Source of the DNA: Escherichia coli | GTDB lineage: Bacteria > Pseudomonadota > Gammaproteobacteria > Enterobacterales > Enterobacteriaceae | Direction: 5' to 3' (one strand) | NCBI RefSeq assembly: GCF_030013205.1 | Contig: NZ_CP122648.1 | DNA: 64,000 nt | Shown: positions 1 through 64,000 of the stretch, one piece after another | Position numbering within the stretch: the first letter of the stretch is position 1 | How the letters are laid out: every line of letters begins with the position of its first letter | The notes under the pieces: model-generated | What the model was told of the DNA's origin: nothing | The model's input: the letters and a program-made list of their open reading frames with translations, nothing else | Database searches by the model: none | Made by a program: the position numbers and the translations under genes

Positions 1-10987: not shown

Positions 10988-11491
10988 TTACTGATAGTGT
11001 TTTATGTTCAGATAATGCCCGATGACCTTGTCATGCAGCTCCACCGATTTTGAGAACGACAGTGACTTCCGTCCCAGCCTTGCCAGATGTTGTCTCAGAT
11101 TCAGGTTATGCCGCTCAATGCGCTGAGTATAACGCTTGCTGATAACGTGCAGCTTTCCCTTCAGGCGTGATTCATACAGCGGCCAGCCATCCGTCATCCA
11201 TACCACGACCTCAAAGGCCGACAGCAGGCTCAGAAGACGCTCCAGTGTGGCCAGAGTGCGTTCACCGAAGACGTGCGCCACAACCGTCCTCCGCATCCTG
11301 TCATACGCGTAAAACAGCCAGCGCTGACGTGATTTAGCACCGACGTAGCCCCACTGTTCGTCCATTTCAGCGCAGACAATCACATCACTGCCCGGTTGTA
11401 TGCGCGAGGTTACCGACTGCGGCCTGAGTTTTTTAAGTGGCGGAAAATCGTGTTGAGGCCAACGCCAATAATGCGTGCACTGGCGCGACAT
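10988..11491 (-). CDS. insB: IS1 InsB
   Basis: 167-aa ORF inside IS1, overlapping insA in the -1 frame. Confidence 0.9.
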
Positions 11492-11685
11492 CCGACGCCA
11501 TTCATGGCCATATCAATGATTTTCTGGTGCGTACCGGGCTGAGAGGCGGCGTAAGTGAACTGTAGTTGCCATGTTTTACGGCAGTGAGAGCAGAGATAGC
11601 GCTGATGTCCGGCGGTGCTTTTGCCGTTACGCACCACCCCGTCAGTAGCTGAACAGGAGGGACAGCTGATAGAAACAGAAGCCAC
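11410..11685 (-). CDS. insA: IS1 InsA
   Basis: 91-aa ORF inside IS1. Confidence 0.9.
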
Positions 11686-11833
11686 TGGAGCACCTCAAAA
11701 ACACCATCATACACTAAATCAGTAAGTTGGCAGCATCACCTACATTCCTGCATTGTTCTGTGAACACTGACTGCAATATCAACTGACTCTCCGGAAACAA
11801 GAAAAACCGTCAGAATAAGTGCAAATACTGGAT

Positions 11834-12127
11834 TCATTGTGCACATCCTTTTGGCATCAGACGTAAACGGGCCAGCATTGAAACAATGCATACTTTATTT
11901 AATAACTCCCGTTCGTGTTTTCTTTTGTTAATGGCCTCTTCAGTGAATACAGGATTACTGATAGTGACACCAATTTCAAAACAACCTTCAGACGTATTAA
12001 CGTTTGGTAATAACGTTTTCATTATCGCGCCCTCAACAATGAGTTTTGTGATGCGGTGCCTGGTGCCTCCAGGTGACGTTAACCAGTTAACAATTAACGC
12101 CGGATACAGAGAATCCACCCATAACAC
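11834..12127 (-). CDS. hypothetical early-left protein (start uncertain; an alternative ATG at 12022 gives 62 aa)
   Basis: ORF track; stop overlaps the start of the IS1-disrupted ORF; a GAGGG SD precedes the 12022 start. Confidence 0.35.
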   Translation of the reverse strand: MLWVDSLYPALIVNWLTSPGGTRHRITKLIVEGAIMKTLLPNVNTSEGCFEIGVTISNPVFTEEAINKRKHERELLNKVCIVSMLARLRLMPKGCAQ

Positions 12128-12582
12128 TGTTTTGGGTTTTAACTGTTCCGCGTGCGCTTAGCCGCATTCACCGCATCACAAAATTCACTTTAAAAATGGC
12201 GGCAGAGCAGTCACGGAGTAAAACTGATACCGCCAAACGTCACCAGAAAATTGATAACAGAGGGCGTTGCAGCGGGGTTGTCACTTAAGCGTATGGTCAA
12301 CCTGACAACCCGGTGTCCTCAACGGGGAAGGAATAACCTCGCCATACTTACCGCCGCGCCATTTCGCGGAGTGCCACAACCGGAAGCGCACGGTCGACGA
12401 AAATTTAACGACAGGCTATCTATGAACCAGCTACCTCGCCGTGCGCTTTCGCGTTATGGTCTGACTTTTCAGGGAAATATCCTTTCAGTAAACTGTCAGT
12501 GCCGGATGTTCACCCGTGTCCGGCGCACGCACTCCACCTCACCCGTGGAGAACTCCTTAATTACCAACCCTCAGGAGGGTGA

Positions 12583-12816
12583 ATGTTAAAATCAACTCTT
12601 ATTGCTAAATGCCTTTATCAAAATCGCATGGTAAGCAGCATTTCAATAGGCGAGTCTGCAGTTAAAAGTATTTTCGAAGAGTACTTCCCCGGGCATGATT
12701 TTAATAAATGGAATACCAAATTACCGCCAGCAGTTTCAACGCGTATTCTGAAATCAACTGAAAGAGCAAGTACAATTCGCGTTAACTATTTCATTAAAGA
12801 TTTGTGGGATCTTTGA
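12583..12816 (+). CDS. hypothetical 77-aa protein on the strand opposite to the early-left operon
   Basis: AGGAGG SD 4 nt before the ATG at 12583; AT-rich coding sequence in a GC-rich context. Confidence 0.4.
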   Translation: MLKSTLIAKCLYQNRMVSSISIGESAVKSIFEEYFPGHDFNKWNTKLPPAVSTRILKSTERASTIRVNYFIKDLWDL

Positions 12817-13201
12817 TATCCACAGAGCCTAAAGTATGTGCATATGGATGTGCTATTGTGCGCCCTCGCAGATTTGCATCATTTTCTAAATTCACTGAAC
12901 GAAACAGGGCATCAACAAGGCTCTGTACAATGCAAAGGCAATCGAAGACTGTCGCTGTTTCTGTTTTGATTGATGAAAGAACATGGCCATTCACGCAAAC
13001 AGAAATTACCCGTTCATTAACATCGCTTTCCTGCTTTTGATTATCAGAACCATATAGCCCAGAAAAAGCATTGCGCACATTACGAACCATATTATCGATG
13101 GTTTCTTTTTTGGTGTATGCCGGGTCAATTTTCACCAGACTATCACCGAGAGTCGTTGCAGCAATTGTCTGGATTTCTTTTGGTAAATCTTTAAATTCCA
13201 T
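12794..13201 (-). CDS. hypothetical early-left protein (135 aa)
   Basis: ORF track; lies in the leftward operon between repressor and exonuclease. Confidence 0.5.
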   Translation of the reverse strand: MEFKDLPKEIQTIAATTLGDSLVKIDPAYTKKETIDNMVRNVRNAFSGLYGSDNQKQESDVNERVISVCVNGHVLSSIKTETATVFDCLCIVQSLVDALFRSVNLENDANLRGRTIAHPYAHTLGSVDIKDPTNL

Positions 13202-13223
13202 TATTAGCCTCGTTGGTTAGCTA

Positions 13224-13442
13224 TTAACGTGGGTATGTAATCATTCTGGCAATGCTTAATGCCGCTGCTTTTTCCAGATTGGTGATATCCTGCTCCAGAG
13301 CGGACAGATTTTCAGCCTGCTTAGCCCTGGCTTCATTGGCCCATTTCAGATCCTGCACTGCATTAATTTTCTGGCGCATCCACTTATAAAGTTCATCATC
13401 GGTATAGTCTGGCGCGATGATGACGGGTTCTCGTTTCTGCAT
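13224..13442 (-). CDS. hypothetical early-left protein (72 aa)
   Basis: ORF track; same operon context. Confidence 0.45.
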   Translation of the reverse strand: MQKREPVIIAPDYTDDELYKWMRQKINAVQDLKWANEARAKQAENLSALEQDITNLEKAAALSIARMITYPR

Positions 13443-13471
13443 ACTGATTCCTCGCGGTGCTGTTTCGCTTA

Positions 13472-13600
13472 TCAGCCGTTAGATTTTGCCGAACTGGAAA
13501 GCGCCTGTTTAAACTCACTGAAGCTGAGAGCTTCTTCGCCTTCGGCAAGTCCTTCGAAGTATTCTTCGTAAGCCTTTTCCATGATTGTGTCGAAATCCAT
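13472..13600 (-). CDS. hypothetical small protein (42 aa, MDFDTIMEKAYEEYFEGLAEGEEALSFSEFKQALSSSAKSNG)
   Basis: Found by manual translation; AGGTGAG SD upstream of the ATG at 13600; fills the gap between neighbouring ORFs. Confidence 0.3.
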   Translation of the reverse strand: MDFDTIMEKAYEEYFEGLAEGEEALSFSEFKQALSSSAKSNG

Positions 13601-13601
13601 A

Positions 13602-13838
13602 TTACTCACCTGAGTTTCTTTCCAGCCAGCGACGCGCGCCAGATTCGGTTTTAAACGTTTTGCTTTTGGTATACGTCATCGCGGTGAACGTGCCGTCCTG
13701 GTTGGGAAACACGCCGTATACCAGAGATTCGTTGTTGCCAAGATCGATAGTATCCATGCTGACCTCATTTCCCCTTAACGCCGGGGTAGCGGAACAAAAA
13801 CCTGCTGCATAGTTATTAAAGTTGAACCCTGCCGTCAT
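13602..13838 (-). CDS. hypothetical early-left protein (78 aa), first gene after the left operator
   Basis: ORF track; GAGG SD upstream of the ATG at 13838. Confidence 0.4.
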   Translation of the reverse strand: MTAGFNFNNYAAGFCSATPALRGNEVSMDTIDLGNNESLVYGVFPNQDGTFTAMTYTKSKTFKTESGARRWLERNSGE

Positions 13839-13939
13839 GTTCTTACGCCTCGGGCTGGCTACTTAACCCCTGACCACTGCCTGGTAACTCGAAGTATTGC
13901 CCTGCATTCTGTGGGGCGGGGTGGGTTGGTATGAAAAGA

Positions 13940-13982
13940 AGGATACCCATAGGTATTTAAAAGTAAATACCCATGGGTAACT
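13940..13982 (-). promoter_or_regulatory. left operator/promoter region (two palindromic 14-mers)
   Basis: atacccataggtat (13943-13956) and the perfect palindrome tacccatgggta (13968-13979), downstream of the repressor gene and upstream of the leftward operon. Confidence 0.5.
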
Positions 13983-14021
13983 TTTTGCGGTGTCTTAACT
14001 GGTGACTAGTTGTTTGGTGAG

Positions 14022-14441
14022 CTATGATGCGTTTTGTGCTTTCTTTTTACGGATTTCTTCGTAGATCATATTGTAATACTGTTTTTTCTCTTCAAGAGTT
14101 TTTAATAAGTTATCCGCTTCACTTTCTGGCAGTTCGTCTAAGAGATCTAAAAAAATACGTTGTCGTGGCGTTAGAACCCTTGTTTCATAACTGGAGGCTG
14201 TGTTCGTTGATGATGAAACGATACCATCCATCCATCCCCGGGGTAACCCAAAGGACTCTTCGATAATCTCCACCATATCATCAGCGATCCGTTTTTTTCC
14301 CTTTTTCCCCTCTGGGTACAACATTCTTGATACATAAGAAGGCTCGCGCCCGATCTTTCTGGCCACGTTAACCGCTTTACCATCGCATTTCTCATCACGA
14401 ATTTTGATGAGTTGCTGTCGTCTAAATTCATATTTGTCCAT
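14022..14441 (-). CDS. prophage repressor (HTH, CI/RacR-like)
   Basis: 139-aa ORF with an N-terminal helix-turn-helix (KAVNVARKIGREPSYVSRML); flanked by operator palindromes and divergent from a cro-like gene. Confidence 0.6.
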   Translation of the reverse strand: MDKYEFRRQQLIKIRDEKCDGKAVNVARKIGREPSYVSRMLYPEGKKGKKRIADDMVEIIEESFGLPRGWMDGIVSSSTNTASSYETRVLTPRQRIFLDLLDELPESEADNLLKTLEEKKQYYNMIYEEIRKKKAQNAS

Positions 14442-14475
14442 AGGTAAATAATAGATGCGATTACCGCAAGGTAAA

Positions 14476-14516
14476 CAACCTGTGGGTATTGACTTTTGTT
14501 TACCTGTGGGTATTCT
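14476..14516 (+). promoter_or_regulatory. right operator/promoter region
   Basis: Two copies of acctgtgggtat (14478-14489, 14502-14513), the reverse complement of the left-operator half-site family; a TTGACT -35-like hexamer lies between them. Confidence 0.5.
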
Positions 14517-14541
14517 TTACTGTGTTTACTAAGGAGTAGCT

Positions 14542-14823
14542 ATGGAAGAATTAAGAATATTTCTCAATTCTCTTTCGTCAGATGAACAGCGTATGTTTGC
14601 ATGCGAGTGTGGTACCAGCATCGGTTATCTAAGAAAGGCATTGAGTAAAGGTCAAGTGTTAGGGGCATCGTTATGCGTCCTTATTGAGCGAGCCAGTAAT
14701 GGTGAAGTTACACGTCAGCAACTAAGGCCTTTTGATTGGATGAATATTTGGCCCGAGCTGGAAGATACCAAAACGTTAACACAACCACTTTCTAGGAGCT
14801 TGATTCATGAAAATCAAGCATGA
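14542..14823 (+). CDS. Cro/YdaS-family HTH protein
   Basis: 93-aa ORF divergent from the repressor; segment GTSIGYLRKALSKGQV...QQLRPFDW resembles YdaS/Cro-type regulators. Confidence 0.55.
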   Translation: MEELRIFLNSLSSDEQRMFACECGTSIGYLRKALSKGQVLGASLCVLIERASNGEVTRQQLRPFDWMNIWPELEDTKTLTQPLSRSLIHENQA

Positions 14824-15232
14824 ACACATCCGCATGGCGATGAATGCCTGGGCGCATCCGGACGGTGAAAAAGTTCCGGCAGCTGAAATAACCAGGGCTT
14901 ATTTTGAACTGGGTATGACGTTCCCAGAACTGTATGACGACAGCCATCCGGAAGCCCTGGCTCGCAATACCCAGAAAATTTTCCGCTGGGTAGAGAAAGA
15001 CACCCCTGATGCAGTTGAAAAAATTCAGGCGTTGTTACCAGCGATCGAAAAGGCAATGCCACCTTTGCTGGTGGCCAGAATGCGCAGCCACAGTTCAGCT
15101 TATTTTCGGGAGCTGGTGGAGACGCGGGAGCGACTGGTGAGAGACGCTGATGATTTTGTCGCAGTGGCAATCGCCGGTTTCAATCAGATGAACCGTGGTG
15201 GCCCGGCAGGAAATGCTGTGGCAGTACATTGA
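14807..15232 (+). CDS. YdaT-like protein
   Basis: 141-aa ORF overlapping the cro-like gene by 17 nt; position equivalent to ydaT/cII in Rac-type prophages. Confidence 0.45.
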   Translation: MKIKHEHIRMAMNAWAHPDGEKVPAAEITRAYFELGMTFPELYDDSHPEALARNTQKIFRWVEKDTPDAVEKIQALLPAIEKAMPPLLVARMRSHSSAYFRELVETRERLVRDADDFVAVAIAGFNQMNRGGPAGNAVAVH

Positions 15233-15297
15233 CTGACAATAGCCATATCGAATCGCTTCCGGCAACTCGTGAGTAAAAAGATTCGGTATCAGAAGAG

Positions 15298-16374
15298 GTG
15301 AGTATGGCTAACGCCTGGCTCAGATTATGGCATGACATGCCAAATGACCCTAAGTGGCGAACAATTGCCAGGGTGTCAGGGCAGCCAATTGCAACAGTGA
15401 TGGCAGTGTATATCCACCTCCTGGTGAGCGCGTCACGAAATGTCACGCGAGGTCACATTGATGTCACGACAGAAGATTTGGCAAGTGCGCTCGACGTGAC
15501 AGAAGAGGTAATTGATTCAATTTTGCAGACGATGCAGGGGCGGGTACTTGATGGTGATTTAATCACTGGATGGGAAAAACGCCAGGTGCTTAAAGAGGAC
15601 AACGGCAATATTTCGCAAACCGCAAAATCTCCTGCAGAGCGCAAGAGGGCGCAGCGAGAGAGGGAAAGAAAGCGGGAACAAAATGGCGATTGTCACGGCG
15701 CGTCACGAAATGTCACGCACATGTCACGACGAGTCACGACAGATAAAGATACAGATAAAGATACAGATCAAGAAGATCAAAACACTATGGTCCATGGCGT
15801 AAAAAACGCCACGAACCGGGCAGGGGATGTTCAGACCGTCAATCTTGGTCAGCCAGCAGGCACGACACCGGAAGCCGATTCAGCGTATGCGCTGAAAGCC
15901 GATTCGGGCGCTGTGCAGCAGGTGATGACCGCAAGGCTGGAGCAATCACACCAACTGCAGCAGCCCGAAGCCGATTCCGCCATTCAGCGGGAAGCCGATC
16001 GGGTAGTCCCGGAAAACACCGGGCAGTCTGTGGGACGAGTGGATTATCCGGATGTGTTCGAACAGGTCTGGCGGGAGTACCCGTTGCGTGCCGGAGCAAA
16101 CCCGAAGAAATCCGCTTTCAGTGCCTGGAAGGCCAGATTACGCGAGGGGGTGCCACCAGAGGCCATGCTGGATGGCGTGAGGCGTTACGCAAGATACTTG
16201 GCGGCTACCGGGAAAACGGGAACGGAATTTGTTCAGCGAGCGACGACGTTTTTTGGACCGGACCGGAATTTTGAGAACCCCTGGTTGCTCCCGGTAAGCG
16301 GCACGAACAACCAGCGTTGTGTGAATCATATTTCTGAACCGGATAACGAAATTCCGCCGGGCTTCAGGGGGTAA
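15298..16374 (+). CDS. phage replication initiation protein (O-like), origin embedded in the gene
   Basis: 358-aa ORF in the replication position; two clusters of 10-bp-phased GTCACG iterons lie inside the coding sequence. Confidence 0.5.
   Translation: MSMANAWLRLWHDMPNDPKWRTIARVSGQPIATVMAVYIHLLVSASRNVTRGHIDVTTEDLASALDVTEEVIDSILQTMQGRVLDGDLITGWEKRQVLKEDNGNISQTAKSPAERKRAQRERERKREQNGDCHGASRNVTHMSRRVTTDKDTDKDTDQEDQNTMVHGVKNATNRAGDVQTVNLGQPAGTTPEADSAYALKADSGAVQQVMTARLEQSHQLQQPEADSAIQREADRVVPENTGQSVGRVDYPDVFEQVWREYPLRAGANPKKSAFSAWKARLREGVPPEAMLDGVRRYARYLAATGKTGTEFVQRATTFFGPDRNFENPWLLPVSGTNNQRCVNHISEPDNEIPPGFRG
15431..15780 (+). repeat. iteron-like origin repeats followed by an A/T-rich repeat tract
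   Basis: GTCACG at 15432, 15442, 15463 (variant gtcaca at 15452) and at 15692, 15702, 15712, 15723, 15733; followed by agataaagatacagataaagatacagat. Confidence 0.5.
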
Positions 16375-16414
16375 GTGTTAATTTCTGGTCATGAGGTAAT
16401 TTTCAGGAGGGCTT

Positions 16415-16837
16415 GTGGCAAAAGTTTTTACACAAGAAGAGCGGGAAAAAATTAAAGGACAGGTTGTTGAACTCGTACGCCAGAGTGGGCGTGAGACGTT
16501 ACGGCAACTGGAAGTCAAGACAGGTGCGACAAGATATCTGATGAGCGTTCTCGCAAGAGAGCTGGTTGCCAGCGGCGATGTATACAACTCTGGTTACGGG
16601 TTATTCCCGTCTGAACAGGCGCGTAAGGACTGGCAAAATGCCCGTAAAAAGCTCTCAAGGGCAAAGCTGAAGAAACCATCTGCGGTTGATCCGGACCTTA
16701 TCTGGTCATTACCTGACGGAGAAATACGTCGCTACGACAGGCGTCAGAACATAATCTGTCGCGAGTGCCGGAAGAGTGAAGTTATGCAGCGCATATTGTC
16801 GTTTTATCAGGGTGATGTTCGGTATTTATTGAAGTGA
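16415..16837 (+). CDS. hypothetical protein (140 aa) in the replication module
   Basis: ORF track; follows the replication gene; possible HTH segment. Confidence 0.4.
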   Translation: MAKVFTQEEREKIKGQVVELVRQSGRETLRQLEVKTGATRYLMSVLARELVASGDVYNSGYGLFPSEQARKDWQNARKKLSRAKLKKPSAVDPDLIWSLPDGEIRRYDRRQNIICRECRKSEVMQRILSFYQGDVRYLLK

Positions 16838-16983
16838 CGAGATTAAAGTGCATTAGTTCAGATGCAAATTGACATTTTGTGGCACAGGGTAGAGCTAGCG
16901 TGGTTGTCCGCTTTGTGCCAACAGCGGACATTATAGATGGTATATGTAGAAAGTGAACATGCGTAGATTGTATGATTTAGCCG

Positions 16984-17793
16984 TCACTTAATTATTGGAT
17001 AACTCACACAAGTATGACCGTTGCTTATCGCATACATTTGGTTTCCCTTAAGATTTACAAATGGAAATGTCGTATACTCATAATTTATAGAGGTCATATT
17101 AAATGTAAGGAATTTATCTTCAAGTTCTAATTTTGTAGAGTGGGCAGGGTATGTTCCTTCATTTTTCATTGTGATAATAAAACCGATAGGAAAAAAATGT
17201 AAAGCACAAATAAATGCCACATGTCCTTCGTTCATAAATGCTACACTTTGAGCGGATATGTGCATTCTGTGTGGGTAAAACCAGTAGTAAATATCATGAG
17301 TTTCCTCAAAACTTGAATTTTTACCCAAAACATAATCCTTTAAAGGTGTATAGAAGGGGCTATCTACGGGTTCTTTTTTACAATCTTCAACTGAAGTTGC
17401 TGATAGCACGTGCCCAATCATAGCCTTAGTGAAAGATATGCTATCAAAAGGTATTCTAATGAATGGATATACATTCATACCATTCATATATCGACTTAAC
17501 TGTTCTTTAAAGGACTTTGTTACATTTTCAATTGCAACATCGAGCCCACCTAATACCTTATTGTTACAGTGGCTGCAAATGGTTCTGAAATAAGAGCCAT
17601 TTTTAGCATTTAATGGTTTAACTGGTTCCTGAATACCAAAAAATTCGCTAACTGTTTTCTGCAAAACAGGGCCTAAGGTTATGGCGCACTTTGGAGGAAC
17701 ATGATCTTTTGTGAGCAAGCCATATTTCCCACAAATATTGCAATAACCTTCAGTAATGCCATTGTGCTTCCATCGTTCACTAATTTTCGTCAT
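16984..17793 (-). CDS. HNH (His-Me finger) nuclease-domain protein with an uncharacterised C-terminal domain
   Basis: 269-aa ORF; CxxC (18/21), DH-x-P (30-33), CxxC-N (73-77); GAGGG SD; AT-rich and antisense to the flanking rightward genes. Confidence 0.6.
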   Translation of the reverse strand: MTKISERWKHNGITEGYCNICGKYGLLTKDHVPPKCAITLGPVLQKTVSEFFGIQEPVKPLNAKNGSYFRTICSHCNNKVLGGLDVAIENVTKSFKEQLSRYMNGMNVYPFIRIPFDSISFTKAMIGHVLSATSVEDCKKEPVDSPFYTPLKDYVLGKNSSFEETHDIYYWFYPHRMHISAQSVAFMNEGHVAFICALHFFPIGFIITMKNEGTYPAHSTKLELEDKFLTFNMTSINYEYTTFPFVNLKGNQMYAISNGHTCVSYPIIK

Positions 17794-18116
17794 TTTTATT
17801 CCCTCAGTAGCATAAGCTATCTATACGTTTTTTAATCCTATCAAAGATACAACTTAACGTCAGGAAAATGATAGTGTTTATCTAAGTAATACAATTAACT
17901 TCAACGCGTGACAGTCTGCTTTTCGCTAAAAGCGGACTAGAAGGTTAGCTTGCGTCGGACTTGGCGTATTTAAAGAAGTGCTGGTGGTGACTGGTTGTTG
18001 TGTTCCATTTCTACAGAACAAAATCACAGAAACTATACCCAATAGTTGTATTGAATCACTGACGAGACAGCCTCATATTTATCAGGACTGGTGTACGTCC
18101 AATACAGGAGGTTGTG

Positions 18117-18206
18117 GTGCTGGTTCTCAAATGTGCGCTGGCTATTGCTGCTGTAATGGCAATTTATTGCCTTGCTGTTGTTCTTATGGATCGCCTTTCT
18201 GATTGA
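18117..18206 (+). CDS. putative small hydrophobic peptide (29 aa, MLVLKCALAIAAVMAIYCLAVVLMDRLSD; GTG start)
   Basis: Perfect AGGAGG SD at 18106-18111, 5 nt before the GTG at 18117; single predicted transmembrane helix; followed by a long hairpin and an intrinsic terminator. Confidence 0.3.
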   Translation: MLVLKCALAIAAVMAIYCLAVVLMDRLSD

Positions 18207-18245
18207 TTTTATATTGGCGAGGTGACGTGAGTTAAGTAGAATTGC

Positions 18246-18332
18246 TGCGGGTGCTTGAGGCTATCTTCCTCTGATGTGTCAGGCATCCTCAACGCACCCG
18301 CACTTAACCCGCTTCGGCGGGTTTTGTTTTTT
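18246..18332 (+). terminator. long imperfect hairpin followed by an intrinsic terminator
   Basis: tgcgggtgcttgagg...cctcaacgcacccgca (18246-18302), then cccgcttcggcggg plus a T-run (18306-18332). Confidence 0.5.
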
Positions 18333-18404
18333 CCTGGCATTCTGGTTTACAATTCGCACGCCAGCCTGAACAACTGGCACCTGCTGCGCCAGCAGAGACA
18401 ACCG

Positions 18405-29737: not shown

Positions 29738-29839
29738 TCACACTTTTTTGTCGTTAGCCAGCAAGAGCCGTTTACTGTTAATCTGTCAGGGAGTGTCCTC
29801 CCTAACAGTAGCAGAGATCTGCTTTTACATATTTATGCA

Positions 29840-30253
29840 TTAACTGCCACGATAGGTTGAATACCCATATTGGCTAAGTAATAAAGGCACATGATAATGC
29901 TCGTTCACTTTATTAATATGAAATTCAACGGGGATCTCAGGGAAGAAACTTTCAAGATTTTGTTTCTTGAAATAGTCCCCGGTTTTAAATACGACACGGT
30001 AATCGCCCGTAGTCGCAGTTTGCTCGGGCCACAGTGCCTTAATTCGTCCATCCTTATCTGTTTTGGCGGTATTAAGTTGTAACCAGCCGTTATCCGCTTT
30101 CTTTTCAAGAGTGACTGTCACGTCGGCAGCGGGTTTTCCTGTTTGCTGGTTCAAAATGTGCACGCTAAGAATGTTTTGTTGTGCAGCATAGACCAAAGAA
30201 GGTAATGAAAATGCAGCCGTTACTACGGAGAGTACTAAATAACGCTTTAACAT
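29840..30253 (-). CDS. hiuH: HiuH (YedX), 5-hydroxyisourate hydrolase, transthyretin-like
   Basis: 137-aa ORF with a signal peptide; C-terminal YRGS motif. Confidence 0.9.
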
Positions 30254-30385
30254 GTTTATATCCTTGTCATGTGAATGAGTTTTGAGGATAGCGAAAAAAC
30301 GTCCAGGGTAACCTTACAGCAGCATTACAATTTTGTAATGAACCAGGCTGTTTCTATAACATATGATTTATGGCATATTATTTTC

Positions 30386-31057
30386 ATGAAGATTCTACTT
30401 ATTGAAGATAATCAAAGGACCCAGGAATGGGTAACGCAGGGGCTTTCCGAAGCGGGTTATGTCATTGATGCCGTTTCTGATGGCAGAGATGGGCTTTATC
30501 TTGCGCTTAAGGATGATTATGCATTGATCATTCTGGATATTATGCTTCCGGGTATGGATGGCTGGCAGATCTTACAAACGTTAAGAACGGCAAAGCAAAC
30601 TCCTGTTATTTGCCTTACTGCAAGAGATTCTGTCGATGACAGAGTCAGAGGGCTGGACAGTGGGGCAAATGATTATCTGGTAAAACCTTTTTCATTTTCT
30701 GAGTTGCTGGCAAGGGTTCGGGCACAATTAAGGCAACATCACGCTTTGAATTCAACATTAGAAATCAGTGGCTTAAGAATGGACTCTGTTAGTCAAAGTG
30801 TGAGCAGGGACAATATCAGTATTACACTGACGCGCAAGGAGTTTCAGTTACTTTGGCTACTGGCCTCCAGAGCTGGCGAGATTATCCCCAGAACGGTTAT
30901 TGCGAGTGAAATTTGGGGAATCAACTTTGATAGTGATACCAATACGGTGGACGTCGCCATTCGCAGGCTCCGCGCAAAAGTTGATGATCCTTTTCCTGAA
31001 AAGCTAATCGCCACAATCCGGGGGATGGGCTATTCATTCGTAGCGGTAAAAAAATAA
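30386..31057 (+). CDS. hprR: HprR (YedW) response regulator
   Basis: ORF 30275-31057; start taken at MKILLIEDN (223 aa), OmpR-family receiver plus winged helix. Confidence 0.85.
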   Translation: MKILLIEDNQRTQEWVTQGLSEAGYVIDAVSDGRDGLYLALKDDYALIILDIMLPGMDGWQILQTLRTAKQTPVICLTARDSVDDRVRGLDSGANDYLVKPFSFSELLARVRAQLRQHHALNSTLEISGLRMDSVSQSVSRDNISITLTRKEFQLLWLLASRAGEIIPRTVIASEIWGINFDSDTNTVDVAIRRLRAKVDDPFPEKLIATIRGMGYSFVAVKK

Positions 31058-32415
31058 TGAAAAGATTATCTATAACCGTCCGTTTAACCTTGCTTTTTAT
31101 ATTGGTGCTGTCTGTTGCTGGCGCTGGAATTGTCTGGACTCTCTATAATGGCCTGGCAAGTGAGTTGAAATGGCGCGATGATACAACACTCATTAACCGG
31201 ACAGCGCAGATCAAGCAGTTGTTAATTGATGGGGTAAATCCAGATACGTTACCTGTGTACTTTAACCGGATGATGGATGTTAGTCAGGATATCTTGATCA
31301 TTCATGGTGATAGCATCAACAAAATTGTTAACCGGACGAATGTCAGTGATGACATGTTAAATAACATACCTGCTACTGAGACAATCAGCGCAGCTGGCAT
31401 TTACAGAAGCATTATTAATGATACAGAGATAGATGCTTTACGAATTAATATTGATGAAGTTTCGCCATCATTAACGGTTACTGTGGCTAAATTGGCTTCA
31501 GCCAGACATAACATGCTTGAACAGTATAAAATTAATAGCATTATAATTTGCATTGTCGCCATTATACTTTGCTCAGTATTAAGTCCGCTGTTAATCAGAA
31601 CGGGGTTACGAGAGATCAAAAAGTTGAGTGGTGTAACGGAAGCGCTGAATTATAACGATAACCGGGAGCCTGTTGAGGTTAGCGCATTACCGAGAGAACT
31701 AAAACCTCTTGGGCAGGCGTTGAATAAAATGCACCAAGCCTTAGTCAAAGATTTTGAACGCCTAAGTCAATTTGCTGACGATCTCGCTCATGAACTTAGA
31801 ACGCCAATTAATGCATTACTGGGTCAGAATCAGGTTACGCTCAGTCAAACCAGAAGTATCGCTGAATATCAAAAAACAATTGCCGGAAACATTGAAGAGC
31901 TGGAAAATATTTCGCGGTTAACAGAGAACATACTGTTTCTTGCCAGGGCAGATAAAAATAATGTTTTGGTGAAACTGGACTCGCTTTCTCTCAATAAGGA
32001 AGTCGAAAATTTGTTGGACTATCTTGAATACCTTTCAGACGAGAAAGAGATTTGCTTTAAGGTCGAGTGCAATCAGCAAATCTTTGCGGATAAAATTTTA
32101 CTACAACGAATGTTATCGAATCTTATTGTTAACGCTATTCGATATTCGCCAGAAAAATCGCGCATTCTTATAACCAGTTTTCTTGATACCAACGGCTCTC
32201 TTAATATTGATATCGCCAGCCCTGGTACGAAAATTAATGAGCCTGAAAAACTCTTCCGTAGATTTTGGCGCGGAGATAATTCGCGTCATTCCGTAGGTCA
32301 GGGACTTGGTCTTTCTTTAGTCAAAGCGATTGCCGAATTGCATGGGGGAAGTGCTACGTATCACTATCTCAATAAGCTTAATGTGTTCCGGATTACGTTA
32401 CCGCAAAGAAATTAA
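31057..32415 (+). CDS. hprS: HprS (YedV) sensor histidine kinase
   Basis: 452-aa ORF overlapping the hprR stop; two transmembrane segments, HisKA and HATPase motifs. Confidence 0.9.
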   Translation: MKRLSITVRLTLLFILVLSVAGAGIVWTLYNGLASELKWRDDTTLINRTAQIKQLLIDGVNPDTLPVYFNRMMDVSQDILIIHGDSINKIVNRTNVSDDMLNNIPATETISAAGIYRSIINDTEIDALRINIDEVSPSLTVTVAKLASARHNMLEQYKINSIIICIVAIILCSVLSPLLIRTGLREIKKLSGVTEALNYNDNREPVEVSALPRELKPLGQALNKMHQALVKDFERLSQFADDLAHELRTPINALLGQNQVTLSQTRSIAEYQKTIAGNIEELENISRLTENILFLARADKNNVLVKLDSLSLNKEVENLLDYLEYLSDEKEICFKVECNQQIFADKILLQRMLSNLIVNAIRYSPEKSRILITSFLDTNGSLNIDIASPGTKINEPEKLFRRFWRGDNSRHSVGQGLGLSLVKAIAELHGGSATYHYLNKLNVFRITLPQRN

Positions 32416-32521
32416 CATAGGGCTTCAGTACGCCATAAATTAACCGTGAAAAACGCAGCCACGTCGTGAGTATTAACGTGGCTGCGATTGATTATGCGCT
32501 TACATTACAATGTAACAGGGA

Positions 32522-33373
32522 TTAACTCGAGTAAGCGGCCAGCATTTCCTGCGCCGCCAGTTTACCCAACGCATTCGCTGCGAAAGGACTGTCGCCGGTG
32601 AGAACTTTACGGTCCTTATGTACTCGCCCGGTGATGTCGTCATTAATAATGTTCATGCCCATTTTCTTCAGCTCTTCGCCGAAGTACCAGGTGAGATGAC
32701 CCGGCATATAGCCTATCTCTGGCGTTTGTTTGTCTGCGGCGTCTGGGAATGCGCAAATGGAATAACCATTCAGTGGGTTATCGCCGTGGCGAAGTGCCAG
32801 AAAAGCCGCCGGACCGTGGCAAAGGGATATAACAAAACGGTCATTTTTGATTGCCCACTGTAAAGCGGCAGCCACGTCCTGGCTTTCTGGTAAACCAATA
32901 AGTGCGCCATGACCACCAGGAACAAAGATTGCTGCATATTCGCTGTCAGCGTTGAGGCTGGCGACAACATCCGCGAGTTTATTAGGATTGCGGAACAACG
33001 ATTTATGCTGCTCAAAGAATGGCATTACTTTTTCATCTTTGTGTGGCATAGCCCAGTATTCAAACTTGGTCATCAGACCGGAAATGGTCGCCACTTCGAA
33101 TTCGAAACCTGCAGCATGGAGATGATACAACGGCAGCAACGTTTCAATCGGATGGTTACCGGTCGAAAACAGTTTGCCGTTATCGGTCGGCAAATAACGT
33201 TCGTCCGCGGCGATCACCAGAATTTTATGTTTACCACGATAAGGTTTTGGGTAGTCCACGCCATCAAGATCAGAGACAGGACTAGTATATTGGCTAAGCG
33301 AATATTCTGAAGGGAAGAATGCATTATCTTCAGCAATATCGACCTGCGGATTTTTACTTGTTTGAACAGTCAT
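32522..33373 (-). CDS. hchA: HchA (Hsp31), glyoxalase III / protein deglycase
   Basis: 283-aa ORF matching Hsp31 as I recall it. Confidence 0.9.
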   Translation of the reverse strand: MTVQTSKNPQVDIAEDNAFFPSEYSLSQYTSPVSDLDGVDYPKPYRGKHKILVIAADERYLPTDNGKLFSTGNHPIETLLPLYHLHAAGFEFEVATISGLMTKFEYWAMPHKDEKVMPFFEQHKSLFRNPNKLADVVASLNADSEYAAIFVPGGHGALIGLPESQDVAAALQWAIKNDRFVISLCHGPAAFLALRHGDNPLNGYSICAFPDAADKQTPEIGYMPGHLTWYFGEELKKMGMNIINDDITGRVHKDRKVLTGDSPFAANALGKLAAQEMLAAYSS

Positions 33374-33964
33374 AGTGTATTCCTTATTGTTGCTTAGTTA
33401 GGGTAGTCACTATATTTGCGACTGAGCTGGTCGCTATTTTTAACCAGGCTGGAAAATTGAGTCAATATATCGAAAGCGGTAGTCGGCGGGTGTAAGTATG
33501 TAATGATGATGCTGCACTGGTGTTGAATATTATTCACGCCAAATTTTCCTTATTGAGCAACGTCGTCGCAAGTGGCCTCAATGATTTTAGACCATTATCA
33601 GAGGTCCGGGGCGGCAGGGAGAGATTTAGTGCTGTGGAATATTGTGGTGCTGATGAATATTTATATCCCGGATTGGTAGAGAAAAAGCTTTTTCCATGCA
33701 CTTTTTTTGCAAATATTTCTGTATGGGAGGCGGTTTTGTTGCAGATTAATTCATAAAGAAATGCATTTGGGTGTTGGCTGGAAGAGTCGCGGGTAGATGT
33801 TATTGTGCCAGCAGGGGCAGGGTAAGGTACTGTATCGATATGCTTTGGCAATTGCATGTGCCGCAGAGGGAGATGAAATGCCAATAAAAAAGCCTGAGTT
33901 CGATGAGGGACGAACTCAGGCTAGTGTTAACTTTTACAGTAACACGCCGCGGCGCGTTGGCTGA

Positions 33965-35158
33965 TTAGAACTGGTAGACTAAGCCCACAGCAACGATATC
34001 ATCGGTAGCGATGCCGTTTGCTTTGTAGAAGTCGTCGTCGTTGTCCAGCAGGTTGATTTTGTAATCAACGTAGGTGGACATGTTTTTGTTGAAGTAGTAA
34101 GTCGCACCAATATCAACGTATTTAACCAGATCTTTATTGGTGTAACGTGGGTCGCCGTTGCCGTCATGAGCCCAACCACCTAAATCCTTACCTTTAGATT
34201 GCAGGTAAGCGATGGACGGGCGCAGGCCGAAGTCGAACTGATACTGAGCAACAACTTCAAAGTTTTGGGTTTTGTTCGCAATACCACCTCTGTCAATGTC
34301 GTTATTGTCTTTTCCGCTGCCATATGCAGTCATATTACGTGTTTCTGCATACATTGCCGCTAAATAGACATTATTCGCATCATATTTAGCACCGACTGTC
34401 CATGCTTCAGCTGTTTCACCACCAGCATATTTATTCGAGCGTTGCTCACCTAAACCAGTAGCACGTTGGTTATCAGTACGGTCAGAGTTTGAATATGCAG
34501 CCCCGAGGCTTAACCCGAAGTCAAAGTCATAGGAAGTGGACATACCGAAACCGTCACCATTTTCTTTAGACAGTTTACGATTATTACCATTACCAGAACC
34601 TTCTTGATCCCAAAGCCCACCCGATCCTTCATTATTACCCTGATATTGCAGAGCAAAGTTCAGGCCATCGACCTGACCAAAGAAGCCATTGTTACGGTAG
34701 GTTGCAACACCATTAGCACGACCGTTCAGGAAGTTGTCGGCACCAGCATAGGTATCGCCACCAAATTCTGGCAGCATATCGGTCCATGCTTCGATGTCAT
34801 ATACGACACCGTAGTTACGACCATAGTCGAAAGTACCATTCTGACCAAAGCCTAAACCTGCAAATGCCAGACGCGTTGCGGTATTACCTTTGTCGCTTTC
34901 AGGACCGTTTGCGCCAATGTTAAATTCCCACTGACCATAACCAGTGAATTGGTCAGCGATCTGAGTTTCACCTTTGAAACCGATACGGGCATATGACATG
35001 TCGCCATCGCTGCCAGCATCATCAGAGAAGTAGTGCAGGCCCGCTACTTTTCCGTACAAATCCAGTTTATTACCATCTTTATTATAGACTTCAGCCGCAT
35101 TTGCTGCGCCAGCAACTAATAACGCCGGGACCAGCATTGCCAGAACTTTTCTTTTCAT
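33965..35158 (-). CDS. yedS: OmpC-family porin YedS, apparently intact
   Basis: ORF 33965-35188; start at [38 protein letters not shown] (OmpC-like signal peptide and mature N-terminus), C-terminal ...VALGLVYQF. Confidence 0.8.
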
Positions 35159-35842
35159 TATGTATTCCCTTGTGATTATAATCTTCATGAATATATCAAT
35201 AAGTGCCGTTATCCAAAAAAAAGCACATTTGGATACTATTCTATGAAGTTCATTTTATTTTAAAGATTACATGCAACAAATATATTTAAAAGATTTCAAA
35301 ATGTTTCTAATCTATTTAATATAATTCGGAATTATGAATTCTAAATATAAATATTCATGAAAATTATAAATGTATATCAATATGTTATGAGTTGAGCGGA
35401 AACATAGGGGGTATCAATGATTGTTGCGCCAAACGGCTGGTGTGATCACGCGCACATTAATGAAGGCATAAAAAAAGCCGGCATCATGCCGGCCCAAAAA
35501 AATAAACAAGACGATAAAAGGCTAATAACGGAAGCATCATGACACAGAATAATAAAAAGGTATAATTGTAATCAGTGCTAATATATTGATTGAATGAATT
35601 AATAAAGCCGATATCAAAGATAAATAAAATCGCTCAAAACGATTTTTCCTGTATTCACTGCCGTTGCGCAAAAATTATCTATTTGTTCAAAAAATGATTG
35701 AGTCTTGACTGGCTCATCCAATGTGGAAAAATGTGACTTTTATCACATAATAGTACTAAGTCTGAATTTTCCGGGTTATCTCAAAATGGAATACGGTTCG
35801 ACAAAGATGGAAGAGAGACTCTCTCGCAGCCCTGGCGGCTAA

Positions 35843-36088
35843 TTGGCTTTGTGGGCTTTCTATACATGGTGTGGCTATTTCGTCTGGGCAATGGCGCGTT
35901 ACATCTGGGTGATGAGCCGGATCCCTGATGCCCCGGTGTCGGGATTTGAAAGCGATTTAGGCTCTACCGCGGGAAAGTGGTTAGGGGCACTGGTCGGATT
36001 TTTATTTATGGCTCTGGTCGGGGCATTGTTAGGCAGCATTGCCTGGTACACCCGACCTCGTCCCGCACGTAGCAGACGCTATGAATAA
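35843..36088 (+). CDS. yedR: small inner-membrane protein (YedR-like)
   Basis: 81-aa ORF with two hydrophobic segments, in the K-12 yedR position. Confidence 0.5.
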   Translation: MALWAFYTWCGYFVWAMARYIWVMSRIPDAPVSGFESDLGSTAGKWLGALVGFLFMALVGALLGSIAWYTRPRPARSRRYE

Positions 36089-36100
36089 AAACTGCTAAGG

Positions 36101-36715
36101 TTGCGACTCTTTGGCAACGGAGCGCGTATGGACTTACAACACTGGCAGGCACAGTTCGAAAACTGGTTGAAAAACCATCATCAGCACCAGGACGCGGCCC
36201 ATGACGTGTGTCATTTTCGCCGCGTCTGGGCTACGGCACAGAAGCTGGCGGCAGAAGAGACGCGTCGCCTGCTGCGTGAAGAATTCGTGCAATTTCCGGC
36301 GGAGAAAATCGAGGCCGTTTGTCATGCCATTGCCGCTCACAGTTTCAGCGCGCAAATCGCCCCCTTAACAACGGAAGCTAAAATCGTCCAGGATGCGGAT
36401 CGGCTGGAAGCCCTGGGGGCGATTGGCCTGGCGCGCGTGTTTGCTGTTTCAGGGGCATTGGGCGTGGCGCTGTTTGATGGTGAAGATCCGTTCGCACAGC
36501 ATCGCCCGCTGGATGATAAACGCTACGCGCTGGATCATTTCCAGACTAAGTTGCTGAAGCTACCGCAAACCATGCAAACCGCAAGAGGCAAGCAGCTGGC
36601 GCAGCACAACGCGCAATTTTTAGTCGAGTTTATGGCGAAGCTCAGTGCCGAACTGGCGGGGGAGAATGAAGGTGTCGATCACAAGGTGATAGATGCGTTT
36701 TCACCCGCGGGCTGA
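36101..36715 (+). CDS. yedJ: YedJ, HD-domain phosphohydrolase
   Basis: 204-aa ORF; position and sequence consistent with yedJ upstream of dcm. Confidence 0.7.
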
Positions 36716-36781
36716 GCGCGTGGCCCTAAATGGCTGTAATTATGTTAACCTGTCGGCCATCTCAGATGGCCGGTTAAATCT

Positions 36782-38200
36782 ATGCAGGAAAATATATCAG
36801 TAACCGATTCATACAGCACCGGGAATGCCGCACAGGCAATGCTGGAGAAACTGCTGCAAATTTATGATGTTAAAACGCTGGTGGCGCAGCTTAATGGTGT
36901 GGGTGAGAATCACTGGAGCGCGGCAATTTTAAAACGTGCGCTGGCGAATGACTCGGCATGGCACCGTTTAAGTGAGAAAGAGTTCGCCCATCTGCAAACG
37001 TTGTTACCCAAACCACCGGCACATCATCCGCATTATGCGTTTCGCTTTATCGATCTATTTGCCGGTATTGGCGGCATCCGTCGCGGTTTTGAATCGATTG
37101 GCGGACAGTGCGTGTTTACCAGCGAATGGAACAAACATGCGGTACGCACTTATAAAGCCAACCATTATTGCGACCCGGCGACGCATCATTTTAATGAAGA
37201 TATTCGCGACATCACCCTCAGCCATAAAGAAGGCGTGAGTGATGAGACGGCGGCGGAACATATTCGTCAACACATTCCTGAACACGATGTATTACTGGCC
37301 GGTTTCCCATGTCAGCCATTTTCGCTGGCTGGCGTATCGAAAAAGAACTCGCTCGGGCGGGCGCACGGTTTTGCCTGTGATACCCAGGGCACGCTGTTCT
37401 TTGATGTGGTGCGTATTATCGACGCGCGTCGACCGGCGATTTTTGTGCTCGAAAACGTCAAAAACCTGAAAAGCCACGACCAGGGTAAAACGTTCCGCAT
37501 CATCATGCAGACGCTGGACGAACTGGGCTATGACGTGGCCGACGCAGACGATAACGGGCCGGACGATCCGAAAATCATCGATGGCAAACATTTCCTGCCG
37601 CAGCACCGTGAACGCATCGTGCTGGTGGGTTTTCGTCGCGATCTGAATCTGAAAGCCGATTTTACCCTGCGTGATATCAGCGAATGTTTCCCTGCGCAGC
37701 GAGTGACGCTGGCGCAGCTGCTGGACCCGATGGTCGAGGCGAAATATATCCTGACGCCGGTGCTGTGGAAGTACCTCTATCGTTATGCGAAAAAACATCA
37801 GGCACGCGGTAACGGCTTCGGTTATGGAATGGTTTATCCGAACAATCCGCAAAGCGTCACGCGTACGCTGTCTGCTCGTTATTACAAAGATGGCGCGGAA
37901 ATTTTAATCGATCGCGGTTGGGATATGGCCACGGGTGAGAAAGACTTTGACGATCCGCTGAATCAGCAACATCGTCCACGTCGGTTAACGCCTCGTGAAT
38001 GTGCGCGCTTAATGGGTTTTGAAGCGCCGGGAGAAGCGAAATTCCGCATTCCGGTTTCGGACACTCAGGCCTATCGCCAGTTCGGTAACTCGGTGGTCGT
38101 ACCGGTCTTTGCCGCGGTGGCAAAACTGCTTGAGCCAAAAATCAAACAGGCGGTGGCGTTGCGTCAGCAAGAGGCACAACATGGCCGACGTTCACGATAA
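36782..38200 (+). CDS. dcm: DNA-cytosine methyltransferase Dcm
   Basis: 472-aa ORF; m5C-MTase motifs FAGIGG and PCQPFS. Confidence 0.95.
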
Positions 38201-38651
38201 GGCCACACGAAGCAAAAATATGCGCGCAATTGCCACGCGTGATACGGCGATTGAGAAGCGTCTCGCCAGTTTGTTAACCGGGCAGGGCCTGGCGTTTCGC
38301 GTTCAGGACGCGGATCTCCCCGGACGCCCGGATTTTGTCGTTGATGAATATCGCTGCGTGATATTTACCCACGGCTGCTTCTGGCATCATCATCACTGCT
38401 ATCTGTTTAAAGTGCCTGCGACTCGAACCGAGTTCTGGCTGGAGAAGATAGGTAAAAATGTTGAGCGGGATCGCCGTGATATCAGTCGCTTGCAGGAGCT
38501 TGGCTGGCGCGTACTGATTGTCTGGGAGTGTGCGTTACGTGGGCGCGAGAAGCTGACGGATGAAGCGCTTAGCGAGCGTCTGGAAGAGTGGATCTGCGGC
38601 GAAGGTGCCAGCGCGCAGATCGACACGCAGGGGATTCATTTACTCGCTTGA
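38181..38651 (+). CDS. vsr: very-short-patch repair endonuclease Vsr
   Basis: ORF 38019-38651; start at [11 protein letters not shown] (156 aa), overlapping the dcm 3' end as in K-12. Confidence 0.9.
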
Positions 38652-39560
38652 TGCGTCCTGAATAACTGGCGCAACTACGGGTTTTGCCGGGAAGAGATAT
38701 TTTCCCAACGTGACCAGTACCACCGCGAAGACAATCACGCCGAGCGCCAGCCATTCAATCTTCGACAGCGTTTCGCCGCCCAGTCCCGTACCCAGCAAGA
38801 CCGCGACCACCGGGTTAACGTAGGCGTAGCTGGTGGCGAGAGCCGGACTGACGTTGCGGATTAAATACATATAAGCGTTAATGGCGATAATCGAACCAAA
38901 CAGCGCCAGATAGCCGACCGCAAGGAAGCCTGAAAGGGAAGGGAGCGCCGTCAGTTTTTCACCCGCAATCATCGACGCGATCATTAACACCACGCCTGCC
39001 GCCAGCATCTCAATTGCACCCGCCATCATCCCTACAGGTAAGGTAATGCGCGAGCCATAAACCGAGCCAAACGCCCAGCTAATCGAGCCGATTAAAATCA
39101 GAATCGCGCCCCACGGATTGCCGCTTAAATTTCCACCGCTATTGAGCATGATGATTCCGGCAAGCCCAATGGCGATACCCACCCATTCCAGTTTGCGCGT
39201 TTTAATGCCAAACAGGCGGCTGAAGCACAGGGTAAAGAGGGGCACGGTTGCAACCACTACGGCGGCGATGCCGGAAGGAACATTTTGATGTTCGGCAACC
39301 GTTACCATGCCATTACCGACAGCCAGCAATAACAGGCCAATCAGCGCGGCATTGAGCAGCGGACGTAGCGGGGGGAGTTTGTGTCCGCGCAGTAGCAAAA
39401 ATGCCAGCAATAAAATACCGGCTGCCAGGAATCGAACGCCCGCCATCATTAACGGCGGCCAGCTTTCCACGCCAATCCGAATGACAAAATAGGTTGAGCC
39501 CCAAATGATATACAACGCAAACAACGCGCCAAAAAGCGGTAACAACTGGCGGAAACGCAT
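38640..39560 (-). CDS. yedA: YedA, EamA/DMT-family transporter
   Basis: 306-aa polytopic membrane ORF. Confidence 0.85.
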   Translation of the reverse strand: MRFRQLLPLFGALFALYIIWGSTYFVIRIGVESWPPLMMAGVRFLAAGILLLAFLLLRGHKLPPLRPLLNAALIGLLLLAVGNGMVTVAEHQNVPSGIAAVVVATVPLFTLCFSRLFGIKTRKLEWVGIAIGLAGIIMLNSGGNLSGNPWGAILILIGSISWAFGSVYGSRITLPVGMMAGAIEMLAAGVVLMIASMIAGEKLTALPSLSGFLAVGYLALFGSIIAINAYMYLIRNVSPALATSYAYVNPVVAVLLGTGLGGETLSKIEWLALGVIVFAVVLVTLGKYLFPAKPVVAPVIQDASSE

Positions 39561-39732
39561 AATCCCTCACGGTGGAAATAAAAAGGTGGTTCATAGTAAA
39601 CGTGAAAATCATTCTGCTGGCGAGAGATATAATTGCACTTGATTGTTAAAAAAATGTTGACCTGTGAAGCAAGTATCAGAGCTACCGTTTTTGCTTCATA
39701 CTTACACCCTTCAACAATAAAAATGAGAGGGA

Positions 39733-40650
39733 ATGCTTTTGGCCGGGAGTAGTTTACTGACGTTGCTCGATGATATCGCCACACTGCTGGACGATATCTC
39801 CGTGATGGGCAAACTGGCGGCGAAGAAAACCGCCGGTGTATTAGGGGATGACTTATCGCTCAATGCGCAACAAGTTTCAGGCGTGCGGGCCAACCGGGAA
39901 CTTCCCGTGGTCTGGGGCGTGGCGAAAGGATCGCTGATCAATAAAGTGATTCTGGTGCCGCTGGCGCTGATCATCAGTGCGTTTATCCCGTGGGCGATTA
40001 CGCCACTGTTGATGATTGGCGGCGCGTTTCTCTGCTTTGAAGGGGTAGAGAAAGTGCTGCATATGCTGGAGGCGCGTAAACATAAAGAAGATCCGGCGCA
40101 GAGTCAGCAGCGTCTGGAGAAGCTGGCGGCGCAGGATCCGCTGAAGTTTGAAAAGGACAAAATAAAAGGGGCGATTCGTACCGATTTTATATTGTCTGCG
40201 GAAATCGTCGCCATCACGCTGGGGATTGTGGCAGAAGCGCCGTTGCTTAATCAGGTGCTGGTGCTTTCAGGCATCGCGCTGGTAGTGACCGTGGGCGTCT
40301 ACGGTCTGGTAGGGGTTATCGTTAAGATTGATGACCTGGGGTATTGGCTGGCGGAAAAATCCAGCGCGCTGATGCAGGCATTAGGTAAAGGGTTATTGAT
40401 CATTGCGCCCTGGTTGATGAAGGCGTTATCGATTGTCGGCACGCTGGCGATGTTCCTCGTCGGCGGCGGGATTGTGGTACATGGTATTGCGCCGCTGCAT
40501 CACGCCATTGAACATTTCGCCGGGCAGCAAAGTGCAGTGGTGGCGATGATATTACCGACTGTTTTAAATCTGATTCTTGGTTTTATCATCGGTGGCATCG
40601 TGGTGCTGGGAGTGAAAGCAGTAGCGAAAATGCGCGGTCAGGCACATTAA
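39733..40650 (+). CDS. yedI: YedI, DUF808 inner-membrane protein
   Basis: 305-aa ORF. Confidence 0.85.
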
Positions 40651-40728
40651 TACTCGCACAGGCTATTATGCAAAATTTGCCATCTTAAACTAAGGTGAAC
40701 AAGTTTCACTCGAAAAAAGGAGGCGAGT

Positions 40729-40911
40729 ATGAGCTTTATGGTTAGTGAGGAAGTTACGGTTAAAGAGGGCGGCCCGCGGATGATTGTCACCGGATACTCC
40801 AGCGGTATGGTTGAGTGTCGTTGGTATGACGGTTACGGGGTCAAGCGGGAAGCTTTTCATGAAACCGAGCTTGTTCCGGGGGAGGGGAGTCGTTCTGCGG
40901 AAGAAGTTTGA
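40729..40911 (+). CDS. yodC: YodC, small uncharacterised protein
   Basis: 60-aa ORF with a GGAGG SD. Confidence 0.7.
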   Translation: MSFMVSEEVTVKEGGPRMIVTGYSSGMVECRWYDGYGVKREAFHETELVPGEGSRSAEEV

Positions 40912-40926
40912 AAGGGTATCATTAAC

Positions 40927-40954
40927 ACCAGGCCGGATCACATCCGGCCTGGTG
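40927..40954. repeat. 13-bp perfect inverted repeat after yodC
   Basis: caccaggccggat / atccggcctggtg with a 2-nt loop; no T-run. Confidence 0.4.
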
Positions 40955-41066
40955 TGCCAATGCCTGCAATGAATGATAGTCGCGTCTTATCATGCCACCA
41001 TTATAAAATTATCGCTGTTTTGCGGTACGTTATCGCCGGGTTATGCCAGAATCATAAAAAAGCAGG

Positions 41067-43606
<2,540 letters not shown>

Positions 43607-43787
43607 TTACCAGGATGATTCTCAAAACAGCACAAATTATCAAAGATGATTTTTTCGGGAGCGATCCCGTTGACGCCAGAGCCACCAAGGGGTGACGCGC
43701 GTCACATTTCTATTCATAAGTAGCGTTAATCATTCATATCACGAATATTTTCTTGTCAGCGAAAAAAATTGCGGATAAGGTGATGAG

Positions 43788-43875
43788 CACATCAGATTTC
43801 CTGGTGTAACGAATTTTTTAAGTGCTTCTTGCTTAAGCAAGTTTCATCCCGACCCCCTCAGAGTCGGGATTTTTT
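43788..43875 (+). ncRNA. dsrA: DsrA small regulatory RNA
   Basis: ...acatcagatttcctggtgtaacgaattttttaagtgcttcttgcttaagcaagtttcatcccgaccccctcagagtcgggattttttt, matching DsrA including its terminator. Confidence 0.85.
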
Positions 43876-43885
43876 TATTTTGCAT

Positions 43886-44113
43886 TCAACGATTCACTTC
43901 AGAGACGCTGAAGTCATGAATATCCAGTTCGAAGGCATCCGCCAATTCACGCCAAGTATGATATTCACGTCCATCGACGCTAACGTGTTCAGAATCGTTC
44001 TGGCTGCGATGAACTTCGCTTTCGCTAATTTCATTGATCGCCGCCAGCAGGGCATCGACATCGACGCTGACCTCACGTTTTGCGGTATCGCTGTACTCTT
44101 TTGCGGTTTTCAT
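43886..44113 (-). CDS. yodD: YodD, stress-induced small protein
   Basis: ORF 43886-44128; start at MKTAKEYSDTAKREV (75 aa). Confidence 0.8.
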   Translation of the reverse strand: MKTAKEYSDTAKREVSVDVDALLAAINEISESEVHRSQNDSEHVSVDGREYHTWRELADAFELDIHDFSVSEVNR

Positions 44114-44185
44114 CATCTTTCCTCGCAACCGTTGCTCTGTTGTTGCCGCCAGTCGTTAAGTCCGCCTGGCATCTCTTAAGTATAG

Positions 44186-44464
<279 letters not shown>

Positions 44465-44507
44465 TCTAATTCAGCCTGACTGGTGGGAAACCACCAGTCA
44501 GAATGTG

Positions 44508-64000: not shown

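What the first reader, a model, noticed from the sequence alone, without database searches (positions are those of the whole stretch)
12128..12816. Opposite-strand small-gene locus and structured GC-rich spacer inside the early-left operon
The leftward early operon has no minus-strand ORF of 60 aa or more between 12128 and 12793. Instead the plus strand carries a 77-aa AT-rich ORF (12583-12816) with an AGGAGG SD. It is preceded by about 450 bp of GC-rich sequence containing several stable stem-loops (for example gggttgtca...tgacaaccc at about 12275-12311, gccgga...tccggc at about 12502-12525, ctccac...gtggag at about 12534-12552). An Arg-rich plus-strand frame ends by overlapping the 77-aa start (gaATGttaa). 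In lambdoid phages this position often holds exclusion or defence cargo such as sieB or rex. It could be an RNA element plus a small protein, or a two-gene module.
Basis: inference. Interest (0 to 1): 0.5.

Follow-up and report, generated by a model that had tools for sequence, protein, structure and literature searches.

The report
DicF small-RNA locus plus cargo genes
The "structured GC-rich spacer" is the well-known prophage small RNA DicF and its processing leader, read on the opposite (minus) strand from the one proposed, while the 77-aa plus-strand ORF is a real but uncharacterised accessory gene, so the locus is mostly ordinary apart from one conserved, unclassified RNA domain just upstream of DicF.

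Summary
Window 11.8-13.8 kb is the minus-strand dicBF (early-left) operon of a Qin-like E. coli prophage: ydfA, ydfB, ydfC, a 135-aa gene, a non-coding leader, dicF, dicB.

- **DicF.** Rfam places DicF at 12197-12248 on the minus strand (73.4 bits, cutoff 48). The whole spacer is about 96% identical to K-12 Qin, where RNase III and RNase E cut DicF out of the operon transcript.
- **The stem-loops** belong to that minus-strand precursor.
- **The Arg-rich plus-strand frame** is an antisense artefact. It stays open in only 15 of 45 leader variants.
- **The 77-aa ORF** is a genuine gene. Full-length homologues at 53-72% identity occur in seven other genera, and the AlphaFold model has pLDDT 97. 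It has no Pfam, PADLOC or solved-structure match. With the convergent 135-aa gene it forms a 634-bp swappable cassette between ydfC and the leader.
- **Unplanned finding.** Positions 12266-12380 (minus) form a 115-nt pseudoknotted RNA with covariation support. It is absent from Rfam. It recurs without DicF in other lambdoid phages and in the phage P1 ban leader, always just upstream of an intrinsic terminator. Its function is unknown.

The parts
12197..12248 (-). DicF sRNA, whose 3' stem-loop is the intrinsic terminator hairpin and is followed by AUUUUU
   Evidence: Rfam RF00039 scores 73.4 bits (gathering cutoff 48), E = 6.8e-16, over the full model 1-52. The sequence is identical to K-12 dicF except for the last base.
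12266..12380 (-). Conserved 115-nt pseudoknotted RNA domain, the 5' part of the ~190-nt DicF precursor.
   Evidence: On 72 distinct variants (alignment A6), 95.6% of cells are paired, against 33-54% when the 3' partners are slid. Twelve pairs show compensatory change, against 4.3 +/- 1.3 in shuffles (0 of 500 reach the observed value). It is the only match of covariance model R1 in the window (149.9 bits; circular, because this sequence was used to build the model). There is no Rfam match at E <= 1.
12374..12459 (-). Long imperfect duplex, about 25 bp, and the probable RNase III substrate. The 5' end expected for the 190-nt species (~12381-12385) lies in its 3' arm.
   Evidence: It appears in the minimum-free-energy fold and in the consensus fold of 56 leader variants, with changes such as U.G to C-G and C-G to U-A. 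RNase III dependence of the 190-nt species in K-12 comes from PMC10448788.
12386..12569 (-). Conserved non-coding leader between the cassette and the pseudoknot domain. It contains the hairpins at 12501-12524 and 12532-12550.
   Evidence: It aligns closely with the ydfC-dicF intergenic DNA of K-12 Qin and phage Tritos. The homology stops at about 12569.
12045..12185 (-). STnc100-like 5' leader of dicB (below the Rfam threshold)
   Evidence: RF02076 scores 38.7 bits, below the gathering cutoff of 47, with E = 1.8e-6. Similar sub-threshold matches lie upstream of kil in phage pPE4 and of tciA in P1.
11834..12022 (-). dicB, a 62-aa cell-division inhibitor
   Evidence: RefSeq annotates the identical sequence as dicB. 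It matches phrog_1251 over its full length.
12583..12816 (+). 77-aa gene of unknown function. It runs against the operon and is the plus-strand half of the cassette.
   Evidence: It matches phrog_10348 over its full length, E = 3.5e-47. There are 33 homologues, most of them 77 aa, at 53-72% identity in Klebsiella, Dickeya, Xenorhabdus, Salmonella, Morganella, Yersinia and Serratia. A profile search finds 159 cluster representatives. The AlphaFold2 model has pLDDT 97.3 and five helices.
12794..13201 (-). 135-aa gene (phrog_1363), co-directional with the operon. Its 3' end overlaps the 77-aa gene by 23 nt.
   Evidence: PHROG match. Residues 56-135 align at 39-44% identity with the 77-79-aa convergent partners found next to 77-aa homologues in other genera. 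The AlphaFold2 model is poor (pLDDT 59.7).
12570..13203 (.). 634-bp variable two-gene cassette inserted between ydfC and the dicF leader
   Evidence: It is absent from K-12 Qin and Tritos, where ydfC abuts the leader. Only 648 of the 4594 E. coli genomes with a match include it. An alternative cassette (201-aa plus 63-aa genes) sits at the same junction with the same CTCAGGAGGGTGA flank.
12251..12589 (+). 112-aa Arg-rich ORF, which is not a gene but the antisense of the dicF leader
   Evidence: It has no PHROG, PADLOC or NCBIfam match. Only 15 of 45 distinct DicF-type leaders keep at least 100 codons open. Length variants of the core (67, 68, 69 and 72 nt) shift the frame.
13224..13757 (-). 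ydfC (13224-13442), ydfB (13472-13600) and ydfA/DUF1391 (13602-13757), the upstream genes of the dicBF operon
   Evidence: RefSeq annotation of the identical sequence. The gene order matches K-12.

Best explanation
The region is the non-coding middle of the minus-strand dicBF (early-left) operon of a Qin-like lambdoid prophage, with a small accessory cassette inserted just upstream.

Layout on the minus strand, 5' to 3': ydfA, ydfB, ydfC, a 135-aa gene, a conserved leader with a long duplex, a 115-nt pseudoknotted domain, DicF, an STnc100-like leader, dicB.

Mechanism, shown in K-12 and transferred here by about 96% sequence identity:
1. When the DicA-type repressor (14022-14441) is relieved, the PL-like promoter transcribes the whole array.
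2. RNase III cuts in the long duplex and yields a species of about 190 nt, which is the pseudoknot domain plus a linker plus DicF.
3. RNase E trims this to the 53-nt DicF.
4. DicF base-pairs with ftsZ and other mRNAs and blocks cell division.
5. The DicF stem-loop also acts as an intrinsic terminator. Read-through of it expresses dicB.

Inferred: the 77-aa plus-strand gene and the convergent 135-aa gene are an exchangeable accessory cassette of unknown function. The plus-strand orientation would allow the 77-aa gene to be expressed while the operon is repressed, and converging operon transcription would oppose it after induction.
For: - Rfam places DicF at 12197-12248 on the minus strand, 73.4 bits against a cutoff of 48.
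- The alignment with K-12 Qin and phage Tritos has 96% mean column identity from about 12569 down to dicB, and DicF differs by one base.
- RefSeq annotation of the identical sequence gives ydfB, ydfC and dicB with a DUF1391 gene in the ydfA position, in K-12 order.
- Published K-12 work shows DicF is processed from the polycistronic transcript by RNase III (190 nt) and RNase E (53 nt), with no internal promoter (PMC10448788).
- The long duplex at 12374-12459 contains the expected 5' end of the 190-nt species.
- The pseudoknot domain has covariation support. It pairs better on the minus strand than on the plus strand, 95.6% against 88.1%.
- The 77-aa gene is conserved across genera and folds confidently.
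- In 10 loci from other genera (six look-ups) it is convergent with a 77-79-aa partner, with a 23-nt overlap.
- The cassette is absent from K-12 and Tritos. An alternative cassette occupies the same junction.
Against: - No expression data exist for this strain. Processing is inferred from K-12.
- The cassette adds 634 nt and a converging gene upstream of the leader, which could alter processing or transcript yield.
- No sigma-70-like promoter for the 77-aa gene was found between 12115 and 12582 on the plus strand. The extended -10 (TGnTATCTT) seen upstream of homologues in other genera is not present here. Expression of the 77-aa gene in this context is therefore unproven.
- The role of the pseudoknot domain is unknown.
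Confidence: 0.9

Rival explanations
1. One reading: a plus-strand locus in which a structured plus-strand RNA, or an Arg-rich 112-aa protein, acts together with the 77-aa protein as an exclusion or defence module that interrupts the operon.
For: - The plus strand also folds better than shuffled sequence (z = -2.81).
- The 112-aa frame is open in this window and its stop overlaps the ATG of the 77-aa ORF.
- A promoter-like site at 12087-12114 on the plus strand could in principle drive an antisense transcript.
Against: - The sequence is DicF plus its leader on the minus strand.
- The 112-aa frame is broken in 30 of 45 leader variants and has no family match.
- G.U pairs favour the minus strand.
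- The leader is present in K-12 and Tritos, which lack the 77-aa gene, so the two are not one obligate unit.
Confidence: 0.04
2. The pseudoknotted 115-nt domain is more than a passive part of the DicF precursor. It is a cis-acting RNA that controls read-through of the intrinsic terminator that always follows it. It could do this as an RNA-polymerase-modifying antiterminator in the manner of HK022 put, or as a ligand- or factor-sensing attenuator.
For: - It recurs without DicF in phages cdtI, F1055 and pPE4, in Stx2c phages, and in the P1/P7 ban leader just downstream of the C1-controlled promoters.
- In every class of locus an intrinsic terminator hairpin with a U-run follows close downstream.
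- In cdtI it lies about 285 nt after a strong PL-like promoter, with no N-like ORF before or after it.
- Loop and junction sequences are almost invariant across 2.9 million viral contigs, as expected for a specific tertiary fold or binding partner.
Against: - It has no sequence or structure similarity to the HK022 immunity region.
- In the dicBF operon it lies more than 1 kb from the promoter, and in K-12 a large share of transcripts do stop at DicF.
- I found no conserved alternative (antiterminator) pairing.
- There is no experiment on it.
Confidence: 0.3
3. The pseudoknot domain is a processing and stability scaffold only. It would set the RNase III and RNase E cleavage sites, or protect the 5' end of the precursor, with no regulatory role of its own.
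For: - The estimated 5' end of the RNase III product lies at or just upstream of helix P1 (12381-12385, against P1 at 12380).
- The 5' strand of P1 can pair instead within the RNase III duplex, which would link cleavage to folding.
Against: - The domain is conserved where the upstream RNase III duplex and DicF are both replaced by unrelated sequence, as in cdtI, P1 and F1055.
- Near-invariance of the loops is more than a simple scaffold needs.
Confidence: 0.35
4. The gap is the decayed remnant of a longer minus-strand protein gene.
For: No ORF is present on the minus strand.
Against: - The same non-coding sequence is kept at 95-99% identity in most of the 4594 (of 5426) complete E. coli genomes that carry it, usually in several copies.
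- It contains a functional sRNA.
- It shows compensatory base-pair changes rather than codon-like conservation.
Confidence: 0.01

Closest known systems
dicBF operon of cryptic prophage Qin, E. coli K-12 (ydfABC-dicF-dicB-ydfD)
   Same: - The gene order is the same.
- DicF is identical except for its last base.
- The alignment from the leader through the dicF-dicB spacer has 96% mean column identity.
- A DicA-type repressor and a divergent cro-like gene lie upstream.
   Different: - This copy has a 634-bp two-gene cassette (135-aa and 77-aa genes) between ydfC and the leader.
- IS1 is inserted in ydfD.
- It sits in a larger prophage that has an exonuclease gene.
Phage P1 'dicF-like region' in the ban operon leader
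   Same: It has the same pseudoknotted domain (76.5% identity, with compensatory changes in P3, P4 and the pseudoknot), followed by an intrinsic terminator and placed just after a repressor-controlled promoter.
   Different: - The P1 terminator hairpin is unrelated to DicF, and the Rfam DicF model does not match it.
- In P1, tRNA genes and the rest of the ban operon (here plp, upl, tciA) lie downstream, not dicB.
HK022 put RNAs (cis-acting RNA antiterminators)
   Same: This is a structured RNA in an early-operon leader, upstream of terminators, in phages that lack an obvious N gene at that position.
   Different: - The put RNAs are about 70 nt with two stems, whereas this domain is 115 nt with four helices and a pseudoknot.
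- Neither model R1 nor the core 20-mer matches HK022.
- Function has not been tested here.
Lambda/P22 sieB-type accessory genes that run against the early-left operon
   Same: The 77-aa gene is a small accessory gene in the early-left region, oriented against PL-type transcription. It varies between related prophages.
   Different: - It has no sequence-family match to any defence protein in PADLOC.
- It is 77 aa and predicted as a five-helix bundle, not a membrane protein.
- It comes with a convergent partner gene.
Rfam STnc100 (RF02076)
   Same: The leader between DicF and dicB aligns to model positions 21-154 with E = 1.8e-6.
   Different: The score of 38.7 bits is below the curated cutoff of 47, so it is not a confirmed member.

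Membership tests
DicF sRNA (Rfam RF00039) | Covariance-model score at or above the gathering cutoff over the full model | tested here: met
   73.4 bits against a cutoff of 48, model positions 1-52 of 52, E = 6.8e-16.
DicF sRNA (Rfam RF00039) | Location in a dicBF-type operon, between ydfC and dicB, on the operon strand | tested here: met
   Minus strand, 174 nt upstream of dicB as in K-12. ydfC lies upstream, separated by the cassette.
DicF sRNA (Rfam RF00039) | The 5' seed and the 3' terminator hairpin with a U-run are the same as in the characterised K-12 RNA | tested here: met
   All positions are identical to K-12 except the last base. AUUUUU follows.
DicF sRNA (Rfam RF00039) | [quoted passage not shown] | not testable with these tools
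   Shown only for K-12 (PMC10448788). The duplex that holds the expected cleavage site is conserved here.
HK022 put antiterminator RNA | Sequence and structure similarity to putL/putR (about 70 nt, two stems) | tested here: not met
   Model R1 finds nothing in HK022 24000-31000 at E <= 1, and the core 20-mer has no match with up to 3 mismatches. The architecture differs.
HK022 put antiterminator RNA | Makes RNA polymerase terminator-resistant in cis | not testable with these tools
   Only positional evidence exists: the domain always lies upstream of an intrinsic terminator.
Known anti-phage defence or superinfection-exclusion proteins (PADLOC models) | Profile match of the 77-aa or 135-aa protein to a defence family | tested here: not met
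   PADLOC gives no match at E <= 0.1. Pfam gives none. No NCBIfam match is meaningful.
Toxin-antitoxin pair | Two adjacent small genes that are co-transcribed and match known toxin or antitoxin families | tested here: not met
Rfam STnc100 (RF02076) | Score at or above the gathering cutoff | tested here: not met
   38.7 bits against 47.
Any Rfam 15 family, tested for the 115-nt pseudoknot domain | A cmscan match at E <= 1 | tested here: not met
   Nothing overlaps 12266-12380. Nothing overlaps the homologous segments of P1, cdtI, F1055 or pPE4 at E <= 0.1. ARAGORN finds no tRNA or tmRNA.

The most novel reading that the evidence does not exclude
The 115-nt pseudoknotted domain at 12266-12380 (minus strand) may be an autonomous, so far unclassified structured-RNA class of temperate enterobacterial phages. 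It is placed between an early, repressor-controlled promoter and the first intrinsic terminator, and it would govern read-through of that terminator, either as a put-like antiterminator or as a factor- or ligand-sensing attenuator. On this reading DicF is just one of several interchangeable terminator or seed modules attached to it.
Probability: 0.3. Interest if true: 0.7.

Novelty: already known. Interest (0 to 1): 0.38.

Why it matters
The flagged object itself is ordinary. It is a near-identical copy of the DicF locus, which has been studied since 1990. Recognising it removes a false lead about a plus-strand RNA/protein module.

Two by-products could matter:
1. **The 5' two-thirds of the "190-nt DicF" species is a separately conserved pseudoknotted RNA.**
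   - It is found in many lambdoid prophages and in the P1 ban leader, always in front of a terminator.
   - If it controls termination, it would be a second RNA-based route, besides HK022 put, by which N-less phages control early transcription.
   - It would also revise how expression of the toxic dicB and kil genes is thought to be gated.
2. **The ydfC/dicF-leader junction is a hotspot for exchangeable convergent gene pairs.** Their products, including a confidently folded 77-aa protein with no similar solved structure, are candidates for prophage accessory functions.

Tried and rejected
- **Rfam** at E <= 1 on 11700-13300 returned only DicF, a sub-threshold STnc100 match and two chance hits. 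Nothing covers the pseudoknot domain.
- **ARAGORN** found no tRNA or tmRNA.
- **HK022 put comparison.** There was no 20-mer or covariance-model match, so membership is rejected. The put sequence itself could not be extracted from the paper.
- **135-aa protein.** Pfam gave nothing. The AlphaFold model was too poor (pLDDT 59.7) to use in a fold search.
- **Further pseudoknot covariation.** Three scans that freed pseudoknot positions found only three singleton variants and no compensatory pairs. Five of the six core pseudoknot pairs were fixed by my own retrieval pattern. Independent support rests on one free position (U-A 67, C-G 3, U-G 2) plus this near-invariance.
- **Promoter for the 77-aa gene.** None was found in the window. 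The extended -10 of other genera is replaced here.
- **Prior literature.** Faubladier & Bouché 1994 (PMC205167) is not held, so I could not check whether homology upstream of dicF was already described. Full-text searches for 'dicF-like' and for DicF with pseudoknot or covariation found nothing relevant.
- **A distant member of the 77-aa family** lacks the convergent partner, so the pairing is a trait of the subfamily only.

Full report
**1. What is there**

- Between 12128 and 12793 the minus strand has only 36-aa and 33-aa ORFs.
- The plus strand has a 77-aa ORF at 12583-12816, preceded by AGGAGG.
- A 112-aa Arg-rich plus-strand frame (12251-12589) ends by overlapping its ATG.
- The three named inverted repeats are at 12275/12303, 12501/12519 and 12532/12545.
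- The spacer is 52% GC, the 77-aa ORF 36%, and the window 49%.
- Both strands of 12190-12580 fold better than shuffled sequence (z = -2.65 and -2.81). Folding energy therefore cannot assign the strand.

**2. Identity of the spacer**

A search of Rfam 15 finds DicF at 12197-12248 on the minus strand. The score is 73.4 bits (cutoff 48), E = 6.8e-16, over the full-length model.

RefSeq annotation of an identical sequence (E. coli K_EC180), translated into window coordinates, gives these minus-strand features:
- an exonuclease gene (8338-10779);
- a DUF1482/ydfD gene split by IS1;
- dicB (11834-12022);
- the 135-aa gene (12794-13201);
- ydfC (13224-13442), ydfB (13472-13600) and DUF1391/ydfA (13602-13757);
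- a repressor gene (14022-14441).

A cro-like gene and a ydaT gene diverge from the repressor on the plus strand.

This is the dicBF operon of K-12 prophage Qin. The alignment of the window's minus strand (12000-12620) with K-12 Qin and phage Tritos has 96% mean column identity from about 12569 down into dicB, and DicF differs only in its last base. A segment matching 12100-12830 occurs in 4594 of 5426 complete E. coli genomes, with a median of two copies.

**3. How it works (shown in K-12, inferred here)**

Ragunathan et al. 2023 (PMC10448788) show the following.
- DicF comes from the polycistronic transcript that starts at dicBp upstream of ydfA.
- RNase III creates the 5' end of a 190-nt species.
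- RNase E is needed for the 53-nt form.
- There is no internal promoter.
- Transcripts either stop at DicF (1146 nt) or read through into dicB-ydfD (1608 nt).

In the window, the minus-strand fold has a long imperfect duplex at about 12374-12459. The consensus fold of 56 leader variants keeps it, with changes that preserve pairing. Counting 190 nt back from the DicF 3' end gives a 5' end at about 12381-12385, inside the 3' arm of that duplex.

**4. The Arg-rich frame is not a gene**

It matches no PHROG, PADLOC or NCBIfam family. Among 45 distinct DicF-type leaders, only 15 keep at least 100 codons open on that strand. Length variants of the conserved core (67, 68, 69 and 72 nt) shift the frame.

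**5. The 77-aa gene and its cassette**

*The gene is real.*
- It matches phrog_10348 over its full length.
- It has 33 homologues. The full-length ones are mostly 77 aa, at 53-72% identity, in Klebsiella, Dickeya, Xenorhabdus, Salmonella, Morganella, Yersinia and Serratia.
- A profile search finds 159 cluster representatives among 1.84 billion proteins.
- AlphaFold2 gives a five-helix model with pLDDT 97.3.

*It comes with a partner.* In 10 loci from other genera, the gene is always convergent with a 77-79-aa partner, their 3' ends overlap by 23 nt, and the pair usually lies immediately downstream of the S24-type repressor gene. That partner aligns with residues 56-135 of the window's 135-aa protein at 39-44% identity.

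*The pair is a cassette.*
- K-12 and Tritos lack both genes, and ydfC abuts the leader there. The pair is thus a 634-bp cassette (12570-13203).
- Only 648 genomes carry it.
- Other E. coli strains carry, at the same junction and with the same CTCAGGAGGGTGA flank, a different pair. It consists of the 135-aa protein extended to 201 aa and an unrelated 63-aa convergent gene, again with a 23-nt overlap.
- The site therefore behaves as a cargo hotspot.

*Expression is unproven.* No sigma-70-like promoter for the 77-aa gene is visible in the window. Homologues in other genera have a conserved extended -10 (TGGTATCTT) about 35 nt upstream, and this is replaced here.

**6. An unclassified RNA domain inside the finding**

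*It recurs without DicF.* A blastn search showed that the segment just upstream of DicF (about 12258-12380) recurs on its own at 77-89% identity. It is found in:
- phage cdtI;
- Stx2c phages;
- Salmonella phage F1055;
- Actinobacillus phage pPE4;
- phages P1 and P7.

In P1 it lies just downstream of the C1-controlled ban promoters and partly under the annotation 'dicF-like region'. Rfam finds no DicF in those loci.

*How common it is.*
- A core-pattern scan of viral contigs hit the 120-locus limit.
- A scan of species-representative genomes found it in Escherichia albertii, another Escherichia sp., two Citrobacter species, Trabulsiella and Izhakiella, and on four MAG contigs labelled Collinsella, Lachnospiraceae or Bacillota.

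*Structure.* I aligned 72 distinct variants (A6) and proposed four helices and a pseudoknot (GUAUGG pairing with CCAUAC).
- On this structure 95.6% of cells are paired, against 33-54% when partners are slid.
- Twelve pairs show compensatory change, against 4.3 +/- 1.3 in shuffles (0 of 500 reach the observed value).
- Pairing is better on the minus strand than on the plus strand (95.6% against 88.1%), with 9.2% G.U cells.

*Caveats.*
- Five of the six core pseudoknot pairs were fixed by my retrieval pattern.
- The one free position covaries cleanly (U-A 67, C-G 3, U-G 2).
- Three further scans that freed pseudoknot positions found only three singleton variants. The strands are nearly invariant rather than covarying.

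*Context.*
- In every class of locus an intrinsic terminator hairpin with a U-run follows the domain close downstream. This hairpin is DicF in 72 instances, and it belongs to unrelated types in cdtI-like (27), P1-like (10) and other loci.
- In cdtI the domain starts about 285 nt after a strong PL-like promoter, and no N-like ORF lies nearby.
- The domain is not related to HK022 put by sequence or by model. ARAGORN finds no tRNA or tmRNA gene in the region.

*Possible roles.* I cannot decide between a processing scaffold and a cis-acting controller of the following terminator. I put them at roughly 0.35 and 0.3, with the remainder on a stable trans-acting RNA or something else.

**7. Known versus new**

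- DicF, its operon and its processing are already known, and this copy is nearly identical to the studied one.
- I found no description of the upstream domain as a separate conserved structure in Rfam 15 or in the searchable literature.
- The P1 annotation shows that the sequence similarity was noticed before.
- I could not read Faubladier & Bouché 1994, which may cover it.
- The cassette proteins belong to existing PHROGs of unknown function.

**8. Verdict**

- The main object is already known.
- I score interest as moderate to low. The residual interest lies in the pseudoknot domain and in the cargo hotspot.

Noticed in passing
window 12100-12259; Aeromonas phage AP1 MT713136 249906-250065: A 254-kb Aeromonas phage record carries a 98.6-98.8% identical copy of the E. 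coli DicF segment. This is an unexpected host. It may be assembly contamination or a chimera.
   Followed up: no
window 10873-11846: An IS1 element (transposase gene 10988-11685) splits the DUF1482/ydfD gene downstream of dicB into fragments at 10873-10971 and 11742-11846.
   Followed up: partly
window 12045-12185 (-); L018 1758-1942; L015 2842-2961: Sub-threshold Rfam STnc100 matches (33-39 bits, cutoff 47) lie directly upstream of dicB here, of kil in phage pPE4, and of tciA in P1. They may represent one conserved 5'-leader family for division-inhibitor genes.
   Followed up: partly
window 12794-12816; L005-L014; L152/L153: The convergent gene pairs overlap by exactly 23 nt in both E. coli cassette variants and in 10 loci of other genera, although the overlapping sequences differ. 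In the window the overlap contains the palindrome AAAGAT-N7-ATCTTT.
   Followed up: partly
window 12500-12582 versus L005-L010 3930-4000: The plus-strand flank upstream of the 77-aa gene shares a hairpin (GCCGGA..TCCGGC here, GCCGGG..CCCGGC elsewhere, a compensatory change) with the promoter region of homologues in Serratia and Klebsiella. K-12 and Tritos keep this flank without the genes. Their arrangement may therefore derive from loss of the cassette.
   Followed up: partly
L018 1600-1760 (Actinobacillus phage pPE4): There is a tandem duplication of the linker plus terminator hairpin directly after the pseudoknot domain. By its gene content the phage looks like an E. coli Qin-type phage.
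   Followed up: no
L144-L146, L150 (genome contigs): Short MAG contigs labelled Collinsella, Lachnospiraceae and Bacillota carry the exact core of the enterobacterial pseudoknot domain. They are probably misbinned enterobacterial prophage DNA.
   Followed up: no
window 13944-13979 (-): A 16-bp perfect-stem palindrome (TACCCATGGGTATTTA...TAAATACCTATGGGTA) lies between the repressor gene and ydfA. The scan reported it as terminator-like. It is more likely an operator or promoter-region element of the PL-like promoter.
   Followed up: no

What the first reader, a model, noticed from the sequence alone, without database searches (positions are those of the whole stretch)
13940..14520. Immunity region: repressor gene bracketed by four copies of a palindromic 14-mer
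Downstream of the repressor gene are atacccataggtat and the perfect palindrome tacccatgggta. In the repressor/cro intergenic region are two copies of acctgtgggtat, the reverse complement of atacccacaggt, 24 bp apart and bracketing a TTGACT hexamer. This is a lambda-like OL / cI / OR-PR / cro arrangement with a recognisable operator consensus (ATACCCAYRGGTAT), which suggests the immunity switch is still intact in this defective prophage.
Basis: seen in the sequence. Interest (0 to 1): 0.35.

Follow-up and report, generated by a model that had tools for sequence, protein, structure and literature searches.

The report
Prophage immunity switch with conserved operators
This is the on/off control region of a decayed lambda-like virus in the E. 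coli chromosome: a repressor gene flanked by five (not four) copies of its predicted DNA binding site, an ordinary kind of switch whose particular binding-site sequence and repressor appear not to have been described.

Summary
All four motif copies are at the stated coordinates, and a fifth was missed (TTACCGCAAGGTAA, 14461-14474). The core TACC-N4-GGTA occurs 5 times in the 64-kb window against 0.34 expected by chance.

This is the immunity region of a truncated, Qin-like lambdoid prophage of E. coli. It has two left operators (OL1, OL2) over a leftward promoter PL that drives ydfA-ydfB-ydfC-DicF-dicB. It has three right operators (OR1-OR3) over divergent promoters: PR, for a YdaS-type cro gene followed by ydaT, and PRM, which appears to give a leaderless repressor mRNA.

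Ten diverse homologous regions have the same motif at the same positions. They include the plaque-forming phage mEp043 and loci from Salmonella, Yersinia, Serratia, Pantoea, Klebsiella and Edwardsiella. The Qin and Rac immunity regions, which use unrelated repressors, have none.

The 139-aa repressor is modular. Its DNA-binding domain is shared with S24-peptidase cI repressors (65% identical to mEp043 cI). Its C-terminal part is DicA-like and has no autocleavage domain, so RecA-dependent self-cleavage is not expected.

Binding is inferred, not shown. This is a new member of a known kind, and interest is modest.

The parts
13943..13956 (.). OL1: operator ATACCCATAGGTAT, overlapping the -10 hexamer of PL
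   Evidence: Exact match to TACC-N4-GGTA. An equivalent site overlaps the -10 of the leftward promoter in all 10 homologous loci.
13967..13980 (.). OL2: operator ATACCCATGGGTAA, abutting the -35 hexamer of PL and 24 bp from OL1
   Evidence: Exact core match. The paired site lies 24-26 bp from its partner in all homologous loci.
13940..13967 (-). Predicted PL, the equivalent of Qin dicBp: -35 TTTACT (13967-13962), 16-bp spacer, -10 TATCCT (13945-13940)
   Evidence: Read by eye. It scores 8 of 12, below the threshold of the scan. It is in the same register as PR (I1) and as better hexamers in homologues, such as TTGACA and TATATT. Of the 80 near-identical copies, 78 have a 17-bp spacer.
14022..14441 (-). 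Repressor gene, 139 aa (WP_000362155.1, annotated 'hypothetical protein'): HTH DNA-binding domain aa 1-72, disordered linker, DicA-like helical C-terminal domain aa ~89-138
   Evidence: ORF; annotation; no Pfam hit; phrog_5736 'transcriptional regulator', E 4e-70. The C-terminal part matches DicA. The DNA-binding domain is shared with S24-type cI repressors. AlphaFold model.
14461..14474 (.).
   Evidence: Exact core match. TTTACC....GGTA is invariant or nearly so in the alignment of 11 loci.
14476..14489 (.). OR2: operator CAACCTGTGGGTAT; only one half-site is conserved. It abuts the -35 of PR and lies just upstream of the -35 of PRM
Evidence: The half-site next to the PR -35 (CAATACC in repressor sense) is invariant in 11 loci, and the other half is degenerate in most.
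14500..14513 (.). OR1: operator TTACCTGTGGGTAT, overlapping the -10 of PR
   Evidence: Exact core match. TACC/GGTA are invariant in 11 loci.
14489..14516 (+). PR: -35 TTGACT, 16-bp spacer, -10 TATTCT; it drives the cro-like gene and ydaT
   Evidence: Promoter scan, 9 of 12. TTG of the -35 is invariant in 11 loci.
14448..14475 (-). PRM-like promoter: -35 TTTACC (14475-14470), 16-bp spacer, -10 TATTAT (14453-14448). The predicted start is at the A of the repressor ATG (14441), so the mRNA would be leaderless
   Evidence: Promoter scan, 9 of 12. TAnnAT sits 6-7 nt before the ATG in most of the aligned loci, and no Shine-Dalgarno sequence is present. paaR2 and lambda cI are leaderless in the same way (PMC8630535).
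14542..14823 (+). cro-like gene, 93 aa, YdaS family
   Evidence: Pfam YdaS_toxin, E 9e-6, below the cut-off; phrog_35. It is 47-74% identical to the cro-position proteins of all homologous loci. Related to CP-933P YdaS/Cro, PDB 8c7k, E 1e-10.
14807..15232 (+). ydaT, the CII-equivalent regulator, 141 aa
   Evidence: Pfam YdaT_toxin; phrog_163 'CII-like'. Near-identical to PDB 3c4r (3 differences, one of them at the first residue) and close to 8bt1, CP-933P YdaT.
14800..14817 (.). Exact YdaT operator TTGATTCATGAAAATCAA at the cro/ydaT junction
   Evidence: The only exact match to TTGATTN6AATCAA in the window. CP-933P YdaT footprints the same sequence at the same location (PMC9986795).
11834..13757 (-). 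Early-left operon predicted to be driven by PL: ydfA (13602-13757), ydfB (13472-13600), ydfC (13224-13442), a 135-aa ORF, DicF sRNA (12197-12248), dicB (11834-12022)
   Evidence: RefSeq annotation of the identical stretch; Rfam DicF, 73.4 bits. Homology to K-12 Qin begins abruptly about 40 bp upstream of ydfA, near window 13796.

Best explanation
Window 13940-14520 is the immunity switch of a truncated, Qin-like lambdoid prophage of E. coli. The prophage spans about 7026-26800 and lies beside tRNA-Ser and mtfA.

The 139-aa protein encoded at 14022-14441 (minus strand) is the prophage repressor. Its N-terminal helix-turn-helix domain is predicted to bind, as a dimer, the 14-bp sites WTACC-N4-GGTAW.

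Predicted effect at each site:
- OR1 and OR2 cover the -10 hexamer and the upstream edge of the -35 hexamer of PR. Occupancy would shut off the cro-like gene and ydaT.
- OL1 and OL2 cover PL in the same way. Occupancy would shut off ydfA-ydfB-ydfC-DicF-dicB, an operon that encodes cell-division inhibitors.
- OR2 is centred about 41.5 bp upstream of the predicted start of the repressor's own leaderless transcript. That is the position from which lambda cI activates PRM.
- OR3 lies over the PRM -35 hexamer and would give autorepression at high repressor levels.

The cro-like YdaS-family protein is expected to use the same sites with the opposite preference. YdaT binds its own exact operator at 14800-14817.

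The repressor has a DicA-like helical C-terminal domain instead of an S24 peptidase domain. It should therefore not be cleaved in the SOS response. If it is inactivated at all, this would be by an antirepressor or by spontaneous flipping of the switch.

Shown here: the sites, their non-random clustering, their conservation in position and register across homologous phages, the domain make-up, and the intact ORFs. Inferred: protein-DNA binding, transcription start sites, activation from OR2, oligomerisation and the route of induction.
For: 1. Enrichment. There are 5 exact cores in the window against 0.34 expected. In 10 diverse homologous loci there are 40 exact cores in 62.9 kb against 0.96 expected. 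Nineteen of these fall in the 100-nt stretches upstream of the repressor ATG, against 0.015 expected.

2. Conserved positions. Most loci have OR1, OR2 and OR3 spaced 24-25 and then 15 bp apart, plus a pair of sites 24-26 bp apart ahead of the early-left genes; L090 has only OR1 and an altered OR3. The pair lies 0.1-2.5 kb downstream of the repressor. These loci are phage mEp043, phage CharmingMan, Salmonella (two), Serratia, Yersinia, Pantoea, Klebsiella, Edwardsiella and one metagenome contig.

3. An unguided MAFFT alignment of the intergenic regions makes TACC/GGTA of OR1, CAATACC of OR2 and TTTACC..GGTA of OR3 invariant or nearly so.

4. The promoter hexamers are in fixed register with the sites. 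PL/OL is a 40-nt inverted duplicate of PR/OR.

5. The predicted recognition-helix stretch (aa 34-42) is nearly invariant across the family, matching the invariant half-site. The cro proteins are homologous in all loci.

6. Negative controls. The Qin dicA/dicC and Rac racR/ydaS regions contain no copy of the motif.

7. Among 80 near-identical E. coli copies, changes in OR fall mainly in the central 4 bp, while the arms are almost always kept; the one recurrent arm change is noted under evidence against.

8. Characterised analogues have the same layout: dicA/dicC/dicBp of Qin (PMC10448788) and PaaR2/YdaS/YdaT of CP-933P (PMC8630535).

9. The domain architecture is supported.
Against: - There are no binding or expression data for this repressor or for any family member in the literature I could search.
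- PL matches only 8 of 12 consensus positions and was not reported by the promoter scan.
- OR2 has a poor second half-site.
- The OL pair also folds into a 16-bp RNA hairpin followed by a U-rich run, so part of its conservation in this prophage could serve termination.
- Conservation of the DNA-binding domain, cro and the sites together cannot say which protein reads the sites.
- About a fifth of the near-identical E. coli copies carry GGTA->AGTA in OR3, so not every site is under strict constraint.
Confidence: 0.85

Rival explanations
1. The two downstream palindromes act as the arms of an intrinsic terminator that ends the repressor transcript before it reads into the toxic ydfA-dicF-dicB operon. 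This would be instead of, or in addition to, acting as operators.
For: On the minus strand the pair forms a 16-bp stem with a 4-nt loop followed by UCCUUCUUUU. The fold energy is about -23 kcal/mol, z-score -4.2 against shuffles. The stem begins only about 42 nt after the repressor stop codon. No other terminator-like site lies between the repressor gene and PL.
Against: Two similar palindromes side by side will always be able to pair with each other, so the hairpin follows automatically. In homologues the same pair lies up to 2.5 kb from the repressor gene, always in promoter register, and in mEp043 it sits behind a separate GC-rich terminator. The stem has only 5 G-C pairs and the U-run is interrupted. 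As an added role this is plausible; as the sole role it is not.
Confidence: 0.2
2. The sites are read only by the cro-like YdaS-family protein, and the 139-aa protein recognises some other sequence.
For: The cro-like protein is conserved with the sites in every locus. In CP-933P, YdaS footprints the same intergenic region as the repressor (PMC8630535).
Against: The repressor's DNA-binding domain is also conserved with the sites, whichever C-terminal module it carries. No other repeated element is conserved in the intergenic alignment. In every characterised lambdoid switch both proteins share the operators (established knowledge of lambda, P22 and 434; also Qin and CP-933P). The OL sites must be held off in the lysogenic state, when cro is silent.
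Confidence: 0.05
3. The four or five copies are a chance cluster of an AT-rich palindrome.
For: None beyond the shortness of the core, which has 8 specified bases.
Against: None of 100 shuffles reached the observed count. The same cluster recurs in 10 independent loci at the same positions.
Confidence: 0.01

Closest known systems
dicA / dicC / dicBp immunity region of the Qin cryptic prophage of E. coli K-12
   Same: The gene order and orientation match: a short repressor followed by ydfA-ydfB-ydfC-dicF-dicB, with a divergent cro-like gene. The left arm is about 95% identical from roughly 40 bp upstream of ydfA onward. The C-terminal 46 residues of the repressor are 33% identical to DicA. Like DicA, the repressor is short and has no cleavage domain. 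In Qin, DicA represses dicBp, the switch is bistable, and it is relieved by the antirepressor Rem (PMC10448788).
   Different: The DNA-binding domain, the operators and the cro gene are unrelated to those of Qin. There is no TACC-N4-GGTA in the dicA/dicC region and no N-terminal similarity to DicA. The protein scores 23.9 bits against a 101-bit cut-off for the DicA NCBIfam model. No Rem homologue is present in the window. A YdaT-type CII equivalent follows cro here.
cI / OR / cro / OL of coliphage mEp043 and related S24-type repressors annotated 'LexA family'
   Same: The DNA-binding domain is 65% identical over aa 1-86, with a nearly invariant predicted recognition helix. The operator motif, number, spacing and promoter register are the same. 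The cro proteins are homologous, 70% identical.
   Different: mEp043 cI is 228 aa, and its C-terminal half aligns with S24-peptidase family members, so it is presumably SOS-cleavable. The window protein replaces that half with a DicA-like helical hairpin. mEp043 has N, a lambda-type cII and a separate terminator after cI. I found no published operator analysis for mEp043 either.
PaaR2 / YdaS / YdaT switch of cryptic prophage CP-933P (E. coli O157:H7)
   Same: The logic is the same and has been shown experimentally there: a non-cleavable repressor made from a leaderless mRNA, PRM, PR and PL all controlled by the repressor and by YdaS, and YdaT acting as the CII equivalent (PMC8630535). The window's YdaT is a close relative of the CP-933P protein (PDB 8bt1, E 1e-80), and the exact YdaT operator sits at the same gene junction. 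The cro-like protein is related to YdaS.
   Different: The operator sequence differs: the CP-933P consensus half-site is GTTTAGTAA, in four 18-bp repeats. There is no paaA2-parE2 toxin-antitoxin pair behind the repressor here. I did not compare the repressor with the PaaR2 sequence directly. A sequence search of the PDB found nothing related to the repressor.
Gifsy-type short repressors (GfoR, GtgR, GfhR) with LexA-controlled antirepressors, and the Rep-Ant pair of a Salmonella temperate phage (PDB 5d50)
   Same: These are short repressors of about 136 aa that are not cleaved on induction. DicA and RacR are listed as members of the group (PMC3121763). The best structural match of the model is the Rep chain of 5d50 (E 9e-4).
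   Different: The fold match is weak (TM 0.44-0.47, 16-24% identity). No sequence comparison with the Gifsy repressors was made. There is no LexA box and no recognisable antirepressor gene in the window.

Membership tests
Lambdoid immunity region (repressor / OR / cro plus OL-PL) | Divergent repressor and cro genes separated by a short intergenic region with several copies of one operator motif | tested here: met
   The intergenic region is 100 bp (14442-14541) and holds three sites. The layout is conserved in 10 loci.
Lambdoid immunity region (repressor / OR / cro plus OL-PL) | Operators overlap the -35/-10 hexamers of PR and of the repressor's maintenance promoter | tested here: met
   Consensus promoter matches on both strands are in register with the sites, and that register is conserved. 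The promoters are predicted, not mapped.
Lambdoid immunity region (repressor / OR / cro plus OL-PL) | A second operator cluster over a leftward early promoter on the far side of the repressor gene | tested here: met
   OL1 and OL2 have hexamers in the same register as PR. The PL hexamers match only 8 of 12 and were not reported by the scan.
Lambdoid immunity region (repressor / OR / cro plus OL-PL) | The repressor and Cro physically bind the operators and give a bistable switch | not testable with these tools
   This needs EMSA or footprinting and reporter fusions.
Lambda cI / LexA-type self-cleaving repressors (Peptidase_S24) | C-terminal S24 peptidase domain with a Ser/Lys dyad and a cleavage site | tested here: not met
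   There is no Pfam hit at all. The protein is 139 aa. Its C-terminal half is unrelated to that of its S24-bearing relatives in alignment A1.
DicA (NCBIfam NF007257) | Full-length match above the curated cut-off, including the N-terminal HTH domain | tested here: not met
   The score is 23.9 bits against a cut-off of 101, and only aa 86-136 match. BLASTP aligns only aa 89-134, at 33% identity.
Short non-cleavable prophage repressors (DicA / Gifsy class) | Length of about 135-140 aa, an HTH N-terminal domain plus a short helical C-terminal domain, and no peptidase domain | tested here: met
Short non-cleavable prophage repressors (DicA / Gifsy class) | Inactivated by a dedicated antirepressor | tested here: inconclusive
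   There is no Rem homologue and no LexA box in the window. An antirepressor could be unrecognised or encoded elsewhere in the genome.
mEp043-type repressor DNA-binding domain with WTACC-N4-GGTAW operators | Homologous N-terminal domain with the conserved SYVSRMLY predicted recognition helix | tested here: met
   The domain is 65% identical to mEp043 cI. There are 317 family members, and this stretch is nearly invariant.
mEp043-type repressor DNA-binding domain with WTACC-N4-GGTAW operators | Three OR sites spaced 24-25 and 15 bp apart, and a pair of OL sites 24-26 bp apart | tested here: met
   In the window the spacings are 24 and 15 bp at OR and 24 bp at OL. In the homologues they are 25, 15 and 24-26 bp.
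YdaS / YdaT module (CP-933P type) | A YdaT protein with the TTGATTN6AATCAA operator at the ydaS/ydaT junction | tested here: met

The most novel reading that the evidence does not exclude
One immunity cassette (DNA-binding domain, WTACC-N4-GGTAW operators and cro) circulates in Enterobacterales with two interchangeable repressor C-terminal modules. One is an SOS-cleavable S24 peptidase domain, as in active phages such as mEp043. The other is a non-cleavable DicA-like helical domain, as in the prophage found in about 15% of complete E. coli genomes.

If the two forms read the same operators, the cryptic prophage would give its host permanent immunity against the inducible phages of this group, and that immunity would not be lost on SOS induction. 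The unusual concentration of polymorphism in the central 4 bp of OR1 and OR2 would then reflect tuning of operator strength or escape from such immunity.
Probability: 0.3. Interest if true: 0.45.

Novelty: new member of a known kind. Interest (0 to 1): 0.3.

Why it matters
The result gives a name and a testable operator map to a protein annotated 'hypothetical' in 821 of 5,426 complete E. coli genomes. [quoted passage not shown]

It also provides a clean natural example of domain swapping in phage repressors. The same DNA-reading head and operators occur with either a self-cleaving or a non-cleaving tail. This is useful for asking how induction mode evolves and whether cryptic prophages protect against related active phages.

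It does not change the general picture of lambdoid switches.

Tried and rejected
- **Sequence search of the repressor against the PDB.** It found only insignificant Z-alpha-domain hits (E 0.08 or worse). I did not pursue a winged-helix reading, because the AlphaFold model and Foldseek point to an XRE/cI-type helix-turn-helix domain.
- **Similarity to RacR.** None was found.
- **First IMG/VR scan.** It returned only 99-100% identical copies. These were useless for testing conservation across distance but useful for the polymorphism analysis. Diverse loci had to be fetched one protein at a time.
- **Search for an induction route.** I looked for a LexA box and a Rem-type antirepressor. Both were negative, so the induction route stays open.
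- **A third OL site.** None lies within 60 bp of OL2 in the window. An extended palindrome, TACC-N14-GGTA, sits upstream of OL in mEp043 and in the Pantoea locus only.
- **Literature searches.** Searches for the operator strings, WP_000362155 and mEp043 operators found nothing relevant. The library lacks most subscription journals, so prior description cannot be excluded.
- **Terminator-only reading of the OL pair.** Rejected as the sole role, because homologues place the pair far from the repressor gene.
Full report
**1. The observation**

- ATACCCATAGGTAT at 13943-13956.
- The perfect 12-bp palindrome TACCCATGGGTA at 13968-13979.
- ACCTGTGGGTAT at 14478-14489 and again at 14502-14513, 24 bp apart, with TTGACT at 14489-14494 between them.
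- A 139-aa ORF at 14022-14441 on the minus strand, lying between the two pairs.

The symmetric core TACC-N4-GGTA occurs five times in the 64-kb window against 0.34 expected, and no shuffle reached that number. Four of the five lie in 13944-14512. The fifth is an isolated copy at 59852 in host DNA.

So the region holds five sites: two downstream of the repressor gene and three in the 100-bp space between it and the rightward gene.

**2. Where this is**

The stretch is 100% identical to chromosomes of porcine E. coli strains. In those records it lies in a prophage inserted beside tRNA-Ser and mtfA.

The prophage is clearly decayed:
- Its integrase is frameshifted.
- An IS1 element interrupts a left-arm gene.
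- The element ends after the large terminase subunit and runs directly into the host gene zinT, with no head or tail genes.

In window coordinates the remnant spans about 7026-26800, so 'defective prophage' is correct.

Leftward of the repressor lie ydfA, ydfB, ydfC, a 135-aa ORF, the DicF sRNA (Rfam 73 bits, 12197-12248) and dicB. This is the order found in the Qin prophage of K-12 behind dicA. Homology to Qin is about 95% through ydfA and ydfB but stops abruptly about 40 bp upstream of ydfA, near window 13796. Everything from there through the repressor, the intergenic region and the cro-like gene is a different module: a classic lambdoid mosaic joint.

**3. The proteins**

*Repressor.*
- It has no Pfam hit and is annotated 'hypothetical protein'.
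- It matches PHROG 5736, 'transcriptional regulator', end to end.
- Only its last 50 or so residues resemble DicA: NCBIfam E 2.8e-5, far below the cut-off, and BLASTP 33% identity over aa 89-134, E 1e-7.
- It has no similarity to RacR.

*Relatives.* A database search found 317 relatives. A minority are 135-140 aa like this one (E. coli, Salmonella, Serratia, Yersinia). Among the 120 best hits listed, most are 221-242 aa 'LexA family' proteins whose only Pfam domain is Peptidase_S24. In the alignment, residues 1-72 are shared by all at 50-80% identity. The stretch E-P-S-Y-V-S-R-M-L-Y is nearly invariant. The C-terminal halves fall into unrelated classes.

*Phage relatives.* The cI protein of the plaque-forming coliphage mEp043 is 65% identical over residues 1-86.

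*Structure model.* The AlphaFold model has mean pLDDT 86. It shows:
- a four-to-five-helix N-terminal domain (aa 3-72, pLDDT above 90);
- a disordered linker (aa 76-87);
- a helical hairpin with a long last helix (aa 92-138).

Foldseek places the model nearest the repressor chain of a Salmonella-phage Rep-Ant complex (5d50, E 9e-4). Next come XRE-type controller proteins and lambda cI. These are weak matches but consistent with an ordinary helix-turn-helix head.

*Rightward genes.* The rightward gene (14542-14823) encodes a YdaS-family, cro-position protein. The next gene encodes YdaT, near-identical (3 differences, one of them at the first residue) to PDB 3c4r and close to the CP-933P YdaT of PDB 8bt1.

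**4. Are the palindromes operators?**

I fetched ten diverse loci that encode relatives of the DNA-binding domain:
- phages mEp043 and CharmingMan;
- Salmonella (short form and S24 form);
- Serratia, Yersinia, Pantoea, Klebsiella and Edwardsiella;
- one metagenome contig.

In most of them the same core sits at the same places:
- one site about 72 bp upstream of the repressor ATG;
- a second site 24-25 bp closer, usually with one degenerate arm;
- a third site 15 bp closer still;
- a pair 24-26 bp apart somewhere between 0.1 and 2.5 kb downstream of the repressor, ahead of the early-left genes (N in mEp043).

The truncated Klebsiella locus L090 is the exception at OR: it has only OR1 and a mismatched OR3, and no cro gene.

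The counts are 40 exact cores in 62.9 kb against 0.96 expected. Nineteen of them lie in the ten 100-nt upstream stretches, against 0.015 expected.

An alignment of the intergenic regions, made without reference to the motif, renders the site arms invariant or nearly so. The Qin and Rac immunity regions, whose repressors have unrelated heads, contain no copy. The cro-position proteins are homologous in all loci, at 47-74% identity.

Pooling 50 sites gives the half-site W-T-A-C-C-Y-R, that is WTACCYRYRGGTAW. Because most sites were picked by the core pattern, the invariance of TACC in that table is partly by construction. One search is the independent evidence.

**5. Promoter anatomy**

*PR.* PR is TTGACT, 16 bp, TATTCT at 14489-14516. 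OR2 ends on the first T of the -35 hexamer, and OR1 runs into the -10 hexamer.

*PRM.* On the other strand, TTTACC, 16 bp, TATTAT at 14475-14448 has its -35 inside OR3. Its -10 ends 6 nt before the repressor ATG, and there is no Shine-Dalgarno sequence. The predicted transcript therefore starts at the A of the ATG and is leaderless. A TAnnAT at that distance is present in most of the aligned loci. Leaderless repressor mRNAs are documented for lambda cI and for paaR2 (PMC8630535).

*Site positions relative to the predicted starts.* With the PRM start at 14441, the centres are OR2 at -41.5, OR1 at -65.5 and OR3 at -26.5. From my own knowledge of lambda, OR2 there is centred near -42 of PRM, the position from which cI activates. 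This comparison was not computed here.

*PL.* The two downstream sites have the same layout read leftward: GGGTAT-TTACT...TACCTATGGG-TATCCT. This gives -35 TTTACT (13967-13962) and -10 TATCCT (13945-13940). It matches only 8 of 12 consensus positions and was not reported by the scan. Three observations support it:
- The 40 nt are an 80% inverted copy of the PR stretch.
- Homologues carry better hexamers in the same register, such as TTGACA or TAGACA with TATATT.
- 78 of 80 near-identical E. coli copies have one more T in the spacer, giving 17 bp.

PL is therefore the counterpart of Qin's dicBp, which DicA represses (PMC10448788).

**6. Variation among close copies**

The cassette (13930-14545) is present in 821 of 5,426 complete E. 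coli genomes, mostly at 99% identity or more.

In 80 IMG/VR copies whose repressors are 99-100% identical, substitutions in the upstream 100 nt concentrate in the central four bases of OR1 and OR2. Nine of the 12 central positions are polymorphic. The arms are almost always kept. The one recurrent arm change is GGTA to AGTA in OR3, in about a fifth of the copies.

Fixed arms with a free centre are what contacts by a dimeric helix-turn-helix protein predict. Whether the density of central changes means more than relaxed constraint is open.

**7. Rival readings**

*Terminator.* The OL pair also forms a 16-bp RNA hairpin of about -23 kcal/mol (z -4.2), followed by a U-rich run, about 42 nt after the repressor stop codon. 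It could help stop the repressor transcript from entering the dicF-dicB operon. However, two similar palindromes side by side must be able to pair with each other. In homologues the pair lies far from the repressor gene, and in mEp043 it sits behind a separate terminator. Termination can therefore be at most an added role.

*Cro only.* Comparison alone cannot exclude that only the cro-like protein reads the sites. But the repressor head tracks the sites regardless of its tail, no other conserved repeat exists, and PL must be held off when cro is silent.

*Chance.* Excluded.

**8. How induction might work**

The protein lacks the S24 domain, so RecA-stimulated self-cleavage is not expected. The same has been argued for DicA and reported for PaaR2 and the Gifsy repressors. 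Those systems use antirepressors (Rem, GfoA and relatives) or flip spontaneously.

The window has no Rem homologue and no LexA box. Given the truncation, the element cannot produce phage in any case. The physiologically relevant output of the switch is expression of DicF, DicB and the rightward genes.

**9. The CII-like layer**

TTGATTCATGAAAATCAA at 14800-14817 spans the end of the cro-like gene and the ydaT start codon. It is the only exact match in the window to TTGATTN6AATCAA. CP-933P YdaT footprints that high-affinity site at the same junction (PMC9986795). This part of the switch is already characterised elsewhere and is also intact in sequence.

**10. Verdict**

The region is an ordinary lambdoid immunity switch built from three known kinds of module:
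- a Qin-type left arm;
- an mEp043-type head, operator and cro cassette;
- a CP-933P-type YdaT.

What appears undescribed is the specific operator and the repressor family's two-tail architecture. I found nothing on either in the searchable literature, but that library is incomplete.

Novelty: new member of a known kind. Interest: about 0.3.

Noticed in passing
window 14800-14817: An exact copy of the published YdaT high-affinity operator, TTGATTN6AATCAA, spans the end of the cro-like gene and the ydaT start codon. The YdaT protein here is near-identical to PDB 3c4r (3 differences, one of them at the first residue).
   Followed up: yes
window 12197-12248 (-) and 11834-12022 (-): The DicF sRNA (Rfam 73 bits) and dicB lie downstream of the predicted PL. 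The switch therefore probably controls two cell-division inhibitors, as in Qin.
   Followed up: partly
L004-L083 (IMG/VR copies), region equivalent to window 14442-14541: Among copies with 99-100% identical repressors, substitutions cluster in the central 4 bp of OR1 and OR2 (9 of 12 central positions are polymorphic). About a fifth of the copies carry GGTA->AGTA in OR3.
   Followed up: partly
window 13957-13966: The window has TTTT where 78 of 80 near-identical copies have TTTTT. This shortens the OL1-OL2 spacing from 25 to 24 bp and the PL spacer from 17 to 16 bp.
   Followed up: partly
window ~13895-13925 (-): A C-rich stretch, CCAACCCACCCCGCCCCACAGAA, lies just downstream of the predicted PL start. 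It is also present after the OL pair in two Salmonella loci (L087, L088). It could be a Rho-utilisation or antitermination-related leader element. Not examined.
   Followed up: no
L002 3553-3578 and L089 3757-3782: An extended palindrome, ATTACCTGAAAWTTCAAKCAGGTAAA, has the same arms separated by 14 bp instead of 4, one helical turn more. It lies about 43 bp upstream of the OL pair in mEp043 and in a Pantoea prophage, but not in the window.
   Followed up: partly
proteins P0015 and P0018 (other E. coli genomes); alternative frame in window 14171-14431 (-): Some E. coli copies encode a frameshifted repressor. Its N-terminus comes from the overlapping 86-aa frame, so it lacks the DNA-binding head. 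The switch has therefore decayed in some lineages.
   Followed up: no
window ~13796: A sharp mosaic joint: identity to K-12 Qin is about 95% to the left (ydfA, ydfB) and absent to the right (PL, the operators, the repressor).
   Followed up: yes
window 22037-22343 (+): A cluster of three tRNA genes (annotated Ile, Thr, Gly) lies inside the prophage, between the Q antiterminator gene and the lysis genes.
   Followed up: no
window 16984-17793 (-): A 269-aa cysteine-rich ORF on the opposite strand within the replication-gene region. It is annotated hypothetical and had no family assigned here.
   Followed up: no
window 43786-43872 (+) and 35470-35558 (-): The host sRNA genes DsrA and RseX were detected by Rfam in the chromosomal part of the window.
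   Followed up: no

Follow-up and report, generated by a model that had tools for sequence, protein, structure and literature searches.

The overlapping genes at 14542-15232 of the window (the whole 64-kb stretch of Escherichia coli DNA that was analysed) are very probably the rightward early regulatory pair, of Cro/CII type, in the immunity region of a lambdoid prophage. This reading is built on the identities of the two genes, an exact copy of a published YdaT binding site, the layout of operators and promoters and the distribution of the pair among genomes. The pair is already known, in that close homologues have crystal structures and have been the subject of functional studies. The order of repressor, operators, cro-like gene, ydaT, O-like replication gene and DUF977 gene matches that of lambda and of CP-933P, the cryptic E. 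coli O157:H7 prophage with the PaaR2-YdaS-YdaT switch (PMC8630535, PMC9986795). In lambda, Cro and CII are likewise expressed from P_R, divergently from the repressor gene, with O next.

The gene pair and its prophage

14542-14823, plus strand: cro-like gene, 93 aa, ATG start (ORF list)
14807-15232, plus strand: ydaT-family gene, 141 aa, ATG start (ORF list)

The two reading frames share 17 nt (14807-14823), and each is preceded by a Shine-Dalgarno sequence recognised by eye, AAGGAG at 14531-14536 for the 93-aa ORF and AGGAG at 14795-14799 for the 141-aa ORF. The window is 99.99% identical across 35.4 kb to the chromosome of E. coli K_EC180 and related swine ETEC/O139 strains, and RefSeq places matching coding sequences in the 99.99%-identical chromosome, with the products 'hypothetical protein' (139 aa), 'transcriptional regulator' (93 aa) and 'toxin YdaT family protein' (141 aa). 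The preliminary description of a 93-aa and a 141-aa gene overlapping by 17 nt is thus borne out by both the ORFs and the annotation, and the pair is not a chance arrangement of reading frames.

The element that carries the pair is a truncated lambdoid prophage of a very common kind, inserted at a tRNA-Ser gene beside mtfA. Its other features are as follows.

1-402: IS1 at the start of the window, breaking a glycosyltransferase gene
7051-8076: integrase gene, frameshifted according to RefSeq
10973-11740: IS1 in the prophage DUF1482 gene, between the exonuclease gene and dicB
11834-12022, minus strand: DicB, full-length, in the leftward operon
12197-12248, minus strand: DicF sRNA, full-length (73.4 bits, cut-off 48)
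15298-16374, plus strand: O-like replication initiator gene, following ydaT (phrog_3729, E 1e-256)
20097-26797: Q, two holins, M15 endolysin, HNH, terS and terL, all full-length ORFs
21297-22010: AraC-type gene, downstream of Q
22037-22343: three tRNA genes, downstream of Q

The repressor gene and the left operators are followed, downstream, by the leftward operon, which comprises ydfA/B/C-like genes, the DicF RNA and DicB. The rightward arm runs from the O-like initiator through DUF977/Ren-like, DUF968, RusA, Q and AraC-type genes and the three tRNAs to the two holins, the M15 endolysin, HNH, terS and terL. It ends abruptly at terL, with zinT next, and because nothing follows the terminase large subunit the prophage cannot package DNA or make virions. 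The earlier statement that it can no longer lyse or package is supported for packaging but not established for lysis, as Q, the holins and the endolysin are all full-length.

Between the replication and nin-type genes, a low-GC island (34-36%) holds a reverse-oriented orphan ORF of 269 aa (16984-17793, minus strand). It contains paired CxxC motifs, has no Pfam or PADLOC match and matches only phrog_21495 (unknown function), and could represent a moron or a defence gene.

The Qin prophage (DicA-DicC/dicF-dicB) has the same left arm, with ydfA/ydfB/ydfC-like genes, DicF and DicB, and the C-terminus of the window repressor is also DicA-like. In contrast, neither the N-terminal part of the repressor nor the Cro-like protein is of the DicA/DicC type. 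CP-933P differs on this side, since it has a paaA-parE toxin-antitoxin pair after the repressor gene, in place of which the window has the left operators and then ydfA/B/C-dicF-dicB.

The 141-aa protein is a YdaT-family regulator

The 141-aa protein scores 39.6 bits against Pfam YdaT (PF06254; cut-off 21, E 7e-10) and matches phrog_163, 'CII-like transcriptional activator', at E 7e-46. It shows full-length similarity to the solved YdaT structures, which consist of a POU-like HTH domain and a long C-terminal helix. Identity reaches 99% (139/141 aligned residues, E 2e-91) with PDB 3c4r, a structural-genomics 'uncharacterized protein' from E. coli O6 (CFT073-type), so that the crystal structure of what is in effect the window YdaT has been solved; that entry carries structure only. 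The identity to the CP-933P YdaT construct (PDB 8bt1) is 85% (119/140, E 1e-80), and that to Rac YdaT is 33% (E 9e-16). The earlier naming of the second gene as YdaT-like is confirmed by the Pfam score above cut-off and by the 85-99% identity to solved YdaT structures.

The recognition helix of YdaT carries a conserved DNA-contact arginine, Arg60 in CP-933P and R57 in Rac, followed by a tryptophan (PMC9986795, PMC11879457). Arg60 and Trp61 are invariant in an alignment of seven YdaT sequences including Rac, and both are present in the window protein. Residues 50-61 of the helix are identical between the window and CP-933P proteins, which differ at residues 62-63. The gene also lies where ydaT is found in the family, between the cro-like gene and the replication genes and divergent from the repressor gene. 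The CP-933P protein forms a tetramer of 222 symmetry and has a POU-like domain (PMC9986795); by analogy with CP-933P and Rac the window YdaT, with its POU-like HTH domain and tetramerisation helix, would form a tetramer, bind DNA and activate a reverse promoter.

YdaT has been described as the functional CII equivalent of the phages that carry it (PMC8630535, PMC9986795, PMC11879457). A search of the 141-aa protein with Pfam Phage_CII gave no match at E <= 0.1, and NCBIfam gave no meaningful match for either the 93-aa or the 141-aa protein. By analogy with its studied relatives, the 141-aa protein corresponds to lambda CII in function but lies outside the CII sequence family. The alternative posed in the preliminary description, that the second gene might prove to be a cII-type regulator rather than YdaT-like, is therefore a false choice: the protein belongs to the YdaT family, and YdaT is the CII equivalent. 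The two differ in how DNA is read, lambda CII recognising the direct repeat TTGC-N6-TTGC and YdaT an inverted repeat via its POU-like domain.

Within ydaT, the minus strand has a terminator-like hairpin and T-run (15058-15075) whose position recalls the lambda oop antisense RNA. An oop-like antisense RNA was considered and set aside, as a promoter was not found and the hairpin lies within a conserved coding stretch.

The 93-aa protein is a Cro-type regulator

The 93-aa protein aligns over residues 4-75 with the 'Cro' chains of PDB 8c7k/8co2 (E 1e-10), matches phrog_35 (E 5e-23) and is encoded by the first gene of the rightward operon, with the operator region between it and the repressor gene. 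Its relation to YdaS is more distant. The score against Pfam YdaS_toxin (PF15943) is 25.8 bits (E 9e-6, residues 35-66 only), below the cut-off of 30; identity to Rac YdaS is 54% but extends across 28 aa only, and identity to the YdaS of a paaR-type O157 locus is 27%. Judged by these similarities, the protein is a Cro-type HTH regulator, distantly YdaS-like, so that of the earlier label 'Cro/YdaS-like' the first half stands and formal Pfam membership of the second does not. In CP-933P, YdaS and the repressor PaaR2 both bind the intergenic operators, YdaS in the manner of Cro (PMC8630535), and the operator specificity and Cro-like repression expected of the window protein would follow from the work on CP-933P and Rac. 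Its last seven codons (LIHENQA) are read from the YdaT-box described below, and this tail is common to unrelated Cro types.

Repressor, operators and promoters

14022-14441, minus strand: repressor gene, 139 aa, HTH, divergent from the pair (ORF list, HMM and PHROG matches)
13939-13984, unstranded: left operator region, immediately beyond the repressor gene at its 3' end, with TACC-N4-GGTA palindromes at 13944-13955 and 13968-13979
14461-14516, unstranded: right operator/promoter region, with three TACC-N4-GGTA palindromes and a P_R-like promoter
14462-14473, 14477-14488 (1 mismatch) and 14501-14512: right palindromes, TACC-N4-GGTA
14489-14494 (-35, TTGACT) and 14511-14516 (-10, TATTCT), plus strand: P_R-like, sigma-70-like promoter (promoter scan)
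14448-14475, minus strand: P_RM-like promoter, -35 at 14475-14470 and -10 at 14453-14448 (promoter scan)

Exact copies of TACC-N4-GGTA number only five in the 64 kb, and four of the five flank the repressor gene. The left and right operator modules are inverted copies of each other, with 40-nt arms that are 80% complementary. The P_R-like promoter is interleaved with the two rightmost operators in the 100-bp intergenic region, in which the three right palindromes lie, and the earlier description of the pair as directly downstream of the right operator is a fair one. The pair thus sits behind an operator-overlapped promoter beside a divergent repressor gene, and this layout points to repressor control. 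The operators of CP-933P differ, being GTTTAGTAA-type repeats.

The repressor matches phrog_5736 (E 4e-70) and combines an HTH with a DicA/PaaR-like C-terminal part. The C-terminal 51 aa match the DicA subfamily (E 2.8e-5), although the NCBIfam DicA model scores only 23.9 bits, below its cut-off of 101. The CP-933P type of repressor is a distant relative (PaaR type, 26% identity). The window repressor lacks an S24 peptidase domain, and SOS induction by self-cleavage is therefore unlikely. Comparison with RacR gave no similarity; RacR-type repression was accordingly rejected, and the parallel to RacR that had been drawn earlier is unsupported. This immunity type (the 139-aa repressor with TACC-N4-GGTA operators, 14022-14541) appears to be uncharacterised, although 812 complete E. 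coli genomes have the whole region.

In the P_RM-like promoter, the -10 element stops 6 nt short of the repressor ATG, and since the predicted transcription start is the A of that codon (14441), the repressor is probably translated from a leaderless mRNA, as is known for lambda cI and PaaR2 (PMC8630535). Directly after the repressor stop codon, the left operator pair reads on the minus strand as a 16-bp hairpin followed by a T-run, with a predicted RNA fold of -24 kcal/mol (z -4.2); this operator pair may double as an intrinsic terminator of the repressor transcript.

The YdaT-box and the predicted reverse promoter

14800-14817, unstranded: YdaT-box (OM operator), TTGATTCATGAAAATCAA, inverted repeat (exact pattern match)

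The high-affinity site of CP-933P YdaT, mapped by DNase footprinting, is the 18-bp sequence 5'-TTGATT-N6-AATCAA-3' at the ydaS/ydaT junction (PMC9986795), and the box in the window is identical to this OM site. It is the only match without mismatch in the 64 kb to the cognate repeat expected at a ydaT start, (A/T)TGATT-N6-AATCAA, and the ydaT start codon falls inside it. The Rac box differs from it by 1 nt and also has the ydaT ATG in its spacer (PMC11879457). RacR-YdaS-YdaT of Rac (E. coli K-12) shares family and gene order with the window genes, and there too YdaT drives a reverse promoter that feeds the repressor gene (PMC11879457, PMC5700377). The Rac ydaS and ydaT genes do not overlap, unlike the window pair.

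Functional studies of the homologues bear directly on the role of this site. CP-933P YdaT switches on a reverse promoter, located between ydaS and ydaT, that is silent without it (PMC8630535), and Rac YdaT acting on its box raises reverse-promoter activity up to 29-fold, together with racR expression (PMC11879457). The two proteins cross-activate each other's box (PMC11879457). In CP-933P, activation of P_RE by YdaT occurred without a clear change in PaaR2 levels (discussion in PMC11879457). The position of the reverse promoter differs between the two systems, being beside the box in CP-933P and about 190 bp away in Rac. On the minus strand near the window box, a scan with the standard consensus detected no reverse promoter, and a relaxed scan yielded weak 8/12 candidates at 14771-14743 and 14581-14554. 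A weak consensus is to be expected, since the promoter is presumed to be activator-dependent.

Further boxes are at chance level across the 64 kb, with 4 observed against 5.1 expected at two mismatches and 31 against 43 at three mismatches. No box-like sites above chance occur near int or Q, so that control of the kind exerted at lambda P_I and P_aQ is not evident; equivalents of those sites were not detected in the window. A candidate box at 8331-8348, upstream of DUF4224/int, was dropped as a chance-level match.

A proposed Cro/CII-type switch

These elements can be assembled into a switch of the lambda kind. The 139-aa repressor, bound to the TACC-N4-GGTA operators, would silence the rightward promoter. 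Once repression is lifted, or a naive cell is infected, a single transcript would carry the cro-like gene and ydaT, followed by the replication genes. The 93-aa protein would act like Cro, binding the same operators and turning down the repressor promoter, and YdaT would act like CII, as a tetramer on TTGATTCATGAAAATCAA spanning its own start codon. Box-bound YdaT would then activate a leftward P_RE-like promoter reading back through cro into the repressor gene, so that repression is established or maintained. DNA binding, reverse-promoter activation and Cro-like repression are in each case expected from CP-933P and Rac. The scheme is equivalent to that of lambda, in which a CII tetramer at the cro-cII junction drives the leftward promoter for repressor establishment. 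A lambda-style tR1/nutR gap is absent from the window because cro and ydaT overlap, and the overlap itself has an explanation in the box, which together with the ydaT start is read in frame as the last codons of any upstream cro gene.

Distribution and module exchange

Of 5426 complete E. coli genomes, 3042 have the ydaT module, in up to seven copies per genome, and 812 have the whole cro-like/ydaT pair (at least 80% coverage). Most genome matches begin at query positions 254-261, corresponding to 14795-14802 of the window, where the YdaT-box has its left edge. The ydaT-O module is also found, 97% identical, in isolated phages (Tritos, Evi, vB_EcoS-640R1 and others); the vB_EcoS-640R1 record calls ydaT 'activator protein cII', and that of Tritos has it as 'Rha family transcriptional regulator'. 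These phages have a DicB gene on the other arm, and DicF is annotated in Tritos. The ydaT-O module is thus an ordinary and widespread phage part.

Five other loci (L003-L007) were compared with that of the window. Their YdaT proteins are 90-99% identical to the window YdaT, and the Cro-like partners are of four further kinds, 14-33% identical to the window Cro, with two of the five belonging to the same YdaS type. The repressors include a LexA-family (S24) type, a RacR type, a PaaR type followed by a ParE toxin-antitoxin pair, and two other HTH types. Counting the window, the ydaT module is combined with no fewer than six different Cro/repressor sets, and homology breaks at the box. The 17-nt cro/ydaT overlap recurs in L003-L006, where the Cro genes are unrelated, and is 4 nt in L007; in the four loci of the five with the 17-nt overlap, the Cro tails end in IHENQA or IHENQT. 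Both the overlap and these tails arise because the box is read in frame, as TTG ATT CAT GAA AAT CAA GCA TGA.

One of these loci, L003 (the paaR-relB-parE locus of EDL933), was first taken as CP-933P, but its YdaT differs from the 8bt1 construct, and from the sequences it may be a paralogous paaR1-type locus rather than CP-933P itself. It has the 17-nt overlap and LIHENQA tail seen in the window, and the window Cro-like protein is only about 27% identical to this paaR-type YdaS. In L006 (NZ_CP024056.1 3129092-3132523), the YdaT is of the CP-933P rather than the Rac type, although the repressor is RacR-type and the Cro resembles Rac YdaS; RacR immunity and YdaT type are therefore not linked.

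A more novel reading gives the box a broader role: translated in frame as the LIHENQA tail of the upstream Cro, whatever its type, it would be a fixed recombination joint through which a nearly invariant YdaT-replication module is swapped among many immunity types and, in addition, YdaT would serve as a 'stay lysogenic' signal across prophages. As the same box is recognised and up to seven copies occur per genome, any resident or incoming YdaT could trigger repressor synthesis in the others. This combined proposal is speculative and on balance doubtful. In a lesser variant, the window YdaT would be an allele with host targets of its own, toxic in the manner of Rac YdaT, in view of the helix residues (62-63) that differ from CP-933P.

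Toxicity and toxin-antitoxin readings

The pair had previously been proposed as a latent toxic module, in which YdaT, YdaS or both would harm the host when de-repressed, for example via rcsA. The proposal draws its strength from Rac, where RacR is essential owing to ydaS-ydaT and its depletion is lethal (PMC5700377, PMC5700373). Rac YdaT binds the racR-ydaS intergenic region and host rcsA in addition to its box, activates rcsA and is lethal on induction independently of other Rac genes (PMC11879457); binding to the intergenic region and to rcsA, and toxicity, have not been seen for the CP-933P type. Viability drops by 3-4 logs under Rac YdaT, and the cells filament. Prolonged overexpression of CP-933P YdaS did cause a growth defect (PMC8630535), and the window YdaT is a full-length homologue of the Rac protein, intact in many genomes. 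Nevertheless, the toxic Rac YdaT is the distant relative, at 33% identity, and the nearest YdaT to have been tested, that of CP-933P at 85%, had no toxic effect (PMC8630535, Fig. [quoted passage not shown] 7C). Overexpression of lambda CII is likewise toxic, yet CII is not counted as a toxin (PMC5917428). The same ydaT module is found in isolated phages, the window repressor is unrelated to RacR, and a phenotype on loss of the repressor is explained more simply by DicF/DicB and the Q-holin-endolysin genes. A latent toxic module is accordingly an improbable reading of the pair.

DicF and DicB are established inhibitors of cell division and, lying on the left arm, are the likelier source of filamentation on de-repression. 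Their presence there would confound the repressor-depletion experiment put forward earlier.

A type II toxin-antitoxin system, with YdaT as the toxin neutralised by an HTH antitoxin YdaS, is hardly credible: the small overlapping genes with the HTH protein encoded first, the Pfam names 'YdaT_toxin' and 'YdaS_toxin' and the RefSeq product 'toxin YdaT family protein' all invite it, but the names go back to a computational prediction that experiments failed to confirm (PMC5917428, PMC8630535, PMC9986795), and YdaT binds DNA as a POU-like HTH tetramer at a defined operator (PMC9986795), which is present in the window. For the 141-aa protein, matches are confined to the YdaT DNA-binding family and solved HTH structures, with no recognised toxin fold among them, and PADLOC returned no defence or toxin model for the pair. 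Growth arrest relieved by an antitoxin was negative for the CP-933P homologues (PMC8630535). Nor does an antitoxin co-vary with YdaT in the loci compared, where near-identical YdaT proteins stand beside divergent HTH partners, and this free pairing of one YdaT with unrelated partners makes a cognate antitoxin unlikely.

Implications

The Cro/CII-type reading is of value mainly for annotation, since 'toxin YdaT' and 'YdaS toxin', as the databases have it, encourage the pair to be misread as a toxin system. Although cryptic, the prophage retains an immunity switch that is apparently intact. If the prophage were de-repressed, any harm would sooner be expected from DicF/DicB and the Q-lysis genes than from the cro-like/ydaT pair, and work based on repressor depletion must separate the contributions of DicF/DicB, Q-lysis and the pair. 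In thousands of genomes, homology breaks sharply at the YdaT-box, which provides a clean example of module exchange among lambdoid phages and, given the cross-reactivity reported for YdaT proteins, also hints that prophages in the same host may influence each other's regulation.

What the first reader, a model, noticed from the sequence alone, without database searches (positions are those of the whole stretch)
15431..15780. Replication origin-like iterons embedded in the replication gene
Two clusters of GTCACG motifs are phased at about 10 bp (15432/15442/15452/15463 and 15692/15702/15712/15723/15733) and are followed by the repeat tract agataaagatacagataaagatacagat and A/T-rich sequence. All of it lies inside the 358-aa ORF, where it encodes a low-complexity linker (SRNVT...VTTDKDTDKDTDQEDQ). 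This mirrors the lambda ori-within-O arrangement.
Basis: partly seen in the sequence, partly recalled or inferred. Interest (0 to 1): 0.4.

Follow-up and report, generated by a model that had tools for sequence, protein, structure and literature searches.

The report
Phage replication origin inside initiator gene
The phased GTCACG repeats are real, are conserved at the DNA level across many bacteria, and most likely form the prophage's replication origin inside its own initiator gene, as in phage lambda, though no experiment has yet shown origin activity.

Summary
Eight exact GTCACG and one GTCACA sit in two clusters, 15432-15468 and 15692-15738, spaced 10-11 bp. They lie inside a 356-aa prophage gene (15304-16374, phrog_3729 "replication initiation protein").

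The motif occupies all three reading frames. Synonymous resampling of the gene gives a mean of 0.7 copies, against 8 observed. So codon repeats do not explain it.

Cluster 2 is followed directly by the least stable duplex in the gene (15739-15790, 69% AT, 54% A) and then a short inverted repeat.

Of 60 homologous genes from Proteobacteria and their phages, 55 carry the phased cluster 2, 47 carry cluster 1, and most carry the A-rich tract. The repeat core changes with the clade of the N-terminal domain (GTCACG, GAACGC, GCAACG, GTGACG). Synonymous sites inside the repeats are frozen: 92% majority codon against 53% outside, P = 5e-8.

The N-domain models as a winged helix closest to the DnaD N-terminal domain.

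Best reading: an iteron-type origin embedded in its initiator gene. It is analogous to lambda ori-in-O, but the protein is not in the O family. The origin is bipartite and has short direct repeats. No paper I could search describes it. Origin activity is inferred, not shown.

The parts
15304..16374 (+). Replication initiator gene ('phage replisome organizer'), 356 aa. It has an N-terminal winged-helix domain (about aa 1-95), a basic helix (aa 110-132), a low-complexity linker, and a C-terminal helical domain with a DnaT-like tail.
15430..15470 (+). Iteron cluster 1: four direct repeats (GcGTCACGaa, atGTCACGcg, agGTCACAtt, atGTCACGac) starting at 15432, 15442, 15452 and 15463. They encode residues 43-56 (ASRNVTRGHIDVTT).
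   Evidence: The same positions are occupied in 47 of 60 homologues. Codons in these columns are nearly invariant across 21 species. Variants carry +21 nt, which adds 2 repeats and 7 aa.
15495..15500 (-). Single inverted copy of the core (GTCACG on the minus strand), 27 bp after cluster 1.
   Evidence: The Val codon GTG at 15496 is used in 95% of 21 species, so GTGAC is kept. GTGAC sits at the same relative position (nt 193 of the gene) in most members of the GTCACG clade.
15690..15740 (+). Iteron cluster 2: five direct repeats starting at 15692, 15702, 15712, 15723 and 15733, in the interdomain linker (CHGASRNVTHMSRRVTT).
   Evidence: A phased cluster occupies this position in 55 of 60 homologues. 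The repeats are invariant in the E. coli, Aeromonas and Pseudomonas alignment.
15739..15790 (.). A-rich tract, the candidate DNA-unwinding element. It contains (ACAGATAAAGAT) x2.5 and two GATC sites (15766 and 15775). It is 69% A+T, with 54% A on the + strand.
   Evidence: The least stable 30- and 50-bp duplex windows of the gene start at 15741 and 15738 and rank in the top ~1% of the 64-kb window. In 48 of 58 loci the 50 nt after cluster 2 exceed the locus A+T by more than 10 points, with AGATAA, AGATAC or AGAGAA hexamer repeats even in hosts of 60-69% GC.
15789..15817 (.). Imperfect inverted repeat GGTCCATGGCGT-AAAAA-ACGCCACGAACC just after the A-rich tract. The perfect core is TGGCGTAAAAAACGCCA at 15795-15811.
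   Evidence: pair I17; 6-bp perfect stem, P = 0.025 against shuffles; on the minus strand it looks like a terminator. A comparable hairpin reaches P <= 0.05 in 18 of 58 homologous loci.
16300..16371 (+). C-terminal 24 residues (GTNNQRCVNHISEPDNEIPPGFRG), resembling the C-terminus of E. coli DnaT (SEPDNHIPPGFRG).
   Evidence: PDB 6aep 'Primosomal protein 1', E 0.003, and 9zbt DnaT. NCBIfam DnaT model, E 7e-4, matching the tail only. I, P, G and F of the tail are invariant in 17 homologues.
14489..14516 (+). Candidate rightward early promoter (TTGACT-16-TATTCT) upstream of the cro-like, cII-like and initiator genes. Transcription from it would pass through the repeats.
   Evidence: Consensus match only.

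Best explanation
The region 15430-15817 is the replication origin of a lambdoid E. coli prophage, and it lies inside the gene for the origin's own initiator.

Proposed mechanism:
1. After derepression, rightward transcription from the immunity region expresses the 356-aa protein.
2. Its N-terminal winged-helix domain binds the GTCACG repeats. These are direct repeats spaced one helical turn apart, so the monomers line up head-to-tail on one face of the DNA.
3. Cluster 2 (five repeats) abuts an A-rich, easily melted tract, which opens.
4. Cluster 1 (four repeats plus one inverted copy, 260 bp upstream) acts as an auxiliary site. It either helps build a larger looped complex or serves in autoregulation.
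5. The C-terminal domain, with its DnaT-like tail, brings in the host helicase machinery. This phage has no helicase or loader gene next to the initiator.

Shown here: the repeats, their DNA-level constraint, the unstable A-rich tract, family-wide conservation of the layout, and co-variation of the repeat core with the initiator clade.

Inferred: protein binding, melting, helicase recruitment and origin firing.
For: Gene identity and context:
- The gene is phrog_3729 'replication initiation protein'. It lies after DicA/CI-like, Cro/YdaS-like and CII/YdaT-like genes.

The repeats are a DNA-level feature:
- The motif sits in three reading frames at 10-11 bp spacing. There are 8 copies, against 0.71 expected from synonymous resampling.
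- In 21 species the majority codon is used 92% of the time in repeat columns and 53% elsewhere (Mann-Whitney P = 5e-8).

The A-rich tract:
- The least stable duplex of the gene starts at the last repeat.
- An A-rich hexamer-repeat tract follows cluster 2 in 48 of 58 loci, including hosts with 60-69% GC.

Family-wide conservation:
- Of 60 homologous genes, 55 have a phased cluster 2 and 47 have cluster 1. Spacing peaks at 10 bp.
- The repeat core follows the N-domain clade (GTCACG, GAACGC, GCAACG, GTGACG) on a tree built with the repeat-encoded loop masked.
- The N-domain plus repeats travel together while the C-domains and downstream genes are swapped: DnaC-like loader, primase-helicase, DnaB, replication protein P, or none.
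- Cluster 1 grows by two repeats (21 nt, 7 aa) in some variants. Extra iterons in Stx phages likewise lengthen the O protein (PMC7466680).

Protein fold:

Layout compared with lambda:
- Iterons followed by an AT-rich tract inside the initiator gene matches ori-lambda (PMC3349717, PMC7466680).
Against: - There is no experimental evidence of binding, unwinding or autonomous replication for any member of this family, and I found no paper on it.
- The A-rich tract is only about 50 bp. It also encodes a plausible acidic/basic linker (DKDTDKDT), so part of its composition could reflect the protein.
- The Pfam Phage_rep_org_N match is below threshold, at 15.6-16.4 bits against a cut-off of 23.3.
- Five of 60 homologues show no clear phased repeats.
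- The role of cluster 1 is unknown.
Confidence: 0.8

Rival explanations
1. The repeats are binding sites for the same protein, but they serve autoregulation or copy control (a roadblock or handcuffing operator inside the gene). Replication would start elsewhere in the phage genome.
For: Cluster 1 has no adjacent AT-rich tract and lies early in the gene, where bound protein could block transcription of its own gene. Initiators commonly autoregulate through iterons (general knowledge of iteron plasmids). The two clusters, 260 bp apart, could loop.
Against: Cluster 2 is always joined to an A-rich, low-stability tract, the standard origin layout. No other GTCACG cluster exists in the 64-kb window. 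The homologous phage loci inspected showed no other repeat-rich site near the replication genes.
Confidence: 0.08
2. The repeats are a by-product of low-complexity coding sequence, generated by slippage as amino-acid repeats in a flexible loop and linker, with no function at the DNA level.
For: Both clusters lie in a loop or linker, where the protein tolerates variation. Repeat numbers vary between variants. The following tract encodes DKDT repeats.
Against: The motif is read in all three frames, and the 10-11 bp spacing is not a multiple of 3. Synonymous resampling never reached the observed count. Synonymous positions are frozen across 21 species. The layout is kept in 55 of 60 genes while the core changes by clade.
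Confidence: 0.02
3. The repeats are recognised by another factor, or they act in RNA. Candidates are a host protein, the neighbouring CII/YdaT-like or DUF977 protein, or an mRNA element. Alternatively, the A-tract plus hairpin is a leftward (antisense) intrinsic terminator.
For: On the minus strand the hairpin 15817-15789 followed by a T-rich run scores as terminator-like. Similar hairpins follow the A-tract in about a third of homologues. No binding data exist.
Against: The repeat core tracks the initiator N-domain clade across hosts: GTCACG occurs in Enterobacterales, Pseudomonas, Bordetella, Chromobacterium and Aeromonas. Meanwhile the neighbouring genes differ. No Rfam family matches the region. 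The T-run after the hairpin is interrupted (ATAGTGTTTT), and the hairpin is missing in most loci.
Confidence: 0.05

Closest known systems
Phage lambda ori within gene O (lambdoid O/P replication module)
   Same: The origin lies inside the initiator gene and is transcribed from the early rightward operon after cro and cII. A set of initiator-binding repeats is followed directly by an AT-rich tract at the junction between an N-terminal DNA-binding part and a C-terminal part (PMC3349717, PMC7466680). The N-domain plus repeats behave as one specificity module joined to exchangeable C-domains. Extra repeats lengthen the protein, as in Stx phages (PMC7466680).
   Different: There is no sequence membership in Phage_rep_O. 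The repeats have a 6-bp core, are direct, and are spaced 10-11 bp, whereas lambda has four 18-bp iterons (PMC3349717). There are two clusters 260 bp apart, one of them inside the coding region of the DNA-binding domain. In this phage no P-like loader gene follows; the next gene is DUF977.
Replisome organizers of Gram-positive phages (Pfam PF09681 Phage_rep_org_N, e.g. SPP1 G38P with oriL inside gene 38) and DnaD-like proteins
   Same: NCBI names this protein 'phage replisome organizer'. It gives a full-length but sub-threshold match to PF09681. The N-domain fold is closest to the DnaD N-terminal winged helix. The C-domain's best, weak, match is a DnaD-like C-domain. From my own knowledge, not checked here: SPP1 G38P binds repeats inside its own gene next to an AT-rich region.
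   Different: Sequence similarity is below Pfam's cut-off, and only 3 of 62 family members reach E < 0.01. The hosts are Proteobacteria. The C-terminal tail resembles E. coli DnaT. I did not compare the repeat architecture with SPP1 or lactococcal origins.
Iteron-containing plasmid origins (Rep-iteron systems)
   Same: There are direct repeats in phase with the helical repeat, a cognate winged-helix initiator encoded in cis, an adjacent AT-rich unwinding region, and repeat sequence that co-varies with the initiator.
   Different: Plasmid iterons are typically about 17-22 bp and lie outside the rep gene (about 20 bp in PMC2647930). Here the units are about 10 bp and lie wholly within the coding sequence. 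No DnaA box lies in or next to the repeats.
E. coli DnaT (primosomal protein I)
   Same: The last 13-24 residues are nearly identical to the DnaT C-terminus. Some database entries call the phage gene 'primosomal protein I'.
   Different: Only the tail matches: 19 bits against a 201-bit cut-off. The rest of the protein is unrelated in sequence. The DnaT C-domain fold was not recovered.

Membership tests
Lambda O family (Pfam Phage_rep_O) | Sequence match of the N-terminal domain to the Phage_rep_O profile | tested here: not met
   Phage_rep_O did not appear among the Pfam matches of aa 1-159 listed up to E = 10. Only Phage_rep_org_N and HTH_Crp_2 appeared, both weakly.
Lambda O family (Pfam Phage_rep_O) | Origin (repeats plus AT-rich tract) located inside the initiator gene | tested here: met
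   Repeats at 15432-15738 and an A-rich tract at 15739-15790, inside ORF 15304-16374. This shows the layout only; activity was not tested.
Lambda O family (Pfam Phage_rep_O) | Four or more iterons of about 18 bp | tested here: not met
   The units are about 10 bp with a 6-bp core, all direct. Lambda's iterons are 18 bp (PMC3349717).
Lambda O family (Pfam Phage_rep_O) | Partner helicase-loader gene (P) immediately downstream | tested here: not met
   The next gene, 16415-16837, is DUF977 / Ren-like. Relatives with other C-domains do have P, DnaC-like or DnaB genes.
Phage replisome organizer, N-terminal domain (PF09681) | Profile match above Pfam's gathering score | tested here: not met
   15.6-16.4 bits against a cut-off of 23.3, although the alignment spans profile positions 1-119 of 121. 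Only 3 of 62 family members reach E < 0.01.
Phage replisome organizer, N-terminal domain (PF09681) | DnaD-like winged-helix fold of the N-domain | tested here: inconclusive
Iteron-type replication origin (functional class) | Three or more direct repeats phased with the helical repeat | tested here: met
   4 + 5 repeats at 10-11 bp. Across the family the spacing mode is 10 bp.
Iteron-type replication origin (functional class) | Adjacent AT-rich region of low duplex stability | tested here: met
   The least stable 30-50 bp window of the gene starts at 15738-15741 and ranks in the top ~1% of the window. The tract is conserved in 48 of 58 loci.
Iteron-type replication origin (functional class) | Repeat sequence co-varies with the cognate initiator | tested here: met
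   Clade-specific cores on a tree built without the repeat-encoded loop.
Iteron-type replication origin (functional class) | Initiator binds the repeats, and the fragment replicates autonomously | not testable with these tools
   This needs EMSA or footprinting and a plasmid replication assay. The only hint is two 50.9-kb circular P. aeruginosa records that carry the module and have no replicon type listed.
DnaT (primosomal protein I) | Full-length match to the DnaT equivalog model | tested here: not met
   19.4 bits against a cut-off of 201. Only residues 333-356 align.

The most novel reading that the evidence does not exclude
Cluster 1 may be more than an accessory binding site. The loop it encodes (residues 44-55, RNVTRGHIDVT) is the part of the N-domain that differs most consistently between clades with different repeat cores. 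The one column that passed a strict discrimination test, residue 48, lies inside it. If this loop takes part in recognising the repeats, then the DNA encoding the recognition element would itself be the recognised site. A single mutation would then change protein and target together, giving a built-in route to new origin specificities.
Probability: 0.07. Interest if true: 0.75.

Novelty: new member of a known kind. Interest (0 to 1): 0.4.

Why it matters
This initiator is one of the common replication modules of E. coli prophages. Its 90%-identity cluster holds 5786 sequences, and the 3-kb region is present in 415 of 5426 complete genomes. NCBI's pipeline often labels the gene "hypothetical protein".

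Placing the origin has several practical uses:
- It gives a concrete target for studying or blocking prophage induction. This includes the Stx-phage relatives of the Eru4 type, which share the C-terminal half (PMC8951638).
- It gives a handle for building phage-derived replicons.
- It offers a simple rule (two phased clusters, then an A-rich tract) for finding origins in related phages of Pseudomonas, Bordetella, Burkholderia, Serratia and others.

The family is also a natural series of initiator and repeat specificities: GTCACG, GAACGC, GCAACG and GTGACG.

Tried and rejected
- Eru papers on Stx phages. Eru1-3 are different proteins. Eru4 (Shigella phage 75/02) shares only the C-terminal half. 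Neither paper discusses origins.
- First scan of viral contigs with the N-domain alignment. It returned 80 near-identical E. coli copies and so gave no diversity. The genome-contig scan solved this.
- Pfam and NCBIfam. No family is above threshold for this protein.
- DnaA boxes. There are none in or next to the repeats. The nearest, at 16426, lies in the next gene and the count is at chance level.
- Literature searches for these iterons. Nothing relevant turned up. The Pf-5 paper concerns an unrelated genomic island.
- Plasmid search. The hits are large plasmids or chromosome-sized records, plus two 50.9-kb circular P. aeruginosa elements that look like phage genomes. This gives only weak support for autonomous replication.
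- Strict search for protein columns outside the repeat-encoded loop that discriminate GTCACG from GAACGC clades. None passed. Positions 65-69, at the start of the putative recognition helix, differ only as a tendency.

Full report
**What is in the sequence**

The window is E. coli chromosome carrying a lambdoid prophage; positions 14000-17000 are 100% identical to strain K_EC180. The finding lies in the early rightward operon. The gene order is:
- a DicA/CI-like repressor, 14022-14441 on the minus strand;
- a Cro/YdaS-like gene, 14542-14823;
- a CII/YdaT-like gene, 14807-15232;
- the ORF in question, 15298-16374;
- a DUF977/Ren-like gene, 16415-16837.

The likely start of the ORF is the ATG at 15304, preceded by GAGGTGA. 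That gives 356 aa, the same length as the database representative P0001 (99% identical over the full length), which stands for 5786 sequences and is named "phage replisome organizer". PHROGs places the protein in phrog_3729, "replication initiation protein", over its whole length (E 1e-256). Seven sequenced coliphages, including Tritos, Evi and vB_EcoS-689R5, carry the gene at 98-99% identity. They annotate it variously as replication protein O, primosomal protein I or replisome organiser.

**Checking the observation**

Exact GTCACG occurs on the + strand at 15432, 15442, 15463, 15692, 15702, 15712, 15723 and 15733. Position 15452 is GTCACA. One inverted copy lies at 15495-15500. That is 9 of the 36 sites in the window (both strands) within 307 bp, where shuffles predict about 0.13. 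Spacing is 10/10/11 and 10/10/11/10 bp, one helical turn.

This can be rejected on three grounds.
- The motif is read in all three frames, giving ASR, VT, GH, CH and MSR.
- The spacing is not a multiple of three.
- In 20,000 synonymous resamplings of the same protein, using codon usage from this window, the mean was 0.71 GTCACG and the maximum 6, against 8 observed.

The tract ACAGATAAAGATACAGATAAAGATACAGATCAAGAAGATCAAAAC begins at 15739, directly after the last repeat. The stretch 15739-15790 is 69% A+T with 54% A on the top strand. The least stable 30- and 50-bp duplex windows of the whole gene start at 15741 and 15738, and they fall in the top ~1% of the 64-kb window. An imperfect inverted repeat follows at 15789-15817.

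One detail of the finding needs correcting. Cluster 2 does encode part of the interdomain linker. Cluster 1, however, encodes residues 43-56, the end of a helix and a loop inside the folded N-terminal domain.

**Comparative evidence**

The N-terminal 130 residues have relatives in phages of Aeromonas, Pseudomonas, Ralstonia and Microcystis. They also occur in prophages of 63 species-level genomes across Proteobacteria.

In every relative with at least 66% identity, GTCAC(G) occupies the same two positions in the gene, nt ~129-160 and ~389-430. This holds even though host G+C ranges from 48% to 69%. A DNA alignment of the E. coli, Aeromonas and Pseudomonas genes shows the repeats and AGATAAAGATA invariant, while the wobble positions around them vary.

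Across 21 species I looked at columns with a conserved amino acid. Inside the repeats these columns use the majority codon 92% of the time; elsewhere in the N-domain the figure is 53% (Mann-Whitney P = 5e-8). The Val codon at 15496 is GTG in 95% of the species, which preserves the inverted GTGAC.

More distant clades keep the architecture but change the core to (C)GAACGC, GCAACG or GTGACG. These cores group by protein clade on a neighbour-joining tree built with the repeat-encoded loop removed.

Of 60 non-redundant full-length genes, 55 have a phased cluster 2, 47 have a phased cluster 1 and 46 have both. Spacings peak sharply at 10 bp: 203 cases, against 50 at 11, 13 at 9 and 8 at 12.

In 48 of 58 loci the 50 nt after cluster 2 are more than 10 points richer in A+T than the locus as a whole (mean 61% against 43%). 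These tracts are built from AGATAA, AGATAC or AGAGAA hexamers. A short hairpin follows in about a third of loci; 18 of 58 reach P <= 0.05.

Cluster 2 plus the A-rich tract is therefore the near-universal core. Cluster 1 is common but dispensable.

**Modularity**

The N-domain and its repeats travel as one unit while the rest of the module changes.
- The Aeromonas phage has a different C-domain and a DnaC-like loader.
- The Pseudomonas phages have a primase-helicase.
- The Ralstonia phage has a DnaB.
- Other E. coli prophages join the same N-domain to a PF17948 (DnaT DNA-binding) C-domain, followed by replication protein P or an ATP-binding loader.

Variants in E. albertii, Morganella and E. 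coli carry an extra 21 nt in cluster 1. That adds two repeats and seven residues. Extra iterons in Stx phages lengthen the O protein in the same way (PMC7466680).

A rare E. coli allele, P0019, has lost cluster 2 and the A-tract by an in-frame deletion. It is a natural candidate for an origin-less prophage.

**The protein**

An AlphaFold model of residues 1-135 (pLDDT 82.7) shows helices 16-25, 29-45, 56-63 and 67-77 followed by a beta wing, then a long basic helix 110-132.

The last 24 residues resemble the C-terminus of E. coli DnaT, with ...SEPDNEIPPGFRG against ...SEPDNHIPPGFRG, and the tail is conserved among homologues. DnaT is thought to recruit DnaB/DnaC during replication restart, though the mechanism is unknown (PMC13377028).

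**Most likely mechanism**

The initiator's winged-helix domain binds the direct repeats head-to-tail along one face of the DNA. Occupancy of cluster 2 strains and opens the neighbouring A-rich tract. Cluster 1, 260 bp away, either joins a larger looped complex or gives feedback on the gene's own transcription. The C-domain and its DnaT-like tail then bring in the host helicase, since this phage has no loader gene beside the initiator. Transcription from the candidate early promoter at 14489-14516 runs through the site, as in lambda (consensus match only).

The sequence-level statements are shown. Binding, melting, helicase recruitment and firing are inferred.

**Rivals**

- A purely regulatory role for the repeats is not excluded for cluster 1. 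It fits poorly for cluster 2, which is joined to the A-rich tract.
- Slippage-born coding repeats are contradicted.
- Recognition by a host or neighbouring protein is unlikely. The core follows the initiator clade across hosts, while the neighbouring genes differ.
- On the minus strand, the hairpin plus T-rich run resembles a terminator. The run is interrupted, however, and the hairpin is absent from most loci.

**Comparison and novelty**

In function and layout this is the lambda solution: an origin inside the initiator gene, with repeats followed by an AT-rich tract at a domain junction (PMC3349717, PMC7466680).

In fold and naming the protein is closer to the DnaD-like replisome organizers of Gram-positive phages. 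It fails the sequence membership tests for both Pfam families.

It differs from lambda in three ways: the short direct repeats one helical turn apart, the second cluster inside the DNA-binding-domain coding region, and the DnaT-like tail.

I found no paper describing this origin. The searchable library omits much of the older phage literature, so prior description cannot be excluded.

I rate it a new member of a known kind. It is solid and useful, but not surprising to a specialist.

Noticed in passing
window 16300-16371 (aa 333-356): The C-terminal tail of the phage initiator (SEPDNEIPPGFRG) is almost identical to the C-terminus of host DnaT (SEPDNHIPPGFRG). No helicase or loader gene follows the initiator. 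This suggests the phage mimics DnaT to capture host primosome or helicase components.
   Followed up: partly
window 15789-15817 (read on the minus strand, 15817-15789): The inverted repeat after the A-rich tract, read on the minus strand, looks like an intrinsic terminator (12-pair stem, then ATAGTGTTTT). GC-rich hairpins of the CCCCCC...GGGGGG type follow the A-tract in about a third of homologous loci. The function is unknown; it could be an antisense terminator, or a hairpin that forms once the origin is single-stranded.
   Followed up: partly
P0019 (E. coli allele, 302 aa; corresponds to a deletion of about window 15705-15866): A natural in-frame deletion allele lacks most of cluster 2, the A-rich tract and the hairpin. 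It is seen on 4 contigs and is a candidate origin-less, replication-defective prophage.
   Followed up: no
L087 (E. albertii), L105 (Morganella), P0003/P0022/P0057/P0101 (E. coli); L146/L148 (Pseudomonas): Cluster 1 expands in units of two repeats (21 nt, 7 aa such as TCHGVSL). The Pseudomonas PA15 and flavescens genes carry 8 GTGACG repeats there, translated as a long insertion in the loop. The loop peptide therefore looks like a passive read-out of the repeats in three frames.
   Followed up: partly
window 12197-12248 (-), and upstream of it: A DicF sRNA gene lies in the prophage early-left region (Rfam 73 bits). Phage Tritos annotates dicB and ydfD next to its DicF, so this is a Qin/DicF-type immunity region.
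   Followed up: no
window 22037-22343 (+); also 5845-5917 (-) and 6909-6995 (+): Three tandem tRNA genes lie within what is probably the prophage late-regulation region. Two further tRNA genes lie near the left end of the window.
   Followed up: no
window 35470-35558 (-) and 43786-43872 (+): The chromosomal sRNA genes rseX and DsrA are present, so the right part of the window is probably host chromosome outside the prophage.
   Followed up: no
window 16984-17793 (-): A 269-aa ORF on the opposite strand, just after the DUF977 gene, has CxxC...CxxC motifs. Phage Tritos has a different, 444-aa hypothetical gene at this position. It is probably a moron or defence-type insertion.
   Followed up: no
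L149 (CP137943.1) and CP124671.1: Two 50.9-kb circular P. aeruginosa records deposited as plasmids carry the GTCACG-type initiator together with a DnaB-like primase-helicase, and no replicon type is listed for them. They look like circular phage genomes or phage-plasmids.
   Followed up: partly

Follow-up and report, generated by a model that had tools for sequence, protein, structure and literature searches.

EcoKMcrA, the type IV modification-dependent restriction enzyme of the cryptic prophage e14 (277 aa, PDB 6ghc), is a prophage-encoded protein with its HNH nuclease domain at the C-terminus. In Septu, an HNH nuclease, PtuB, serves as the defence effector and is partnered with the ATPase PtuA; PtuB counts among the HNH effectors of the AAA15/21-ATPase defence systems. 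The GVE2 HNH nicking endonuclease (PDB 4h9d) is a protein of 112 aa, while homing enzymes such as I-HmuI and T4 Mob combine an HNH module with a small, AT-rich, stand-alone gene in a phage intergenic position. One Pfam model, HNH_5 (PF14279), is among those used to annotate HNH effectors in defence systems built on AAA15/21 ATPases (PMC11464382). The His-Me finger classification lists it under Groups 1 and 8, and Group 8 carries no assigned function (PMC5714182). As for genomic position, the psu-int region of P4 and the gpA-gpQ region of P2 were defined as anti-phage hotspots by Rousset et al. 2022 (PMC9122126). These regions hold single-gene cargo such as P2 old, tin and fun and DUF4238, and they also hold non-defence cargo, for example partition systems and toxins.

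The gene considered here lies in a lambdoid prophage within a 64,000-nucleotide stretch of Escherichia coli DNA, which we call the window. The list of open reading frames places its CDS, with an ATG start and 269 codons for amino acids, at 16984-17793 on the minus strand (stop codon at 16984-16986), just as the preliminary description had it. RefSeq holds a 100% identical protein, WP_000161640.1, annotated as 'hypothetical protein', and the sole family matched by the intact protein is PHROG 21495 (function not known), which it matches over its full length. The signals that had been taken to mark an accessory gene are borne out. A Shine-Dalgarno-like GAGGG is read from 17805 to 17801 on the minus strand, 7 nt ahead of the ATG at 17793. 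The gene is AT-rich relative to its surroundings, with a GC content of 0.349 and a GC3 of 0.296 against 0.47-0.54 and 0.48-0.55 in five flanking genes, and it is antisense to the surrounding operon, every flanking gene (DUF977 at 16415-16837, DUF968 at 18685-19740, RusA at 19741-20106, and Q) being on the plus strand. The non-coding stretch upstream of it (17794-17924, minus strand) accompanies the gene in its P2-like phage, plasmid and lambdoid settings and presumably holds the gene's own promoter; a consensus scan of this region gave no convincing sigma-70 promoter. A terminator scan found no consensus terminator in the cassette, a 3' hairpin at 16906-16929 folds no better than shuffled sequence (z = -1.2), and Rfam reported no RNA family in 16600-18700, hence no sign of an antisense-RNA antitoxin.

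Our analysis shows that the N-terminal ~100 residues make up a zinc-stabilised HNH (beta-beta-alpha-Me) nuclease module, split in two by a conserved ~26-residue insertion. The first half of the finger (residues 10-36; 17686-17766, minus strand) contains the zinc CxxC of C18/C21 and strand beta-1 (predicted strand 24-32), at the end of which D30-H31 are the candidates for metal ligand and general base. The second half (residues 63-104; 17482-17607, minus strand) contains strand beta-2 (67-73), a second CxxC (C73/C76), a helix bearing N77 (a putative metal ligand), D85, and a long helix. With predicted strands at 24-32 and 67-73 and a predicted helix at 74-80, these residues fall in the order beta-beta-alpha. 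Both halves align with 4h9d, the first with its CxxC and 'LTMDH' motifs and the second, through 'CseCNsk', with its 'CKECNNR'. The window protein thus has the CxxC...DH...CxxC-N motif and the beta-beta-alpha-Me order in common with HNH_5 and 4h9d; the latter is without the ~165-residue C-terminal domain of the window protein.

The motif residues named in the preliminary description (C18/C21, D30-H31-V32-P33 and C73-S-H-C76-N77) are all where it put them. In an alignment of 30 relatives (A2) with only 20-32% identity to the query, the columns C18, C21, H31, P33, P34, C73, C76, N77, D85, G127, H128, W171, P202 and P244 do not vary at all, while at least 90% of the sequences keep D30. Because these residues are invariant at so low an identity, the motif stands far beyond chance. 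The description had also called the His-Me signature clear, and here only part of its statement holds: the finger is real, but no profile detects it in the intact protein, which gave no match in searches of Pfam (HNH models included), NCBIfam or PDB sequences. Pfam likewise found HNH in 0/34 close relatives and in 1/30 remote ones at E<=1e-3. The full-length profile (A1) drew a single noise match from the PDB sequences (dethiobiotin synthetase, E=0.73), and when remote members were searched against an annotated collection, the best 120 matches carried no precomputed Pfam domains. On the structural side, Foldseek against AFDB50 returned full-length relatives of 260-290 aa (TM 0.65-0.79, probability 1.0) that are labelled HNH_5-domain proteins.

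The HNH module escapes profiles in the intact protein because the conserved insertion interrupts the motif. This family-specific segment (residues 37-62; 17608-17685, minus strand) separates strand beta-1 from strand beta-2, measures 25-28 residues in most of 64 family members, and contains a short helix (42-51) in the predicted structure, where the region around it (residues 31-70) is modelled at the lower confidence of pLDDT 61-70. Once the insertion had been removed in silico, HNH_5 recognised 24 of 33 members at a cut-off of E<=1e-3 and all 33 at E<=0.1. With residues 37-62 taken out of the window protein, HNH_5 gave E=0.0015 (model positions 1-43 of 56, spanning both halves, the N-terminal part covering the first), Endonuclease_7 0.021 and HNH 0.87, while in the relative P0188 the region equivalent to the second half aligns with HNH_5 positions 33-53. 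A PDB sequence search with the excised profile produced only three matches, all of them HNH: 4h9d (E=0.021), an IscB HNH domain and Hpy99I. We are therefore highly confident that the protein is a real HNH nuclease.

Two features of the split module bear on its possible function. One is that Endonuclease_7 is the second-best Pfam match of the excised mini-domain (27/33 at E<=0.1), which would suit an accessory nuclease with a role other than defence, such as DNA processing, recombination, the resolution of branched DNA in the manner of endonuclease VII, host DNA degradation, or stabilisation of plasmid or prophage by addiction. For reasons of genomic setting, given below, we consider such a role improbable. 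The other is that an insertion inside the catalytic motif, at the modest model confidence just quoted, might suit a regulatory or autoinhibitory element. One could then imagine an abortive-infection nuclease in which the C-terminal domain, the insertion, or both keep the HNH module switched off, until a phage protein or some other cue of infection triggers indiscriminate degradation of DNA and the death or arrest of the cell. We regard this as unlikely overall.

Beyond the finger, residues 105-269 (16987-17481, minus strand) form a confidently predicted alpha/beta domain of ~165 residues, in which G127-H128, W171, P202 and P244 are the invariant positions. It is rich in aromatic residues, as had been remarked (F+W+Y is 16.4%, against 5-8% in most neighbouring proteins), and the remark that it matches nothing known agrees with our searches: in sequence and in structure there is no recognisable relative outside the family, and no solved fold like it. 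We infer that this domain sets the specificity of the nuclease or regulates it. Its strong conservation across the family fits a fixed chemical ligand, or else merely a structural core. For the abortive-infection reading it is less convenient, since residues invariant across very distant phyla are not what one would expect in a sensor of fast-evolving phage proteins. In the window protein the HNH module is N-terminal and split by the insertion whereas in EcoKMcrA it is C-terminal, and the non-catalytic domains of the two have no detectable similarity; alignment of the family profile to EcoKMcrA with hhalign was not significant (17 columns, probability 1.9%), with only the first CxxC aligned.

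How did such a gene come to be in this prophage? BLASTN junctions against five other loci (L014, L012, L013, L017, L018) delimit a swappable cargo unit of ~1 kb at 16934-17924. It occupies the lambdoid slot that runs from DUF977 to hok, between replication-side genes and the hok/DUF968/RusA/Q genes. In one sister prophage the backbone is shared up to 16933 and again from 17925, with a RelA/SpoT-domain gene in between, and elsewhere among the sister prophages the same slot holds QueH or DUF4406. The same cassette of ~1 kb is the only DNA that BLASTN finds in common between different contexts of the gene, and the sequences on either side of it show no relation from one setting to another, be it lambdoid, P2-like, P4-like, inovirus, plasmid or chromosomal island. 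We have little doubt, then, that the gene is mobile accessory cargo, and the comparison of sister prophages that the preliminary description had proposed supports its view of a moron in a variable slot. The presence of a RelA/SpoT-domain protein in the same slot may be counted in favour of abortive infection, if a fused toxin-sensor role is supposed for that RelA/SpoT-domain protein.

These same comparisons weigh against a free-standing HNH homing endonuclease, or some other nuclease gene that is purely selfish and would spread through cleavage of a cognate site in alleles which lack it. The preliminary description had thought this equally valid, and in its HNH module, its small, AT-rich, stand-alone intergenic gene and its movement as a whole ~1 kb unit the gene does resemble I-HmuI and T4 Mob. 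A homing gene, though, would be expected at a conserved target, and here the flanks are unrelated across all six kinds of context, the slot in sister prophages is filled with different cargo so that no uninterrupted target site is seen, and the gene runs antisense to the surrounding operon. Moreover, Pfam detected none of the NUMOD, IENR1, AP2 or HTH modules in 64 members, homologues occur in only 3/50,697 phage genome records and in none from virulent phages, and members reside in multi-cargo hotspots, on plasmids and in defence islands. We consider homing very improbable.

The family extends far beyond the prophage of the window, a point on which the preliminary description had let its reading depend. 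At E<=1e-3 it comprises 1,798 representative clusters (50% identity), whose members keep the same length and span many bacterial phyla, some of them very distant. The intact gene is present in 133/5,426 complete E. coli genomes, and the 100% identical protein is carried by at least 48 plasmids; the gene is not constitutively toxic. In a P4-like satellite of Serratia fonticola the homologue (P0084) lies between int and psu, and in P2-like prophages homologues lie between the portal gene gpQ and the nickase gene gpA. One such prophage (L060) has the order gpP, gpQ, family gene, 179-aa ORF, gpA, and in another locus (L056) the portal gene likewise adjoins the family gene. Phage pro147 has a copy 94.5% identical in DNA between its tail-fibre and sheath genes, a place which, by the P2 gene order, we take to be the Z/fun position. 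Family homologues therefore stand at the same positions as the single-gene cargo of the P2/P4 hotspots, to whose proteins they have no sequence or domain relation. The hotspot location holds for these homologues; the window copy itself is in a lambdoid slot outside the study of Rousset et al. 2022 (PMC9122126).

In three chromosomal islands the family gene is found among recognised defence genes, and such islands are shared with Shedu SduA (E=4e-164), Mrr-type type IV enzymes (E=3e-102), AbiTii, PDC-S02 and PDC-S15. Taken together, these contexts show the family turning up repeatedly in the variable cargo slots and defence hotspots of mobile elements that are unrelated to one another. For the accessory nuclease with a non-defence role, the hotspots cut both ways, because they also contain non-defence cargo (PMC9122126), and the ride on conjugative IncF plasmids beside IS26 and resistance genes speaks for it as well. 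On the other side of the scale, the prophage already has RusA and other HNH-superfamily proteins, the antisense orientation argues against a lytic-cycle function, the gene keeps no constant place with respect to any phage module, the cassette has no room for the antitoxin-sized partner that addiction would call for, and the three islands place the gene in the company of defence genes.

We also compared the neighbourhoods of 64 loci, which correspond to 23 lineages at <70% identity. No partner gene is conserved, no neighbour family appearing in more than 3 of the 23 lineages, and those that recur are P2/P4 backbone genes. In particular, across the 23 lineages there is no conserved adjacent methyltransferase and no conserved neighbour that could be an antitoxin or immunity partner. 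A nuclease domain that goes without a cognate methyltransferase is a type IV-like feature, and the family has it. The same observation speaks strongly against an orphan type II restriction endonuclease, one that has lost its methyltransferase or relies on one encoded at another place. HNH restriction enzymes do exist, Hpy99I being among the three PDB matches above, but an identical gene resident in many hosts and on many plasmids without a companion would be lethal if it encoded an unprotected sequence-specific enzyme, and we give this idea hardly any credence. A two-gene system of the Septu kind was rejected, since neither the 23 lineages nor the annotated contexts provide an ATPase partner, the C-terminal domain differs, and the window protein has no PtuB match. 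A toxin-antitoxin pair was rejected as well, there being no antitoxin or partner gene and no space in the cassette for one of antitoxin size. The lack of an antitoxin or partner in 23 lineages also tells against abortive infection, which otherwise draws on the same genomic evidence as the explanation that we favour, namely a solitary gene, hotspots and defence islands.

Guilt by association thus makes a function in defence or in competition between elements probable, and on balance we lean towards the general view that the gene is a solitary nuclease immunity gene. On this proposal a self-contained moron encodes a stand-alone DNA endonuclease which would guard the lysogen, and hence the carrier element, from other phages or mobile DNA. 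Transcription in the lysogen would come from the gene's own promoter, and the HNH module would cut DNA. No methyltransferase, immunity protein or antitoxin accompanies the gene, so the protein must tell self from non-self on its own, presumably through its C-terminal domain and possibly with the help of the insertion. The specific mechanism that we propose would follow the logic of type IV restriction, as in the prophage-encoded EcoKMcrA but with the order of domains reversed. Through its C-terminal domain the protein would detect a trait of invading DNA that is missing from host and carrier DNA, be it a modified base or a phage-specific form of DNA, and this recognition would license cleavage. 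The recognition step is drawn by analogy, as the C-terminal domain shows no likeness to the known readers of modified bases (SRA/PUA-like, EVE, YTH, or the N-domains of McrA and McrB). That the protein recognises foreign DNA directly, rather than acting as a triggered abortive-infection nuclease, we put forward as possible yet rather doubtful.

The PADLOC check suggested in the preliminary description, run with the 5,027 defence protein HMMs of PADLOC-DB v2.0.0, returned no match of the window protein at E<=1, and among remote members PtuB came up marginally in 1/10 intact proteins (E=0.005) and in 1/10 excised mini-domains (E=0.002). WP_000161640 does not occur in the searchable papers or in the stored DefensePredictor supplements, we found no publication that describes the gene, and the family is absent from the text of Rousset 2022 (PMC9122126) and its stored supplements. 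DefensePredictor did test a candidate named 'HNH1' (WP_252151320.1, 301 aa), which might belong to this family. With that proviso, the gene may perhaps be the first E. coli representative of a large and so far unnoticed family of immune nucleases that act as single proteins, in which an insertion-split HNH module is joined to a sensor or specificity domain of unsolved fold; this is a suggestion that we make tentatively.

If it is correct, defence-finding tools would have missed the family because the insertion hides the HNH module from sequence profiles, and the C-terminal domain would sense foreign DNA or infection in a new way. A compact single-gene nuclease system of 269 aa with a new recognition domain would then join the bacterial immune repertoire. 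More generally, if the defence function holds, it would show that a conserved insertion can mask a common catalytic fold when defence genes are annotated by profile, which suggests that other effectors with split motifs are being overlooked. The family would have spread by way of P2/P4 hotspots, lambdoid prophages, integron-like arrays and epidemic IncF resistance plasmids in Shigella, Klebsiella and E. coli.

As the identical protein travels on conjugative IncF plasmids, a defence function could affect the phage susceptibility of epidemic strains; for plasmid carriers among Shigella sonnei, Klebsiella and E. coli this would matter for phage therapy, and competition between plasmids and phages could be altered too. 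On these plasmids the gene lies beside IS26 and resistance genes, and those of Shigella sonnei, Klebsiella and E. coli that carry the identical protein are conjugative macrolide-resistance IncF plasmids.

The N-terminal ~100 residues of the window protein (269 aa; RefSeq WP_000161640.1) form a genuine HNH module, one that is split by a family-specific insertion. As the preliminary description had read it, the gene is an ATG-started ORF on the minus strand at 16984-17793, with C18, C21, D30-H31-V32-P33 and C73-S-H-C76-N77 all in place and its own Shine-Dalgarno sequence (GAGGG, 17805-17801) 7 nt 5' of the ATG. Searched intact, the protein has zero matches in PADLOC, NCBIfam, Pfam and the PDB sequences, its sole match being PHROG 21495, of unknown function. 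Pfam HNH_5 is found at E<=1e-3 in 1 of 30 intact remote members and in 0 of 34 intact close ones, and in one relative (P0188) the second half alone of the HNH_5 model aligns. These near-absent and half-only alignments suggested that the 25-28 residues between the two strands of the motif hide it, and we therefore joined residues 10-36 to residues 63-104 in silico and repeated the search. Among 33 diverse members treated in this way, HNH_5 was recovered in 24 at E<=1e-3 and in all 33 at E<=0.1, and Endonuclease_7 in 27 at E<=0.1; the joined window sequence itself matches HNH_5 with E=0.0015. Against 177,635 PDB sequences the joined profile has three matches only, all of them His-Me nucleases: the GVE2 HNH endonuclease 4h9d (E=0.021), with CxxC, 'LT-DH' and 'C-ECN' aligned, an IscB HNH domain and Hpy99I. 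The His-Me assignment first made from the bare motif thus holds: the catalytic module is a member of the His-Me/HNH superfamily, nearest to HNH_5 (PF14279), which the 2017 classification lists under both Group 1 and Group 8, the latter without an assigned function (PMC5714182).

A confident AlphaFold2 model, made from the alignment of the family (pLDDT 84.3, pTM 0.87), places in order the CxxC pair, a strand (24-32) ending at D30-H31, a lower-confidence segment with a helix at 42-51, a second strand (67-73) and a helix starting from C73/C76/N77. As modelled, the N-terminus is arranged as beta-beta-alpha-Me and has two CxxC pairs for zinc. Residues 105-269 are also predicted with high confidence, and here too the initial reading, that the remainder is aromatic-rich and matches nothing that can be named, is borne out: F, W and Y make up 16.4% of these residues, compared with 5-8% in most neighbour proteins, and we found zero Pfam matches in 64 members and zero significant relatives in a PDB structure search. 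A Foldseek search of AFDB50 with the model gives 131 matches at E<=1e-3, which beyond close relatives include many full-length, same-size proteins (TM 0.65-0.79) from Leptospira, Nostoc, Blautia, Stenotrophomonas and others, annotated as 'HNH endonuclease 5 domain-containing protein'. In AFDB50 the C-terminal domain is seen solely within this two-domain architecture.

Conservation extends far outside this prophage. An exhaustive profile search yields 1,798 clusters (50% identity) at E<=1e-3, of which 361 reach E<=1e-30, and among the 150 clusters listed nearly all align over most of their length, at about 255-300 aa. When 30 members with just 20-32% identity to the window protein are aligned, C18, C21, H31, P33, P34, C73, C76, N77 and D85 are invariant, so that the putative catalytic and zinc-binding residues are strictly conserved, as are G127-H128, W171, P202 and P244 in the C-terminal domain. 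In Gammaproteobacteria the relatives make up 93 clusters (90% identity), all alike in length, whose labels are limited to 'chaperonin', 'metal-binding protein' and 'hypothetical'. The first two labels are carried by many family members in NCBI and UniProt; neither sequence nor model gives 'chaperonin' any support, and it looks like a propagated misannotation.

The gene had been described as an AT-rich insertion transcribed against its surroundings, and so it is: its GC is 0.349 and its GC3 0.296, against 0.47-0.54 and 0.48-0.55 in five flanking genes, and the neighbours DUF977, DUF968, RusA and Q all lie on the plus strand. E. coli K_EC180 has the locus at 100% identity, with 'hypothetical protein' as the RefSeq product, in a lambdoid prophage whose integration site adjoins a tRNA-Ser gene next to mtfA. 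Comparison with sister prophages, proposed earlier as a check, bears out the insertion. In one sister (L014) the backbone is common up to window position 16933 and again from 17925, with a gene for a 341-aa RelA/SpoT-domain protein (L014 2539-3564) in between, and others have QueH or DUF4406 at the slot (for example L015 1929-2872 and 3733-4218) with Doc-family toxin genes nearby. The slot is therefore variable, with the ~1 kb cassette at 16934-17924 as one of its alternative occupants, and the interval from DUF977 to hok is a cargo hotspot of Rac/Qin-like lambdoid prophages. We speculate that the RelA/SpoT protein of the slot could be a fused toxin-antitoxin defence. The right flank of the cassette, 17925-18331, is a hok/mok/sok-type locus from which, relative to L014, ~332 bp with the hokD coding sequence are absent (L014 4153-4484; CDS 4299-4454; junction near 18268-18271). 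No frame of this flank holds an intact Hok ORF, Rfam finds no hok/sok RNA in it, RefSeq annotates zero hok at the identical K_EC180 locus, and it looks like a toxin-deleted remnant.

Other elements carry the cassette too, with ~80 bp of downstream and 90-140 bp of upstream sequence. The P2-like phage pro147 has it antisense between tail-fibre and sheath genes at 94.5% DNA identity, a position that we take to be the Z/fun locus of P2. On IncF conjugative plasmids, where it borders IS26 and mph(A)/erm(B) regions, its identity is 99-100%. Among 5,426 complete E. coli genomes 133 carry the gene, 61 of them in the same lambdoid context, and at least 48 plasmids, mostly conjugative, encode the window protein with 100% identity. 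We inspected three of these (L017 6001-6810, L018 6001-6810 and L013 7071-7880), all IncF-type plasmids of Shigella sonnei, Klebsiella and E. coli, with the gene ~350 bp from an IS26 copy and near macrolide-resistance regions (mph(A)/erm(B)), DUF2254 and betT; the remaining records add S. flexneri, S. boydii and Enterobacter to these hosts. The plasmid copies still end in lambdoid backbone, ~20 bp of it on one side (window 16914-16933) and 13 bp on the other (17925-17937), which hints at an origin from the prophage. A hairpin at 16906-16929 (GTCCGCT...AGCGGAC, 7-8 bp stem, without a T-run) sits exactly on the left boundary common to the lambdoid, P2-like and plasmid copies, with a folding energy no better than that of shuffled sequence (z = -1.2). 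The preliminary description held a free-standing homing endonuclease to be an equally valid reading; we disfavour it, because the flanks are unrelated across contexts, the sister slots hold other cargo rather than an empty target, only 3 of 50,697 phage genome records carry the gene, and Pfam finds no homing-type DNA-binding modules in 64 members.

The places where other family members reside suggest a possible link to defence. In Serratia fonticola the homologue lies between int and psu of a P4-like satellite, and in three lineages of P2-like prophages it directly adjoins the portal gene; both int-psu and portal gpQ-gpA are anti-phage system hotspots of Rousset et al. (PMC9122126). One such prophage (L060) has the order terminase gpP, portal gpQ, HNH-like gene, 179-aa ORF, gpA nickase; the 179-aa protein (7344-7883, minus strand; PHROG 28788 of unknown function, E=4e-90), which occupies the gpQ-gpA hotspot together with the HNH-like gene, may be another uncharacterised cargo gene. 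Homologues also occur at the gpD/gpU end of P2-like prophages (Serratia marcescens and others), in a Pseudomonas serine-recombinase island and at the cargo end of a filamentous Vibrio prophage. In Vibrio cyclitrophicus (L002) the gene has as its neighbours a DUF2726 protein and a 362-aa protein with zero Pfam or PADLOC matches (7177-7818, 8942-10030) at the distal end of an inovirus-like prophage with Zot, secretin and a gpA-type replication protein, which suggests a small cargo cluster. The Plesiomonas homologue is within ~6.5 kb of Shedu SduA (PADLOC E=4e-164) and ~4.6 kb from a protein labelled HEPN_AbiU2 by Pfam. In Cupriavidus it lies 58 bp 3' of an Mrr-like gene, with a full Mrr-type type IV enzyme (E=3e-102) also close by, and in another betaproteobacterium it occupies the same moaC-integrase island with AbiTii, PDC-S02 and PDC-S15. 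These two integrase-bounded islands (L019, Cupriavidus necator; L020) share the moaC-adjacent site and differ in defence cargo, one with Mrr-type enzymes, IS66 and a resolvase, the other with AbiTii, PDC-S02, PDC-S15 (FRG domain) and Peptidase_M78; the HNH-like gene is their only common element, and the site looks like a betaproteobacterial defence hotspot. HNH_5 endonucleases have, moreover, been reported as abundant among integron-cassette functions (PMC7370490). Such residence is strong guilt by association, drawn from genomic position, for a candidate role in defence.

The window gene is mobile, solitary cargo. At <70% identity the HNH-like proteins of 64 loci (17 from targeted look-ups and annotated records, 46 from IMG/VR and the window copy) fall into 23 lineages, around which we clustered every ORF up to 2.5 kb away. 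None of the neighbour families is found in more than 3 lineages, the recurrent ones being P2/P4 backbone genes. The gene thus has no conserved partner, whether methyltransferase, antitoxin, ATPase or immunity protein; the cassette leaves no space for a protein partner, and Rfam finds no RNA element in it. An orphan type II restriction enzyme is unlikely, because the identical gene has spread through many hosts without a companion methyltransferase. A role in the carrier element's own DNA transactions is possible; it is a poor fit for a gene that runs antisense, keeps no conserved position and shares its prophage with RusA.

How could a lone nuclease gene be tolerated, intact, by 133 E. coli genomes and, as an identical protein, on at least 48 plasmids? 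If, as we infer, the gene is expressed in the lysogen and its product cuts DNA, self/foreign discrimination would have to be built into the protein, since nothing else protects the host. We slightly favour a logic like that of type IV restriction, in which the C-terminal domain would recognise a feature of invading DNA and thereby license cleavage by the HNH module. In architecture a close precedent is EcoKMcrA, likewise prophage-borne and solitary, with 277 aa and an HNH domain plus one other; moreover, C-terminal residues conserved across phyla would suit a fixed chemical ligand, and two lineages adjoin Mrr-type enzymes. Against it, the PDB structure search detects no known reader fold in the C-terminal domain, and hhalign of the family profile with McrA is non-significant. 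The alternative is abortive infection, by a nuclease that infection switches on and that the insertion or the C-terminal domain would otherwise autoinhibit.

Membership of any PADLOC v2 system is rejected by the zero matches in the defence-database run that had been proposed. Septu differs in having an ATPase partner, and since this family has none in 23 lineages, the protein is not Septu-like. We found no publication naming it, the defence databases compared dating to 2023 or earlier; a recent screen could already have covered a relative, and DefensePredictor reportedly tested a 301-aa 'HNH1'. We regard the gene as a candidate for nuclease-based single-gene defence, unusual in its split catalytic motif and with a second domain that fits no known class. 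The candidate is solid and open to direct test, and it is no surprise.

The neighbouring DUF968 (YdfU-like) protein at 18685-19740 (plus strand) ends in a canonical zinc HNH motif (CMTCG...DDPHHII...CRKCHNELH), and the classification of His-Me fingers has DUF968 as its Group 7 (PMC5714182). A second protein of the superfamily is therefore encoded, in the sense orientation, ~900 bp from the window gene, and in the identical K_EC180 prophage RefSeq also annotates a terminase-adjacent HNH endonuclease (L001 19245-19595).

Follow-up and report, generated by a model that had tools for sequence, protein, structure and literature searches.

The locus lies in a 64,000-nt stretch of Escherichia coli DNA, which is called the window here. 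It carries a small open reading frame (ORF), named type A, followed on the same strand by parts of a hok/sok locus. The features are listed below with their coordinates in the window; L001 is an intact allele of the same locus.

18051..18079 (+): candidate sigma-70 promoter of the small ORF, with -35 TTGAAT at 18051-18056, a 17-nt spacer and -10 CATATT at 18074-18079.
18106..18111 (+): Shine-Dalgarno (SD) sequence AGGAGG, 5 nt 5' of the small-ORF start.
18117..18206 (+): type A small ORF, 29 codons plus stop; product MLVLKCALAIAAVMAIYCLAVVLMDRLSD, a predicted single-pass membrane peptide.
18214..18242 (+): hok promoter, intact, TTGGCG-N17-TAGAAT; found by promoter scan and conserved in all hokD loci sampled.
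18247..18301 (+): tac/fbi stem, from the window fold; the same pairing is found in the full hok mRNA.
18249..18271 (+): first 23 nt of the hok mRNA with tac, GGGUGCUUGAGG, up to the junction; from alignment to L001 and RF01794.
18268..18271 (no strand): deletion junction with CCTC microhomology; L001 reads CTTCCTC/AGGCATG...GCCACCTC/TGATG, and on either side of the junction the window matches L001 at 100%.
18272..18305 (+): remnant of the hok mRNA 3' UTR with fbi, equal to L001 3809-3842, which follows the stop codon of hokD.
18306..18332 (+): intrinsic terminator of the hok mRNA, at the same position in intact alleles, and now also the first terminator 3' of the small ORF.

The original prediction described a perfect SD sequence, a 29-codon frame, and a single transmembrane helix with a charged tail. 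All three descriptions were confirmed when the sequence was read directly. The frame is open throughout from the GTG at 18117 to the TGA at 18204-18206, and residues C6 to M24 form 19 consecutive hydrophobic residues followed by the tail DRLSD. A second in-frame GTG is present at 18114, just before the start GTG. All three minus-strand frames across the small ORF are interrupted by stops.

The translation signals were compared among relatives. In most lineages the SD sequence is GGAGG, GGAG or GGGGG with unchanged spacing, even where the upstream DNA is unrelated, and one lineage (L112) has TGAGG at this position. In the predicted fold, the SD of the window is largely unpaired, with at most a 3-bp helix. 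The start codon varies between GTG and ATG, the latter being found in the pINV plasmids and L155, and the stop codon varies between TGA and TAA. This comparison confirms 18117 as the true start codon of the putative gene, because other lineages have GTC, ATC, TAT or AAC as the codon before it.

The candidate promoter TTGAAT-N17-CATATT matches the consensus at 8 of 12 positions and fell under the threshold of the promoter scan. Among 49 distinct upstream sequences, 41 have a TTGNNN-N17-CATATT element 36-37 nt 5' of the start codon, and a 42nd has it at 39 nt. These conserved elements contain 18 different spacers, every one exactly 17 nt long. The element is presumably the active promoter of the small ORF; transcription would start near 18086 and give a leader of about 30 nt. 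The peptide would presumably be translated, inserted into the membrane and functional.

The small ORF overlaps, in another frame, a 74-aa Cys-rich ORF (17978-18202), as had been noted. The 74-aa ORF was rejected as a gene; third positions are the least variable in its frame (8 of 41), and its N-terminal two thirds lie in DNA that is absent from lineages retaining the small ORF. The 269-aa neighbour on the minus strand that had been labelled 'HNH' (16984-17793) gave no Pfam or PADLOC match. It was proposed to form a unit with the small ORF inside an AT-rich islet. The unit did not hold up, as the same ORF follows entirely different upstream genes in other prophages. The islet held for the 'HNH' gene, which lies within an AT-rich stretch (GC 0.32-0.38), but not for the small-ORF region, whose GC is 0.42-0.44.

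The hairpin and terminator downstream had been described as 3' structures of the ORF. Comparison with other alleles shows that they did not evolve for it: they are a hok/sok locus of the hokD type reduced to its joined 5' and 3' ends. In ten pig E. coli genomes whose flanks are 100% identical, 336 bp more are present at 18268-18271, including an annotated hokD, and the deleted allele is identical in seven genomes; strains with it include ETEC1748 and K_EC180. The lost 336 bp included ucb, mok, the target of Sok, the sok gene, the hok coding sequence and dcb. In the intact allele, hokD occupies L001 3619-3774; the Hok/Gef frame (PF01848) and the mok frame overlapping it are absent from the window. 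Likewise, the Rfam model RF01794 (sok/hok 5' UTR) matched the intact allele at 101.7 bits (E 8.5e-24) and had no match in the window at E<=1. In the intact allele, the hok promoter lies 7 nt 5' of RF01794 model position 1, with L001 3450 being the equivalent of window 18249.

The hok promoter and the Rho-independent terminator, both predicted, flank the remnant and are kept in all sampled hokD loci. The promoter, tac, fbi and terminator are common to the window and to known hok/sok loci (plasmid R1 parB and chromosomal or prophage hokD), and in the window they are base-for-base identical to alleles with a PGAP-annotated hokD. Unlike the parts of hok/sok loci, the small ORF lies outside the hok transcript. 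Positions 18214-18332 are therefore the remnant of a hokD-type hok/sok locus after a 336-bp deletion. The remnant is non-functional, since neither the hok and mok frames nor the ucb and dcb boxes are left in it, and the Sok target and sok gene are missing too. The reverse reading, an insertion of 336 bp into an ancestral hairpin, is very unlikely because a canonical hok mRNA is complete only with the 336 bp. Strain YL3 (L133) was considered as a second, independent case of a clean hok deletion and rejected, since in the alignment its sequence after tac is unrelated cargo DNA in place of hok.

As features of the sequence, the long imperfect hairpin and the intrinsic terminator are both real. 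In the fold, 18247-18260 pairs with 18287-18292 and 18294-18301 to form 14 bp with one bulge; the terminator has a stem at 18306-18312/18317-18323 and a T-run ending at 18332. Together they fold at -40.7 kcal/mol compared to a shuffle mean of -23.3 (z = -6.2), and 0 of 200 shuffles were as stable. The minimum-free-energy fold of the 426-nt hok mRNA of L001 is closed by the same 14-bp 5'-3' stem. The long-distance tac/fbi interaction of hok mRNA has been described (PMC9841398). Normally, tac and fbi pair across about 400 nt and lock the hok mRNA shut; in the window they form a local 14-bp hairpin.

We consider it fairly likely that the locus consists of two units, a real, independent, non-toxin membrane-peptide gene and a hok/sok deletion scar. 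The first unit depends on whether the small ORF is a gene. The original prediction set a frame-conservation test in related prophages, synonymous versus nonsynonymous, and its outcome favours the ORF. Of 5,426 complete E. coli genomes, about 1,845 carry type A, as do 4 phages and about 140 Shigella/EIEC pINV plasmids. In permutation tests, with the type A and B sets chosen by peptide patterns, type A showed 19 synonymous changes against 12.5 expected (P=0.02) and 0 changes disrupting the membrane segment against 4.7 expected (P=0.004). Synonymous excess was also found for type B (P=0.001) and type C (P=0.002), two peptides encoded at the same position upstream of other hokD loci. In a DNA-based census of type A, an unbiased, hok-anchored sample blind to reading frame, 20 of 20 type A copies were intact, without a stop or frameshift, and the choice by peptide pattern had left out no broken type A copies. 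The indels within the ORF are whole codons (L155 and L241). Thus the synonymous excess, the lack of disruptive changes, the whole-codon indels, the intact copies and the conserved SD, start and promoter are those of a protein-coding sequence, and on these sequence comparisons the ORF at 18117-18206 very probably codes for a protein.

The strongest competing explanation is that the 29-codon frame is fortuitous and lies in the conserved left flank of a hok cassette that is mobile, where the sequence might be kept as an anchor for recombination or as part of the hok promoter's upstream region, with its conservation resulting from recent horizontal spread. The family is tiny and taxonomically narrow (Escherichia/Shigella), so that its conservation could be due in large part to mobile DNA having spread recently. 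Beyond E. coli, a degenerate-pattern scan over 100,044 species genomes yielded the ORF only in E. albertii and in two MAG contigs that are E. coli prophage sequence, and exact-sequence look-up and exhaustive profile search returned only the same tiny family. The nucleotide identity of the small ORF is not above that of the adjoining hok promoter. The variable sites of type A are distributed 15/8/18 over the codon positions, a weak skew (chi-square p=0.23). Furthermore, types A and B are unannotated by PGAP, and many hok loci retain only the final 6-10 codons, after recombination within the ORF.

Against a fortuitous frame stand the synonymous excess in each of the three types (A and C are homologous; the relation of B is unproven), the 20 intact copies and the whole-codon indels, together with the conserved SD, start codon and fixed 17-nt-spaced promoter. 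The borders of the conserved DNA also argue for a unit running from the SD to the stop codon. Homology with loci that have unrelated upstream genes starts about 25 nt 5' of the SD, with the frame kept, and in one lineage the DNA is unrelated from immediately after the stop codon; in several lineages, recombination breakpoints lie just beyond this unit. The pINV copy lies upstream of icsP. It has 80% nucleotide identity and 9 synonymous differences, starts with ATG and is intact in all four Shigella species, beside a hok remnant that has decayed. RNA structure was rejected as a reason for the conservation, as the small hairpins at 18141-18171 are broken by uncompensated substitutions in other lineages. 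A fortuitous frame is thus unlikely.

Relatives of the peptide allow a wider reading of the gene. Type C (34 aa) is homologous to type A and lies at the same position upstream of other hokD loci, in the same orientation and before the hok promoter. The two types have 48-55% of residues in common, many third codon positions differ between them, and their common core is ALA-x-x-AV-x-x-(I/V)YCL-x-V-x-LMDRL. PGAP annotates type C as WP_001278450.1 ('hypothetical protein') in O157:H7 prophages. Unlike type A of the window, type C has a five-residue acidic N-terminal extension (MSDDIS...) and a 22-bp palindrome between its stop codon and the hok promoter. Type B (27 aa) has 22-26% identity to A and C and is possibly related to them, judging from sequence. 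Its start overlaps the stop of an upstream DUF551 gene as ATGA, and type B is translationally coupled to an ordinary upstream gene. One type B copy (L171) has an in-frame stop. A fourth peptide variant also adjoins a HOK_GEF gene.

Types A and C, and perhaps B, could be an unrecognised, actively expressed family of 27-34 residues with a conserved place directly upstream of prophage hokD, which may work with hok/sok or with the variable cargo slot on its left; the window would then be a 'peptide only' allele. Such a peptide could tune Hok action or phage-host membrane physiology, and its mRNA in the window may now be capped by the tac/fbi hairpin and the hok terminator. We regard this joint role as distinctly unlikely. 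Types A, B and C gave no meaningful match in NCBIfam, PHROGs, PADLOC or Pfam, and the literature search returned no paper with WP_001278450 or any of the peptide strings; in the Pro-SMP paper, HokD receives no more than a brief mention.

A further explanation is that the small ORF itself encodes a type I or otherwise RNA-controlled membrane toxin, and that the locus is a present or former tandem toxin pair. The original prediction had noted the resemblance to type I toxin loci. The resemblance stands insofar as the locus is type I toxin territory with a genuine-looking small membrane-peptide gene, whose 29-residue product with its hydrophobic C6-M24 segment is of the kind expected and lies directly beside a bona fide type I toxin. 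The toxins TisB, Ldr, Ibs, ShoB, DinQ and ZorO, which annotation often overlooks, have about 20-35 residues and one hydrophobic helix, and the window peptide is like them in size and helix. On the points that can be tested, the ORF does not agree with a toxin. Unlike those E. coli toxins, it has an acidic rather than basic C-terminal tail, and no antitoxin RNA, long structured leader or sequence similarity was found for it. The leaders of type I toxins are typically heavily translation-repressed; the perfect, accessible SD, the leader of about 30 nt and the own candidate promoter are the opposite of this. The translational coupling of type B to an ordinary gene likewise argues against a toxin.

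An antisense RNA over the ORF had been proposed for checking. A promoter-like site on the minus strand at 18235-18206 could give such an RNA and is the sole one seen. It was rejected for lack of conservation: in most variants its -10 is without the conserved second-position A, and types B and C do not have this -10 at all. Over 18100-18210, Rfam gave no match to an antitoxin or sRNA. Homology to Hok was also absent. The hhalign profile probability was 0.6% against an alignment of eight Hok sequences, and the ORF region showed no DNA similarity to the hok body. The small ORF was therefore rejected as a decayed hok duplicate, there being neither DNA nor profile similarity. The only database similarities of the peptide are sub-threshold KdpF and SecE helices, most likely reflecting generic transmembrane composition. 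A toxin is thus quite improbable here.

The peptide resembles AcrZ, MgtS, KdpF, MgrB-type and phage 'moron' peptides in its size, single transmembrane helix and independent promoter and SD, and it is located in a prophage accessory region, as phage 'moron' membrane peptides are. Its family differs in occurring only in Escherichia and Shigella and in being linked to hokD by position, and it is not known to be homologous to any of these peptides.

This positional tie is very tight and could be a functional one. The hok gene follows 89 of 107 type A copies, and a peptide of type A, B or C is present in 44 of 79 hokD loci, ending 27-62 nt before the hok -10. Both products would be inner-membrane peptides, and the fourth variant also lies beside a HOK_GEF gene. 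The peptide might therefore be a functional partner of hok/sok that modulates Hok insertion or pore formation, or protects from read-through Hok in lytic growth, and in the window it would be an orphan left by the deletion. However, 35 of the 79 hokD loci have no peptide gene at all. There is no co-variation, since one and the same HokD protein is found with each of types A, B and C and also without a peptide gene. The peptide gene also persists without hok in pINV of all four Shigella species, in 11 IMG/VR loci and in the window. On this distribution, hok does not appear to need the peptide, nor the peptide gene hok, and a partnership is very improbable.

We return to the two-unit reading. 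The small gene would encode a 29-residue single-pass membrane peptide with its own sigma-70-type promoter and a strong SD, belonging to a very small family that is borne by lambdoid prophages of Escherichia and Shigella only. Its normal place would be immediately 5' of a hokD-type hok/sok promoter, at the right-hand edge of a variable-cargo slot. The peptide would be an independent accessory 'moron', a non-essential extra gene carried by the phage, and neither a Hok-like toxin nor an obligatory third part of hok/sok. It would be tolerated when expressed and would probably act by binding a membrane protein. In the window, the CCTC-microhomology deletion of 336 bp took out mok and hok together with the sok gene and the target of Sok, leaving behind the promoter, the first 23 nt (tac), fbi and the terminator of hok. 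The locus could then no longer kill the cell. The remaining hok promoter would yield a hairpin RNA of about 84 nt from a start at 18249, and the small-ORF transcript would be a compact mRNA of about 247 nt; both would end at about 18332, in the terminator of hok.

As a result, the small ORF is more useful than the hok scar; it is conserved, mostly unannotated and has its own candidate promoter. About one in three complete E. coli genomes has type A, and types B and C occur in many more; the copies come to about 1,845 of type A, 1,347 of type B and 674 of type C. BL21 carries type A upstream of hokD, on the minus strand near 3,397-3,300 of NZ_CP083273, with a DUF977 gene on the other side. It is absent from the Qin prophage, the sole K-12 region checked, which may explain why K-12 small-protein surveys missed the peptide. 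If translated, the peptide would represent a new family of small membrane proteins in the prophages of pathogenic E. coli, and the question would arise why its gene is kept beside hokD. We regard the peptide gene as a modest lead.

The hok scar itself is ordinary biology. It is a clean example of a microhomology deletion that disarms a type I toxin and converts a long-range 400-nt RNA interaction into a local hairpin, and a tac/fbi hairpin made local in this way can mislead structure-based scans. More speculatively, the RNA of about 84 nt from the orphaned hok promoter might pair through tac/fbi in trans with other hok mRNAs of the genome; hok copies occur at up to 6 places per genome.

The locus is best read as a genuine gene for a small, uncharacterised membrane protein, next to a hok/sok system that has been disarmed. 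As to function, we infer that the peptide is most likely a non-toxic accessory product that acts independently. The original prediction had placed the AGGAGG at 18106-18111 and the GTG at 18117, opening a 29-codon frame, and this was accurate; the frame ends at the TGA at 18204-18206. The features at the locus were as follows:

16984-17793, minus strand: 269-aa gene, hypothetical according to PGAP, called an HNH gene in the original prediction
18051-18056 (TTGAAT) and 18074-18079 (CATATT): candidate promoter of the small ORF
18117-18206, plus strand: small ORF (type A), predicted single-pass membrane peptide
18214-18242: hok promoter TTGGCG-N17-TAGAAT, kept
18247-18301: strong hairpin
18306-18332: canonical terminator
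18405-18683, plus strand: 92-aa ORF, hypothetical protein WP_063085027.1, between the hok terminator and the DUF968 gene

To avoid reading-frame bias, IMG/VR was scanned with the non-coding hok promoter and tac (the 5' element of hok mRNA) as anchor. Full-length type A was recognized by DNA similarity in 20 of 79 usable loci, and all 20 copies were intact. The original prediction had proposed conservation of the frame in related prophages, with its synonymous versus nonsynonymous pattern, as a check. The frame was kept, and in a permutation test that retained the observed base changes and randomised their positions, 19 synonymous events were observed against 12.5 expected (P = 0.02). In the same test, the membrane segment had gained no stop codon, charged residue or proline, although 4.7 such changes would be expected (P = 0.004). 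Length variants differed by whole codons (one shorter in locus L155, one longer in L241), the stop codon alternated between TGA and TAA, and all minus-strand frames over the small ORF were closed. The small ORF thus appears to change in the pattern of a coding sequence, and it is probably protein-coding. The overlapping 74-aa frame was rejected; it changed least at its own third positions and lay mostly in non-conserved DNA.

The most probable of the three alternatives is that the small ORF is a non-functional conserved flank. The codon-position skew of type A was weak (15/8/18 variable sites, p = 0.23), its conservation was no better than that of the adjacent hok promoter, and the family of types A, B and C was taxonomically very narrow.

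The 211 nt around the small ORF were found at a coverage of at least 80% in 1,845 of 5,426 E. coli genomes, and PGAP had annotated nothing at the small ORF among the matches listed in which the ORF itself matched. The region was also present in four phage genomes and, with an identity of about 80%, in about 140 Shigella/EIEC virulence plasmids (pINV), where it precedes icsP. A degenerate-pattern scan of 100,044 species genomes returned Escherichia sequence only, and the Qin prophage of K-12 lacked types A, B and C, with relE followed directly by hokD. The peptide was not named by any family library or paper searched. In loci with unrelated upstream genes (DUF977, AAA ATPase, ORF6N and others), homology set in about 25 nt ahead of the SD, with the reading frame preserved. 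The codon before the start varied across lineages (GTG, GTC, ATC, TAT, AAC), and the start itself was ATG in pINV and L155. These alignments fix the start at 18117.

In the pINV locus (L003, ~1473-1760), the small ORF was intact and ATG-initiated, and after it came what is left of the hok promoter (TTGGCG-N18-TAGAAT) and then a decayed stretch of the hok 5' UTR, about 50 nt long; the hok body was absent. From these elements it is ~250-400 nt downstream to the start codon of icsP (icsP at 1952).

The pattern TTGNNN-N17-CATATT was present upstream of the type A start in 42 of 49 distinct upstream sequences, at 36-37 nt from the start codon in 41 and at 39 nt in one. The 18 different spacer sequences were all exactly 17 nt, as would be expected of a real sigma-70 promoter. 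The position of this candidate would give the small ORF a leader of about 30 nt, and the SD was unburied in the predicted fold. No terminator was present between the small ORF and the hok promoter; therefore, the hok terminator is the first one after the small ORF in the window allele.

The predicted hairpin and terminator were both present by sequence and folding, with a combined fold of -40.7 kcal/mol (z = -6.2 versus shuffles). It is essentially certain that they are the scar of a hok/sok locus. When 5,426 complete E. coli genomes were searched by megablast with window 17800-18700, the 100%-identical matches fell into two classes, every one from pig strains. One class was collinear with the window, and the other contained an additional 336 bp in which PGAP annotated hokD. 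Aligned to the hokD allele, the difference lay at a CCTC microhomology (18268-18271); across the junction, the hokD allele runs from CTTCCTC through AGGCATG...GCCACCTC into TGATG. With a junction-spanning query, the deleted allele was found in 7 genomes among the matches listed, and hokD was kept in 10 genomes with flanks identical to the window. Rfam RF01794 (hok 5' UTR/sok region) matched the intact allele from GGGUGCUUGAGG onward (101.7 bits, E 8.5e-24) and had no match in the window.

For the intact allele, the complete hok mRNA (426 nt) was predicted to fold into a structure closed by pairing of its first 14 nt with a 3' segment, and in the predicted folds this closing stem was the stem of the window's hairpin. 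Long-distance pairing of tac ('translational activator') and fbi ('fold-back inhibitory') holds full-length hok mRNA untranslatable (PMC9841398). The hairpin stem of the window is this tac/fbi interaction stem. Together, the allele alignment, the RF01794 result and the shared stem indicate that ucb, mok, the Sok target, the sok gene, the hok frame and dcb were lost with the 336 bp. Besides the promoter, the scar retains 23 nt of the hok mRNA 5' end, the fbi-containing 3' UTR and the terminator. An antisense sRNA had been proposed here; Sok did once exist at the locus, but sok was inside the deleted segment and is absent from the window. That the small ORF is itself a second type I toxin is less probable than the conserved flank and ranks second among the alternatives. 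The peptide is not a Hok homologue.

The least probable alternative, a Hok partner, draws on linkage (hok followed 89 of 107 type A copies), but several results oppose dependence. In 35 of 79 hokD loci, the peptide ORF was missing or recombination had left no more than its last 6-10 codons. One and the same HokD protein was found with each of the three peptide types and also without any of them. Type A was intact without hok in pINV (homology stops ~50 nt into hok mRNA), in 11 IMG/VR loci (unrelated DNA right after the stop codon) and in the window. The lack of homology to Hok also counts against dependence.

In E2348/69, strain 2/0 and EC4115 (L130-L132, ~1180-1210), only the last 6-10 type A codons were left, e.g. 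...MDHLSD-stop. Such remnants occurred in many hokD loci, where queH or an HNH gene immediately precedes them, which indicates recombination breakpoints inside the ORF too. In E. coli YL3 (L133, ~1270-1420), the hok promoter and tac were retained and the rest of hok, after ...CTCAGGCAT, was replaced by unrelated DNA carrying a KwaB-like gene. This is a second route of toxin loss, unlike the clean deletion in the window.

In the hok-anchored sample, two more ORFs for small hydrophobic peptides, types B (27 aa, MTWPEAFATMGIAMAVALVVYSICRWG) and C (34 aa, MSDDISLAMEGALAVIAVVGVYCLVVFLMDRLGN), were found at this position. Both have an SD, and the distance from the ORF end to the hok -10 is 27-62 nt. 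Type C showed 48-55% identity to type A, with many third-position differences in the codon-by-codon alignment; the kinship of type B to types A and C is uncertain. Synonymous changes exceeded permutation in both type B (20 versus 10.8 expected, P = 0.001) and type C (9 versus 3.8, P = 0.002). The type B start often overlapped the stop codon of an upstream DUF551 gene as ATGA, and RefSeq lists type C as WP_001278450.1, a hypothetical protein encoded immediately before hokD in O157:H7. Type B was carried by about 1,347 genomes and type C by about 674. When 1.84 billion representative proteins were searched exhaustively with a profile, only 22 matched, all of the type A/B/C family and including bridging variants, one of which adjoins a HOK_GEF gene. 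Of the ORFs of all three types that were examined, a single copy was broken, a type B in IMG/VR locus L171 whose third codon had become an in-frame stop (TGG to TAG).

A perfect 22-bp palindrome, CGATATGGGAATTCCCATATCG, was located between the type C stop codon and the hok promoter in O157:H7-type prophages (L239, ~1618-1660; IMG/VR loci L158, L160 and L174). It was retained where the peptide ORF was lost (L149, L152, L177), and it may serve as an operator or as a site of recombination.

The small ORF forms the right-hand edge of a slot with prophage-specific cargo. The cargo of the window is the AT-rich 269-aa gene (GC 0.32-0.38), which contains CxxC...DHVPPK...CxxCN motifs and had no match in Pfam and PADLOC searches. 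Other prophages carried an AAA ATPase with an HNH gene, QueH, a three-gene cluster of deaminase-like, ITPase-like and SIR2-like genes, or a KwaB-like gene. This variety suggests that the slot may be a hotspot for accessory or defence genes. An 11-bp inverted repeat (17913-17938, AGTCTGCTTTT-CGCT-AAAAGCGGACT) separates the small ORF from the divergent 269-aa gene; it is unlike a terminator because no T-run follows it on either strand.

The window belongs to a lambdoid E. coli prophage that is Rac/Qin-like, with YdaT-family and DUF977 genes among the neighbouring genes. Further features were as follows, with RNAs assigned by Rfam at the gathering threshold:

12197-12248, minus strand: DicF
18685-19740: DUF968/YdfU-like gene
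19741-20106: rusA
20097-20771: antiterminator Q gene
22037-22343, plus strand: three clustered tRNAs, following the Q gene
35470-35558, minus strand: RseX
43786-43872, plus strand: DsrA

The 92-aa ORF occupied the same position in many prophages, and in K-12 and BL21 this interval was occupied by rem.

Follow-up and report, generated by a model that had tools for sequence, protein, structure and literature searches.

An intact allele of the accessory porin gene yedS in an Escherichia coli genome

The porin gene at positions 33965..35158 of the stretch of Escherichia coli DNA analysed here (64,000 nucleotides, called the window throughout; NCBI RefSeq assembly GCF_030013205.1, contig NZ_CP122648.1) is the gene of the yedS locus. 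The gene is known, and the state in which it is found here is ordinary and already catalogued. As a rule E. coli has yedS intact, and K-12, where the gene is broken, is the exception. We consider it highly probable that the window carries an intact allele of an accessory general-diffusion porin gene, whose product would serve as a minor back-up porin, made at a low, conditional level.

The gene and its start codon

The open reading frame on the minus strand runs from 35188 to 33965, giving 407 codons from its first ATG, with zero internal stops. The first and the second ATG of this frame compete as starts, and the features that bear on the choice are the following.

33965..35158, minus strand: yedS coding sequence, 397 codons plus a stop at 33965-33967, encoding an OmpC-subfamily general porin precursor
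35166..35171, minus strand: Shine-Dalgarno sequence AAGGGA at a spacing of 7 nt from the ATG at 35158, read from the sequence and invariant in 7 strains
35159..35188, minus strand: in-frame upstream extension of 10 codons, which gives the 407-aa longest ORF; no Shine-Dalgarno sequence, and RefSeq starts at the second ATG

No Shine-Dalgarno sequence can be read before the ATG at 35188. In strain K_EC180 (NZ_CP062203.1), which has a 100% identical gene, the RefSeq start is the second ATG, giving a gene of 1194 bp (WP_000824405.1). Given the Shine-Dalgarno sequence at 7 nt and the RefSeq usage, and its lack before ATG 35188, the start is assigned to ATG 35158; the real gene most likely occupies 33965..35158 on the minus strand and encodes 397 aa, and the 10-codon extension is probably not translated. 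The 407-aa form is nevertheless used in some GenBank records, where a very similar protein, a member of the same 90% cluster, goes by the name 'putative outer membrane protein YedS'.

An assembly artefact as the source of the intact frame was rejected: several complete swine E. coli genomes, independent of one another, have the identical sequence, and the exact 397-aa protein is found on at least 1000 public contigs under the name 'porin OmpC' or 'Porin'.

Protein family and predicted structure

Profile searches place the protein firmly among the porins. The Pfam family Porin_1 (PF00267) matches residues 27-397 with E=5.5e-143 and 476.9 bits against a cut-off of 23.7, and covers profile positions 1-337 of 337. 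The NCBIfam OmpC model, which is of the 'subfamily' and not the 'equivalog' type, scores 546.8 bits against a cut-off of 484, while the OmpF and PhoE equivalog models stay under their cut-offs (466.7 vs 583 and 447.9 vs 599, respectively). A porin match by chance is excluded by the Porin_1 E-value and the OmpC subfamily score together, and on these scores the window protein is an OmpC-subfamily general porin. The description in an earlier note on this DNA, that of a complete OmpC-family porin reading frame with a signal peptide and no internal stops, is thus upheld.

The protein has a Sec signal peptide followed by a mature N-terminus of the AE(V/I)YNKDGNK type. The segment that encodes the signal peptide is:

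35096..35158, minus strand: signal-peptide coding segment, amino acids 1-21, with cleavage predicted before A22 (AEVYNK...)

The mature chains of solved porins (OmpK36, 5nup_A, and OmpC, 2j1n_A) have their residue 1 aligned with residue 22 of the query and span residues 22-397, and the mature chain of YedS comprises 376 residues. At the other end the protein closes with ...VGLVYQF, in which Y395, Q396 and F397 are invariant in 17 sequences; a C-terminal phenylalanine is the β-barrel assembly signal in general porins. Both the mature N-terminus and the C-terminal YQF given in the earlier note are found in the translation.

Features of the pore are also present. The constriction-loop (L3) motif PEFGGD occurs in the window protein and in the other close alleles of the long class described below. 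Among 17 sequences, and in precursor numbering, K37, D127 and R147 are invariant and R58, R96 and E131 are at least 90% conserved; we take these six to be the counterparts of the charged eyelet residues of OmpF and OmpC. AlphaFold2, run on the 17-sequence alignment, gave a model with a mean pLDDT of only 55.6, whose all-β strand pattern is compatible with a 16-strand barrel. The only use made of this low-confidence model was a rough assignment of strands and loops, and we infer the 16-stranded barrel fold from E-values of about 1e-147 to solved 16-strand porins.

The closest solved relative is OmpK37 of Klebsiella pneumoniae (PDB 6v78; E=6.8e-147, 493 bits, residues 21-397), with which YedS has in common the PEFGGD constriction loop and long L4-L6 loops. 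The two differ in that the L5, L6 and L7 loops of YedS are longer, appearing as gaps in OmpK37, and in that OmpK37 comes from a different genus. OmpK37 is presumably a quiescent, narrow-pore porin. The next solved relatives are OmpK36 and OmpC entries at about 1e-123 to 1e-134, followed by OmpK35, PhoE and OmpF. E. coli OmpC, OmpF and PhoE belong to the same Pfam family as YedS and have the same cleavage context and C-terminal YQF, with E-values to the solved structures of 1e-123, 1e-114 and 1e-116, respectively; their mature chains have 330-346 residues, compared with the 376 of YedS. A connection to Salmonella OmpS1 is by name alone, an E. coli homologue 87% identical to the window protein being called 'outer membrane protein S1' in its source record. 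The K-12 gene has likewise been labelled 'yedS (ompS1)' (PMC2731931).

The locus and its regulatory region

The gene order, obtained from the ORFs of the window and the annotation of an identical region, is hchA - yedS - rseX - drpB(yedR) - yedJ - dcm - vsr. yedS is transcribed away from drpB, and its position between rseX/drpB and hchA matches the K-12 layout. It is because of this synteny with hchA, rseX and drpB that the gene is identified as yedS, and the name proposed in the earlier note is confirmed by the run hchA - yedS - rseX - drpB - yedJ - dcm. The elements that flank the coding sequence are:

32522..33373, minus strand: hchA, neighbour of yedS
33891..33922, minus strand: yedS intrinsic terminator from a terminator scan, a 12-bp stem (7 G-C pairs) followed by TTTTTATT
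35189..35469, minus strand: AT-rich upstream regulatory region, with 22% GC at 35200-35399 in the composition profile
35439..35459, no strand: CRP-like palindrome ggTGTGAtcacgcGCACAtta, located after the rseX terminator and ahead of the yedS promoter region, conserved in 7 strains
35470..35558, minus strand: rseX, gene of an Hfq-binding small RNA, matching Rfam RF01401 over its full length with 93.4 bits (gathering score 50)

For a 108-bp deletion in yedJ, a 45-nt junction query does not separate deleted from undeleted genes, since through an 11-bp direct repeat the undeleted ones match 31-40 nt of it.

rseX has the same orientation as yedS, with about 310 nt between its terminator hairpin (35495..35475) and the yedS start. 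Downstream, the yedS terminator begins 43 nt past the stop codon. Taken together, the upstream region, the Shine-Dalgarno sequence and the signal peptide have a mean column identity of 96% across allele classes. A promoter-like site, TTTAGA-16-TATATT, can be read at 35345..35318 on the minus strand as a consensus match only (9/12), and promoter-scan matches in the upstream region occur at chance frequency (9 found vs 7.2 expected).

From its composition, the region 35189..35469 is a likely candidate for an H-NS target. The quiescent porin gene ompS1 of Salmonella is regulated by H-NS silencing of an AT-rich upstream region. In K-12, loss of H-NS raises expression around rseX, a region that is silent in the wild type (PMC8313858). 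The K-12 yedS transcript goes down 2.5-fold upon sigma-E induction, alongside those of ompC, ompF, ompN and phoE (PMC2731931). The palindrome at 35439..35459 is a putative CRP site, by its resemblance to the consensus TGTGA-N6-TCACA; its K-12 counterpart, ggTGTGAtcaggcGCACAtta, is tabulated beside yedS in a Footprint-seq preprint (PMC12871828).

Base-pairing with small RNAs was also computed. MicF was located in one K-12 genome, and its duplexes with the translation-initiation region of yedS were calculated; the abstract of Warner et al. reportedly names MicF and MarA as controlling YedS. The unrestricted MicF duplex with this region is no better than those with shuffled targets. With the 5' 33 nt of MicF, the yedS start region gives -7.7 kcal/mol. 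This is weaker than the value for ompC (-14.1), and about 81% of 1000 shuffles, like about 84% of the 212 other start regions in the window, pair more strongly. Direct control of yedS by MicF therefore has no computational support from base-pairing. Pairing of RseX with yedS is indistinguishable from that with shuffles.

Comparison with K-12 and distribution in the species

In K-12, yedS (b1964-b1966) is annotated as a pseudogene, at the same locus and in the same orientation as the window gene. That the K-12 copy is interrupted, as the earlier note stated, is borne out both by annotation and by alignment. The gene that occupies the yedS position in NZ_CP152466.1, a K-12-derived genome, is flagged 'frameshifted; internal stop'. 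Alignment identifies its lesions as CAG>TAG at nt 484, which turns codon 162 into an amber, and, near nt 666, a deletion of 1 bp. In the window gene codon 162 reads CAG and no base is missing near nt 666; it is free of both K-12 lesions. The earlier note had named an internal frameshift as the result that would count against it, and alignment with the K-12 gene found none in the window gene.

The window gene is not simply the K-12 gene without its lesions. Over 1401 nt the two are 91.3% identical in nucleotide sequence, and this identity is very unevenly spread. Upstream of the gene it is about 98%. Within the gene, 60-nt bins give 93-100% over the first ~480 nt and over the last ~300 nt, but only 61-86% over nt ~480-900, which encode surface loops L4-L6. 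Because of this low central identity, the sequence of the window yedS is that of a distinct allele, and not of a reverted or repaired K-12 gene.

The frequency of the K-12 amber lesion was determined with a 45-nt query centred on the amber base, with which megablast seeds only when that base matches. The lesion is found in 358 of 5426 complete genomes, and among the 12 matches listed all those that could be identified are K-12 laboratory derivatives (e.g. BW25113 and MG1655 constructs). For the rest of the species, annotation was inspected in 22 other (non-K-12) genomes, taken at evenly spaced positions in two rankings. All 22 have a porin gene between drpB and hchA, and it is intact in 21. 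The sole exception is O157:H7, whose lesion is not that of K-12 but the loss of 1 bp at nt 608. The losses in K-12 (amber plus frameshift) and in O157:H7 (a separate 1-bp deletion) are independent. The gene itself, at a threshold of at least 99% identity, is present in 60 complete-genome records. What the earlier note implied, that an intact copy is unusual, finds no support in these counts, with the K-12 lesion confined to 358/5426 genomes and 21/22 of the non-K-12 genomes intact.

Intact yedS genes have been met before. A functional YedS in a carbapenem-resistant clinical E. coli was published in 2013 (Warner et al., Antimicrob Agents Chemother 57:1935, PMID 23318808), and a later paper gives the combination of an active yedS porin gene and an inactivated marR as a mode of carbapenem resistance (PMC4048246, citing Warner 2013). 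As citing papers describe it, the yedS of the clinical isolate and that of the window are alike in being intact in non-K-12 strains. In a STEC strain, a porin described as '50% homologous to K-12 YedS' was detected as protein (PMC9731836).

Polymorphism of the locus

Comparison of the window with nine other strains gives a pattern with sharp edges. Identity to the window in the upstream region is 93-100% in most of the nine strains (76-100% in LH50c), and the first 60 nt of yedS, which make up almost the whole signal-peptide coding part, are 100% identical in all nine. In divergent alleles it then falls: from about nt 60 onwards identity is 23-88%, with most values at 50-80%, until the stop codon is reached, and right after it returns to 93-100%. 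Among 10 alleles compared, the 63 nt that encode the signal peptide show zero differences, synonymous ones included. rseX and the Shine-Dalgarno sequence likewise hardly vary in the genomes examined, and the part exchanged between alleles coincides almost exactly with the stretch from the signal-peptide cleavage site to the stop codon.

Two classes of allele can be distinguished. One, the long class, to which the window and K-12 alleles belong, is OmpC/OmpK37-like and has proteins of 387-404 aa. Proteins of the short class have 352-371 aa, find their best family and structure matches in OmpF, PhoE and OmpK35, and have VEWGGD in place of PEFGGD; carriers include Nissle, W and O103:H2 12009. Between the classes, protein identity is about 51% and synonymous sites are saturated. 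The conserved regulatory segment is present in 4879 of 5426 genomes, and 30 genomes taken at even spacing divide into 14 with a long and 16 with a short allele.

Judged from these alignments, the yedS locus behaves as a cassette polymorphism, in which a fixed promoter and signal peptide appear to be joined to either OmpC-like or OmpF-like mature porins. As to its origin, we offer only tentatively, and as something we doubt more than we believe, that the classes are a balanced polymorphism kept up over a long time, or that DNA from other species has replaced the segment in frame more than once. The exchange of classes could plausibly be driven by phages, by colicins or by host immunity, with a minor porin as their target. 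A description of the cassette polymorphism of the yedS locus was not found in the searchable literature, coverage of which is incomplete, and the chance that it is undescribed is rated as modest.

Sequence variation and selection

Within the long class, variation is concentrated in the loops. Among close alleles, 78 of the 158 positions in predicted loops are variable, against 18 of 218 elsewhere (odds ratio 10.8, p=1e-19); the loops counted were L2 and L4-L8, on a strand/loop map that is approximate (AlphaFold2 pLDDT 55.6). The constriction loop L3 varies at only 4 of its 39 positions among the same alleles. For the barrel core, the window allele was compared with four other long alleles, giving dN/dS of 0.009-0.04 at dS of 0.19-0.43. 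The barrel core is under strong purifying selection.

These dN/dS values, together with the concentration of variation in the loops, suggest that the YedS protein is probably made and used in nature; purifying selection of this kind argues for use. Its expression is likely to be conditional. The AT-rich promoter is of a silenced type, and YedS protein may be absent in ordinary culture.

Proposed role and alternatives

The role that we favour is that of a minor porin of the general-diffusion type, and by homology its life history would be as follows. The YedS precursor would be exported by Sec and cleaved after ANA (Ala21), inserted by the BAM machinery as a 16-stranded β-barrel, and then assembled into trimers. 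The trimer would let small hydrophilic solutes, including β-lactams, diffuse passively across the outer membrane. yedS would probably be held at a low, conditional level by its H-NS-type silenced promoter and by porin-targeting small RNAs, and the CRP-like site and the lowering of the K-12 transcript by sigma-E and small RNA would form part of the same regulation. The contribution of YedS would be visible mainly when OmpF and OmpC are lost.

The chief rival to this proposal is that the gene is intact yet cryptic, that is, permanently silenced (e.g. by H-NS) and without any contribution, disabling mutations being merely still to come. Much of what has been described for the locus can be read in this way: the upstream region has 22% GC, K-12 keeps the rseX region silent in the wild type and de-represses it when H-NS is lost, and the independent losses in K-12 and O157:H7, with the absence of the regulatory region from about 10% of genomes, mark the gene as dispensable. 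A permanently silent gene would not, however, be expected to have a core dN/dS of 0.009-0.04 at dS of 0.19-0.43, which speaks for long-term selection on the protein, nor replacement changes concentrated in surface loops, a distribution that one would expect of a protein displayed on the outside of the cell. The promoter, the Shine-Dalgarno sequence and the signal peptide are conserved as well, and papers citing the clinical work report a functional YedS that affects carbapenem susceptibility. The cryptic reading is hard to reconcile with the strength of the purifying selection, and we regard it as unlikely.

The other two alternatives concern what kind of porin this is. It might be held that the window gene is the canonical osmoporin OmpC, so that there is no separate extra porin at all; PGAP does name the identical gene 'ompC: porin OmpC', and the protein passes the NCBIfam OmpC cut-off. 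That model, however, defines a subfamily and not an equivalog, and the best solved match is OmpK37, not OmpC. The chromosomal locus differs too: the window gene lies between drpB/rseX and hchA, K-12 ompC adjoins micF and rcsD some 280 kb away, and a typical genome has 3 separate places that match the window query. The window gene does not have the adjacency to micF and rcsD, and on this synteny the identity with canonical ompC was rejected; we give it hardly any credence. It could also be that YedS serves mainly as a variable antigen or receptor at the surface, recognised by phages, colicins, contact-dependent toxins or host antibodies, and not as a solute channel, in which case the allele carried would matter more than whether the gene is intact. 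The hypervariable loops and the range of protein lengths, from 352 to 404 aa, would fit such a role, as would the sharply bounded cassette, whose OmpC-like and OmpF-like classes each occur in about half of those sampled genomes that have the region, and a synonymous divergence that far exceeds the levels typical of E. coli core genes. Against it, the eyelet and L3 are conserved, so that a channel function is compatible with the sequence, and a receptor function was not found documented in the accessible literature. Loop variability of a similar kind is general among enterobacterial porins that act as channels. A main role as antigen or receptor seems to us very improbable, and we retain the proposal of a minor general-diffusion porin.

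Significance

For the strain from which the window comes, the finding has little consequence; the interest is in the locus across the species. To call yedS a pseudogene of E. coli is to take K-12 as the measure of the species. Automatic annotation of the gene as ompC is uninformative and can mislead screens for porin loss. The cassette polymorphism, if it has not already been described, is a natural example of the exchange of a whole mature porin behind a fixed regulation and export signal. In natural isolates that are without OmpF and OmpC, YedS is to be counted as a possible remaining entry route in studies of permeability and carbapenem resistance.

Prophage-like segment and DsrA

A prophage-like segment occupies positions 5600-24000 of the window, adjoining tRNA-Asn and tRNA-Ser genes, and it contains a DicF small-RNA gene and a cluster of further tRNA genes.

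5842-5917, tRNA-Asn, beside the segment
6909-6998, tRNA-Ser, beside the segment
12197-12248, minus strand, DicF small-RNA gene, within the segment
22037-22346, tRNA-Met/Thr/Gly cluster, within the segment
43786-43872, plus strand, DsrA small-RNA gene (Rfam, 96.3 bits)

The segment is 100% identical to sequence in swine ETEC genomes, where the 18.4 kb of query is spread over 24.4 kb, and therefore about 6 kb present in those genomes is absent from the window. The DsrA gene at 43786-43872 is present, as it should be in this part of the chromosome.

Genes neighboring the porin locus

The following features lie around yedS.

33534-33884, minus strand, 116-aa "hypothetical protein" ORF (WP_072264948.1) in the RefSeq annotation, between the yedS terminator and hchA
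35470-35558, minus strand, rseX small-RNA gene, directly upstream of yedS and in the same orientation
35807-36088, plus strand, drpB (yedR, cell-division protein), with a premature stop at 35840-35842
36128-36715, plus strand, yedJ (HD-domain phosphohydrolase), with a deletion junction near 36245

The 116-aa ORF is annotated in the strain with an identical region and in some other strains, and is absent from the K-12 annotation; it is probably spurious. Compared with K-12, rseX lacks one A ahead of the internal T-run, and its terminator T-run is shorter by one T.

In drpB, codons 12-13 are changed from AAA CTG to TAA TTG. The TTG immediately after the premature stop is a possible restart codon, and the RefSeq product, of 81 aa, is begun there. 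The stop variant was found in just 17 of 5426 complete genomes, the source being swine for every such genome among the matches listed.

The window yedJ is 108 bp shorter than that of K-12 through an in-frame deletion between a pair of 11-bp direct repeats, CTGGCGGCAGA. Because the 36 amino acids removed include the ...YFHD... motif, the encoded enzyme is probably inactive. In a later sample, yedJ was full length (696 bp) in all 12 genomes.

Porin locus flanked by drpB and hchA

The window gene (33965-35158) was compared with the porin loci of other E. coli genomes (L003-L012 and L014-L025). One of these, L025 from strain 2015C-3121, carries an IS1A element at 1748-2445 of the locus, approximately 195 nt upstream of the porin start codon. 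The porin gene is intact there, and the insertion lies inside its AT-rich regulatory region, where it could either activate the promoter or disconnect it.

Across the compared loci the signal peptide and promoter region are nearly invariant, and it is the mature part of the porin that is swapped, between an OmpC/OmpK37-like class (387-404 aa) and an OmpF/OmpK35-like class (352-371 aa), which share about 51% protein identity. The swapped part has sharp boundaries, at the end of the signal peptide and at the stop codon. The drpB-hchA porin gene in E. coli is a cassette polymorphism.
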